This document shows positions 1 through 64,000 of a DNA stretch of 64,000 nt, one piece after another; position 1 is the first letter of the stretch; each line of letters starts with the position of its first letter. A program made the translations under genes and the position numbers. The stretch lies in the NCBI GenBank assembly GCA_001938485.1, contig MQRK01232615.1, forward strand, positions 1 through 64,000. The letters are read 5' to 3'. This DNA comes from Girardia tigrina. Lineage: Eukaryota. A model generated the notes under the pieces. That model had not been told where the DNA came from. It did no database searches and was given only the letters and a program-made list of their open reading frames with translations.

Positions 1-117
1 TAAAAATTAAATATTGACAATCCATCTGGTTAGGAGAGGCACAATCCCAAATCAACACACAACATTTAAACATACAAAAACTACACAAAAACATCCACAC
101 ACCAAATATTCCTCACA
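1..117. repeat. Dispersed repeat fragment (same family as 59288-59402, inside the HINE-like element at 58743-59548)
   Basis: taaaaattaaatattgacaatccatctggttaggagaggcaca...ccacacaccaaatat recurs almost identically at 59288-59402. Confidence 0.85.
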
Positions 118-299
118 GATAGAGTATTTAAAAGAATATTTTATTTTTTTCTAGTTATATTCTATAAAACAAAAAGAACGCCATTTCAAAATATATTTTA
201 TGATAATATAGTTTGATGGTTTTACCGTTATCTTTAGATTACTGTTTTTCATCTTTATTACTCCTTATATATTTGGAATGTGTTATTATGTAATCCATC

Positions 300-392
300 A
301 CATTAACCAAATCGAAAAATCTTAACAAATTGGTTGTGAGTGCAGTTTGAATATTGATTTTAGGATAACGAAATCTTATTAATAAAACAAAT
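300..392 (-). mobile_element. Penelope-like element, C-terminal end of the GIY-YIG ORF (remnant)
   Basis: LLIRFRYPKINIQTALTTNLLRFF matches LLIRTHNPKLNIQATISTNLLKVL of the PLE at 30647-31006. Confidence 0.7.
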
Positions 393-659
393 AGATGGGT
401 CGAAATGGGCTCAACAATGCCACAAACATTAGTTACTATATTTATTTTAACCGATAGAAGTAAAATAGAATTGAACTCAAGTATTAAGACGTTGATAACA
501 GGCTGGGTTACGCATTGGTATGACCACCGCGAAATGGCGCTGGTGAAGAGTCTTCGTGTCATAGGGGAGAACATATGTGGAATACCTTAAAAGAAAATAT
601 CTTTGTTATCTCGTCCATCGCGAATTCTTGGTTATTGTCAGTTTTATTCAGTGAAAATT

Positions 660-1800
660 TATTATTACATTTAAAAGAGTTAAATGGCTCTTTCAATCAT
701 CAAAGTTCGATTTGAAAATATTGTTGAGATTGCGTTGGGACGATGACTGTGTCGATTCAAAAGAACTTTCCAAACTCGTTTTCGAATTGACGGTCTCAAA
801 TGAACAATCATGTCGAAATAATATAGATAAACAATTTCAATCGTGACCACAATTGACAATCGATTCTTTATCCAAATTAACAAAATTCGAAATAACATTT
901 TGAATCCATTATTTAGAATATAAAAACAATCATCGTTCCAGGAAAGATTTCGTTTGTTAAATAAATTATGCCGAATCTGAAACAAGAAAAAAATTTGTTT
1001 ACAATCACTCAAAACAATCGATCAAAATCAAAGTACCAATTGGCCAATCACAAAAGGCCACATTTTATAATTTATTGTATTAGCGCTACGTTGTGGTTTT
1101 TAACTTTACTTTTTATTTATTTTTATAAAATTCTCTTCATTAGAAACCTTCTTTTGACAATGACTAAGGAATCAGCATTTTCATCGCAATATCTATGTTT
1201 TTTGCAATTAGGTTCTGTAAATCCCAAATTACCTAGAAACTATCTACAATCACTAAATACAGTTTTTTACCGTCATCACTAAATTTAACTTGATAAACAA
1301 ATTTCGAATGTCTCAACAGAACCATTTAAATCTCATAACTGTTCGAATAAAACGAAAAGTGTATTTTCTCTTCTCTATCGGCAGTCGCTATTAATTTTTT
1401 AGACGGATATATGTCGAAATTATGGAGCACTGAAACTTGTCCAAGTATAACGGATCTCAATTCCTCGACTTCATCATGAGTCTCGAATTCCAAAGCCAGT
1501 CGAAAAAACATTTGCAATTAAAATGTAATGATTATCTTTGCTGAATTTAATAGACGAACATCAACGCTCAATAAAACTTTGGCGAATTAAAATCCATTCA
1601 TATTCAATTTTGTTGTACGAATATTACCCTTTGTAATCGTCAGAAATACAGATGTAATTGTTACCGTGTGACACTGATCCAGCGACAACGTGTCCCTGCT
1701 TATCGTCAGTTTCTGGGTGATCTATGTGAATAATTCATGAAGCTTTCGATTTTGTCGTAAATTTGGAATTGTGATTTTTGGAACGTTAATAAAGTCAAAA
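660..1800 (-). pseudogene. WDR4: WDR4/Trm82-like WD40 protein pseudogene (tRNA m7G methyltransferase non-catalytic subunit)
   Basis: Manual translation gives ...YICISDDYKG*...ER*CSSIKFSKDNHYILIA / VILGQVSVLHNFDIYPSKKLIATADREEKIHFS...SYEI*MVLLRHSKFVYQVKFSDDGKKL...VIWDL and a C-terminal IFKSNFDD*KSHL. These are collinear with WDR4 motifs (TDDSK, RRCTALTF, LGHLSML, TADRDEKIRVS, LGHTEFV, LYKATFDN). Multiple stops and frameshifts. Confidence 0.8.
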
Positions 1801-1802
1801 AT

Positions 1803-1869
1803 AATTAAATCACATCGTGTTTACAAAGTACCATTTTGTTTTCAAAACTGAAACTTGTTTGAGTAAGAT
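1803..1869 (-). repeat. ~67-bp duplicate of part of the hAT transposase at 3445-3511
   Basis: tcacatcgtgtttacaaagtaccatttt.ttttcaaaactgaaacttgtttgagtaagat is present at both positions. Confidence 0.85.
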
Positions 1870-3159
1870 TTATTTGACTCGAGCATGATAACTTCAGAAA
1901 ATACGTATTATTTAAAGAAAGATTAATTTGCTATTTTAATTATTAATACACGGTGTCTCACAGGGCACTCAAAGGCTAATTTTGCATATTATAATGGTGC
2001 ATTGTGTCTAGATAAGGTTTATCAAAGAGAGAATTGAATTCGGATATAACATAAATGTAATTTTGACGCAAAAAAGTTTTTGCAAAAATGTCGTAGTTTT
2101 GGGTCGAATAAGGTGTCATTGTAAAGATAATTAAAAGACAAAAAAATTCTTTCAAGAAAAATTACCGATTTGTTATGTAAAAAGTTAAAAAATTCAAATT
2201 AAAAAAATAGAAAATTTTATTAATTAACTAGTAAATCAATAAATTATTTTTTTACATCCATTCTTTATGCATACAGAACTCTACTTTGCTAACAAAGTTT
2301 TTAAAATTTAAAAAAAATTAATTAAAAAAACAGATTAAAAATAAATCTGAATCTTGCAAGCATAAAAAATTTATAAATTCTAATGGTTTTAATTTGGTTA
2401 ATAAAGTGTATTCTAAACTGTTTTAAAATTAGTCCTTCAAAACCTCCATTTTTTAAACAGCCTACTTACATTCATTCATAGTAAAATATATCATATGGAA
2501 CAAAATAATAATTTAAATGATTGAATTATCAATTTAATTATTTAAAATTTTTAATTAAAAATTTCTTGCATTTTTTAATTTTTCTATATACAAATTAATT
2601 TTCAAAATAAAAAATTAAATTTTTATCTTCTTTGGAAAATAAAAAATTAAAATTCACAAGAAAAATATTATTTAAAAAATATATTTAATTCACGATAAAA
2701 AATCAGAAAAAAATACATTAAATTCTTTCATAAATTGTATTTTTTTTAAATTTTATTTTTTCGTTAAAAAAGATTTAAGGAATAAAATATTTTTTGAATA
2801 TTATAAAATATTAAGTTAGCATTTTATTTAGCTGAAATATTTATCAAATTTTAACCAGACCTAAAATAAATAAAAAATTAAACGTAAAATCATCAAATAT
2901 TTCGATTGCGAAATTAAGATAAATATTTGATAAATTAAAATTAGTTTTTATTTTAGATTTGTGTAGTGAAAATAAAACAAAATATTGTTTATTTTAATTT
3001 TAAAAATCATTAATCGTTTTTTTGTCTTCCTTATTTATCGTAAATATTTTTTTTGGATCCAGAATAGACTTTAGCAATTTTTAATATTAAAAAACTATTA
3101 ATTAATTTTTATGAAAAATAATATTATTTAACAGATAAATTCTTGGCTCATTATATCAA

Positions 3160-4435
3160 TTTAAAATGGATTCACAAGTAAATCAACATAATATCTTAAA
3201 TTGTTTAAATCGTCAAACCTTAGTTGGAAGTGGTCTATCAATTTGTGTTATCTGCATTTATATTCTTCAAGCTTTGCATCTTCACTTTCTGAGTACTTAC
3301 TTTTCAACCGAATTTTTTTCTGAATTGTATAATCGTCAAATCGCGTGTGTAGAAAAACTAGAATCAAATACAGAAATTATGAAGACCAGCAAACTATATT
3401 TTGAAATATTCACAAAACTGACAAATTACCAATTTAAACAAAAATAATTACATCACATCGTGTTTACAAAGTACCATTTTATTTTCAAAACTGAAACTTG
3501 TTTGAGTAAGATCAACAATAGTTTTCTGAATACCTTGTAACTGCAACTTGAGAAATTTTTTCAATGCTCCATTACGTCAGTTATAAATATTAAATCTTTT
3601 AACTAAGAATCGTCTTACAATTGAGCATAATACTTTCCCTTTTCTTTAAGAAAATTAGTTCTAGGGCCTATTAAATTAACAAAATGGCATAAGTCATTGT
3701 AAGATGATAACGATCTTATCAGGCAATAAGAATGTAAGTCATTGTGATGATCTTCGTCATCGATCTCTTATTGAAAAATTTTGAACTGTCGATGGTTTTT
3801 TGCATTTATTCGAATATGATTGACTATTTTCAATACATTTTCTGTAACCTTTTCATATTTAAAGAATTTAGCAATAAGTCTTTCGCGATGAACAATGCAA
3901 TGAATAGGTAGAAAATCTGGAGTTTAAGGATCGCTTTTCAAAAGAAACACAATACAAACATTTTTATTTAACATTGCTGGCGCTCCATCGGTTGTCACTC
4001 TTACCAATTTTTTTATCGGAATACCGGTCTTCAATATTTTTAAATCTAGTGCATTTTTGAGATCGATCACGCAAATTGCATCTTTAAGTTTTACTTGATC
4101 TAGCAATTGACTTTAACAACTGCAGAAATATATCGAATAAATACCGCCAATTCTGAAATATCTCGAATATCCGTAGATTCATCAAGAGTTAAACTGTATC
4201 CTACACCATCTTTTACATTTCTTATCAACTGTTCTTGACAATCCTTTCTGATTTTTGTAATACGTCACTCAGTTGTACGAGGTGAAATTGGAATTTGTAA
4301 AATTAACTGAAGTAGTTTGCTATTTGTGGAATCTAAAATCCTAATAACTTTCTTAATATTCTTCTTAATAAAATCGTTATCTGTATATTGACGTTTAGCT
4401 CGAGCAATATTCCACGTTATTTGAAAAGCTTTAAG
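3160..4435 (-). mobile_element. Decayed hAT transposase (SPIN/Buster, GTF2IRD2/EPM2AIP1-like)
   Basis: Motifs YSLTLDESTDI, VTTDGAPAM, IHCIVHRERL, DLIFITDV, DLLVNPF across frameshifts. Confidence 0.85.
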
Positions 4436-5610
4436 AAAATTATTAATCTAGATTAAATTTACCTGCATTTAAGAATATCGAATAAACGTTCACAAGACTC
4501 AAACGCCGGGTAATTTTTATATAGATTGTAATTGTTTTATATCCTCTCCTTACCTCAATTCTAATTATTTTTTGTTTCCATGTGTGGTTCTTCTGATTTG
4601 TGCTTTTTTAAAATTTTTAATTAATAAAAGGAAAATTAATTGATGAAATATGATTTATTAATAAATGTAATTCACAAAAATATATAAATAATAAAATTTG
4701 AATTGAAATATAATCAAATAAAAATAAAATCTATAAAGAAATTATAAATAGATTACTGTTAATTTAATAAGTAGTATATTTTTATAAATCTATACATAAT
4801 TTAATTATTAGTAGTTAATATAAATATTTTTTACCTTTTATTTTCAAATTAATTAAATAATGTTTGTACGCATTTTGCATGAAAAAAAGCCTTATTTAAA
4901 ATTTTTTTCATATTTTTATAAAATTTTAGGATTATACATATAATTTAATTAGTAGTAATAAATGTAATCGCATGTAATGTAATCGCCAATAAAAGTGGTC
5001 ACTTTGAAAACTTATTTTATTGAATAATAACCCTTTAAAACTTTTTTAAATAAACTTTTTCACTTTTACTTAAAAAACATCTGGCTTTTTTTATAAAATT
5101 TAAAAAAGCACAAGTCAAAAGAACCGCACGTGGAAACAAAAAATAATTAGGATAGAGATTGTAAGTAGCGTTTATGCCACTTTCATTATTATCATATTCT
5201 TGAGCCATGATTTAACACCACAAAAATTTATTTTTAAATAAATATTTTACTTTTTTATGATTTTCTTTTCTTATATAATTTTTAATTTTTAAAATATTTA
5301 GTAAGCAAATTAACATAAAAATATTTTACCCTTTAAATAAAAAAAATAATAAATTATTCAGGTGAGACAAAAATTTAAAATTAACCCCTCATAGAGATAA
5401 TGAGAGGACATGAAACAATCTATATAAAAATTACTGGGCGTTACTTTTGGCCAACCCTGTATATATATGTATATACATTTTTTGTTTTCATAAGTAATAA
5501 TTTTTAAAATTTGTTCTTATTCGGATTCCTCTGAGATAATAACTCATTTACCAAAACTCATTTATATTTGGGATTGATAATTATCTTTTCGAAAATGAAA
5601 AGAAATTTAA

Positions 5611-6249
5611 TTAATAATTTTCAGTCAAATGAAATATTTTTGATGAAAATTCATAAAATCCTTTAATAATAATCTGAATTATTTTTATTATATTTATTGT
5701 ATAGCTAAATGCAAAATTTATATTATTATAGATGTGGTTTGTATAATGACTCTTCAAAATTATATTTTTGAAGATTGCTTTTTTCAAATACGACTCTAAA
5801 ACGTAAAATGGAAGTATATAATATTCTTTCCTAATGTGTATTTGGAAGAAGGCATTTGTTAAAGTCAAAGTCCTCTCCGTGCACATCGATTTTGGAGGGT
5901 CGCTTTGGAGATAATCTGCAGAAAGAAATGTGTTAATGCAACGCTCATTTGATTTGCATGTATCGCGGCCGATATTGTACAGAAACGATGAACAATTCCT
6001 CATCCTGATTACCGGCATCATTTCACTCAATTTTGTGATTTGGTGACCCCGGAAAATTTGCCCATTGACCGCGATGTAAAAGTTACTGAAAAATCTGCTC
6101 TTGAAGAAATTAAGAGGGTTCGTTTTGAAGTGACTGAGACATTTTTCACTTGTCGAGTTTGAATTGTCAGATAAGAATTCATTTTTGAAATGGACGACCT
6201 CTGACACATATAGAACAGAAGGAATGTTTTGAACAATCAAGGCGAACAA
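5611..6249 (-). CDS. Candidate coding exon or gene fragment of unknown function
   Basis: 212-codon stop-free frame with a higher-GC core (~5790-6245) amid AT-rich DNA; no recognised motif; starts at TTG. Confidence 0.3.
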   Translation of the reverse strand: MFALIVQNIPSVLYVSEVVHFKNEFLSDNSNSTSEKCLSHFKTNPLNFFKSRFFSNFYIAVNGQIFRGHQITKLSEMMPVIRMRNCSSFLYNIGRDTCKSNERCINTFLSADYLQSDPPKSMCTERTLTLTNAFFQIHIRKEYYILPFYVLESYLKKAIFKNIILKSHYTNHIYNNINFAFSYTINIIKIIQIIIKGFYEFSSKIFHLTENY

Positions 6250-6428
6250 AAAATATCAAAAAAATCTTTATTTTGTTTTTCAAATACACTTAGCACAAAT
6301 TACTTAATCGCGCCGGTTTTTACACGAAATTTTAATCAACAAAAGAAATAAGAAAATATTGTTCCTCGTAAATTTTTTAGGAAAAGAGTTAATTGTCATA
6401 GAAAAAAATATTTTGAGTTATGAATTCT

Positions 6429-6955
6429 GGTTGCATGACAATTGCGGAAAGACAACTGACTACATAACAATTGCGTTCATAAAAATTTATCACTTAAAAA
6501 ATAAATTATTTTATTATTATTTATTTTATTATTAAATAAACCGTAGCTCTAATTTACAACCTTAACTCTAACCCTAACCTTAAACCGTTACAAATTGAAG
6601 TCAATGAATATAACATTGAGGGGTACAAACTCAAGTATCTGAGGAGATTGGCAAATAATGTAATGAATAATTTTATCAAAACTTTTAATGAAATTAATTT
6701 TATCAATAATTTTCTATAAATGATTTAGGAATCTTTTTTATTATTTTGGATTTTTAGCTAGTTATTTTAAAAATATAATTAACTGTTAATAAAACAAAAT
6801 ATGTGAAATATTGAAATTGTATATAGGTATCATCTTTTCATTCAAAACCCTCCATAAATTAATAATCATTAATAATAATTTAATAATCTTTACACAATCG
6901 TCCCTTTCGCAATTGTTTATGTACGCAATTGTCTTTACGCAATTGTCTGGTCACC
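6429..6955. mobile_element. MULE-like non-autonomous element (MITE) with 9-bp TSD
   Basis: ATGAATTCT duplicated at 6420-6428 and 6956-6964; ~50-bp imperfect TIRs built from ACAATTGCG subrepeats; both ends start GG. Confidence 0.8.
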
Positions 6956-9286
6956 ATGAATTCTATTCTTGACCACGAACCCAACAATAATGATTTATGA
7001 AGTTATAGCTGTTTACAAAGAACATATAAGCAACCAGAAATTATAATAAAACTACATTAAGTATTATAAAAAAATATTTTGAAAGCTTTATTTGGTGGCC
7101 GGTAGTTTCGACTAACGGTCGAATCGAGTAAGGTCATGGAAGATTTGGTTATTTTATATCTTTTGCACAAATTTATGTAATTTAGATAGGGTTTTATAGC
7201 AAAAAAATGATAAAAATTGCTTTTATTTTAACTTTTCTTTAGAACAATATTTTTTTTAAAAAAAAGTTTTGATTATTTTAAGATAAAATTAAAATTTTTA
7301 AATAAATATTTAGAGACTTTATCTGGAAAATATTATTTTTTAGAAAATTTAATACTCTTTCAATTATTTATAAAACCAAATTCTTAAAAAAAGGTTATAA
7401 GATATAAAAAATTGCTATTCAAAATGAAAAAAATATTTAATGGCCAAATGTAGTCAAAGTTCGAACCCAGCCTTAATAAAAAATAAAAAAAACAAAAATG
7501 TATGACTTTTTATGATAAATTCAAAAGGATTAAAAAAAATTTTATTTTAAAGGTTCAGGCTAAAAACTGATCCAAAGGGGTTATGTTATAATTTTTATTT
7601 TTTTTTAATTTTGTGATCATTGATTTACAAAATCAACATTTTATAAAGAAAATTTGAATAAACTTTAAACACACAAATATTATTAACGACAGATGGTTTA
7701 CTGTAACCTATTCTTTTAAGTTGTTTTGAGAATACATTTTCAAACGGGTTTAGTTACTTTAAAATTTTATCTCACGAAATTTTTTTTGGTAGATATTTTT
7801 AAGGCTGATTATTTTGATAGATTTTTTGATATATTCGTTTTAACTCTGAGATTAAAACATTTCCAGATCTGATGAAAACAAAAGAAATATTTTTCTCAAA
7901 ATAATTTAAAAGAATGAATGATGTTAATTTAGGATTTATGAAATTTATAATAAAATTAAAGTGATAAAATATTATATTTAATAAATAAAAAATAATTTTA
8001 AATAATACTAAAATAATTTAAATAATAAATAATAATTAATAAATTTAAAATTTTAAACAATTTAAATTTTATTTTTTCTGTAATACATGAGAGGTAATTA
8101 AATTTTGAGCTATCGATAATTTTTTGTCATCTGAAAATAGAAACTTGGGAAAAATTGCGGCAATATTTTTAAAATCCATTCATTCAGATCCAATTGTTTT
8201 TCAAAATTAGTTTATATTTATTTTATATATTTATATATTTTATATTTTAATAAATATATTTTATATTTATTTATATATATTTACTAGTTTAATTCGACAC
8301 ATTTTTTAATTCAAGAAATTTTTTATTTCAACATATGGGGTTCATGATTAAAATCTAAAGTTATTATTCGCAAAACTTTATTTCTAACAAACAATGATTT
8401 TTTAAACAGTGAATAAAAATATAAAAATTAATAATAATAAATACATTATTGTGATAATTAAAAGTTAATTTTTAAGATTTTATTCATTGAAAATTAGGTA
8501 GTCTACGCAGGTATTTTAGTTTATCATTATCCGATGTATTTACATTGTACTCTTACACAGCCATTGCAACAGCGGTGATGCATGTTTTTTCTTTTTAACC
8601 TCTAAACGACCTGACTGAGCCTTTCCCAAAGTAAATAGTTTAATGCATAATATTTTATTTATGTATATATATGTAATTTATTTATTTATTAAGTACTCAA
8701 AGCTTTGCTACAATCAACTATTAAAGTTTTAAAATCATAATTAGTAAAAACGACCTTAGTCGAATTGACCTAAAACCCTTTATTCACATATACGGAACAC
8801 GGAAAGAAACCATGTCAAAATTCAAGATCTTATCCATTGATAAACCCACAAATGATTAGTTTCATAAAATTTATCAATAAAATAGAAGTTAAAATATAAA
8901 AAATGATATATAATCATATACTAATTTCTTCTAACTTACAAATTTTACTTACAAACCTTCATAAGAAACTATCCCAAGGATGTAATTGTCATGACAAGTT
9001 TATTTTCTGGATAAGTTTTATTTAACTCATAACAAAATTCTTTAGTCTTTCTAAAGTTTGTTTTAAGAAGAAATTATCTAACATATTGAACGCAAGGTAC
9101 GAGGCAATTCGTGCCTCACTATACGCTGTAAACAGCCACTAACAAAGAAATCAGAGTGTGGTTTAAAATCAATCGATGCATTGAGCAGCATTTATTAGAG
9201 TCGATTTCAATCAAATAGAGTCGAAACAATCAAACCTTCATAAGCAATATGGACGAGTTAGTTTAATAATATCCAATTATTTTGGA

Positions 9287-10603
9287 CTAGCTGCCAAACC
9301 CGGCTTGACAGAGGATAAAATTTTATTACATTAAAGGGAAGTATTTCAAATGTGAATAGCAATTCATGTGCTGAGTTAATTTGACGAAAGATTGTACAAA
9401 TTGCTACGTGTTTTGCTCTGATATTTTTGCGGCACTGGCAAGCGTCTCTAAAGATTCATATAAAATTGATTCAACATGGACTATCGCTACGACAATATGT
9501 TTCTTTAGACCTCTCTAACAAAACGACAATGTAAAGGGGCATCCAAAACACAACAATTTCAATAAAAGATCAAAACAATATTATATCAAAAGGATATTGA
9601 TTTAAATTTATAATGTTATTTACGAAAATAATGTTATTTTATGCTGATAACAGCTTTCTTTTAGTTACTGCCCATACGTAAAATCCAAGTAAAGAAGAAT
9701 CAGCTCGATATTGAATTCACAAATTTTTCTCTCTCGGTCAACGTCAATAACTTCCAAATATGATTGATCGTTGTCCAGTTATATGGAAGAAGGATCGATT
9801 TCAAATGGATTACCTGGGTCAATGTTGCCCCTCGACCATTAATCCTAATACTATTTGACTTACTAGGAGGAAATTATTCCTACGGAAAATTCTCGTGGGA
9901 TTGATTCTGTGAGGATTCGGATGAACGTTGGCAGTGTGTATCCGTAAAGTATCCGTTTCCAGCGACAAAGTCTTCAATTAAAGAGTTTCACACTAGGAAA
10001 AAATGATATACCTTTTGAATTGCCTTCTCTTTACGAGTAAAATGATATACAAATTGATTATCAACAGGCAACGGGATAGAAGTGATTCCCTGGACAATCG
10101 TGATAATTTAATATAACTATACAATGGTTTATCAAAGCGAGCCCGGTTTGGTACTGGGATAACCGACTCATAATGTATGTTTTTTCGGTACTACAGTTGC
10201 ATCCATGCGTCATTGCTTTGGGAATCCATATTCATAAAAATAAAAAAAAATGATAATTAATTTTCGATACCATGAAAACGGGATTGATACTAAAATAAAG
10301 TCCATAATTTAGTCACTCTAGTGGTGTATCCATCTCACCAATATTGTATATTTCTAAGGCCTCTTCAAATAATTGGAAGAAAATTGAAAAAAATAAAAAA
10401 ATAAAATTTTACTAGTTTTCGAAATTTTTATAACATTTTATTAAATTTTTATGACATTTTATTAAATTTTTATGACATTTTATTAAATTTTTATGACATA
10501 AATCATTCTGGGGATGATCAAAGTTTAGTCGAAATTGGGCTGATAGTTTTTGAGTTAATTGCGAACAAACAGACAAACAGACATTCTTCTTTATACATAT
10601 CGA
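9287..10603 (-). mobile_element. Non-autonomous Helitron
   Basis: On the minus strand: 5' A|TC... followed by a GTCTGTTTGTCTGTTTG tract; 3' hairpin GTCAAGCCGGGTTTGGC then CTAG|T; inserted between A and T with no TSD. Confidence 0.7.
10423..10499. repeat. Minisatellite, ~21-bp unit (aaatttttatgacattttatt) x ~3.5, inside the Helitron
   Basis: Direct tandem copies are visible. Confidence 0.85.
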
Positions 10604-12911
10604 TTACAGAAAATCGATCTAAATTTACAAACTATTAAAATTAAATTTGTCAAGTTAATTTTTTTATCTGTTAAACTCAGATTATTTTGATTTCTCACAC
10701 AATAATCTTTGGGTATTAAAAGATCAACATTAAAGATTTTTTAAAGTATTTGAAAATCTTTTTGGCGAATAAATATTGTCTGAAAATTGAAGAGCTAATT
10801 AGAATTTGTGACACAAATTCGGAGAATTGCTGAGAAGTCGAGGTCGGATTTTGATATTTTCAATAAGGTCTATGAAACAATAATTTGTCTAATGTCAGAC
10901 ATACATTAATCCAGTTTCACTATTATTAATAACTATTCTGTGTAATCATAAATTTATTAGTAATAATTTTAATTTTAAGACTAAAGACAAAACAGGTAAG
11001 GGTAACATACGTCAATTTGATCCATCAAACGAAGATGGTCTATGATCGTTCATTAATTGCCGAACCTCACTTCAAGACCATTATAGGTCAAGATTTTAAA
11101 AATGTGATAATATGAGACTTCATGTGGGATGATGTTCTAGAAGAGAGTGTTAGTAAGAACTTCTGAAGAAGATGACAAGAGTATTTTAGTCTAAGCAACA
11201 ATTTCTAATGGTCCACAAGATCTCTTGAAGGGTTACTTTCAACCGAAAAATAAGTCAGAAAGACTTTCCTTCGCTTATAAGAATTTACCAACCTTTAATC
11301 AAAGAACAGATCATTTAATTACAAACGATGATCAATCATTACTATAATCATTAATCATTGACCTTAGCATCTCACCGAAACTGACACAGGCTACCGATGT
11401 AAACTTGTCATTCAAACCTTTACAAGTCAGTTAAGTTTATAATAATGTTGGTAGCATTTTGATTGATGCCAAACCTTTCGATTTGTTAAAGGGTTTTTAC
11501 TTTTTATTAAATATCCAACTAGCTACCATAAAAAAGGAAATCCCAATAAAAAGAGAATGTAATTATAGTGTCTCTATATAAGTATTTGCAATTAGTTAAT
11601 TAAAAAAATCCCTACCCCTAACTAGAGTTTTACATTAAAAGAAATAATTATTAAAAATTAAGGGATAAATTATCACCATACAAAATAATAAAAGTTGCGT
11701 TTGTAGTTGATCAAGACCAAAATAAAAACCGGAAGTCCAGTTAAAATTTTAAATGATTCATTCTTTATCTTACATTTTAAAGAAAACTTACAGTTTATAT
11801 GAAAATAATTCGTAGAAAAGAGTAAAAACAGTCGACATTGAAGTTTAACAATCTCATTTACATATAATCTAAAGTCTATTAGAAACTCCGGGATATTTCT
11901 CAAATAGAACGACTTACTTTGACCTAAAAGATCTTTTCCTCTTACTTCTTCAAATAAAGAGATTCAGATCCATATTCCTTTCAAATCAAAGGTTTATTTG
12001 ACATTCGTGAGCCGCTAGTGTACTTCGTAGTTCAATTTTGATCCCAATCCTGTACTTCGTTCAATCACATTGATTATCTTACTTTTCTTTCTTTTTCGTT
12101 AAAATAAATGATTAATACTGTTGCTATCCATGTTCTGATTCTTTTTATTTTTATCAGTAATATTATCTTTTTATTTTTCTGATGTGATTATTTTACTCCT
12201 AGTTTCTCTAGTGAATCTTTCTACTAATTATTTAGAATACTCATTTCATCCATTAATTTATTTTTACTTTAATTACACTTACTAAAAGTTGCAGACAGTG
12301 TCCAACATCTAGAAATTAAACCTTTAATCATATTGTTAGGGTTTCAAAAAATACATATGAACACTTTTGATAAAATTTTATGTAGAAAAAAATTTTAAAT
12401 AATTCTTTTGGTAAAATTATTAATTTCAAATAAAATAATATTTAGTTTAACAAAACTTGGAATTAAAAATTATAAATATTTTAGTCTTTGTTTTACTTCA
12501 TCAATTTTCAAGGCTGATGAAAATTACTATATAAACAGCAGCAAATTTAGTTTTAGTTGGCCCAAAAATTCTCTCAACAAAAAAACAAAAGGAAGGAAGT
12601 AAACTCAAAATTATTTCTATTATTTATTATTCTTTTTAAAATATTATTCTTTAAACCACAAGTATCCCGTATGGGAGAAGAAGGTTTAATTTAATTTTAA
12701 ACATTCGTTCGTTTTGGAGATTCATAGTTTTTACTGTAATCTATTAACTCGTACGAAATATTGTTTTGTGTTTTGTTCTGTCATCAAGAATTTAATTATT
12801 ATTATTATTTTTGAATTGTTAATTTTTGTTATTTGAAATAAAGTTTTATAAAAGAATTTGTGTTCATTGTCTATATATTTATCTTGGAAGTCCTTTCTGA
12901 TTAATTATAGT

Positions 12912-12981
12912 CAGATTAAAGATTTCAGATTAAAGATTTCAGATTAAAGATTTCAGATTAAAGATTTCGGATTAAAGATTA
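12912..12981. repeat. Tandem repeat, 14-bp unit (cagattaaagattt) x5
   Basis: Direct tandem copies are visible. Confidence 0.9.
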
Positions 12982-13069
12982 TTGCTTATAGATTAAAGAA
13001 TAGAGATTTATGATTAAAAATTAAGATTTAAGATTTGTGTTTTAAAACTAAATAATTATATTAAAGATT

Positions 13070-13390
13070 TCTAATACCCAACAATATGTTGTTTGTATTT
13101 GGATTCATAGTAACTATAGAGCGTTGTGTATAAACCGGTATCTGTTTACTTTCTGTCAATCCCAATTTCAAGACAACCTTTTTTAATATGTCTATCAAAA
13201 TGTCTAAAAAAGGTAAACAACTATTGTTTTCATATTCGACCCTGAAATTAACATTGGTATGAAGAAAATTCATTAAATTCACTAAAAAGGTTCAACCTAT
13301 TCGTTATTATCAAACATTAAAAAATAAAATCAGCAAAGCATCTTTAAAATTATGGTTTGATGTCTTCATATGTCTATATTTTATCCTAAA
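13070..13390 (-). mobile_element. Penelope-like RT C-terminal remnant (further PLE debris likely at ~11800-12090 and ~12300-12345)
   Basis: NFLHTNVNFRVEYENNSCLPFLDILI is the typical PLE RT (H.NI.FT.E.E....LPFLD) motif. Confidence 0.75.
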
Positions 13391-13511
13391 TCTTAGAAAA
13401 AAACATTGAAGCTGCACTGATGAAAAATTTAATGACTTAACCAATTTATGTATTATTTATATCGTTCCTAATGTACTCTGTAATTATTAATCATATGTAA
13501 CCTATTTTCAG

Positions 13512-14452
13512 ATGGTTTACCAATTCGAAGATTACGAAACCTATTTTACAAAACAAATAGTTTACTTTCTCTATCTCTTTTGAACTTGTTCAATTTGGAA
13601 CACATCGATTATCGTATTCTCGAATCTCAAAAAGTGTTCAGCAAAATATTGATAGATAATACCTCAGTTTCTTTTGAAAACTTACATGAAGTTTTAAAAC
13701 CAGTCAAAACATCTTTGAAAGAATTTCGATACATTAATTATGTACAAGAAACTCTTAAAATTCCGACTTTATTCTTTAAACATTTTCAATTTGGAATTTT
13801 GGATTTACAGAACAATCTTTTCCTTAACTGGACGTTCCTTAACTGCGTAAAATCGAGGAAAGTCATCTTGAAGAACAGCCGAACCTCGAGCGATAAATTG
13901 GATTTGTCCCAATACACCTTCCTACACATATTTAGCGAGATGATAAATATCGAAAATCTGAACATTAAAGGTATATTCCCCGAATCAGAAACAAAACACT
14001 TTGAACATCTCAAAGATTTGTATCTAAGATCAAATTTTATTGAAAGTCTACATGATAACATTGATAGAATGTTTCCTTATTTAACTTTATTGGATATCAG
14101 TTTCAATAAAATCAAACGTTTGCAACCAGAACTAAACAATTTGTTCTTCAAGACGGAATTTTTCCGACTTGAAGGAAACCCTTTGCATTGCAATTGTCAA
14201 CTTCGTTGGTTATCAGCGAGATATAAATCCAAGATAATTGATTCCCCCAAATGCAATTTCGATTATCGAAACTCAAACAATTCTCAAAAAATACAAACAA
14301 TGGATAATATTTATTTTTCTCAGTTAGCCACAGACAGCCTCATTTGCCTTCCTCCGCGAACGCCAATTTTGTCTATCTCAAAAGGACAAAAACCGAATCA
14401 GTTATACGTTTCGGGTCAAAATGTTTCCGAAAATATGACTTTAATCCGAAAG
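13512..14452 (+). CDS. Internal exon of an LRR-Ig (LIG-type) cell-surface protein: LRRs + LRRCT cap
   Basis: Acceptor ttttcag|AT; open frame with LxxLxLxxNxI repeats (HLKDLYLRSNFI, YLTLLDISFNKI) and LRRCT GNPLHCNCQLRWL...C...C; donor AAG|gtattg in phase 0. Upstream exon(s) not identified. Confidence 0.85.
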
Positions 14453-14973
14453 GTATTGCTTACTTAATACACTGAGAAACTATATAAAACTAATTTAATT
14501 TGTTTTATTATCTAATTTGTTTTATTAAAAATACTACAAAAAATACTGAAAATAAATGAATAAATAAAATAAAAAAACAATTTTACAACTTTATGAAAAA
14601 TACCTGTTAGGAATTCAGAAATGTTATTAAATATTGGGGAAAGAATGTAAAATTAAATATATCAATTAAAATGAAGAAAATTTATTAAATGTATAATTAC
14701 TTTATGATTGTAATAGAAATTTTAAAATTAATAAAATTTAACGAAACTAATAAATAATTGTTAATGTTCGTGTAATTTAAAATTATTGAAAATTTGATGA
14801 AAGTTGTAAAACGAGTTAATAAACTTACATGATATGTTGGTTTATTAACTCGTTTGAACAAAAGATAAATAAATATATAAAATAAATTTTAATTAGGCAA
14901 AACTATATTAAAGAAATATAAAACTATCTGGAAAATCACAAACTTGTTCCGTCACAGTAAAACAGGAATAAAG

Positions 14974-15396
14974 TTAGATTGAATATAACTGATAATTTGT
15001 TGTGATTTTGTTTGTTGAATGGTAGATGACTTCCAATATTAGAATTATTAATCGAGTTCGAGAGAGATTCTTCGAGTAAGAAACGACATTTGTGTTTGTG
15101 GAATAATTGCTATTGCTATTGACGACTGCCGATGACGAAGAATGAGGATGGGAATTGATGAAGTGAAATTGAGACTGATAATTGAGATAGCGAATATTGT
15201 TGCGGAATTTTTTTTTAATTATTATTGTTGAATGTTTTTCTGTCGAATTTAATTGCAATTGAACTTTAATCTGTTCTTCGATACACGCGAATAATTTTTC
15301 GGTTTGTGGCAATAAATTTTTTTCGATACTAAGCGATAAATAAATCCAACTTGGATATTGTATCAAAATTGATGATTGAAAAGAAACAAATGTCAT
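14974..15396 (-). CDS. Intronic antisense ORF or gene fragment (140 aa, S/N-rich C-terminal half), unknown
   Basis: ATG-initiated ORF with coding-like composition between AT-rich flanks; no recognised domain. Confidence 0.3.
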   Translation of the reverse strand: MTFVSFQSSILIQYPSWIYLSLSIEKNLLPQTEKLFACIEEQIKVQLQLNSTEKHSTIIIKKKFRNNIRYLNYQSQFHFINSHPHSSSSAVVNSNSNYSTNTNVVSYSKNLSRTRLIILILEVIYHSTNKITTNYQLYSI

Positions 15397-17091
15397 TGAT
15401 TTTTTATTTTAAAAAAATCAATCATTTAATCTTATATAATTTATAAAATACAATTTATACATATAATTTATATAATAAATAAAAAAATAAGTAATAGGGC
15501 ACTATAAAAGATAATTATTAGAGAATGATAATATAAATTTTTCGATTAATAAAATTTCACGAAATGATTAAATATTTGTTTATGTTAGCGTAATTTAAAA
15601 TTGATATAATCTATTAAAGGCAAAATTTAAAAAATTAAAAAACAATCAATTACTAATATCATAAGTATTTTTATTTATACCGGTTTAAGATTTATAAAAC
15701 AAATTATTTCTCAAAAAATAGGTTTGTTTAAATATTTGTGTTAATCACGTTTTTTTGAAAACATTCTAAAATAATAATAACATTTGGATGTCGGTATCAA
15801 CTTATAATAATAATTCTGAGGATGTTCCAAGAACATCTAACAATACATATTTTTACATATGAAATGTTCATTAAGTATTATGTCTATCAGAAAGTTTTGA
15901 CTCATATAACAACAAGCAGAAAGTAAAAAAGATTTATCAAAATATTTATTTGCTTTGGATTGAAAAGTTTCGCATTATCCCAAATAAGCCATAATCTGGA
16001 TGTAGAGCATCTAAACTTAACGGCGAATGAGGAAGAATATTTATGGTGTCTATATTGTCTTACGAAAATGAAGCTTTACTACAATTAAACAATTTATCAA
16101 ATGTTCGGTCTAATGGCTGTCGTAAGAACAAGACATTGATTGCACAACTATTTTGCACTAGTTCCATATGAAATATTTATTGAAAATGTACAACAAAGTC
16201 ACTACAGTTTTACCTGATACCGATATTGATTTCGTTGACCATGGCACTTTTACTTTTATTTTACTTTTTTGGTTCTATTAGACAATCATTTAATGAATTA
16301 TTTATAACTAATAGTATATAATATTTTAAAGATTTTTAGATTCAAAAATGTACACAGTGAGTTTATTAAATACACGACTTCAAGAAAAGAGCAATTTCAA
16401 GAACACCTCATTTTTTAGCACAATAATGAGAACAGATATAGTTTTCATGTTTCTTCATAACTCCTGTTTTCTTCTCTTATTTATTCTAACAAACTCCCAA
16501 AACAGAAAACGTTCGTAATGGAAAGACCAAAAATATGGTTGGATGGTAATTTAGGCCAATGAAGGATGTAAGAATAAGTCGGTGAGGTAGGATATCACTC
16601 ATACAGTTGTGACTGGGATTTACCGTTGAAGAAAATATCTCTCCACAACATGACGGAGAAACTGAGTTTTGGAACTCTTGATATCGTTGTCATCACCCAT
16701 TTACATGGTTGAGAATCGCTAAGATGAACTCTCAAACGGAAGATAACGTATTTCCAGAAATAAGAGAACTTGTGTCGAAAGTTTGTTGCTCTGAAGAAAC
16801 TATTATTAATATTCTTTGGTATCAAAGAAGATTTTGTTGCTCAGCTCTCTCGTGTCACTCTCTTTTCTTTTCAAATACTGGCATGTGGTAGCCATAAACA
16901 AAAGAGCATCTATAATAATTTTTGAAGCTAAAGTATAATTAAAAGACTCAATGTTTCTTCAGGGTTCCAGTTTGAGAATTTACATGGAATTGGACTTCAT
17001 TTTAAAATTGGCTCAGGATATTGTTAACTTTTTGGACAGGATGCATTTATTAAGACACTTGCAATTAACCTACTTCACATTGACTTATAAT

Positions 17092-17428
17092 ATGGCAGAG
17101 GTGCCAGTCATCGGACCGAGTTGTGGCGGCCGACACCCCTTATTCGTGCGGAGGTTCACCGGCGGGAAANCAGCCGATCCCTTCACTGTCGCTTGTGATC
17201 CCCGCATGTTGAGTGCCCACCGCTCGACGGGTCGCTTTGGATCGGTCTTCCATTTTGAACCGCCGGACATGGCGCGTTTGTTTCACTTAGAACCGTGGGC
17301 GGTCTCCACGATCCGCTCTCGCTACACCGGGTGGTTTCATTGAAAGGGCAAAGCGTGTCGATAGGTTCCGACATCGTAGCCGGTCAGATCAGTTCCGCCA
17401 GTGACGCTGATTTCAGAGACAACGTATG
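17092..17428. other. GC-rich island of unknown origin
   Basis: About 60% GC by eye with sharp borders in AT-rich DNA; single N at 17170. Confidence 0.6.
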
Positions 17429-18044
17429 TCTAATTACTTGTCAAATTTCATGAAAAAAATACAATCACAATCAATAAAATTTATTTTGCATATTCAAATA
17501 TTTTACACCACTTTATTTTGTAATTAATTCACTCAAGCAAATATCAACTCCATCCATAAGTTTTTTCAATTTTTCGTGATTTTTTTAATCGACCGTTTTC
17601 TCGAGCACTACAATGACCTTGGAAACATTCTGACAGCTCTTAGGGCCTAAAGTGTGTGACATAGGGATCAGAACAATGAATATCAAAAGAAAATGAAATG
17701 ATTTCTATTTCCATTAGGAGACAGCTCGCTAATCATATTCTGCCTCCACATAACGTAGCATTTATTACTCATCAAAAAGTCACTACATAAAATAGAGAAG
17801 GGTCAACAGAATACATTCTTTTATTGTAGTACTTGCAACCTGAGCCTTTCGTCATGTTAACTATTTGTTTCATTTTCCGTGATTATCCATTTAAATATGC
17901 TAACGCACTGTACAACAATAATTTACATGTGTAATTATTGATATGAAAAACGAAAATTAGATACCTTTAACGATTTCTGTAAATTATTTAATTTTGTATA
18001 AAAGTCGTTTTAACTAGAATTTATATTTGATACAGAATGACCCT

Positions 18045-18438
18045 TGTTAGATGTTTTTGGAACATCTTCCACGCTATCAATATTAAAAGCTGACATCAGA
18101 CTTTCAAATTTTATTTATCTACAAAAAATGTCTAATGTATTTTATTTAAACAAATTTAATCGAAATTAAATTCGTTTATTTTTTTACTTTTGAGGAACTA
18201 TTTATTTCATAAATCTCAAACCGGTATAATAAAAATAAATATAGTATTAATAATCCATTTGACTTTTTATTTAATTTCTGACAATTAAATAATTTCATTT
18301 TTTATTTAAATTTACGAAATTTTATCATAGTTAACATAACTTTATTTAGTTCTTGATTTTTTTTAATTTTAAAATGATACTTTGAATTCAATTATAATTT
18401 CAAAAATTTAAAAAAAATTTCATAAAAAATTCTTAACA
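18045..18438 (-). repeat. 3' LTR of the Gypsy element
   Basis: Direct repeat of 23529-23922; on the minus strand it is preceded by the polypurine tract aagaaaatagggaa. Confidence 0.9.
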
Positions 18439-20055
18439 TTCCCTATTTTCTTTAAAATTTTTGAACTTTTCAACATTTGTGATTATTTTTTTTCTTGTAT
18501 ATATCTTCCCATTTATAACTTCTCTCATGTATTCGCTCTATAATGGTGTATGGTCCCTCATATCTGTTATCCCTTTTATGTCTCACTTCTTTTTTTTACC
18601 CACACCTGATTTCCCACCTTGAACTTGCGTCTTGTTTGTTCCTCTGGGTCTTTAATGTTATCGTCTGAAGCCTGCCTACCATTACTATACCATTTCTGTC
18701 TATCCATTTTCCTATCGAATATCATTTCAGCTAGGCTCCTTCCAATCGTTTTTTGACGTGTCGCATTCAACGTGAATTCCACCTCTGGGAGCATATATGC
18801 CCAACTGGTCTCCTTCCTTTCTTTTAAACGTGCCTGTATACATTCACATATATTACGAAATTGTCGTTCCACCATGCCGTTCGTATTATGGTGGTTCGAA
18901 CTCGAGAACACTAATTGTGTACATTCTTTAATTAATAATTCTTTTATCGCCTGCGATTCGAAAATTTTCCAGCATTTCACATGTATTTCTTTAGGAGTGC
19001 CAAATTTCAATATCCATTTTGTCAATATTGTGTGCATAATCGGATGCTCATCTTGTCGTTTGATTGTTGTCAAAACTATATATTTCTGTAAAAAATATAT
19101 TTACTGAAATGATCAATCATGATCATTATATACCTTTCATTTTTTATTGTCTCCCTCCATGGGCCGCAGATATCAATATATACCTTCTCAAACGCTACCG
19201 ATGAAGTTATTTTGATTGTCACCTCTTTCGTTTTCGAAGTATCTGTTTTGGTTTGTTGACATTTTTTACACACCCAACTACTTCTTCTACCGTTTTGCGT
19301 TCCTCTTCCATCTCGAATTTATCCTTCAAATAATGATAAACTTTTTCTGCTCCTGTGTGACATAGAAGTCTGTGAGTCTGTATGATTAATTCACTTCTTT
19401 TTTCTTTTCGTATCCACTGACGTTGTGCTTCTTTGCATTTGGCTTCTTGTCGTAACCGCTAATAACCACATTTTTAGTCTGTCTGACTTTGCATCTTTAT
19501 GTTGCATTTGACATTAAGTACATGTCTTGCATGTGCTACAAAATAACATGTCTGCATTCCAATGTAATTATCCTTTTCTGTATATAATCTTTATATCTAA
19601 ACTACTAAGGTAATTTATCCATGTTTGGAACTGAGCGGTTATCGGTTTCTTTGTATGAAACATAAAGGTGATGGCTTTATGTTTAAATTTTTTTCAGTTT
19701 AAATCTCTTGCCATACAAATAATGATTAAAATGTTGACAGAAATACTAAATGGCTAAAAATTCCTTCCTCGTTATACAATACCCTTTCTAATGTACCCCC
19801 ATTGAATGCGACCCGTACACGATTACTTGTTCTCGTCCCGTTTCGCCCACCTGTGAAATTACTGCTCCAATATTATCAAAGCTGGCATCTGTTTCCAAAA
19901 TAAACTCTTTATTTAAATCCGGGAATGTCAAAATTGGTGCTGTCACGAGTGCTTTTTTAATTTCTTGAAAAGCTTGCTCACATGAGTCCGTCCTTGTTAA
20001 TTTATTCTTATTTACTCCACATAGTCCTTCTAGTGCCTTTGCTTTTTCTGAGTAG

Positions 20056-21105
20056 CTGGAGCGGAAATTGATTCTATTGGCCGAACATTTTGCCAATTTT
20101 TAAATTAAAAAAAAATAAATTAAAAAAATAAATATTTGCGATTTTAAATAAATTAAGTAAATAAATAAAATCATAAAGTAAAATTTAAATAATAAAATAA
20201 AGTTAAGTTAAATCAGTAAGTTAATTAAAATAAATAATTAAATAAATTAAATTAAACAAAATTAATAATCTTTAAAATTAAATAATTTAAAAACCATTAC
20301 TTAAATATGGTTTCGTGATGGTGTATAGGTATTTGATGCATGGATTTCAGCAGTGGTTAATGTATTCGGTTCGTTCTAATTTGAGTGGTGGTTAAATAAA
20401 GTTTTCAAAATCAAAAAAATGTATTATATCATTTTCTTTGTCCTTTTAAATGGATCAATCAATTGCATGTTTGAAATGTAAGTATGTGTGTATGAGTGTT
20501 GATCGAATGTGTGTGTGTCCAATAAAATTGAAAAATGGAGAAGGATGAATTGTGCTGGAATTTGCCTGTGTGTTTCCAAAATAAAAAATGTATTTTTGAA
20601 AAAATTTATAATTTCAAAAAATAAAGTTTGTTAAAATGCGTTAAAAAATCAATCGAGTTTTTCAATTTCAAAAAATAGATAAATTTGTCTAAAATGAGTG
20701 ATATTTGAATTGGGATTATATCAAATTAGTTCTTTCTTTCAATTAATTAATTTTAAAGACCAAAAGGCAATCAAACGAACGAAGAAAAAAACAATGTTAC
20801 TTTCATTTTGCCAATAAATTTCACAATTTGAAAGCTAATGTCATAAATGAAGCGGTCGATAATTTCGAATGTTCATACAATAAAATCGAGGAAACCTTCA
20901 AATGTGTTCACAAACTTCATCATCTGCTAGGAAAAATTCTTGTGATAGTACATCTTTGGGTAAACTATATTCTTTTGGCTCGTTGAACAGCGATTCTCAC
21001 GAGTCCAATTCTAACAGTCCTTCTTTACTTAAAGCTCCATACAGAAATTCGAATGAAGATCTTTCTGGTTCTCAGTTTAAAGTGTAGGCACGGTTTCCGT
21101 TCCAC
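20056..21105. mobile_element. Non-autonomous TIR DNA transposon inserted in the Gypsy pol
   Basis: TIRs CTGGAGCGGAAA / TTTCCGTTCCAC; TAG(C) duplicated at both flanks; removal restores pol RRFIKG-YSEKAKAL. Confidence 0.8.
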
Positions 21106-23521
21106 TAGCCCTTTATGAATCGTCGATAATAATTGCAGATTTCGAGAAAACTCCTTAATTTTTTCATACAGTTTGGTCTCTGAAATTCGTCAATTGCTTT
21201 GATTTTATCAGGTCTGTGTGGATACCTTCACTTTTCACTACGTTTCCAAAGAATTTTACCTCTCTTCTCAAAAATTTGCACTTGGCTGGTTTTACACGTA
21301 AACCCGCTTCCTCAATTTGCTTGAAAACTTCGTCCAGTACTCTATAGTGTTCTTCTATGGTCCGAGTTGCTATCAGTATGTCATCCAAATATACCGATGT
21401 CCCCTTCTTAACTGGCTGTAAGACTCTCGTCATTAATTCTTGGAATGTACCTGGGGCTGCTGCTATGCCGAATGACATTCTACAGAAACAAAACTGACCA
21501 CTTTTTGTAGAGAATGCAGTTTTCTCTTGTGACTCCTTTTCCAATTCTACCTGGTAATATGCATTACCCAAGTCAATTGTACTGAAGTACCTTGTGTTGT
21601 GTAATTTATTCATTAATTCTTCCATATTTAGCAATAGAAATGCTTGTCTTTTTGAGATCTGATTCAGTTGTCTGAAATCCATGCATAATCTTATCGAATC
21701 TGTATCCTTTTTCCAAACGCATACTAGTGGTGTGTTCCAATGTAAATTGCAGCGTCGGATTATTCCATTTTCTTCCAAGTTTTTGATGGCTTAATAAAAT
21801 TTAGATTGTAAATGATCCGGTTGTACCCTTGGCTTGATATTTATCGGCTTACCTTTCGTTTTTATTTCGTGTTTGATAATGTCTGTTCTTCCGATATCCC
21901 ATTCATTTGCCATGAATATCTTCCTTTGTCGTGTGACTAAATCTTGTAACTCCTTTCTTCCACCCATTTTTATCTGTTCCTTTGCCACTCTTAATCTTTG
22001 ATCATCTGTTATTATTTCCCCAAATTTTGCTTCTAACTCGTACATCATGTGTATTCTCTGAAACTCTTCTTTTCCTTCTTTTCCTTCTTTTCCTTCCGGT
22101 ACGCCTCCTATCATCTGCGGTGTTAATTGTTCTACCACTACAAACCTTATCTTCCAATCAGTCTGACCTACCCTACAAATTGCGTCAACTTCTCCCACAA
22201 CATTCATCTGTGCACCATTAGCTGCTGTAAATCTCTGATTTGTACTATATATCGTAGACTTCTTAAATTTCTTGCCAGTTCCCCAGTTATCACGTTCATA
22301 GCCGCTCCGGTGTCTAGTAAACATTCGATTTATTTTCCTTCTATTATTACTGTTATACTCAGTCGTCCGTGGAGTCTATCATATTTGACTCACTTTTATC
22401 TGTTTTCTATGGCCATAATCCTATTTGTATCTTGTACTTGATTCTCTGTCCATGTGCCCATACTCTTCATCCAACGTATTATTTTCTCCTCCAACTCTCG
22501 GTGGTCGTAAATATTATTCTCTGTCTTCATCTTTTCATCGATTTCTACATTTTTTATTTATTTTAAACTGTCACATTTCTTCCATAATGTTATTATTTAC
22601 AAATGGATTATTTATATTCATATTTTTATCATCTATTATATAGTTAATATTTTTATCAATACTTTTACTATAATAATCATATCTACTACTTTTACAATCC
22701 GGTTTAAGATTTACAAAACTTACTCCATCGCCAAAATCGGTTCCTCGTCGACTTGGCTCTCTTCGTTTTTTCTCTGATGTTCTGTATTCTGCCTTTCTAG
22801 CGCAGCCAGCTGGTGTCCTCTCTCTATGCCTCGTCTGTAGTCATCTGAAAATTGATTTGCTCTTCCGTCTGCTTTCGGTCCACTCATCATTCTGTCGTTC
22901 CGTTTAAATTGCTTTTGTTCATACGTTTTTTCATACCATTGTCTTCCATGATTATTATACTTTAAGGAATTCCCTATCAACTTCGTATAGCATTTCTCTG
23001 CTCTGTGACCCGGTCCTTGACATCTTTGACATTTTACTAGATATTCTTGTCTGATGTGACCCTTTTGACCACATCCGAAACATGTTACTTCCAGTTTCTT
23101 CTGACATTGGGATCTCTCATAACCCAATTCGTTACAATTCCAACAGGTTCTCTGTTCTCTTTTCGGTCCCTTTCCCGACGGAATTCGATTTTTAAACTGA
23201 TTGTTCTCCCTTTTCAGCTGTTGTCTCTGCAGCTCTACGAAATTCTGCTGCTTCTCTTAGGACTTCCATCTGAGATCGTTTCTTTTGAAATGCTTCCCGC
23301 AATCTGTTCTCGAACCCTTTCTCTGATGGTTTCGTGAATTCATATGCTGGAATTAATTCCAGCAAAAGCAGGGTCACTACCAGTGTCTCTTTAAGGCCTT
23401 CGGGAACGCCCGCTGCTTTAAAATATCTATTGCAACTTGCAATAAATATTTCCACATCATCTTCCGTTTGAAATGATCCAGAATTAATCTAGAGATCAAC
23501 TGGTCCGAGCTCGAGGCCAAG

Positions 23522-23528
23522 GCCCCCA
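23522..23528 (-). promoter_or_regulatory. Primer-binding site, tRNA-Pro type (TGGGGGC)
   Basis: Directly follows the terminal CA of the 5' LTR. Confidence 0.65.
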
Positions 23529-23922
23529 TGTTAGATGTTTTTGGAACATCTTCCATGCTATCAATATTAAAAGCTGACATCAGATTTTCAAATTTTATTT
23601 ATATACAAAAAAATGTCTAATACATTTTGTTTAAACAAATTTAATTGAAATTAAATTCGTTTATTTTTTTACTTTTGAGGAAATATTTATTTCATAAATC
23701 TCAAACCGGTATACTAAAAATAAATATAGCATTAATAATCCATTTGACTTTTTTTAATTTCTGACAATTAAATAATTTCATGTTTTTTATATAAATTTAC
23801 GAAATTTTATCATAGTTAACATAACTTTATTTAATTCTTGATTTTTTTTAATTTTAAAATGATACTTTGAATTCAATTATAATTTCAAAAACTTTAAAAC
23901 AATTTCATAAAAAATCCTAACA
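23529..23922 (-). repeat. 5' LTR of the Gypsy element
   Basis: Direct repeat of 18045-18438, followed by PBS and gag. Confidence 0.9.
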
Positions 23923-23942
23923 ATCATAATTACTCATTTTAG

Positions 23943-24374
23943 GAATATACTCTTGTAATGGAATCGAATCAACTTGTTGAACTCATGTGTGAAACCGAAG
24001 GAGATCCCACACCTACTTTGATATGGTCCAATCAAATAGGTACGCTGACCAGTGCACCTCCAAGCCATGTAAGCCATTCTATTTCAAACAGATTAACAGT
24101 TGGACTTGAAAGTTCAAATGTCTCTTCCTTTTATATGTGTACAGCGAAAAACATTGAAGGAGTTTCATTTGCACTTTTGAATTTGGTGTCAAAAAATAAG
24201 GAAGACAAAAATACCTCAAATGTTATGTATGAAAGAGTAATATCTCATCAGAACTATAATAACTGTGCTTCAAAATACTTTGCTCAATATTTCGAGTATC
24301 AAACAGTCAAATATTTGATGTTGGAGATTTCCTATTTTCTTTATTGTATCATAACAAATAAATCTTTTTTTTAA
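23943..24374 (+). CDS. Exon of the LRR-Ig protein: I-set immunoglobulin domain
   Basis: Acceptor cattttag|GAA is in phase 0, matching the donor at 14452; VELMCETEGDPTPTLIW...YMCTAKNIEG is an I-set Ig signature. Confidence 0.85.
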   Translation, partial: EYTLVMESNQLVELMCETEGDPTPTLIWSNQIGTLTSAPPSHVSHSISNRLTVGLESSNVSSFYMCTAKNIEGVSFALLNLVSKNKEDKNTSNVMYERVISHQNYNNCASKYFAQYFEYQTVKYLMLEISYFLYCIITNKSFF

Positions 24375-24556
24375 TGATCAATTATGAATTACATGTAATT
24401 TTTATATTTATATTTTGTGTAATTGTCGTACTTTTCTGTTTTGGATGGAAAGATATTTATTCTTTTTCTATCTCTTCAGGTAACAAGTATAAATGTCCCA
24501 AACTTACTATATTGCTAAACAAATGTTTTCAAGTAAAGAAATATCAAAACCCATAG
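24374..24556 (+). CDS. Probable transmembrane and short cytoplasmic segment of the LRR-Ig protein (out of frame by 1 nt)
   Basis: Hydrophobic LHVIFIFIFCVIVVLFCFGW; one extra T in the T8 run at 24365-24372 would fuse it to the Ig exon; possible donor CAG|gtaac at 24479. Confidence 0.55.
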   Translation: MINYELHVIFIFIFCVIVVLFCFGWKDIYSFSISSGNKYKCPKLTILLNKCFQVKKYQNP

Positions 24557-25092
24557 ATTCATACAAGGGACGAGCTCATGCAATGGTCATTTTTGAGTTA
24601 CTACAATAATATATATTTTAAATTAAAACGTAACACACAACATGCATATATCATCAGACATATTTGACGAACCAATATTGGAATTGAACTCAAGATGGAG
24701 ATTAGACATAATTTCCAATTTTTTTTCAATACAAATATCTGTTTTTAAACAAATTTCTGAGGAACATTAATTTCTATTGGCAAATCTTTATAAATAAATT
24801 TAGCATTTATAAATATGAACACGTTAAAATTTTAATTTTAATTTTACAATCTCACAATTTTCAAATTCACAATTTAGTTCCATAGTTTAAAGGATTTTTA
24901 GCTAGGCCTTCAAGTAACGGATGACCAACCACGTTACGATACAATCTCTGGTGACCTTTGCAAACAGTGAACGGCACAGCTTCGGAAATTTTTACCTCGA
25001 GACGAACTCTAGTTTCCCAAGTACACCACTTGGAGTTATGTCCGACTGGCTATTGCACAAGTTATCGAAACAACTGATCCCTGCTTTTCAAT

Positions 25093-25800
25093 GTAGGCCT
25101 CCCATCTCTTTCGAATGATAATGAGTCTCTTGGGTCTTTAGATGGTTGACTTTAACTAAAAAGTCACTAGCAGCCACATAATAGACCTCATATCGGGTCG
25201 CATAGTTTCGGTCTCCGAGATATTTTTGCCTTCTCTGAAAGAAACGACAACCCATGGTTTGTATATTCATGGTTCTTCATACCTTTGACTGTATTTGTGG
25301 ATACCGTACAGCTGCAAAAGGGACATCTGAACTCTCCCCTTGCAGTGATATCTGCAAACATAAAGGTTAGTTGTGTTTCTTTAGTACATATCGCTTCCTC
25401 CATCGCCGTCGAGATGTTGAAGGGTCCGTCACGGATCGAATCTGGTTACCTGGAATATTAAGTTTTCTTTGACTCTTTCTTCTGTGTTACTTATTGTAAT
25501 GGTTTGCACTGGTGTCATTGTCGGTTCTTCAATTTTTTCCGTTTCCTCCAATTTATGATGCTGCTTGAGGTGCCTGGTAAGCCACGCCTTCGTTTTATAT
25601 GACTTTTATACAGGGTACATGAGAATGGTAATTTTTGTTGTTGTATCTCGTTAAGTTGATCAGGGTAAGCGGTAGCGGACATCACATGGTCCCTTTTGAT
25701 GTGTCTGTTCAGCTCCTTTACGACAGACTCCTTGTAGCATCTTTCTGCTGGGCATTGGTGAAGTTTCCCTCTATCGTTGATCAGCTTCGGCACAGTTGCA
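25093..25800 (-). mobile_element. 5'-truncated, divergent copy of the zinc-finger RTE LINE (3' end)
   Basis: CPAERCYKE...ELNRHIKRDH and CPFCSCTVSTNTVKGMKNHEYTNH are homologous to 51551-52195; shares the 3' terminal motif TTCGAAAGAGATGGGAGGCC. Confidence 0.85.
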
Positions 25801-26776
25801 TATAACATACATATATATATACTAAATATAACAATTTCTATTAATTTAGAATTATTTTGATGTTTTTATTCCAATATTATTTTTTTAAAAGCCATTTATC
25901 TTAAATATAATTTTAGATCTTTAAAATATTTGAATGGTACATCTACTGTTAAAATTCTTATCATCAATTGTGAAATAATTTCGGATCACAAATCATTGAA
26001 ATGGCACATTGACTATTATGCAATTAATCTTTTTTTATTTTCAATAATAAAAAATTTTCATATTATTGGATAATTCACTTTGAAAATTTAGACATGCTTT
26101 TAAATGCTTTATTAATAATGCCTCCGTGACCATCCTCTCATTATATGTGTCAAAATTTGCTTCAAGACTGTAAACATATGTAAATATATATAATTTGTTA
26201 AACTTTTTTTAATTACAGAATAATCTTATTAACAGATTCGTTCTCAGCATAAAGAAGTTCATATGAAATATTTTGAAACTTCTGGAAGTTGAAAAAAGTA
26301 TACACTTTTATAAATATATTCTGGAAGTTGAATATAATCTCTGGTATAAATGATGTTTATGCACTTTTATTATATCCTTCAAATGATAATATATAATTTC
26401 TAAAGAAATTTTTAACAAAGTGACACAATATTCGTTGATTTCAGAATTTTTTTTCTTATTTTTGATTGTCTCTGGTAAACAAGAGTTGTCAAAAACGATA
26501 TTTATAATCTCATTCGTTTCCGATCATTTTGTTTTCAAACATTTATATTCGGTAATTTAATCTCAAATATATGAGACAGTTCTTATTTCTTATTTTTTAA
26601 TTTTAAACATAGGAGATTGAAAATCTAAAATTATAATTTCCTAAGAATCAACGACTTTATCCAGCTGAACAGACTGACTTATATGCACATTGTATTCTCA
26701 TCATATTCAAATGAGGATCGTGTCGGATTAACTATTAATCAAGATTAAGTAAATAAGACAAATATTTAATACCCAC

Positions 26777-29345
26777 TGTAGTTTATCGAATATACAGAAA
26801 ACGAACCGACAGCTAAAGAAATATTTATAAATTCAAATTAGATATTTTTTCATTACTATTAAGACAAATACTAATTTTATCCTTCTTTAATTTATCGTCA
26901 TTTACTCTCACATTCCCCCTTGACCTTAAGGCACATACGCACAAGCCGATCGTGTACAGAGGAGCTCATTGTGTCGATGGGTTCTGCATCACTACACACA
27001 CGAAGTCTTTAAAAGCGGGCTGGTTGAACATACTAATCTTCGGGGCTGCCGTTCTGCTTCGTCTTCCGATCGTCCCTGACCGCTCTCTGAATCGGCTTCC
27101 GTCTCTTCCTTCGAACACACGTCGTTTTCTCCTGAAATATCTCTGTCGTTACTCATAATCGGCTGCTCGTGGTTCCCTTTCGATTCATTAGGCCCTCCAT
27201 TGGCAGACGTCGTTCGTGATGTCCTATATTCTGGTCACTGGGTCCTCGCTCTCCAACAGTTTCTCTAGCTTCCACCACGTGCAAATCTAGAGGCTCGTCC
27301 CATCCGGCGCAACTGGCTGCTCTCTTGAGGAAAGTACACGCTGGTCTCATCCAGCCGCCAACCGGGAAATGGCCCACTAGTTGACCGACTGAGGAAAAAA
27401 GTTTCCGCCGCGTCAACTGCTCTTATAGTAATGGGATTTTGCCGTCTCTGAACCACCGTAGTTCACCTGTAGATTCCCACACTGCGAGCTCGAGTACCCT
27501 TCCCATTGATTTTCATTGGTTTTAAAACAGCAACTACTTAATCCGCGGACATTTTGCTGGCGTCGACTATAACATCGTCGTAATACGAATCAGTGGCTGC
27601 TGCCACTCTTTTCTCAGATCCGAGCACGTGGTTCATTATGAATTTTATTATTTTCTGTGCCATGTTAAACCCAAAACCCAGTTGCGTCAAATATCATTAT
27701 TGACCTGAGATTTTGATCATCTAATATGGTCACAGACTCTGATTAACTTTTATTTAGAGGTACGCATGCCTCTGGTCTATTTTTGCCAGCGAATTTCACA
27801 TTGGCGCCACTTGTGTAACTTCTATGCGCAGATCAGTCTCTCCGCAGTGTAACTCGACACAAACTATTTTACCGCCCGGTAGTTCAGACTCTTTGGCAGC
27901 CTGCACAACCACAAAGAGTAGCAATACCGCTTTTGTTCGCTGTTGAAACGGATGAATCATCCCTCACTCTTTCACTCAGCTAGCTCCGGACTCACTTCCT
28001 CTTCAAATTGTCTTGCAGACGCATATTCAGCGACCCCGCTTATGAGTTCCGATGGTGTCTTATGGTATTTCCATTTCCACGCCGTGAACCATGATTCGCC
28101 ATCGAACCTAGCTAAAAAATCCGCGTCCTCCGACTGCGCTGATGCTCGGTGAAACCGAATCTCAGGGTCTTACCCCCTCCTGGCACTCACACTCCACCGA
28201 GCTGCTCTATGGCGTCCATTCCAAGTAGTACCTCGGTTCTTGACTCTATGACCTCCGGCACCATCAGTGCGTTGCAATTGATTCGTCTTCCACCGTAATC
28301 AATCGTTTTTGCTGTTCTAAATCTCATGCTCACCACCTTAAATTTCATCATCTGCATTGTTTCCTTCATCCGAGTGAGTTTAGATTTTAGGTTCTCCGTC
28401 TCTTCAACAATTATGGTTGAACATCCCGTGTCGATGATGGACCTCAACCCCTAATGCCCACGTTTGCTGGAAGCATTATTATTCGCGTGTCACTGAGTCT
28501 AAGCCCTCCACTCGCGCAGCAGTGAGTATGACCATCGTTTNNNNNNNNNNNNNNNNNNNNNNNNNNNNNNNNNNNNNNNNNNNNNNNNNNNNNNNNNNNN
28601 NNNNNNNNNNNNNNNNNNNNNNNNNNNNNNNNNNNNNNNNNNNNNNNNNNNNNNNNNNNNNNNNNNNNNNNNNNNNNNNNNNNNNNNNNNNNNNNNNNNN
28701 NNNNNNNNNNNNNNNNCCTGCCGGTACCGGTTGTTCCCTCAGCTGCACTACAACCACGATGATATCAGTAACTCAATGTGCCATATTAACGTGTATTTGG
28801 GCCTGTGGACCAGTCAATTCAGGTCTTGTGCTTTTCCCAGCAGCTTGGCTTCCACGCTCTTCATGGCCACCTCGGAAAGCCCGTTTATAAACGCTTGAGC
28901 TATAAATGCTTCTCCGCCGCTGGCAACCCAGCTAATTACTGTGGTCATCCTCTAAACGTCTACCATAAAATAGTCCATGCTCTCGTCAATCTCAAGGCGA
29001 CGCAAGGCGAAACACGGTCACAACAATCTCGGACTCGGCGTAAATGCCTATGTGAGTGCCTCTCCTGATAGAGCCAGTGGCATCATTGTCTGTTTATTTT
29101 CACAAAGCGTCTCTGTGCATCCGCAGAATTGATTGATCCATATGGTCACAATCTCGCGTCCGTCGAATGCAGGAACTATTTTTAATGTTTTCATGTGACC
29201 GCGATAGCTTGTAATTGATCGAATATCCATAAAACGAATCGACAGCTAAAGAAATATTTATTAATTCAAATTCGACACGTTTTCACTATTATTGAAACAA
29301 AAACTAATTTTATCGTTCATTAATTTATCGTCATTTACTTTCACA
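26777..29345 (-). mobile_element. Internally deleted Ty3/Gypsy element with 136-bp LTRs
   Basis: LTRs 26777-26912 and 29210-29345 (TG...CA); TSD ccac/ctac; PPT aagggggaa; gag (PAFDG..V..W), PR (IIDTGCS), RT (YYDDVIV), LVGHFPVGGW; integrase apparently missing; N gap inside. Confidence 0.9.
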
Positions 29346-30036
29346 CTACTATAATTTGATAGAGTCAGAGTCTTTCATTTTGATTTTTTTTACTTGCAAG
29401 GTTTCTACCTTTATTTATTTTATGAAAACCTAATTGAAATCATTTTCTAAATCCAATTAAAGTTTAGTTAAATTTCTTTCCAAAATAATCTTTTTAAAGT
29501 TTAATTAAATTTAAAGAAATGTAATAATATGTAATATATTTAACAAAATGTTTGTTTGTTGGTTTGTCGGTTACGCTCAAATTTTACTATGATCAAATTG
29601 AAAAATGGCGGAAGAACCGAAGCAAAGTCACCTAAGCACTTTTTCAATCTGGATAGCCTGCATTGAAATGGTTCTGTCAGTGCAGTGCCTTCACCGAAAG
29701 ACGCTGAGAAACCGACGAAATCGACAGCAGACTGTGCTGGTCAACCGACTGCTAAATGAACACTGAATTCGAATAATGTCTATTCGGATGATTCCTACAA
29801 GGAATTCCGTGATATTCTTTATGAAAAACTAATAACACATTATATTAATTGATAAATGACGATTTATAACACTTATTTGCCATTTATATTGATAAAAATC
29901 AATTTAGTTTAAATTTTCAAAATTTTATTATTAATAATAATATCAGCATTTCATTCATAATTTTTATTTTTAAAAAATGTGATTAATTTCGACGGATCAC
30001 CCGTCATCATCAGACAAAACAAATAATGGTCAAAAT

Positions 30037-30039
<3 letters not shown>

Positions 30040-30071
<32 letters not shown>
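30040..30071. repeat. (AT)n microsatellite running into an assembly gap
   Basis: Directly visible. Confidence 0.95.
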
Positions 30072-30646
30072 NNNNNNNNNNNNNNNNNNNNNNNNNNNNN
30101 NNNNNNNNNNNNNNNNNNNNNNNNNNNNNNNNNNNNNNNNNNNNNNNNNNNNNNNNNNNNNNNNNNNNNNNNNNNNNNNNNNNNNNNNNNNNNNNNNNNN
30201 NNNNNNNNNNNNNNNNNNNNNNNNNNNNNNNNNNNNNNNNNNNNNNNNNNNNNNNNNNNNNNNNNNNNNNNNNNNNNNNNNNNNNNNNNNNNNNNNNNNN
30301 NNNNNNNNNNNNNNNNNNNNNNNNNNNNNNNNNNNNNNNNNNNNNNNNNNNNNNNNNNNNNNNNNNNNNNNNNNNNNNNNNNNNNNNNNNNNNNNNNNNN
30401 NNNNNNNNNNNNNNNNNNNNNNNNNNNNNNNNNNNNNNNNNNNNNNNNNNNNNNNNNNNTAACATTGAAAATTCCAAATGTTCACTTTATAAACTAATTG
30501 ATTATTCTATCGGATTTCATTATTTGCTATTATTTCATTTAAGCAATGTCTTCAAGATTGGAAATGCCGGATCGATTATTGTTGGTGCAATTGTATTATC
30601 AAAACAATCGGTGCCCTTCTGAAATATGACAGTAATGGTTATGTAA

Positions 30647-31085
30647 TCAAATTATGCATTCGCTTTTATAATTCAATACTTTTAATAAATTGGTTGAGAT
30701 TGTCGCTTGAATATTTAGTTTAGGATTGTGGGTCCTGATTAATAAAGCTTCACATGCAACTCTCTCCCAATAATTTCCAAAATTTGAACACAGAACTTTA
30801 AAATTATTTATCTCAAAACTACTTTTACATTTCTTTCTATGTTCAGCAATATTACTATTGCCATAAGTTCGACCGTGTTCTCTGATTCGTTTGCAGAGAT
30901 GATGAGAAGTCTCTCCATTGTATGTGGCATCACACCCATTACAAGAATATTGATAAACTAAATCCGAACACAGGCAAAACGGAGTAACAGATTTATTGCT
31001 AAACATACTTTCAACTTTGTATGTTTGAGAAACATTCTTATTGTTTTGAAGTGTATGTAAAAAATTAGGAATGAATACAACTCGA
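30647..31085 (-). mobile_element. Penelope-like element GIY-YIG endonuclease fragment
   Basis: LVYQYSCNGCDATYNGETSHHLCKRIREH...IAEH...F..L...R...EALLI...P.LN. Confidence 0.9.
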
Positions 31086-31429
31086 TTTAGAATGCTTTGC
31101 TTTCAAAACGCGGACATGTGCGAGAAGAGACTTCAGTTATATCAAGTGAATTAAAACATTTATAAAATTGGTGCTTGACTCGTGGAAAATATCTGGACAG
31201 AGGACAAAACAGTACTTTCCTCCTGCATCCCAGATGACAGAAGATAGTCAAAAGAATAGAAACACACAAGAGAAGTGAGATCTCGTAAATTACGGTGGTG
31301 TAAGGTAATGATGACCATTTTATGGATTCGTATAGCGTTGTTCACCTTTATTTAGCTGACAAAGTCACAAAAGTTAATTTCAAATACTAAAGAAGAAGCC
31401 CGTAAGAATAGACAAAAGCCCTAAGGTAA

Positions 31430-31810
31430 TACATTTTTTTACTCTATGAAAATGCAACCATGAACAAATCCACTGTGGCCCAGGCAGCAGTTCAGCGAAA
31501 ATACTTCAAGGAGCTTTCTCATTTTCCGTACAGCCCGGATCTTGCTTAGAGCGATTGCTTTCTGTTATGTCACATGAATATGCTTATTAAAAGAAAACTG
31601 TTTGATGACTTATTCCTAAGGGAAAAGCTCCCTGACGTAAAAAGTATCTTCTTCGACCTAGCAAGACAGTGGAATATGTGCATTGAAAATGATAGAGACA
31701 ACGTGGAAAAGCAACTTATTCCCATAACCCTTATGACATGCCTAAGAAATACACTCATTTGGGATTTTCTTACTCACTTATTAAGGGGGAAGTCTATCTA
31801 TTTTTTGACG
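31430..31810 (+). mobile_element. Mariner transposase C-terminal remnant
   Basis: ELSHFPYSPDLA*SDCFL...LARQWNMCIENDRDNVEK. Confidence 0.75.
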
Positions 31811-32920
31811 TAACTACGTATAACACGATCCTGAGATCAGGTTGAGTTGATCCACTTAAAATTGTTTATTAATTTTATATATTAAAAGCATAATTATATT
31901 TCTTATTAATATAAAAAAAATATTGATTTTTATTTTAATATTTTATTCTAATATTATTTACGAAAGATGAATCTCGTTTCCCGCCCACTGGTCAAAAGTG
32001 TCTCACTTTATACATCACATTAATTTATGTTAATTAGAATCAGATATTTAATTAGGAAATAATGAATAAAACAGAATTATAATTTGTAATTATTTCAGCT
32101 CCCTAAATATACAGATAACTTCATGAGGATCAACAGGAGTCGTGGGTAAAAAATTCAATGAATTATAGACCCATCATTGACCCATCCTCGAAGAAAGTGA
32201 GGGACAGCAGGAAATTGGAACAATCTGAAATCATGATGTCGAAAAACAGAACAGCTGGTTAAGAGGATCAGGCGATATTTTGGGGGGAAATTTATAATAT
32301 AATTATATTTATTTTATTTTTCCTATGGTTATTCACTTAATTTGTGTTTTTAATTTTGTAAAGAATTTGATGGGAGAAGATAAAAGTTCAGAGTTGTTCA
32401 GTGAAGATTAACTTGTCAAATAGAATATGTCTCCATAATAAGACGCGGTAATCCGAGTGAGATTAATGCGGCACGCGACAAGGACTTGTCTAGATTGACA
32501 GTTTTATATGATGTCTGGAATGTTTACGACGTAGAGGATTATTGGTATCTATTTGTGAATATTGTTTATCTGTGGACAGCAGACCAAGTCATTCATGTCC
32601 TTGTGTCGTTGAAACTTCATTATTTGATTATTTGTTTATAAAATGATTAATGACAGTGGTACGTGATTTGCAATTCATTATCTAAATGACGTAAAGATGT
32701 AGTGCGAATTTTGTAATCATTGTTACATAATTATGACAAAATTCGAATGAACTCCAAAAAATTGATGAATATATAATAAACCTGTCATAAGTAACCCTTA
32801 AAGGGACTAAAACTTAATTCGTTGATAAAGATATGTGATGTGTTCAATTTGTACCCGATCTGACAAGGAAAAAATGTTTTAAAATCTGACAAATTTTACT
32901 AGAATACCTATATCTATCTA

Positions 32921-33170
32921 TTAGGTTGAGGAATAAGTTCCGCCGTTTTTTTGAATTTTTAATCAATTTTTAGTCAATCAATTTTAATCAATTTTTGAGT
33001 CAAGACCGGGCGATTTCTACAAAAGAGGCATTGAAAAACTCGTTGAACGTTGGGAAGAAGTCGAGAACAATGGCCGAGATTATATTAGTAATTAATTTGT
33101 AGTAACTTTATTGTTAAAAAATAAAATTTTAATTTTTCAAAAATCGGCGGGAATTTATTCTTCAACCCAA
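32921..33170 (+). mobile_element. Mariner internal-deletion derivative (MITE), TA-flanked
   Basis: TIRs ttaggttgaggaataagttccgccg / cggcgggaatttattcttcaacccaa; internal DFYKRGIEKLVERWEEVENNGRDYI. Confidence 0.9.
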
Positions 33171-36027
33171 TAGACTTAAATATTGGTTTTCCTCTATATC
33201 ATCAATCTGCACTAAATATATTTGAGTGAAAATTTGAATTTCTGCCTGAGTCACATTTACGGAGGTCTACATACATTATGCATCATTAAATTTTGAGTTT
33301 TACAAAGGAAAACATGAGCCAAAATGTTTGGTTTTCTTCAAATTTACAATTTTTTATTTTAATCACTTAAAGTTGAGAATTTTTTGTAAAATCACCTACT
33401 CCTGTAATTCTCTGCTCTAATATTGAGCACTGGAAAACTTGAAAGTGTCACTTGAGTATTGTGAGGAATATTTTAAATTGTATGAATGTGTGAATGTTGT
33501 ATGTTGATTTAAGTATGTTGAAATTAAAATGGTGATTCTCGCACCCAGATGGAAATTGGTATTTTTTGTATATTTACAATGATTGGCTATTCGAACATAA
33601 TTAAAATAATAATTTGATAAGGTTATATTTTTTAAATTAATAATTAAAATTAGGTTTAATAATTTAAAAAAAATAAAAATAAAAGCATTTAATTAGATTT
33701 AAATAAAATTTATTTTTAACAATTTTATAAAGTTTTTACTATTCTGAGTTTTTATTTAGAAATGGTTAAAATTATTATTTTTAATTAAAATTTTTATGAA
33801 GTAAATATTTTAAAAAGAATTAGAAAAAATTGTTCGAATAATCATGATTAAAAATAGAAATTAAAAACCAATTAGAGCGATTTCCAACAGTGAAGATCTT
33901 GCGAGAGTTGCAATGACTCCAAATGTGATACTAAAAATGATGCTAATAAAAATTGTCTTAATTTTCTTAAAAGTATAAATAATTTTAAAATTCTGTGAAA
34001 GTCGTTTAAAAATTATTGGAAGAGAATATCTATGAAGCATTATTAAAAAGACTTCATCCAATAAGACTTTATCCAATAAGCAATGTTCAAACGGAACTCT
34101 TAACTACTTTGTTTCGATTAATAGACGATATAATTTTTTATGTCACAGAAATATTTTGTAAAAAGCACATAGTCAACAATATAATAAAGACCTCAAAAAT
34201 GTAATATTTTACCCTAAAATATATTTTAATATTGCGTTGTTCTACGTATGTATGTAAAAAATGTTATTGTAAATTAAATTTCTTCATAATTTCAAGTATA
34301 ATTAATAAAATTAGCAGTGTTTATAAATCAAAAAATAAATATTGATAATCAGAGTAAATTTCTCCACTTATAATACAAATCCAAAATGTCATGTAAATAA
34401 ATTCATTCACACCAAAGATATTTATAAGCCAGGGTGGATGAGGCAACGAATTTCATTCTGTATGATGAAGTAACCGAATCAATCACTTCTTTTGTTATAA
34501 GTTATAAACCAGATCTTTTGTCTTTTGCATATTTTTTTCATTACTAGCTTGAAGGGAGGCAAAGTCATTTGGCTATTTTCCTTTTGTTTGGATTACACAA
34601 ATTTAGATGTTTAACTATAAATTTAATTGTTCAGTTTTTGGACTGACTAATCTGAAAGTTCTGATCAATGAAATTCTTTAAATTCTATTCTTTCATGGTA
34701 TCATAACTCCTTAAACAGGATTTATTAAAATTTTACAAGAACAAGTTACGATTATTTAATCCCAGAATCACACGCCCTCCGAATCACAAGGCACAAAAAC
34801 ATACACAGTTCGAGCAAGAGGGCAAACAGTTTTTAAAGTACGAAAGAGGGCTCACGCACATTATCGTCTTTAAATTTTACTGGTCGGCGCACTTCTTGAA
34901 AAGGCCGTCATCCAGACTACTCATTAGCGGAGACATTTGCATTTTCCTGTTATGTTTCCTTTAAAATGTCTCTGTCGATGATAACTACTCTTGCTAAAAT
35001 GCCATCTTCCATTTGGTCTTCTTCTGGGTTTAATCATACTGTCGATGTCAAGGGCGCTCGGCTCATGACTAATGCGATACCGTATTCTGTTAACTTCTAT
35101 CTACCACAGTAATTAAAATCCTGTTGATGTTGACCGTTTTAACTGAATCGTAATTATATGAAGGAGTAGGATTTAATAACTTTTTGTCTAAAATTATCAA
35201 ATTTTCATTTCTCAATTTCTGTTGACACTGAGGCTTCATATAAATGAAATCATTTAGCAACAGTAATCTTTGCTTTTGAGAAAACATAGTCGATGCTGAG
35301 ATTATCCCTTCTGCATTCAGAGTCGCATTGTACCAAGCAATCATTTCACGGAACTGTCCGCCTCTCCTTGTTACCATTCTTTCGATTTCGATGTGACATC
35401 GTTCGACGATGCGGTTTCAACTCAGTCGGTTTACTCATCTAAAACTTCCTTCAATTCAGAAACGTTGAAGAAGCTTTTTCAACCTACTTCCTCTAAAAGT
35501 ACTATAACTGTCCAGTAACATTTTTTCAGGCGGTCCAAACTAATTGATAATACCAGCCATAGCTGCGCAAACAACTGATTCATTTTCTGATGTAGTCTGT
35601 ACCGCAGTTCATTACTGTGAGGAGTTTGGGTGCACCCATATGAGTTGTATCCACTGTCACTTGCTTTTATGTCAATTTCATCCGTGTCACATGATACCAA
35701 AGCTTGTTGCTGGACGAGAACCGATCGCATCTATTCACCACTGACTTATCTGCTCTTGTCTACACTTTCACTTATTTCAAATGATACTATTGCTGCTACT
35801 GTCACAGAATTCTTGGTCGTCTTCCACCAATTTACTGGTAAGTAAATCCATTTTATTCTTCTCTAAACAGACGATATATATAGTATGTGAGAGATATAAT
35901 AAATAGCTTAATGATAATTTATAAATAAAGTAAATAAATTAAATGATAAATAATAATTGTTCAAGAATACTTTTAATAAAACTCTCTATTTAGAATTTAC
36001 AATTTATATAGATTAAAATATGTCATC

Positions 36028-36212
36028 AAAGGTAGCTGGAGCCGCTGCAATTCTAAAACGCATTCTTTTAAAACAATATTGACCATTCTTTGTTGAAAAA
36101 GCAGTTTTAATCTTTGAATCTTCTTCTAATTCAACCTGATAATATGCATTTCCAGATCGATTGTACTAAAATATTTTGCTCCATTCAACGTGTTTAACAT
36201 GTCATCAACCTG
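36028..36212 (-). mobile_element. Gypsy RT fragment (same family as the RT at 21164-21778)
   Basis: LNGAKYFSTIDL.NAYYQVELEEDSKIKTAFSTKNGQYCFKRM.F.IAAAPATF. Confidence 0.85.
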
Positions 36213-36595
36213 TATCATCAACATGTCATCATCAAACATATCATCATCATCCATATATCACCTGAGTCTATAGTTTCTGTAGTGAACACAATTTTCAAAT
36301 TAAAATTGTGTAAACGAAAAATAATTAATAAAACGTTAATTTTTGTAAATTTTCTCCTTTTTAAATTTTAATTTTTTTACAGTTAATCTTCTTTTATTTT
36401 TTCGGTCGTCGTCAAAACCTTTAAATTGAAATTAATCAAGCACAAAAATTGAATAATTAATTTTCAATCAATTTTTGTAAAAAATTAATCTTGTTTGAAT
36501 AATCGTTTTTTAATACAAAATAAAATTTCGGCTCATGTTTCTCATTACAATTTGTTTATCGGCAAACTGTACGTGCAGTCGCTGCCACGATAAAA

Positions 36596-36610
36596 TGGTG
36601 TCAGAAGCGG
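36596..36610 (+). promoter_or_regulatory. Gypsy-type primer-binding site, tRNA-Leu type (TGGTGTCAGAAGCGG)
   Basis: Matches the common TGGTGTCAGAAGTGG PBS and is followed by a GC-richer leader. Confidence 0.6.
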
Positions 36611-36836
36611 TGCCGCGCCAAACTCAGCAACGCGCGGCAAATCATTCCGATCACTCCGCCTGCCCATCGAATTCAACCAATCAATACCCGATCCGTCGCT
36701 CGTTTCCGGGGATATCGTTGTCAATCCAATGTTATCACACATCATGCTCAGCGATTCACAGATTCCGCCTCCGTTCCGGAACAGTCAGAGCTTTTTTCAT
36801 AACGAAGTCGACTCCAAGACGCGTTGAAGTCACGAG

Positions 36837-37392
36837 CACGGACCAAGAAGTTTTATATGATCGCGAGTCAAAGAGCTATACGAAACCCCACGGCGAAATT
36901 AATGTAAAGGTTCATTTCGGTGAGCTGTGATGTGACCTTGTCCGGTTTTCCCAGACGAGTGCAACATCAACCCGTCTGAAGGTGTTCGCATCTGGGCGGA
37001 GTTTGAGCGATCGTGTAAAGACCCGAAAGATGGTGAACTATGCTTGTGCAGGTTGAAGTCAGAGGAAACTCTGATGGAGGACCGCCGCGGTTCTGACGTG
37101 CAAATCGATCGTCGGACATGAGTATAGGGGCGAAAGATTAATCGAACAATCTAGTAGCTGGTTCCTTCCGAAGTTTCCCTCGGGATAGCTAGCGTTTATG
37201 ATTCCGTAGTTGAACCTGGTAAAGCGAATGATTAGAAGTATTGGGGGCGAAATGCTCTCAACTTATTCTCAAACTTTAAATGGGTTCGAAGTGCGCCTCT
37301 CTTTAATATTTTTGTTGGAGGTGTACATCGAATACAAATGCCTAGTGGGCCATTTTTGGTAAGCAGAACTGGCAATGTGGGATGAACCAAAC
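36837..37392 (+). rRNA. 28S (LSU) rRNA fragment, dispersed pseudogene (~556 bp)
   Basis: Conserved LSU blocks CACGGACCAAG, GACCCGAAAGATGGTGAACTATGC, TCTGACGTGCAAATCGATCG, CTAGTAGCTGGTTCC, GTGGGCCATTTTTGGTAAGCAGAACTGGC, GGGATGAACC; flanks are non-rDNA. Confidence 0.95.
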
Positions 37393-37794
37393 ATGCAACG
37401 TGGCTTTTTGATAAGAATGGTAACAGTTCCGTGAGATGATTGCTTGGTACAATGCGACTCTCTTTGTCGACTCACTCTGTCAGTCGACCGCGTAAGCCCG
37501 ATTTTTTTAGATTTTTTGATTTCGACGATCACCACCCGTAAGGGGAATGTTTTTGAATTTTTGTTATTTTATCACATGATTTCATCTTATTTTGCGATTT
37601 AAAATTTATTTTTTGAACCATACAATACATTTTTTTTCTTTTTTAAATATTGATATAAATGTGATTAAACGCGCACATTCGACAAGGGGGTCCAATTCCA
37701 AAACTCTATCCCCAATACTAACAGGAACAACGCAGGATCCACCCGCCACAGTTCATTTATTACTCTGTTACTTCAGGGGCCAACGCACAACTCC

Positions 37795-40700
37795 ATGCTC
37801 CTGGTTGCCGCTGATGCGCAAATAACCGAGACCATAGCTGCTCTATTCGATGAAGAACAAAATCACGTCTGGTTAATGTGGGGCACCAAGCCATTACGTC
37901 CTCATCTTTCCTGGTCCGCAAACGGCATGCCCGATCGGGCATACATCACGATACGCCACACTCTGCAGGGCGGAACGCAACAAACTCCAGGACCACATCC
38001 GAGTACAAACGCAATTTCTCTGCCGCAGGCTCCACCGATTTATTTCCTAGATTCGAAAGGATCACCGAAAGGATGGTTAAATATCCTTGAAATGCGTTTC
38101 AAGGTTAAGCGAATAACAAATCAGACAGCAATGTTTCACCAGGCTCTGTGCACCTTACCCTCCGAGCTGATGCAATCCATTGCGGAGCATGCGTCCTTTG
38201 ATGAATTAAAACAGCACATCCTAAAATCCTTTCGACCATCGCCCGACGAAGTTTTCAACACCTATTTTCAGTTGCAATCTCTCAGAAATCAGAAACCATC
38301 AATATTCCTGGCAAAGCTCATATCGGGTATAGAAATCATTCACCCTGATATCACAAAAGACAGCCACAATGAGAAGCTGAAACGTTTTTTTTTCTCCATG
38401 CTCTCCCNCCCGCCACTGGTTCAAGCTGTTCTGGCTGGGACAGCAATCACTGATCTCCATGAAGCCGCCAAAATAGCTGACAACGTCATGGCCACACAAA
38501 ATTCCATTTCACCCACCTGCTTCACGGTCACCTCACGGACAATCCAAACGTCAGTTGTCCCCATTCCCTCCGAATCTATCGATCCAATTGCAGCACTCCA
38601 AGTGCAAATACGAGAGATTAACACGCAACTAGCAGATCTCCACCATGGCAGACACAAGGACAATCAGCACCGACAGTCGTTCACCGACCGAAACCGGTCT
38701 TCTAACACCAATCCTTTTTGGTATCATACGAAGTTCGGGAACGAAGCCAGGAAATGTCACCCAAGCTACACCTGGCAAGGAAACAAAAACAAGCTCGAAA
38801 TGGACAACACGTGTATTTACCGTTCCCGTTTCGGTCAACAGGTAAAGCGGTGCACGCCAAGTTGCTCTTTCACTCAGTCAAAAACTAAGTTCGCCTTCAG
38901 TCTTCGCAGCTGACTCATAAGGCGTAAACAACTGCTGCAGCATCTTCACGTGTAACGCCACCACCAACGATCATTCTACCCATACAGCGTCGTTTGTGGC
39001 CGACACGGGCTCAGTCATATCCGTTTTACCCAGAGCGTTCCAACCACGAAACAGTTGTTCCCACCGCCGTCTCATAGCCGCCAACGGATCAGTTGTCCAC
39101 CCGTATGGCACAATGCAGCTTGCAACCTTAGAGTCGCAATTCACCTGGACTTTCACCATTGCCGATGTCACACAACCGATACTTGGAGCAGACTTTTTCA
39201 GTCACTTTAATTTGCTGGTAGACTGTAAGAACAAAAGACTCATCCTTAGTCACACTCTGGAAACTTCTCATGTCGCACCGATTTCATCTCAAGTTTGCTC
39301 TCTTGTTTCGAATACGGCTGAATACAACTAAATACACAGCTGCATTTCCAATCAAGTCATAGTCACAGCACCATGTGATCCAGTGCGCCAGTGACGTCGA
39401 AAGTTATCGCAAGAGAGTAGATTCTTGGCAGAAAAAGAATTTAGAGAGCTTGAGGAGTCAGGAATCATACGCCGTTCAAGCTCCCCGTGGGCCACCCCAT
39501 TACAGATCGTGACTAAGAAAAATGGTTCCCTACGCATCTGCGGTGATTGCAGGGGTTTGAACAGAGTTACTATCGCCGACTCGTATTCGATGCCTCTAAT
39601 CACCGATATCCTTCAACGTTTCGCGAATTGTAAAGTCTTTTCCTTCCTGGACTTGGCCAAGGCGTATCATCAAATCCCAGTTGAGGAAACTTCGATTGCC
39701 AAGACAGCCATCATAACGCCATTTGATCTCTGAAATGCCTCACAAACGTTCCAGTGGCACATCAATATCCTTCTCAATGCCTTGTCAAACACTGCAGACT
39801 ACATCGACGATATTGTCACGGCATCCCCAGACATCACTTTTCACCAACAATATCTCTAAGAGACCCTTTCGAGGCTCAATTCGAACCATTTGAAATTGAA
39901 ACTTTCAAAATGCTCATTTTTTCAATCCAGTATTGAATTCCTGGGACACATCATATCACAAGATGGCATCCGTCCATTGCCAGATCGCATCAAAGCTATC
40001 ACGGAGTTTCCCCGATCAGAAACGGTTACCGCCTTGCGCAGTTTCCTAGGGATGATCAACTCCTGCCGCAGGTTCGTCTCTTACATCTCAGAAACGTTAA
40101 CTCAGCTCACGGATATGTCTTCTGGTTCGACGAAACAACGCCTAGTCTGATCAGATAATGCGATAATGGCTTTCCAACAAATCAACCAAGATATTGCACA
40201 GACAACTTCCCTGCACTATCCATATGGTTCATTTCCGATCACATTAACTACAGATGCATCCAACATCGTGATAGGAGCTGTTCTGACGCAAGTGCGTGAC
40301 AATAAACCCGAACCTTTGGAGTTTTACTCACACAAATTCTCGACCGCACAGACTCGGTAGAGAACTTCTGGATTTATTTCTGACGGTAAAACATTTTGAA
40401 TACCTGTTGATCGGGCCATAATCTATACGACCACAAGTCACTTCTTCAAATATTCCAGATGAAGAACCCATCACCTCGCCAACAGCGACAAATCAGCTAC
40501 CTGTCCCAGTTCGACATCGAGATCAAATTCATCTCCGGAGCTGACAATGTCGTCGCCGACTGTTTTTCCCGCATCGAGTTGGTCTCCCTGGACTTCGAAC
40601 CCTTGTTCAATCAGGAAGTCTTGGAGCAGAATCCACCCTCGGATAAAGATCTGACAATGTTGAAGCAACAACCAACTCCACGTGGCCTCATTTATTTCGA

Positions 40701-41075
40701 CACATCTATCACAAGTTGTCTCTGCCCCGTTCTAGGCCCGGCCCTCCGTGCAGACGCATTCAAGACCCTTCACTCAATGGCTCACACTGGAGCCAAGGCC
40801 ACTTATGAATTACTGCGCAACAAAGTGGTGTGGTCCTTTATGCGATGCGACGTCAAATTATGGTGCCAAGCATGTTTCCAATGTCAATCTAATAAAGTGA
40901 CCCGTCACACTAAACCTCCGATAACCAATTTTCTAACTGGTAGTCGTTTCGATACCATTCACAGGGATATTGTCGGTCCCCTCCCACCATGCAATGGATA
41001 TTCGTATCTTCATACAATTATTTATCGCAACACGCTCTGGCCGGAGGTATTTCCCTTGAGAAACATTAACACCGT
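37795..41075 (+). mobile_element. Ty3/Gypsy gag-pol (CsRn1/Kabuki-like), decayed, truncated in the integrase
   Basis: Gag with CHCC-type motifs, PR (ADTGS), RT (SPWATPL, LDLAKAYHQIP, YIDD), RNase H (TTDASN), IN (HSMAHTG...CFQC, DIVGPLP); many stops; LTRs not found. Confidence 0.9.
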
Positions 41076-42746
41076 CATAACACGATTTATTCAAGTTTTA
41101 CATAAAAAATAACGATTATTTAAACACAAAATCACACTATACTGTCCTTTTTTCAGTTACACCTTCATGTAAAGGTTTTCTGTGAAGAAAGAATTACAAA
41201 AATACAATTTTAAGTCCCTAACGAAAGTTTACATCTTCCCATGTGAGAAAATATAATCTATGCCAAAATGTTGTCAAATTAATAATTTTTACTAGTACTT
41301 TAATTGCATATAATTTAATAACTAAAAGCAGATATCGTGTAGCCACAAACACGTATATTTTGGATGCTAAATTGGAGTGAAGTATTTTTTATGTATTAGT
41401 TGAAATAGTATTAAAAAGAACTTTTACATTTTACTTTATTCATCAGAATAAATTGTTCACTGATCATAGTACATCTGATGCATCCCAACTATTAATAAAG
41501 GGGCTAATCCGACATTAAACTGCTTATGGGGAAATTGATAAATTTACCAGTTACCAAAAAGGGATTTGATAAATTGTGAACATTTGTTGTTTACATCTTT
41601 GACAATATTATGGATAAATTTCATCAAACTTTATTATTAAATATAAATTACTGATTTAAAATATTTTCAAATAAAAATTGTTCCAAATTACTTTTTTCTT
41701 TTGTCATATTTATTTATTCGTAGTAAAATTAATAATAATTATGTAATATCTACAAGGCAAGATTTTGAGTGATGTATAATAAATTATTATATTGTTGAAA
41801 TTTAATTTAAATTGTTTTTGTGTTTTGGTTTGGTGTTTTTTTGAACACCCCAATGTTATTACTAGTATAAACTTAAAATATTATAATTATATAATAATAA
41901 TAATTTCAACAAATTAATAGAATAAACAAAAATAATAATGTTTTGCTTAACTAAGCAAATTGGCAAAAAATACAAATATGGAATCCACCATAACACCAAC
42001 CAGAAACGCAATCAGTGTAGTCAACGAACTCTTAATCAGCAACCCAAATATGCCCAGACGAGACGCGAGGATCTATCCTAATTATTGTACCGATAGACGT
42101 CTCTATCCTACCGATTCGGGTCATGTTTTCGTTTTATGCATCAATACATTTTATGTTCCAGTTATGTCTTTTTTCTTCCCGTTCCAACGGCGGAAGTTGG
42201 TGGTGCAAATTGCACTCGCCAAAAACATTTAACTTAAAATAAAATATTTATTATTTCACTTATTGCATTTATCTCTTTTCAGGAATTACTAAAAGTTGTG
42301 AAACGATCTTTCATCGTCCTTGAAGATGATAAATCCCAAACACTGGATGGTGGCAACAGAATTCAGATATCCAAATTAAATAATTTAATAAAAATTATTT
42401 TGATTTTTAGATAAGTGTAAAGGAATAAAACCCTCAGCATGTCTGTCTGTTTGGATGAAAATTTGCAGTCCCTTTTTCATCTCCTTCCGCTTATCTGATA
42501 GTCCTGAAATGTTGAGTAAGCTTCTTTCACCTAAAACGTTTATTGTGAGTCAATTTGGTGTATTAAAAGTGATTCGAAATTTCAAATTTAATAATTTCAT
42601 TTTAACTATGAAAAATATATTAAACTTAAATTTTCGATTTAAATTCCATCATTAAAATTGAACTAATGACTTATTAAAAAAAAATCATATCGAATTGTTT
42701 TTACTATAATTTCATAAAATTGTTTTTTATTTATTTATTCTATATA

Positions 42747-43141
42747 CCGGGATTTTCCAAAAATAATCGAACCCAAACATAAGTGCACCTGTGCTTATTT
42801 TAAGTTTTTGTTTCCAAAAGAGGCGCATGCTCCTATTTTGGGGGATAAAAAACTGATTTTAAAAAATCAATGAGAGACGGAATGGTACATGTGAGTAAGA
42901 GAAGAAACACAAGAATTTAGACCCAAGGGTTACCGAAAAGTCCTTCTTTTCTTTTTCTTTATTTAGACATTCTTTTTTCTTTATTTAATATATAATTTAA
43001 TTCATTTTTATATAAAATGCAATTTCGATGTGAAATGGCAGTTTCCAAAACGACATGCCCTTATTTTTGGGGACAAAGTGAAACACCTAAAAACATAAAA
43101 ACTAAATAAAAGCGCATGCGCATATTTACGGAAAATTCAGG
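42747..43141. mobile_element. Pogo/Tigger-like MITE, TA-flanked
   Basis: TA|CCGGGATTTTCCAAAAATA ... TATTTACGGAAAATTCAGG|TA with internal gcgcatgc/cttatttt subrepeats. Confidence 0.65.
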
Positions 43142-43379
43142 TAGTTTTTTTAACTATAGTTTTTTATTATTCTTATTTAAAATGAGATTTGATATTAAAG
43201 ATTTAAAATAATGAATTCCTATGCAGTCAATTTATGATTGAAGCTCATCAAATTCAGGCAAAACGTTCTGCTGAGTTGGATTGAACCAAGAGGAGCCGTG
43301 GCTTTATCTCTTATAAGCATAAAGGACAAGACAATTACCGGTAAAAATCAGATTACCGTATTCAGATGGCGTATCACTA

Positions 43380-43870
43380 TTCGGAACCGGGCCGCCATCT
43401 TGACCACACGTGGGAATCTTGGCAACCTGCTCCCAGAATTAGAGCTTTTATTTGCTCCAGAAAACCGAGTTGATTTTCTTCTCATGCCTATAAATGACAC
43501 ATTCATCTGTGACAAACAATTTTTCATGTCTTCGACGATTATCATTTTCCCAAGGATCGCTTTGCAACACTGTACTCGAAGTTTTCGGGTATTCTCTGTC
43601 AGGAATTTACCTTGACATAGTTTCAAGGGTCTCAATTCCAAATCATCTTTCAAAATTCACTGCATACTGGTTCGTGGAATATCCAACTCTACTGATCTTT
43701 TCCTGGTAGACAAGTGAGAATTGTCTGCCACAAATTGATCCGCATTGTTCACAAAATCTGCCCAATTAGAAGGTCGACATATTCTTGGTTTGTCCACCAA
43801 TGAACCGCTTTCAAACAACCGCCATGAAATGGGAAACGAGCCTCCCTTTAGGTGATTCACAGACATACTA
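43380..43870 (-). mobile_element. Tc1/mariner (maT/rosa-like) transposase remnant
   Basis: FESGSLVDKPR..RPS, STRKRSVEL.I.....ILKDDL.LRP.K, TDE, N..FW, QDG across frameshifts. Confidence 0.7.
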
Positions 43871-44835
43871 TTCTCGAGGCTTTGTCTTTACTTGTCGCAT
43901 GGCCTACTGTTTCAGTCAACTTTAATCGAATAATCGACCATCGCCAATCAACATATAGGGTTCTAACGAGGACCGAATCACTTTCACAACTAATCAATGT
44001 TAATGTTCGTGAATCGAACCTGAAGAGCTGACTGGACCGAACTTTTGATTAAACATTCAGAACCTTTTCTTCAGTATTTTCATGTTTTGAATCATCAGTT
44101 TTAGTAACATCTTCATTTTCAATAAGCAAAGCTAGATTTTCGTTACTCATATTTAATCACATTAAAAATCAATATCTCTCAATACTTTATTAGATCCCAA
44201 AATTTTTACATAATAAATAATTCGTTAAAACACCAACCTAAAATGTTATTAAATCTATATATAATTATAAATACAATTTTAATTTACTTTTTTTCTTTTA
44301 TCATATATATTTTTATATATAAATTTAATGCATTGAAATTGGAACAAAAAATTCCAATTTCAATGTTATTTAAATTTATTTATTTTTATCATTTACTGTG
44401 AAACACCTGCTTTGATTTTTCAGATTCATACAACCCCGCTGCTGCTTGCATGCGTTTGGAATATGATATGTGCTGGATCACCCATTGAAAGTCAATAGTG
44501 TGCTAAAATCTCCACACCATTGTTAATAAGTTTGAACCATTGTTATATTTTCTTTTAATCATAAAAATCAAATAAAATATTTTTTAATAGAGTATAATAG
44601 AGAATTTAATAGAGTATAAACAAACATTTTTTGATGTGCAGCACACAGAATCATAAAGAATGTATTTAATTTACACTTGTATTCGGTGTATACGAAAAAG
44701 GTATGAACTTATGAACCCCGTGTACATTTATATGATAAATTTTAAAGATAACGGCATGTTATTTTTTTAAATTGAAAAACGATATTTGAAAATAAAAATT
44801 TTTATTAATGCAATATATTTCTGATACTAGCTGTT

Positions 44836-45290
44836 TTAATTAACTGCTTTAATTATTAATGTCTCACAAGAGACTCTTTCCCAATAATTTTTAAAATTGC
44901 TGCATAAAACTTTTAAATTATTTACTTCAACAGGAGTTTTATAGTTTTTACGAACCCGTTTATATAAATGACGGACTGTTTCTTCAATGTCTGAGGTTTT
45001 GTATAATTTACACTCAAGTTTATAAGCAAGATCAAAGCATAAACTCAAAAACGTTTTCGATTTATTATTGAGCATATTCTGAATATTGTTTTAGATACAA
45101 TTTTAAATTCCATTTCATAATATTAATTGATTTTAACATAGAAGATTTTAGTTTTTCAAACCTTCAAAATAAGGAACAGATAGTGTGTAGCAAAAATTAA
45201 ATTTTTCATTAGTCCATATATCGGGTTTTAAATCATCCTCTTCTTTAATTGTTTTATTTAAATAATTTATCAATTGTTTTTCTAGTTAAT
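44836..45290 (-). mobile_element. Penelope-like remnant (homologous to 62690-63090 and 30647-31006)
   Basis: KVLCSNFKNYWERVSCETLII; nucleotide similarity to 62870-62930. Confidence 0.75.
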
Positions 45291-45702
45291 TTCTCAATTC
45301 TTCTATTATCCATGATAAATCATGGTCCATGAAGCGATAGATCAGAATTAATACGCACCAATAGTTCAGAAATTACCCAAAACGAATGGCATTACAAGTA
45401 TAATTAATAGTATAATAAATTATTCAAAGTTTATTAGCAGCCACTATTAAAGTGATGTTTCTACCTATCACATGTGGAACTACTATCGGAACTTGGAAAA
45501 TTCATTTCATGGAAAATCAATTTTACAAATTTTTATAAGAAAAATAATTACTTTTGCAAACCAAAAAATTATAATTAACTGAAATACCGATAATCTTAAA
45601 ATTTTAAAAATCATAATTTAAAATTCTCAAAAAAAATTATAAATTTGTATTTTACTTGTTTAAAAATAATGAAATAAATAATTCCAAATTAAAATGTGTT
45701 CC

Positions 45703-45912
45703 GCGTTATTATGTCAACAATGTGATTCCTATCATTATTGTGTTACAATAACGCTAAAGAAAAAATTTTAATCTCCAAGAGTAAATTAACGTCAGAAATG
45801 AGTAGCTGTTCTAGTTATTTGTGGATGGCGTACTGTTGGGGGTTATGGTTTTTGTGGTTGCGAGTAATTGCAAGACATTTACACTGCTTGCAGTTTAGTT
45901 TAATCACAAACA
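45703..45912. repeat. 210-bp repeat with an inverted, near-identical copy at 61294-61503
   Basis: Same translated ORF on opposite strands; about 4 substitutions by eye. Confidence 0.9.
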
Positions 45913-46550
45913 GTGGAATTTAATGCTAGACCACTTTAATACTTCTTAATGCTTTGTGGGGTGACTGCCCGTCCATTAGAAATGTCTAGTCTTGTCCAAA
46001 ATGTCACTTGACCCTTTTCTGTATCTTCAAGCATAGATCTGTACTCTGGTTGTCCCATATAGAGACAAAGATAATATTTACGTCATCTGAAACCATTACT
46101 TGTTTGTGTAACACGATTGCTTCCTGTGTGATATTTTTCGTCTCACCAATAGCCATTATTTTCAATGTATATATGTATATATATACTTCATAAAGGTTTG
46201 GAATATAATATTTCATTTTTACCACGTTTTTATTAGCTTGCTGTTTGTCTGGAACAAATCTTGCGATTGATTTTTCGACCACTTTCAGTCATCAAATTGA
46301 GCTGAATTTTTTTGTACAGGCTTGCTTCCGATGACAATACAATTTGATAAAAAAAATTTTGAAAAAAATAATGTTTTCTAATTTTTTTTGCAAAAAAACA
46401 CTTACGATTATCTACAAATTTATACACTGTATTAAATAGCAATCTTTTCGTTTATTTTCATGAATGAAGTTTTATACAGGCTTGCTTCCGATGACAATAC
46501 AATTTGATAAAAAAAAATTGAAAAAAAAATTCCTAAATGATAACTAAAAA

Positions 46551-46963
46551 TATTCAATTTTTTTGTTATTGAATTCAAAATAGTGAATAATATTATTAAT
46601 AAAAATTTTTTTTATAAAAACAACCACGTTTTTCAAGCATTACCAATGCACTAAAAAGAGGAAAATAATTTTTTTTCTAGACATGTGAGAAATTTTATAC
46701 CTAACCAAAAACGTGGGGCATAGAAATGGTCGATTGTTACTAAAAAGTAGTAAAGAGGAAATAGCAGTTACTAATAGCAGTAATTCAGAAATCCGCCCCA
46801 CGTTTTTGGTTAGGTATAAAATTTCTCACATGTCTAGAAAAAAAATTATTTTCCTCTTTTTAGTGCATTGGTAATGCTTGAAAAACGTGGTTGTTTTTAT
46901 AAAAAAAATTTTTATTAATAATATTATTCACTATTTTGAATTCAATAACAAAAAAATTGAATA
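46551..46963. repeat. Long palindrome: 169-bp inverted arms (46551-46719, 46795-46963) with a 75-bp spacer
   Basis: Arms read as essentially perfect reverse complements. Confidence 0.95.
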
Positions 46964-47324
46964 ATTTGATATTTTCATAAAACTTTTCTCACAAAACAAA
47001 TAAATCATGAAAACTGTCTTACAGCTATTCAGAAATAGATGACTATTTATTAAGACCGATATTTACGAATGGGCCATCAGACCAAAACATCAATAAAAAT
47101 TAAGACAAAATAATTATTTAAGAATGATTTATTAATAATAATTAATTACAATTACTTGTTATTCCGTAATAATAATAATTGAACAAAGTTTTAAAGTAAT
47201 GGAATCCAATAAACTTGAAAAAGTTAGAGGTTACATAATTTGCTTAGAATAAGTAAATTAAAACCATTTTAACTACAAGAGAATTACGAAACCGCTGTAA
47301 AAATTTGACTATAATGGAAAAATA

Positions 47325-47400
47325 GGGGTATAACATCTTTCACCTCCTCGTGGTGTATCCCGGAAACTAGAGTCACCTTCTCTAGGCTAAATGAGTGATG
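47325..47400 (+). ncRNA. HDV-like self-cleaving ribozyme at the LINE 5' end
   Basis: P1 GGGGTAT/GTATCCC, P2 CATCTTTC/GAGTGATG (7 of 8 pairs), P3 ACC/GGT, L3 TCCTCGT, P1.1 CC/GG, P4 CTAGAG/CTCTAG, J4/2 GCTAA; G1 abuts the TSD. Confidence 0.8.
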
Positions 47401-49566
47401 AAGGTTACGGGACTAGCTATTCTGTTCGCGGATTAACTCGTTGCTATTGAAACTCAAACAAGGAGTCTGACAGGACTCGCAGTCAATAATCTCCCGACTG
47501 GTTCCGACGACACGGGGACCAACATCGGAAAACTGAAAATCGGTACGTGGAACGTGCGTGGGCTCAACGACGAAAAGATTGTATCTATTACAGAAGCTCT
47601 GAGAAGAACGAAAACAGAGGCGTGCATCCTAACCGAGACGCACTGTCAGGGAAATGAAACGACCAAATACGACGGCTGGAAAATACTCCACAGTGGCAGT
47701 ATCACTGTGGCACGAAGAGAAAGAGGAGTCGCGCTGATGATATAAGAAAATGATCTGACGAAAATAACCTTCACACCTGTTAATGATCGAATTTTTACTT
47801 GCAGGTACATATGGAAATCTATTACACTTATCGGAGTGTATGCCCCGTCGGACTATGGGTATACACGTGAGGAGAAAGAGGAATTCTACACAGTATTGCA
47901 GGAAGTGATTACAAAAGAACAAAAATTCGCTAAGAATAATAAAATGGAACTGTTAGTTGGAGGAGACTTCAACTGCCGGCTCAAGCGATGCGATGACAAC
48001 AGCTCTGTAGTGGGTCCTTGCGCAAGCGGGAACCGCACTTCTGAGAACGCAGAAATGCTTGTTGACAGGGCAAAATCCTGTGGTTTTTGTGTGGAGAATA
48101 CATTCTTCAGGAAACAAATCAAGCAGAGAACGAGGTGGACTCATCCAGGAACGAAAAGGAGAGAATTGCTCGATCTTTTTCTATCAGAGAAACACCGATG
48201 CAATAGAATGACAAACATCCGAAGTTACCAGAGCTTCGATTGAGGATCGGACCATGACTTAGTGGTTATAACCGCGTTAATTTATGAGGAAAAGAAACGC
48301 CCAAAACGCTTGAGAAACGATAAGAAGCCTCGCAAACAAAAGCTACCGGAAAGTGAAGCAATTGTCAAGAAGAAAGAGGCGATAATAGAATCACTTCCGC
48401 GTCTTACTGTTTCAGGTACTACTACGTGGAAATCCCTTAATCATGTAATCAGAAGCGAGATACAAAGGCTGAGTAGAAAAAGGAAAAGAGCACCAATCAA
48501 CCAGCAGTGGTTGGGTGGGCACCTAGACGAGCTTAGGATGATGATCAGAGAAAAATGGGCAAGACGTTCAGAATTCGTAAAAGACGGAAACGACACAATA
48601 TACTCGAGGTGGAAGTCGAGCAGACTTCTTATTCCGAGAAAGATTCGACAACGGAAACGGAAAAGAGCAGAAACTCTTGGAGAGCAAATTGAAAAGATCC
48701 TTGCAAACGACGGAGAAGGGAAACTGAAAGAACTCATAACAGAGTTACGTGTTCTCTGTAACACATAATCAAAAGAGAACACAATGTGTGCTCTCTCAAC
48801 TCTGATAGGAAATGAAGAACTATCTGCACATTTCAACAACCTCTTTCGAGCTAATTCTCATTTAGACGAAAGAATTGATATCACATGGGAAACACCCAAC
48901 CTGGACACTCTGGATCTCCCCCCACCTTTGAAGAACTAGAAGTGGCTGTGAGGCAGTTGAAGAGCGGTACAGCAGCAAGCTCAGATGAACTTATTCCTAA
49001 AGTATATAGATAGGGAGGTATAAATATCACCTCCCTACTGGAAATATGCTTCAGGAATATATGGGACGGTGTGGAAGAGTTCCCACCAAGTTGGAGAGAG
49101 GCCAAAGTGGTAATTCTCTTCAAAGGGAAAGGATCTCGTAAAGATCTGAATAACTATAGAGATATTTTCCTTCTAGACGTAGGCGGTAAAGTCTTTGCGA
49201 AATTTATTGCTAATCGTAATACTCCGATTGTAGTGTTCACTAAATCGCATCAGCAGTAGCAACCAATTAAGAGTTTTTTGTTAAGTGATATATAATTTAA
49301 TTTTTTGATTTTTAATTTTGAAAAAATTTCTTAATTGGATTTGCGACCCCTGAAATTTTTAAAACTGAAAAATTCAGATGCGCATTTAAAAAATTTTTAA
49401 AACAATTGAAAATTTTTAATTGATAAAAAAAACCATTATCAAAACTTAATTAATTAATCTTTGTAGTGTTTTAATAATACAAATAATGTATCGCGTTTTT
49501 TAAATTTATTTCCTTTATAAATAAATATTCGAAACTAGTTAATTTTTTTCCTCCATCAACACTACA

Positions 49567-50318
49567 ATGAGATCTCAGTACGATGAGGATTTAGAATCCA
49601 ATTCATTTTTTCTCGCCTTCAAAAGCCAACAAAAAGTTATATTTGATAACGCGATTAGAAAAAAATGGATTATCGCAAAACCGTGTTCGGGTTCTTTTGT
49701 TAAAGACAAATACGATGATTTCGATTTCTTGAATCACGTTTTGGTGCCGAATATCGACGAGAGTTTATCCAACAGCGATTCTAATAAAACTCTCGGAAAT
49801 CAGAAGGCTACTGTTTCAACAAGCGCAATTTTAAAACAAGTCGAAATGGACAACTCTCAGTTCTCCGAAGTGCTTGGAGCGGAGAATATTAACACGAATA
49901 AAGTTCATTCAAATCATTCCAATGAGAATTCCATCAGAAATTGTCAAATCTCCATCAACCGACGTTTCCATTCGTCGCGAATTCCGCGAAAAAGTTATCG
50001 TGTTTAACGAACGGCGGTCCGATAGTCGGGATGAAGTTGTTGTCCGATTGCTGCTCGTCGACATCGATCGTTTCTTCCTCCATCAATTACATCACGTCCG
50101 ATTTGTCACAAATGACCGAACCACAATCCTTCATCGTCTGGATCACGGTGCGTGCGGGTGTGGTGGCGACCCTTCGAAAGAACGAACGCCACAAAAATAA
50201 GGTAAGCCTTATCGATAGGCGAACGATTCTCCCCGTTTCACTTTTTAGTACGCGACCACTCAGCTCGTTCCACGAGATCCACGGAACACATACCGGGCAA
50301 GACAAATATGAACAATAA
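49567..50318 (+). pseudogene. ANKRD27: ANKRD27/VARP-like 5' gene fragment inserted in the LINE
   Basis: MRSQYDEDLESNSFFLAF...WIIAKPCSGS...HVLVP resembles the ANKRD27 N-terminus (MALYDEDLLKNPFYLAL...VLVPCKGS...YILIP); frameshifted and truncated. Confidence 0.65.
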
Positions 50319-53292
50319 CACCGATAATTGAAGCCTCTCTTGAGAAATGGCAATTTGGATTCCGGACAGGCAGAGGAACGCAACAAGCTATCAGCATCTT
50401 GGGAAAGCTACAGGAAGAAACAAGATATTAAAATATCCACATTTTTTTAATCTTTATAGATCTGGAGAAAGCATTTGACAGCGTCCCCTGGGAGTATCTC
50501 TGGATCTGTTTAAAGAGACTAGGAATAAGAGGGAGAATGTTTGAAGTCATCAAAGCCTTCCATGAGGGATTTAAAGGTTCAATAGGGGATAAAACCTTCA
50601 ATATGAACAAAGGAATTAGACAAGGTTGTGTTTTAGGTCCGCTCCGATTCAATATTGTCTTCGAAACAGTCCTGAAACCAGTGATATTGAATGGTCTCTC
50701 AGGAGGAGCAAAGATGAGTACTGATGCTGGAAGCTGCCTCGAGATCAACAGACTGGCTTACGCGGACGATATCTGTCTGATAGACACCGATTGGAACAAT
50801 CTTATCAGAAACCTAAATCTACTGAATGACTCATTTGTAGATTTAGGACTAAAGATCAATATCAATAAGACCAATGTTATGAACCTAAACGGAGATACCA
50901 ACTTTCTCACCGCCGGACATCAGCTTGAGACTGGTATTGAGTGGGTATCCAAATTCGTCTATTTGGGTTCCACAATCTCCCAAAATGGAACCGCTGAAGA
51001 TGAATTAAGAGAAAGAATACAAAAGGGTACCAAGGAGATCATGGACCTCAAACCGGTTCTGAGGAGCTCCAAACTCTCATTACGGAACAAGAAGAAGATT
51101 TTCAGCTCTTGCATACTTCCCGTAGTATACTACAGTTGTGAAAGTTGGGGAACAGGTAACAAAACAATCAAGAAGCTTGCTGCTTTCACAATTTGTGTAC
51201 TCGCACAATCATGAAAGTTCAGAAGATTGAGAAGATACAGATGTATACTATCAACATTGAACTGCCGCTTCCCATGGATATCATTACAAGCAGAAGACTT
51301 GTCTATCATAGCAGGTTGGACACCTCTGATACAACAAACATTGTGAGGTGTGTGTGGAGAGCAACAAGGTCAATAGGAAAGAAGATCAGTGGTAGAAAGA
51401 AGCAAGCTCTCTCCGAATGCCTCAGAGTGGATATACAGGGGCTCTTTGGGGATAATGCAGCGTATGAAGACTTCATACACCACATTGTCCACAGAGACCC
51501 CACTATAGAAAGAGAGCAATACATCAACTAATTAATAAGAGAAGGGAAGCATGAACAGAACAAGAGCCGATCTGCCGAAATTACTCAATGAGAGAGATAA
51601 ATTCCTTCAATGTACGATAGAAGGTTGCTTTAAGGAGTTTGCCAAACAAAAGGAGCTTAATAGACATCTCAAGCGGGATCACACAGAATCCATAGTAAGC
51701 ATCCCGCTTGAGCTCCCACAAGATGAAAAACCATTTAAATGTATCAAATTCAGCAAAAGTTACAAAACGAAAGGATGGTTCACGAGGCATCTGCATTAAG
51801 ATCATCGAATAGTAGTGAGAAAGAATATCAACGAACATTCGACAGAATCATCAACGCAATCCAACAGCAAAAGCGACAATCCAAACAGAGACGAAGAACC
51901 CACACTCATCCAAACGACCGGCTTTCAGCCAGCAACAGTCATCCCGACTATTTCAACGGTGGTGGCGCAAACGATTTATCCCGAAGATACATATTTGTCT
52001 TTTAGTATCGCAGATCCAAATGCGAGGGGAAAGCTCAAATGGCCCTTTTGCGGCTGTACCAAGTCCACCAATACAGCCAAAGGGATGCTCAATCATGGTA
52101 CCACAATCCATAACTGGTCGTTTGCAACAGAGAAGCCCAAGAAATTTCGGACACTGAAGCACTCCGTCCCCGTAGGAGGCCTATCGGGGGGGTAGCTAGC
52201 ACTCTTTAGTTTGGGTGGACCCTCTAAAGAGCCTAGTGGCTCAATACTATTCGAAAGAGATGGGAGGCCCACGGAAAAATAAATTATTTGGTCGTGTTGC
52301 AGCTAAAGGTCCACTTTTAACTAAGAAGGAAATTAGGAAACAAGTATCAATTTAAAGCCAACAAGGCTTTATGAAAGCAGAAAAATTGTTTACAGAGAAA
52401 ATAACTGAAATCGTATAACAAATGTTCCACTTGGCGAAAAATGCTTGGATAACGATAAAAGTTAAATTTTGTTTCTAGTTTCGATCGAAAATATTATCAA
52501 TACTGACGAATTTTGGCGAATCTTTAAAGAATGTGCCAAATGATTAACTAAAAGACGTTACAAGTCAATACCTAGTAGACTATTATACGTCAGGCCAAAT
52601 AATATGAACAATTCACTATTGAATATAATAAAGTGTTCTCGTTTTTTGTCAAATTTTATTATTCAAGCGTTAATTTCTTTACCTATAATTATAGAATGAT
52701 TTTTAAACTGTTTACATTTATTTCATTATTAAAACAATTGGTTTGCGTTAATTTGAAACTTTTATCAATTATTATTATTAAAATGAATAATCAATTGCTT
52801 ATGTTTAGACAGAGAACGTTCAGTTCAGTAAACCATAACTGACTGTCACTCATTGGTCGACCTTAACCTAACAGATGAGGACTTTATCCAATTTGTTGAC
52901 CAATAAAATAGCATGTCGAACGATCAAACAATTCATAACTTTACCTTAAGATCCTAACCTTAACAACAACCTTAGAAATGGATTATCGAGTATACTTCTC
53001 AATAACTTTATAAGGTCCAGTTCGAAAAATCATCCTACTTTTGGCCACTGATTAATTTACTTTCAATCAGCTTTACTCCGATTTTATATTAAGAAAAAAT
53101 TAATTTACATATTGTCGTTCTGTGAACTGTATGAACAATAACGATTACAAATAATTGAAGAAAAATTATTAAAATTATAAAATCATAAAGGTAAGTAAAC
53201 GATATACGTATATAAAGTAGTAGTATAATCTCATAATTCATGAACGCAACTGTAGTTGTTGATTGATAATAATAATAAATAAAAAAGTTTTA

Positions 53293-53966
53293 AAAACCAC
53301 GTTTTCATATGGACTAAAAAGAGGAAAATAATTTTTTTCTAGACATGTGAGAAATTTTATACCTAACCCCAAAACGTGGGGCGGATNNNNNNNNNNNNNN
53401 NNNNNNNNNNNNNNNNNNNNNNNNNNNNNNNNNNNNNNNNNNNNNNNNNNNNNNNNNNNNNNNNNNNNNNNNNNNNNNNNNNNNNNNNNNNNNNNNNNNN
53501 NNNNNNNNNNNNNNNNNNNNNNNNNNNNNNNNNNNNNNNNNNNNNNNNNNNNNNNNNNNNNNNNNNNNNNNNNNNNNNNNNNNNNNNNNNNNNNNNNNNN
53601 NNNNNNNNNNNNNNNNNNNNNNNNNNNNNNNNNNNNNNNNNNNNNNNNNNNNNNNNNNNNNNNNNNNNNNNNNNNNNNNNNNNNNNNNNNNNNNNNNNNN
53701 NNNNNNNNNNNNNNNNNNNNNNNNNNNNNNNNNNTTTTAATTTAGTCCATATAAAATTAAAATTAATTAATTTGAATTTATTAGAGCATTTTTGAGATGC
53801 AGAGATGCTAAAATCTCAAAATGTCAGGCAGAAGAAGCCTACATAAAAAATTTAAGAACGATCGGATGAGTGGAAGTGGTCTAAAAAAGCGTGTGAAAAG
53901 TGAAACATCACAAACAAACAGAAAGACAGACAGAACCCAAAGCAAGTTAAGTAAAACGTGGTAAAA
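53293..53966 (+). mobile_element. Helentron-associated (HINE-like) non-autonomous element spanning an N gap
   Basis: Short inverted ends ACCACGTTTT / AAAACGTGGT and a CAGA-type tract near the 3' end; 5' part shared with the 46551-46963 palindrome; another terminus at ~46217-46251. Confidence 0.55.
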
Positions 53967-54244
53967 AGGAATAAGAAGATAAATTAGAAAATAATTTACA
54001 CTGATCTTAATAATAACGAAATATACATAATATGATTCTGTTTGTGTTAATCGATTAAACAGTATAAATAAAAATATAGTATTAAGCGGTAAAAATTATG
54101 ATAAAGGCAATTATTGATCGTTAACACAATATAAGACTGTGGTGATTCGTAGTGGCAATTAAAAAAATTAACAGTAAAACAACAATAACAACAACACTAA
54201 CTGATTCACTAACCAAACCGCACCCAAATAACACAACACTAGAC

Positions 54245-54890
54245 CATATAACCTACTGGAAGTCATCGGCAAAGTTTTTGCACGAATAATCATAAATAGA
54301 ATGACGCCGGTGATGGAAAAAAGGTTAGACTTTTGGTAGTTTGGTTGTCAGTTGAAAAGAGGTACTAGGCAAGCTATAAATATACTCAGGTAAATACAGG
54401 AAGAAGGTCGATATAAGGACCAGAAATTATTTGTTATATTCATCGATTTGGAAAGGCATTTGATAGTGTCCCATGTGAAGTTCTGTGGACTTGTCTGAAA
54501 AGATTCGGTTTGAAAGACAAGATTCTCTGTCTGATCAAGGAATTCCTTGAGACCATTTTTTGCCTCTGTAGGAGATTGGGAGATTCTCATGAAAAGAGAT
54601 GTCAAGCAGGGATGTGTGATGGAACCTTGTCTTTTTAACTTGGTCTTCGATGAAGTTTTCAAAACGGTAATAATAAAAGGATTCGGGAGAAGAATTACCC
54701 TGATCGACGAACATGGTGACGAATTTCAAGTCAATAGATGTCCTTATGCTGATGATCTATGTATCATCGACTCTGATATTGATCATGTCTGTTAAAACCT
54801 GGATATATTTAGAAGCACATTTTCAAAAATGACTATTTGTACATCTAAGACGAAAGTCATGTGCCTAACTGACGACTCTGGACTGGAATA
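54245..54890 (+). mobile_element. RTE LINE RT fragment (divergent)
   Basis: LLEVIGKVFARII, FIDL..AFDSV, VKQGCVMEPCLFNLVF, YADDLCI. Confidence 0.85.
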
Positions 54891-55039
54891 TAGCAAGTGA
54901 TGTGTGGTGACTATTAAGGTATATTTTTAAATATATACTTAAATTAAAAGGTCAGGAACTTTAAAGTGCTAAAAAATTTTAATTTGATAAACGGAAGTTG
55001 ATCGTATAATTATTTATTTGATCAAGAGGAGTTAATCGT

Positions 55040-56970
55040 GCAGTTTATTGAATTTAATTGATTAACAAGGAAGTTGATCATTTTATCAAGTATATAAACG
55101 ATCCTTTAAGATTGCAAATCAGAACATAAGAACTCCACTGAAATAGTGTGAGAATTGAAATCGTAAACAGAAATCTAAGGAAACAATAACAGAGTATAGC
55201 TTCGCACTAAATAAATTAGCAGATAAAGCCTTCGGAGAAAGGGCTAGAGTAGGATAAATTGTTCAAGATCAGTTTTTAGAGGGTATACATGAGTATATAA
55301 GAAATCCATTGGCATTAATTGATTAACAGACTATAATGATTTAGTTCATAAAGCTCGACGTATCGAAGCTCATAATATCGATAGAAATAATATTGAAATT
55401 TGTGCCCGAGGTTCATAACCTATCTTTAAGAAAAATCTAGATCCGAGGAACAATCACCCTTCCGAAAAGAGAGGCGGCTATGGTTTCTCGAATCGATTTA
55501 ATAATAACTACTATTATAGAAACGTAAGAAATGATGATGGAGCAGAACACAGTAATTTTAACAGAGGCCGAGTAAATAATTATAGAGGCCAAAAAGTCAT
55601 TGCGTTTTTTACTAAAATATTTAATATCAAAAAATGACATGGATGCACAAATATTTTTACACTATATACTGCCCATTATTTTCAATCACTTTCTTCCACC
55701 TTTCCGGTAGCTTCAATATTCCTGATTCATAAAAACCTTTGCCTTTGTCAGCAAAAAAGCCGTCTAGGAAAGATTTGATGTCATCATCACTGGCGAATGT
55801 TTTTCTGTTTAAGGAATTCTGCAGTGATTTAAATAAGTGAAAATCCGATGGGGTCAAGTCTGGAGAATACGGTGGGTGCGGCAAAACCTCCCAACCCAGT
55901 GATAAGAGTTTCTGGCGAGTGGTCAAACTTGTATGTGGTCTTGCGTTATCATGCTGAATTACAACTCCTTTTCGATTTGCCAATTCAGCACGTTCCTGTT
56001 GAATTGAATGAGCCAATTTCTCCAGCTGACCACAATATCTGTCTGAATTGATGGTTTTATTCCTCGGAAGGAGTTCAAAAAACACAATTCCTTTAAAATC
56101 CAACCAGGAAAGCATTACCTTCTTTTGGTGAATTTCTGCTTTTGGGATCGTTTTGGCTGGCTCACCACGTTTTGTTCATGATCGTCGGCATTCCACATTG
56201 CTGTAAACAATCCATTTTTCGTCACCCGTAATCAAGCGCTTCAAATATCGATCACTTTGTTCTCGCTTCAAAAGGGAATCGCAAATGTCTATACGTTTCA
56301 CCAAATTAATTTCTTTCAGTTCATGTGGTAACCACATATCGAGTTTACTGACGAATCCAAGTTTCTTTAAATGACTTCCAACACTTGATTTTGATATTTC
56401 CAGAGTCTCTGCAACTTATCTTGTCGTCATATGTGGATTAGATTTGATCACTGCCGTTATTTTGTCGCCATCAACTTCAACTGGTCGACCGGAGCGTGGA
56501 GCATCTTTCAGATGAAATTTTTCAGAGCGAAATTTAGAAAACCAGTATTGACAATGTCGAAGTTTTAAGGAGTCACTACCATATACAAAACATATCTTCT
56601 TATGAGCTTACACAGCGGTTTTCCCTTTGCGAAAATAATGCATCAAAACATGATGAAGATGCTCATTTTGATTTTCCATTTCGAATTGACGGCAAAGTAA
56701 TAAATTAAAACAAAATCAATTAATATTTGGTATAAACATAGCCTGAAAATTAAGGTTTCACAATATATAATTGAATTTAAATTTTATCACATCGTTTTAT
56801 GTTTTCAACCTTTTTATTAGGACGTACTCAAAAACGCAATGACTTTTTGGTCAACCCAATAATAATAGAGGACGTAATAATTATAATAATAATAATAGAG
56901 GCAATATAAATAATAATAATGATAGTAATAATTATAGAAATAATAAAAATGGAGGTATTAAGAACATTGA
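55040..56970 (+). mobile_element. Gypsy gag remnant interrupted by a mariner
   Basis: RKQKSKETITEYSFALNKLADKAF...VQDQFLEGI...LVHKARRIE; the N/R/G-rich tail continues on both sides of the mariner. Confidence 0.6.
55587..56859 (-). mobile_element. Mariner (DD34D, mellifera-like TIR) with a pseudogenised transposase (55657-56679)
   Basis: WLPHEL, TGDEKW, HDNARPH, YSPDLTPSD; TIR ttgggttgaccaaaaagtcattgcgttttt + TA at one end, other TIR clipped; at least 3 in-frame stops. Confidence 0.95.
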
Positions 56971-56972
56971 GA

Positions 56973-58070
56973 CTATTGTATCTCAGACGGAGTCTTTTTG
57001 TTAGTTGGGTCTCGTTTTGCAAGTCGGATACTTGTCGTCGGATTGGCGCTCATATCTGCCAAATTACAGGACTGTCCAATAAATTGTTTTTCTGCTGAAT
57101 ACTCGAAAATGCTCGAAACGGTGTACGATAAAAATATTTCTTTTGTCCAAATTGTTGATTTGAAAAACCAAATTAGAAAGTCGAAGTGAATAATTTTGTT
57201 TGTGAAAACAATTTCAAAATTCTTCTTCAATTTACATATGACCATTTTGAGAAATTTGTTAGCAAATCTTTTTACTGTTTCAATTTTTAAATCGAACTTT
57301 AAAATGGGTACCAAAGAGACAAAATTTTCGTCACTAGCTGTTTTGTCACAGAAGACTACATAATTGTCATTGACAAACTGCACCGAATCACTCAATTCTG
57401 GTAAATACCACATCAATTGGAATTTGCTATTGGAAATAGAATTGAGTTTCTTATTTGTTTTAAATTCTAACGAGCTGAATATCGAATATATCAGTTTCGA
57501 AAAAGGCTTAGATTGGGGAATTGTATAGCATTTTGCACATCTATTGTCTCCGGTTTTTCCGGAGACCAGATCATTATTTTAGGTGTAGAATTAAACACCA
57601 TACCTCTATGAAGAATATTGCGATTGATAATATTATTTGATTGATGTTTATTACCTGAAAATCGAAACAATTCAATGTGATTTGGAAATTGTTTGATGGA
57701 CTTCAGAATTTTTCTAATCTTTTTATCACATCTTTCGTCACGCCAAAACAAAAGATAATTTAAATGTTCAACAAAATATAACTCGATATCATTATAAACA
57801 ATCGGTTGATTATTTAACATCGAAAGTTTTTGTTCGAATTCAAAATCGTTAAATAAAACGAATAGCCAAAAAATAATCGGCGATATCGGAAAATCGATAG
57901 GTAATTTATTAAGTAAATCGATTAATTTGATATTTTTATTTGCATATTCGAAGAATAGTTGAAAAGGTAATATTAATTCGGTCACGAATATTTCATCACG
58001 TAAATGAAAACTAATTTTGAAATACTGTTAGAAGATTCGGCAGATAATCGCGTATCACACAAAATATCGT
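56973..58070 (-). pseudogene. Intronless, frameshifted ORF of unknown function (>330 codons when joined)
   Basis: ORFs 57491-57985 and 56973-57416 join with one frameshift near 57500; coding-like sequence extends upstream. Confidence 0.4.
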
Positions 58071-58742
58071 ATTTTTGATATTTTAGACTCAAATTTTAAT
58101 TGAATCGAATCTATTTTAATTTTTTTACGTTTGATTCTCTATGTACGTGATTTCTTCTATTTGTACTTTTGCGTCAATTTCCAACTGGATTTTTACGCGG
58201 AGTTTGATTATTCCGTTAATTCAATTATTTCTGATTTTTCGATAATTTTTTAGAATTTTACCGCATTTATTTTACTTATTTGGACACATTTCCCGATCTG
58301 TATTTGTTGCGGATTTTGTGAATATTTAATATGACCGCGTTTTTATAATTTATTAAGCTTTTTTATAATTTATTTATTATAATTTAATTTGGAATTTATT
58401 TCGGTGGCGTTCGCATGATGTAGGACTCATTGATCAACCGAATATTTGATATTTTGGATAATTTCGATTTAATTACTTTTTTGTGCTTTTGTCCATCTTT
58501 ACCTGCTTCTGTTGCGTATCCTTCTGAGTTTTCCGTCATTTAATTTTTCCACATTTTTGCAAATTTTTCCTTGATTTTATCAGTCATTCTCCATTGATAT
58601 TTTTGTTTTTGATTGTAATATTGCAATAAAATAAAACAATTATTTTTAATTGTTTTTTCTTGGAATTCCGCTTGTTCGATGTCGATATTGATGTTTCTGT
58701 ACCTTAGTGATTTTTACCCGATTTTCCGATTATTTCGCAACA

Positions 58743-59548
58743 CATTCTTTATGCAGATAGAACTCTCTTTGACAAAAAAGTTTTTAAATTTTAAAAAATT
58801 TCAATTAAAAAAACATTAAAAATTAATATAAACTACTTTTAATTTATAAATATATATCTTGCAATTAATGTTTCGATAACCAGGAATTTCCTGTTTTTTC
58901 ACATTTTGAGATCTTAAAAAGAGTTTTTCGATCAAATTTTTACATTGTTAAGAGAACTCACACATTTGACAGAATATTTATTGCATTCACAATTTTTATC
59001 ATCTTTATGATGATCAACAGTAAGGCTTTCACTAGATTCCATCAATCAATTTTTCAATATCTCTCATTATGATCTGAACTAACTTGAGAAAAATATTTTA
59101 TTTAAAAATATTTACTTTAAATTTTATTGGCTGAAATAAAATATTTTTATAGTTATTTTTAAACATTAATTTGATTTTAATTATTTAAAAATTTACAAAA
59201 ATCAAATCATTAAAATTATTTAAAAAGTACAATAATAAAAACTAAAAATTTGAATATTAAATCTATAAATAAATTAGTTTCAGATTATAAAAATTAAATA
59301 TTGACAATCCATCTGGTTAGGAGAGGCACAACATCAAATCAACATACAACATTTAAACATACAAAAACTACACAAAAACATCCACACACCAAATATCCTC
59401 ACATACATAATCATTTACTGTCATCGAGAATAAGTAAATGTGCAAAGTTTGAAGAAAATCGATTGAGTAGAAGACCTTCAAAAACAGGTTTCTAAATTCC
59501 ATGGATACATATAAATATAGAAAGTAAGTTAATAAAAAGAATGGAAAA
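58743..59548 (+). mobile_element. Second HINE-like dispersed repeat family
   Basis: Ends CATTCTTT / AAAGAATGG; 5' part also at ~2258-2320 and an internal part at 1-117. Confidence 0.5.
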
Positions 59549-60634
59549 GAGAGTAGGCAAAGATACTGTTACAAATTCTCTGCACGATATTGGATTAATA
59601 ATGAATCGGTAATAAATGTTTGAGTAAGGACCTTTATAGACTTCGTATTTTCAAATTTTGCCTTATTTCGTCTTGTCTTTCATTTCTTTGCTTGGTTTTC
59701 TTTCTTTTTTCTTTTATATAAAAAAACTGCTTCCCATTAGAAAAATAAAAAACATAAATTTACATACATATAAAAAATAATAAAACAAAAAATGAAGAAA
59801 CTTTGATAGGGTTTCTTCCACCTAATGAGATGTTCGCGGGTATTTGCCTGTTCGGGAGTTTACCAACCAAGGACTATTGCTTGTTTAATAAAGAATATCT
59901 ACTTGCAACGGTTCTTTCGTGTTTTATCGGGATTGTTTTTATTGATTATTGTGCGCATGTTAATGTTTTTTTCAAANNNNNNNNNNNNNNNNNNNNNNNN
60001 NNNNNNNNNNNNNNNNNNNNNNNNNNAGACAAGTTACAAGAAATACAATTTCAAAATTTAAATAACGCAAATTTCATTTTAATTCTGTCAATTTAATGCA
60101 TTTTAAAACTTTTGTTTTAATACATTTAGGTACTGTCATTATTTTCGCATTAATGAAATATTAAAATTTATTTTAGACAATGTCAAATGTTATTATAAAT
60201 AATTGACATTAATTTTATGTCAATTTAAAATAATATTTTCAACTTTTTCAACTTTGTTAAAAATGTTCTACTATGCAATGATCCCAGTAATAATTCTTTC
60301 TGAAACAAATAATAATAATAATAATATAAACAATAATATTGTTAACTTTATAATCACACTTTAAATTATATGACATTCGTTTTAACGTCCATTTTTCCAT
60401 GCATACATGGGGTTTCAAATCAAATTAAAATCGTACTTTTAACACAATGTTGCATTAACAGAATTTATTTAATCTTTGTAATAATTACGTAACGCAGGAG
60501 GGGATGGTGGGTGAAAAATGGCTATTTTTGGCATTATGTAATTATGATAATTGATAAATTTTAACCTTTTATAAATAAAACATATTTTAGAAACTAAGTA
60601 AATAGATTAACGACTTCAATATCAAGGTATATAT

Positions 60635-61997
60635 TAAAAAATTAAGAAAAAAATTTTCGATTGTATTAATATTAGACATTATAAAAATGATAATCTAAAA
60701 GTTTAACGCTGGGAAAACACTGGAATTAAGAAGACGGAATCTTTTGATTATAAAAGTAATATGGATAAATATTAATTTAAAAAATTAGTGACAATTAATG
60801 ATAATAATATACAGGTTCAATAACAATAAATAAATGACAAAAATGTTTTTATTCTAAAAGAAACAAATTTGAAAGTTAATAATTTATAGGTAAACTAAAA
60901 TTTAAGAGTAAATTAAGATTTGCCACTTTGATTTCATATCAAAAATCATTTAAAACATCAATCTATTTAATTGGAATTTAGTGAAATTAGAAAAATCTTT
61001 TTATAGTTGGTAAACATCGATAAAGATTGTTCATATTCATTTCGTCCTTGAAATAAACCTTAGAAAATTAGAAGGCATTATATGATATCTACATTTGATG
61101 TCTTTGATTAAGACTTAAGTTTTTAATTTGCAAAATGATATAATTAATATTCAAACATATTTTAGATAAAGTTCAATCGACAAAATTTATATCGATTGTA
61201 TTTTTTCTTCCATCATAAATTAATTGATTAAATTATCATAAAAAATAACTAGTTTATATAAACTCAAGTTGTTATTTGGTTTATAATAACATTTGTTTGT
61301 GATTAAACTAAACTGCAAGCAGTGTAAATGTCTTGCAATTACTCGCAACCACAAAAACCATAACCCCCAACAGTACGCCATCCACAAATAACTAGAACAG
61401 CTACTCATTTCTGACGTTAATTTACTGTTAGAAATTAAAATTTTTTCTTTAGCGTTATTGTAACACAATAATGATAAGAATCACATTGTTGACATAATAA
61501 CGCAAAATCACTTCTATTTGAATTTTTAATTTATATTGTAGAATTAATTATTTAAACAAATTAATTTTAAAAAAATTTTAATGAGAATTTTTTTTTTTTT
61601 TACTTTTTTTAAATCTAATTTCAATAAAATTCTTATTAAATAGATTGATGTTTTTTAATGTGATATAAAAATTTTATAATCTGAATAGCAATTTTGATAT
61701 GAAATCAAAGTGGAAAATCTTAATTTACGCTTAAATTTTAGTTTACCTATAAATTATTAACTTTCAAATCTGTTTCTTGTTTTAGAATAAAAACATTTAT
61801 TTATTGTAATTGAACCAGTATAAATGTTGTCATTCATCATTTGTCACTAATTTTTAAAATTAATATTTATCCATATTACTTTTATAATCAAAAGATGTCT
61901 TCTAAATTCCAGTGTTTTCCCAGCGTTAAACTTTTAGATTATCATTTTTATAATCTCTTTAATATTAATACAATAGTAAAGTGTTTTTTTCTTAATT
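60635..61997. mobile_element. Long-TIR (foldback-like) element: ~360-380-bp imperfect inverted arms (~60635-60992, ~61612-61997)
   Basis: For example gataatctaaaagtttaacgctgggaaaacactggaatt versus aattccagtgttttcccagcgttaaacttttagattatc; the interior holds the 61294-61503 repeat. Confidence 0.7.
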
Positions 61998-62339
61998 AAT
62001 TTTTTTACTCATAGGAGAAATTTTATTATTGTAAATATTAAAAAAATGTTTCTGGTCATATTATGTGTATTGTAGTAAAAAGGCTTGTTATTTCTTTATT
62101 TATAAAACTTAAGTCGGATTAGAAATTTCTATTAAAAAAATTGTTATTCTTTTAAAAGTATTTTTATCGAAAAAATATTTCAAAGGATCAACAAACATCG
62201 TAATGTTTATCGATTGCATTAAATCATAAGTTATCAATAAGCTTGTTTAGAAAACTGTATGAACATTGAATTTAGGACAAATGCTTCACTTGATACCCTT
62301 TCTTAATAACTATTAAAATGCCCATACAAAATCCTTAGA

Positions 62340-63090
62340 TTATGAATGTTAATTTCACATTTAGATTTTCTTATGCTCGGTCATATTTTTTTCAATCTCT
62401 TTTTGACCACGTTATAAACTTCCTTTACAGTCTCTCCAATGTATGTGACATAACACCCCTTTCGTTAATATTTATTAACAGTATTTTTTATTATTATTAA
62501 ATTGATATTTAATTCCTAACTGATTGCTTTTAATTTCGCACCTTTAAAGTTTTTAAATTCTTCAGAATAAGGTATAATTAATCAATTTTTAGAACCAAGA
62601 GGAGATACAAAACTTTGATTTTTAGAATTATATATCAAAATTTTCTTAATTTCGGGGTAGTAGATAACTCCAGAAAGATTTTGCGAACCCAAGTATTATG
62701 GTAACATGATTAAAGGGTTGGTGTTTCGTTCTTGGTCCTTGTCTTCAAATTATTCCAAGACTAATTCTTGTTTGAACAATTCGAGAGACTCTTTACACAA
62801 GAATCTCTATTCAAAATCTTTCCTTGACAAATTAACTAGAAAAACATTTCATAAATTTAATAAAGATGGTCTAAATAAAACAACTGAAGAAAAGGATGAT
62901 TTGAAACCCGATATATACGAACTAATGAGAGACTTAAATTAAATCACATTAACTATTCCTTATTCTGAAGGCTTTTAAAATTCAAATCGCCTATTTAAAA
63001 ATAAATTAATATCATGAATTTGAATTTAAAATTGTCTCTAAAACATATAAAATCCAGAATATGTCTAGTAATAAATTGACAAGTTTTTTT
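62340..63090. mobile_element. Two Penelope-like remnants in divergent orientation (GIY-YIG on -, RT thumb/linker on +)
   Basis: CYVTYIGET on minus; MIKGLVFRSWSLSSNY...LHKNLYSKSFLDK on plus. Confidence 0.65.
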
Positions 63091-63419
63091 ATGTTTATTG
63101 TTTTGTTTATAATAATACATTGGATTAATTTGATTATAAAAGTTTCAAATTCTTCATTTTTTTATCAGATGTAATTTACTCTTAAAGAATCTATTATTTT
63201 CATAAATTGCAATTTTTTTTAACAATATCATTGATTTTATTGATATAGTACTCATTATTTAAAACTACTACATCATTCCCTTTTATCAAATTTACTGCGA
63301 ATAATATTTTTATAGATCGTGTTTTAGAATTTATTTGAAAAAGAGACTAACTTTGACATTGAATGAAATTTTTAAAATCCATAAAAAACAACTTTAAAAG
63401 TGAAGTTTCCAAGTTTTTG

Positions 63420-63830
63420 ACATTTCTATTTATTAAAAATGAATGAAATTGAAAGAAAAATAGACCACTAATTTAATACACTTGGAGATTGAAGGTATTT
63501 TGAAGTGTGAGGACATAATGGTCCGGATAAAACGAATTCGGAGATGATGAAGCTAATATTTAAATGCCCGACGGATCCATGTTTTAAGTCCTTTGCAGAA
63601 ATCTAAGAGCAAATCACGCACCTGAGAAGAGATCACTTTGGAGCCGAGACATATATTAGAGCGGTTGCTCCTCCAGCGGCACAATAGAAAAGACTTAAAG
63701 ATAGAAAAAAGGAAAACATGAATGCCAGCACTGTTCAAAAGAGTACACATTCGCAGGATGGATGAAGATCCACACTCAGAAGAACCACAAAGAGCTACAA
63801 AACCAGAACAGAGAATGAAGAACTTGCGAA
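63420..63830 (+). mobile_element. Third, divergent zinc-finger RTE C-terminal fragment
   Basis: FKCPTDPCFKSFAEI*EQITHLRRDH and HECQHCSKEYTFAGWMKIHTQKNH. Confidence 0.75.
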
Positions 63831-64000
63831 CAGCCGATCATATTATCATAAGTACGGCCACGTGACAATCATTTTAACCGGTCGACGGGTTGACCGTTCG
63901 TTTGAATAATCAATCAAACAAGTAGTGCGAGAGAAAAGACGAAAATTAATGATAGATTCTTTATTTACATTCCAAAAATAATTTCATAAATATTTGGACA

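Follow-up and report, generated by a model that had tools for sequence, protein, structure and literature searches.

The Element and Its Relatives in the Window

The 64-kb stretch of DNA analyzed here, hereafter called the window, contains an APE-RT LINE at positions 47325-52272, the first and last bases of which agree with the start and end of other copies. It is flanked by a 9-bp target-site duplication (TSD), GGAAAAATA, for which the window holds two exact matches, at 47316 and 52273. The features of this copy, and of its relatives in the window, are as follows:

47316..47324, forward strand: 5' TSD of 9 bp, its start fixed by other copies
47325..47398, forward strand: predicted HDV-like ribozyme fold from the first base of the element (Rfam RF02682 and helix descriptor)
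47533..48270, forward strand: APE endonuclease domain with approximate bounds, interrupted by stop codons (weak in Pfam; intact relatives pass the Pfam cut-offs)
48918..49228, forward strand: N-terminal part of the RT
49229..50314 (approximate), no strand assigned: foreign insertion of about 1.09 kb from outside the family, missing from other copies
50315..51530, forward strand: RT core with thumb and post-thumb region, containing a stop as well as frameshifts (RVT_1, E 2.4e-23)
51611..51682, forward strand: C2H2 finger 1, intact, helix type E/T-x-K-E-x-x-R
51740..51805, forward strand: C2H2 finger 2, second Cys lost, with a stop, helix type T-x-G-W-x-x-R
52040..52111, forward strand: C2H2 finger 3, lacking its first Cys; a conserved W-S and a basic tail come after it
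52217..52272, forward strand: conserved short 3' terminus that has neither poly(A) nor a tandem tail and is predicted to form a branched stem-loop
52273..52281, forward strand: 3' TSD, matching the 5' TSD
25093..25800, reverse strand: 5'-truncated copy of a sister subfamily; the 5' end of another element, headed by a ribozyme, follows directly
54232..54879, forward strand: remnant of the RT of a three-finger subfamily that is less closely related, absent from the original prediction
63420..63830, forward strand: decayed remnant with fingers 1 and 2

The description of the element as complete and TSD-bounded, made earlier from the sequence alone, holds for its two ends and the 9-bp duplication but not for its condition, the copy being interrupted by many stops, frameshifts and the 1.09-kb insertion. 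In the copy alignment, this insertion is present in none of the other copies that span its point. Judging from these lesions, the window copy is dead. Pfam recovers its APE only weakly and in two pieces (E 0.034 and 0.024); RVT_1 is found as well (E 2.4e-23), as is finger 1 (E 4.8e-05). A fold search returned RT likeness only, L1 ORF2p and R2 being nearest. Copies stop abruptly at a fixed base that is followed by the TSD, without a 3' tail of short tandem repeats, and subfamilies differ very little in their 3' RNA end; the stem-loop drawn for it is an unproven prediction, with compensatory change in 0 of 17 pairs.

The 5' HDV-like ribozyme of the original prediction is recovered as a predicted fold that begins at base 1 and comprises a nested double pseudoknot with the catalytic C. 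The helix descriptor finds all of its parts, namely P1 (7/7), P2 (6/7), P3, P1.1 (2/2), P4 and the C of J4/2, and Rfam RF02682 scores 33.1 bits (E 0.026) on 47325-47398, below the gathering score of 44. When the window family is compared with its L443/L180 sister family, P2, P3 and P1.1 are altered on both sides, in a compensatory manner. Applied to 11 stretches, the descriptor failed on 4 and gave a misfit in 2.

The C-Terminal Zinc Fingers

The order APE, RT and then three C2H2 fingers is confirmed, with the fingers at the coordinates given above. That the finger region is in frame with the RT is evident from L011, which has a 592-codon stop-free frame running from the RT through the three fingers; among gap-free copies one frame is kept in 5 of 15, the remaining 10 shifting at scattered places. 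These in-frame natural copies rule out a location of the fingers outside the ORF. Cysteines lost in the window copy had been reported as intact in two relatives, of which the copy at 25093-25800 does carry all three fingers but lacks the second Cys of finger 2, whereas in the remnant at 63420-63830 only the first two fingers are recognizable, and stops occur. The broader claim, that the tail is an old and conserved family trait, is supported; it is part of the ORF and marks a distinct lineage.

In the lineage alignment, identity is 38-47% in the fingers (a value inflated because the rows were retrieved with a finger-bearing query), 9-13% in the linkers and 34% in the RT, and the helix residues are conserved. 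The linkers measure 19 and 78 residues and have low confidence in the structure model; the fingers do not form a canonical tandem array, to which linkers of this length are ill-suited, a feature that counts against DNA reading by the fingers. The protein homologue search returned no longer proteins homologous to the finger region and, for the alignment, three uninformative matches; generic C2H2 clusters were all that an Atlas search with this tail produced. The original view of RTE tails as bearing at most one finger is overstated, since multi-finger tails are present in other RTE-like branches as well. The three-finger tail alone was rejected as the novelty.

Phylogenetic Position of the Lineage

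The lineage has a single ORF in which APE precedes RT, as seen in the 1241-codon frame of L466 and in the proteins P0005 and P0063, where Pfam detects both domains. APE starts about 110-210 bases past the element start, and full length is about 3.9 kb. No separate ORF1 was found upstream of the APE-RT ORF, as would be typical of R1 and Tx1 elements, nor was a gag-like ORF1 seen; Pfam finds no RNase H domain in P0001, P0005, P0027, P0063 or P0129. The combination of C-terminal restriction-like endonuclease and N-terminal fingers is likewise absent, the proteins having an N-terminal APE and C-terminal fingers only.

In an unrooted RT tree built without named Repbase references, the finger lineage forms a separate branch (SH-aLRT 91), and its nearest non-finger matches are RTE-like by their motifs and by DUF6451. 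The proposal of an undescribed RTE lineage is supported as far as a distinct lineage is concerned, membership of RTE itself, as opposed to RTEX, RTETP, Proto2 and Ingi/Vingi, being putative. The fingers mark a deep RTE-like lineage, in which a G-rich upstream box and exact sites are found instead of the dispersed insertion with T-stretch signature of RTE elements. Our literature search met neither a finger-tailed or rDNA-specific RTE lineage nor a Penelope-targeting LINE, with Repbase, Dfam, subscription journals and supplements, which may hold such families, lying outside its scope; the lineage is apparently unnamed. Bacterial MAG labels on two relative clusters are probably contamination, and viral contigs contained neither lineage relatives nor 28S-site matches.

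Insertion at a Fixed Base of the 28S rRNA Gene

The alignment of insertion flanks, proposed originally as a check for target bias, uncovered a strong one, directed to a 28S site, to Penelope elements and to a shared upstream motif, none of which the original prediction mentions. The downstream half of the 28S site has 30 matches in the genome, 29 with foreign DNA at the same base and 1 empty, a ratio that gives no occupancy figure because intact rDNA has probably collapsed in the assembly. Lineage proteins were matched in 10 of the 29 occupied junctions, some of them in tandem arrays, and 13 groups of 3' ends have the junction in common. One such locus, L462, is a 28S gene by Rfam on its two sides (E 3e-64 and 9e-55) and carries five units at the site with a 9-bp duplication between them, one unit being a full-length finger LINE; in L466, the APE-RT-three-finger frame joined at the 28S site is unbroken. 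The site, which is also borne by a 216-bp repeat in the genome, maps to about 2818 in the Rfam LSU model, presumably not the R2 site.

This 28S base is also where L253 and L256 end, two distant relatives from metagenomes that are 25% identical to the query, and rDNA flanks were present in only 3 of the 8 metagenomic finger-bearing loci examined, most others being too short to tell. A third relative, L237, has finger helices of the same type and adjoins a different 28S position, with no GTGT box there in the Rfam consensus as read. The window's own subfamily was not seen at 28S, the nine matching ends belonging to sisters with 72-78% identity, and subfamily C had Penelope ends in 0 of 26 sampled yet is present at the 28S site. 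The missing own subfamily, the other position of L237 and the lack of Penelope ends in subfamily C all count against the targeting proposed below.

Insertion in Penelope Elements and a Common Upstream Motif

Exact 3' ends fall inside the YIG codons of Penelope endonucleases in 181 of 1606 cases, against about 0.02 expected from site frequency and base composition, and in 19 of 99 cases in a contig-order sample. Forty-two of 180 flanks match the Penelope reference, all in sense orientation and 40 at offset 0. The copies at this site differ in 5' ends, TSD lengths, subfamilies and length (about 280 to 3900 bases), and are spread over more than one Penelope family. Penelope-like elements are described as an RT followed by a GIY-YIG nuclease with a CCHH motif (PMC8557442), and L389 has this organization: its frame contains RVT_1 (E 6.6e-08) and a CxxC between GIY-like and YIG motifs, and its Atlas matches (0.96-0.97) are to clusters of RVT_1/HTH_animal type, in some of which GIY-YIG is present at 21-28%; Pfam GIY-YIG has no match on the frame. 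The insertions fall in the conserved Cys-x3-Tyr codons, the commonest look-alike. We rejected Penelope as the primary target, since 2175 of 7258 strict motif sites are Penelope and about a fifth of insertions is therefore explained without adaptation to it. At both the 28S and the Penelope sites, insertion is sequence-specific and the target multicopy, a trait shared with R1 and Tx1 elements.

Sites for the TSD set were filtered by requiring at least three matches starting at the junction and none spanning it, with the loss of some true Penelope cases. The 32 non-Penelope insertions share the upstream motif RGTGT...TAY, with G at -16 in 22 and G at -14 in 22 (p about 1e-12), T at -3 in 29 and an exact GTG in 16 versus 0.2 expected; downstream, these 32 sites show no bias. 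A matrix derived from them alone scores 14.8 at the 28S site and 15.3 at Penelope, values that no 17-mer of the window reaches. With -7.3, the insertion site of the window copy itself does not rise above background, and in leave-one-out 11 of the 32 scattered sites fail the 99th percentile.

Proposed Mechanism and Alternative Explanations

The reading we favor, with a probability of roughly 60%, is that a single-ORF APE-RT LINE lineage targets one 28S base and its look-alikes, its C-terminal fingers likely reading GTGT about 14 bases upstream. The 28S site is probably the ancestral target, and because both 28S and Penelope match the shared motif best, the rDNA-targeting lineage has likely spilled onto look-alike sites; the window's subfamily appears to be a relaxed one that multiplied at such sites. 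Of the original idea of a tail dedicated to target selection, the link between lineage and target comes from the flanks, and the part of the fingers in reading the upstream motif and choosing the site is what we infer.

Transcription would come from outside the element, by Pol I in rDNA and from Penelope or host transcripts elsewhere, the HDV-like ribozyme then freeing the 5' end of the transcript. The protein would bind the structured, tail-less 3' end, and fingers placed on RGTGT at -17 to -13 would position APE for a bottom-strand nick at the T-A step of TA(C/T). The last one or two RNA bases would pair with the primer, and TPRT would produce a TSD of about 9-13 bp. Insertion would leave the upstream box in place, so that further elements, short ORF-less partners among them, could stack at the same base.

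The same sites could be chosen by APE, together with RT or thumb surfaces, in the manner of R1 and Tx1 elements, leaving the fingers as a sequence-independent RNA-binding chaperone. Such a role has a precedent in L1Tc, whose two C-terminal C2H2 fingers are reported to bind nucleic acids without sequence preference and to act as a chaperone (PMC5814959), and LINE insertion sites are described as set primarily by EN specificity (PMC6007223). The long linkers and basic tail would suit it, as would the need of the highly conserved 3' RNA end for a binder and the recurrence of the same helix types in L237, which adjoins another site. We nevertheless consider this division of labor less likely, because the most informative bases lie 12-15 bases off the inferred nick, beyond a low-information gap, which suggests a separate module. 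Furthermore, fingers 1 and 2 both carry Arg at position 6 of the helix, a residue that the usual zinc-finger code associates with recognition of G.

Far less probable is guidance by RNA, in which read-through transcripts carrying downstream 28S or Penelope sequence would pair with the primer strand and so home back: the bias of the scattered sites is strongly upstream rather than downstream, the ribozyme would remove upstream sequence, and L002 inserted right behind a Penelope upstream box though another element lies downstream. In favor of RNA guidance are the absence of a poly(A) tail, the agreement of junction bases with the target in 7 of the 16 cases that have a target end other than AC, and the many 5' ends that begin with GGGAT, which also occurs within the 28S duplication. 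It may still add precision at 28S and Penelope. Finally, the recurrence of some non-Penelope flanks, reflecting segment duplication in the assembly, and the 216-bp repeat with the 28S site could suggest that composites (the LINE inside a Penelope or rDNA piece) were amplified as units instead of being targeted repeatedly. We rejected this explanation, to which we attach hardly any weight, on the variation of Penelope-site copies in length, TSD, subfamily and Penelope family, on the 13 groups of 3' ends at one 28S junction, on the presence of the motif at unrelated sites and on a junction common to other organisms.

Comparison with Known Systems

Targeting of a 28S base and its look-alikes by an APE-RT LINE has close parallels in the R1 and Tx1 clades, which share the exact target in a multicopy gene and tandem stacking. 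R1 is APE-type and 28S-specific, Anopheles RT1 and RT2 belong to its clade, and Tx1L and Tx2L resemble the present lineage in targeting another transposon. The lineage differs from both clades in its one ORF, its RT nearest to RTE-like proteins and its C2H2 tail. R2 is similar in targeting 28S with a single ORF and zinc fingers, in releasing its RNA from a co-transcript by a 5' HDV-like ribozyme and in having short ORF-less partners, as reported (PMC6765202, PMC13708176). It has, however, N-terminal fingers/Myb and a C-terminal RLE, whereas here APE is N-terminal, the fingers are C-terminal and the site is different.

The pairing of ribozyme and C-terminal fingers, seen originally as distinctive, is present but not new, for the L1Tc/ingi elements of trypanosomes are described as single-ORF APE-RT elements with both (PMC5814959); L1Tc differs in its RNase H, its two fingers, its poly(A) tail and its dispersed insertion, and five proteins of our lineage gave no RNase H match in Pfam. 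Members of the RTE clade are comparable as short, single-ORF APE-RT elements with RT and thumb motifs, a 5' ribozyme already known in RTE (PMC6765202) and an upstream signature, reported as a T stretch, about one turn from the cut (PMC6007223). RTE-2_OV of Octopus carries one C2H2 finger, called rare in RTE (PMC9115989). Against these, the lineage stands apart by its separate RT branch, by fingers that number two to four and carry signatures of their own, by the lack of a microsatellite tail and by an upstream box rich in G together with an exact target in rDNA.

Site-specific APE LINEs are said to fall only in the Tx1 and R1 clades (PMC6007223, PMC4640811). We give even odds to the present elements being a third such lineage, ancient, widespread and RTE-related, with a C-terminal finger reader for 28S that is separate from the nuclease, a guild of autonomous and ORF-less elements stacked at the 28S base and one branch shifted onto the conserved nuclease codons of Penelopes, which it breaks by the hundred. 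If an exact 28S target belongs to an RTE-like lineage, specificity would have arisen there independently, and its strict and relaxed subfamilies in one genome a natural series for the loss or shift of specificity; the candidate reader module, being separate from the nuclease, lends itself directly to deletion and swap tests. Development of both RTE and R2 proteins is reported to be under way for RNA-only gene insertion (PMC13708176), and a compact single-ORF element of about 1240 residues with a conserved rDNA target and a natural unbroken frame, as in L466, joins the traits of RTE and R2.

Structure and state of the window element

The LINE copy on which this analysis centers lies in a window of 31% G+C, together with repeat pairs that probably belong to other transposons.

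Features of the window element and its surroundings
47316 and 52273: the 9-mer GGAAAAATA, found twice in the window
47325-52272 (+): LINE copy with APE, RT, and C-terminal C2H2 fingers
47325-47398: HDV-type ribozyme match
about 49229-50314: 1.09 kb of foreign DNA inserted within the RT region, flanked on each side by a diverged ~11-base duplication and with TG...CA-like ends
~51611-51682, ~51740-51805, and ~52040-52111: the three fingers
~24900-25092 (-): decayed 5' end, headed by a ribozyme, of a second element that directly follows a sister-family remnant; the two form a tandem pair
18041-18441 and 23525-23925: direct repeat pair (400 bp, 94%)
45620-45912, 60640-60944, and 61294-61997: several inverted repeat pairs of ~300 bp

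Both termini of the element can be placed, since other copies begin at the equivalent of base 47325 and stop at that of base 52272; the 9-bp target site duplication (TSD) of the original prediction thus holds, and the three fingers lie where it had located them. Its description of the element as complete is right with respect to the two ends, but the copy is dead and carries an insertion that is absent from other copies (family length ~3.9 kb), the 154-codon frame of which gave no Pfam match above the cut-off. The Rfam match to the HDV-type ribozyme reaches 33.1 bits (E 0.026; gathering score 44), and P1, P2, P3, P1.1, and P4 plus the C of J4/2 are recognized by a helix descriptor; in a sister family, P2, P3, and P1.1 are each altered on both sides of the helix.

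The finger tail in the ORF and in the lineage

The fingers are part of the ORF and of an old lineage. One genomic locus (L011) has 592 stop-free codons running from RT through finger 3, and a single frame is retained in 5 of 15 gap-free copies, the remaining ones shifting at scattered places. The tail is carried by at least four subfamilies of the Girardia tigrina assembly (1.43 Gb), and the same finger signatures recur in ~30 of the 150 matches listed in a protein search of 1.84 billion representatives, in agreement with the earlier view of an old, conserved trait. Proteins with these signatures form one side of a branch in RT-plus-thumb trees obtained with FastTree (165 rows, support 90) and IQ-TREE quick (70 chosen rows, SH-aLRT 91), where the group labels were set in part once the first tree had been built and the finger group includes two rows that lack fingers. 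The lineage is termed RTE-like here, a label that we take from its nearest neighbors and motifs, the trees being free of named references. In the remaining RTE-like branches, finger number varies from zero or one to several, and the finger types differ from those of this lineage. (Tails of at least three C2H2 fingers with different signatures occur in the RTE-like loci L239, L240, and L261 and proteins P0051, P0110, and P0112.) With 38-47% identity, a figure biased by the finger-bearing query, the fingers are more conserved than the linkers (9-13%) and roughly on a par with RT (34%). In an AlphaFold model (mean pLDDT 73), each of the three fingers folds as a small unit of its own, and the linkers joining them are of low confidence.

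Insertion at one base of 28S rDNA

Among 80 metagenomic loci, eight finger-bearing ones were examined, and in two of these (L253 and L256, the latter with a flank of 18 bases only) the element passes straight into 28S rRNA, at one and the same base. In the G. tigrina assembly, the downstream half of this site has 30 matches, one empty and 29 with other DNA joined at that base; lineage proteins were matched in 10 of the 29, the ends fall into 13 groups, and of these cases one resembles an rDNA rearrangement and another stays without assignment. Of 41 upstream-half sites, 30 were followed: one is empty, three are cut short by a contig end, 10 lie in a 215-bp repeat, and 16 continue into a duplication-like stretch plus foreign sequence. 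Intact rDNA is probably under-assembled here. Locus L462 is a 28S gene interrupted by five units, every one of them preceded by an identical 9-bp duplication; among the five is a full-length finger LINE with a ribozyme similar to that of the window. Another locus, L466, carries an uninterrupted frame of 1241 codons at the 28S site. On the opposing side, the nine 28S ends that share the window's 3' type come from sister subfamilies, none from the window's own.

Stacked at the same base are elements that are short or lack an ORF, several of them with an HDV-like 5' end (L395, L396, L400, L401, L405, L407, L414, L416, L418, and L424; L462 at 295-572, 4442-4865, and 4866-6532), and by analogy with R2 SIDEs they are candidate non-autonomous partners. 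The repeat noted above, with units of ~215 bp, contains the 28S target site and duplication in an AT-rich setting (L427, L428, L433, L438, L446, L447, and L452). A two-finger relative, L237, adjoins 28S rRNA at 6401-6577 (E 8e-05); the join lies ~130 bases farther upstream than the main site and may reflect a target change within rDNA. The first strand of P1 opens with GGGAT in many families (L462 at 573, L443 at 1517, the window at 47325); this string is also present inside the 28S duplication, and in the window family it may be a relic of an rDNA past. The window itself contains at 36852-37451 a eukaryotic LSU rRNA gene fragment (Rfam 420 bits, model positions 675-1446), outside the target region of the lineage and probably a dispersed rDNA piece.

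A second hot spot and a common upstream motif

The flanks common to many copies encode the nuclease of a Penelope-like element, identified by the CCHH definition of PMC8557442; within its YIG motif, the junction separates the Tyr codon from the Ile codon. The I/V-G-E-T codon pattern follows directly after 181 of 1606 exact 3' ends, against ~0.02 expected from the 18,244 sites of the empty type that 2.86 billion strand positions contain. In a sample of the 100 earliest places in contig order, 19 of the 99 read end at this site. In a set of 180 flanks that includes loci chosen for the Penelope site, and hence gives precision rather than frequency, the Penelope reference is matched by 42, without exception in sense orientation, and 40 of these lie at offset 0. 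Copies inserted at the Penelope site vary in length, TSD, and subfamily and therefore stem from independent events. (Decayed Penelope-like pieces lie in the window at 30716-31057, 44839-45072, 62667-63008, and 13092-13285, by tblastn with the protein of L389, a Penelope-like frame.)

Aligning insertion flanks, a check proposed with the original prediction, thus uncovers strong target bias at the 28S base and the Penelope YIG, and also further upstream. Among 32 filtered non-Penelope insertions, the recurring bases are G at -16 and at -14 (22 sites for either position, p ~1e-12 each), T at -3 (29 sites), A at -2 (25), and C/T at -1 (28); the search pattern partly biases -2 and -1 and leaves -16 and -14 unaffected, and no downstream bias stands out in this set. 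Upstream of the junction seen in L253, the motif recurs with this spacing in the Rfam consensus. With a matrix from the 32 scattered sites only, the 28S site scores 14.8 and the Penelope site 15.3, both above every 17-mer of the window; as a point against, the window copy's own insertion site scores -7.3. Gly/Lys-Cys-x3-Tyr codons of several Penelope families produce the motif at this spacing, and Penelope accounts for 2175 of 7258 strict motif sites, so that the hot spot is explicable without adaptation to Penelope.

A possible mechanism

For targets with an ending other than AC, the junction bases agree with the target in 7 of 16 cases, pointing to a nick one or two bases further upstream, at a T-A step. 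The 28S site would be ancestral: it recurs in relatives of 25% identity, whereas subfamily C shows no use of Penelope (0 of 26 sampled ends). Beyond the observed junctions, motif, frame, and ribozyme fold, the model would involve co-transcription and cleavage by the ribozyme, with the fingers reading the upstream box (RGTGT at -17 to -13, then TAY). This role of the fingers receives about 0.6 of the weight when set against the alternative that APE/RT reads the target and the fingers act as a chaperone. The window element is real, is a variant of the site-specific LINE, and is more interesting than originally proposed.

Relation to known systems

Our literature searches, with Repbase, Dfam, and the Anopheles RT1/RT2 papers outside their reach, found no description of the lineage. 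Tx1 and R1 are the only site-specific APE clades named in PMC6007223 and PMC4640811, and even one C2H2 finger is called rare in RTE (PMC9115989). The lineage departs in a defining trait from each family compared. It resembles R1 and R2 jointly in the exact rDNA site, stacking, ribozyme, and short partners, and L1Tc in its build of C-terminal fingers plus ribozyme, here on an RTE-like RT.
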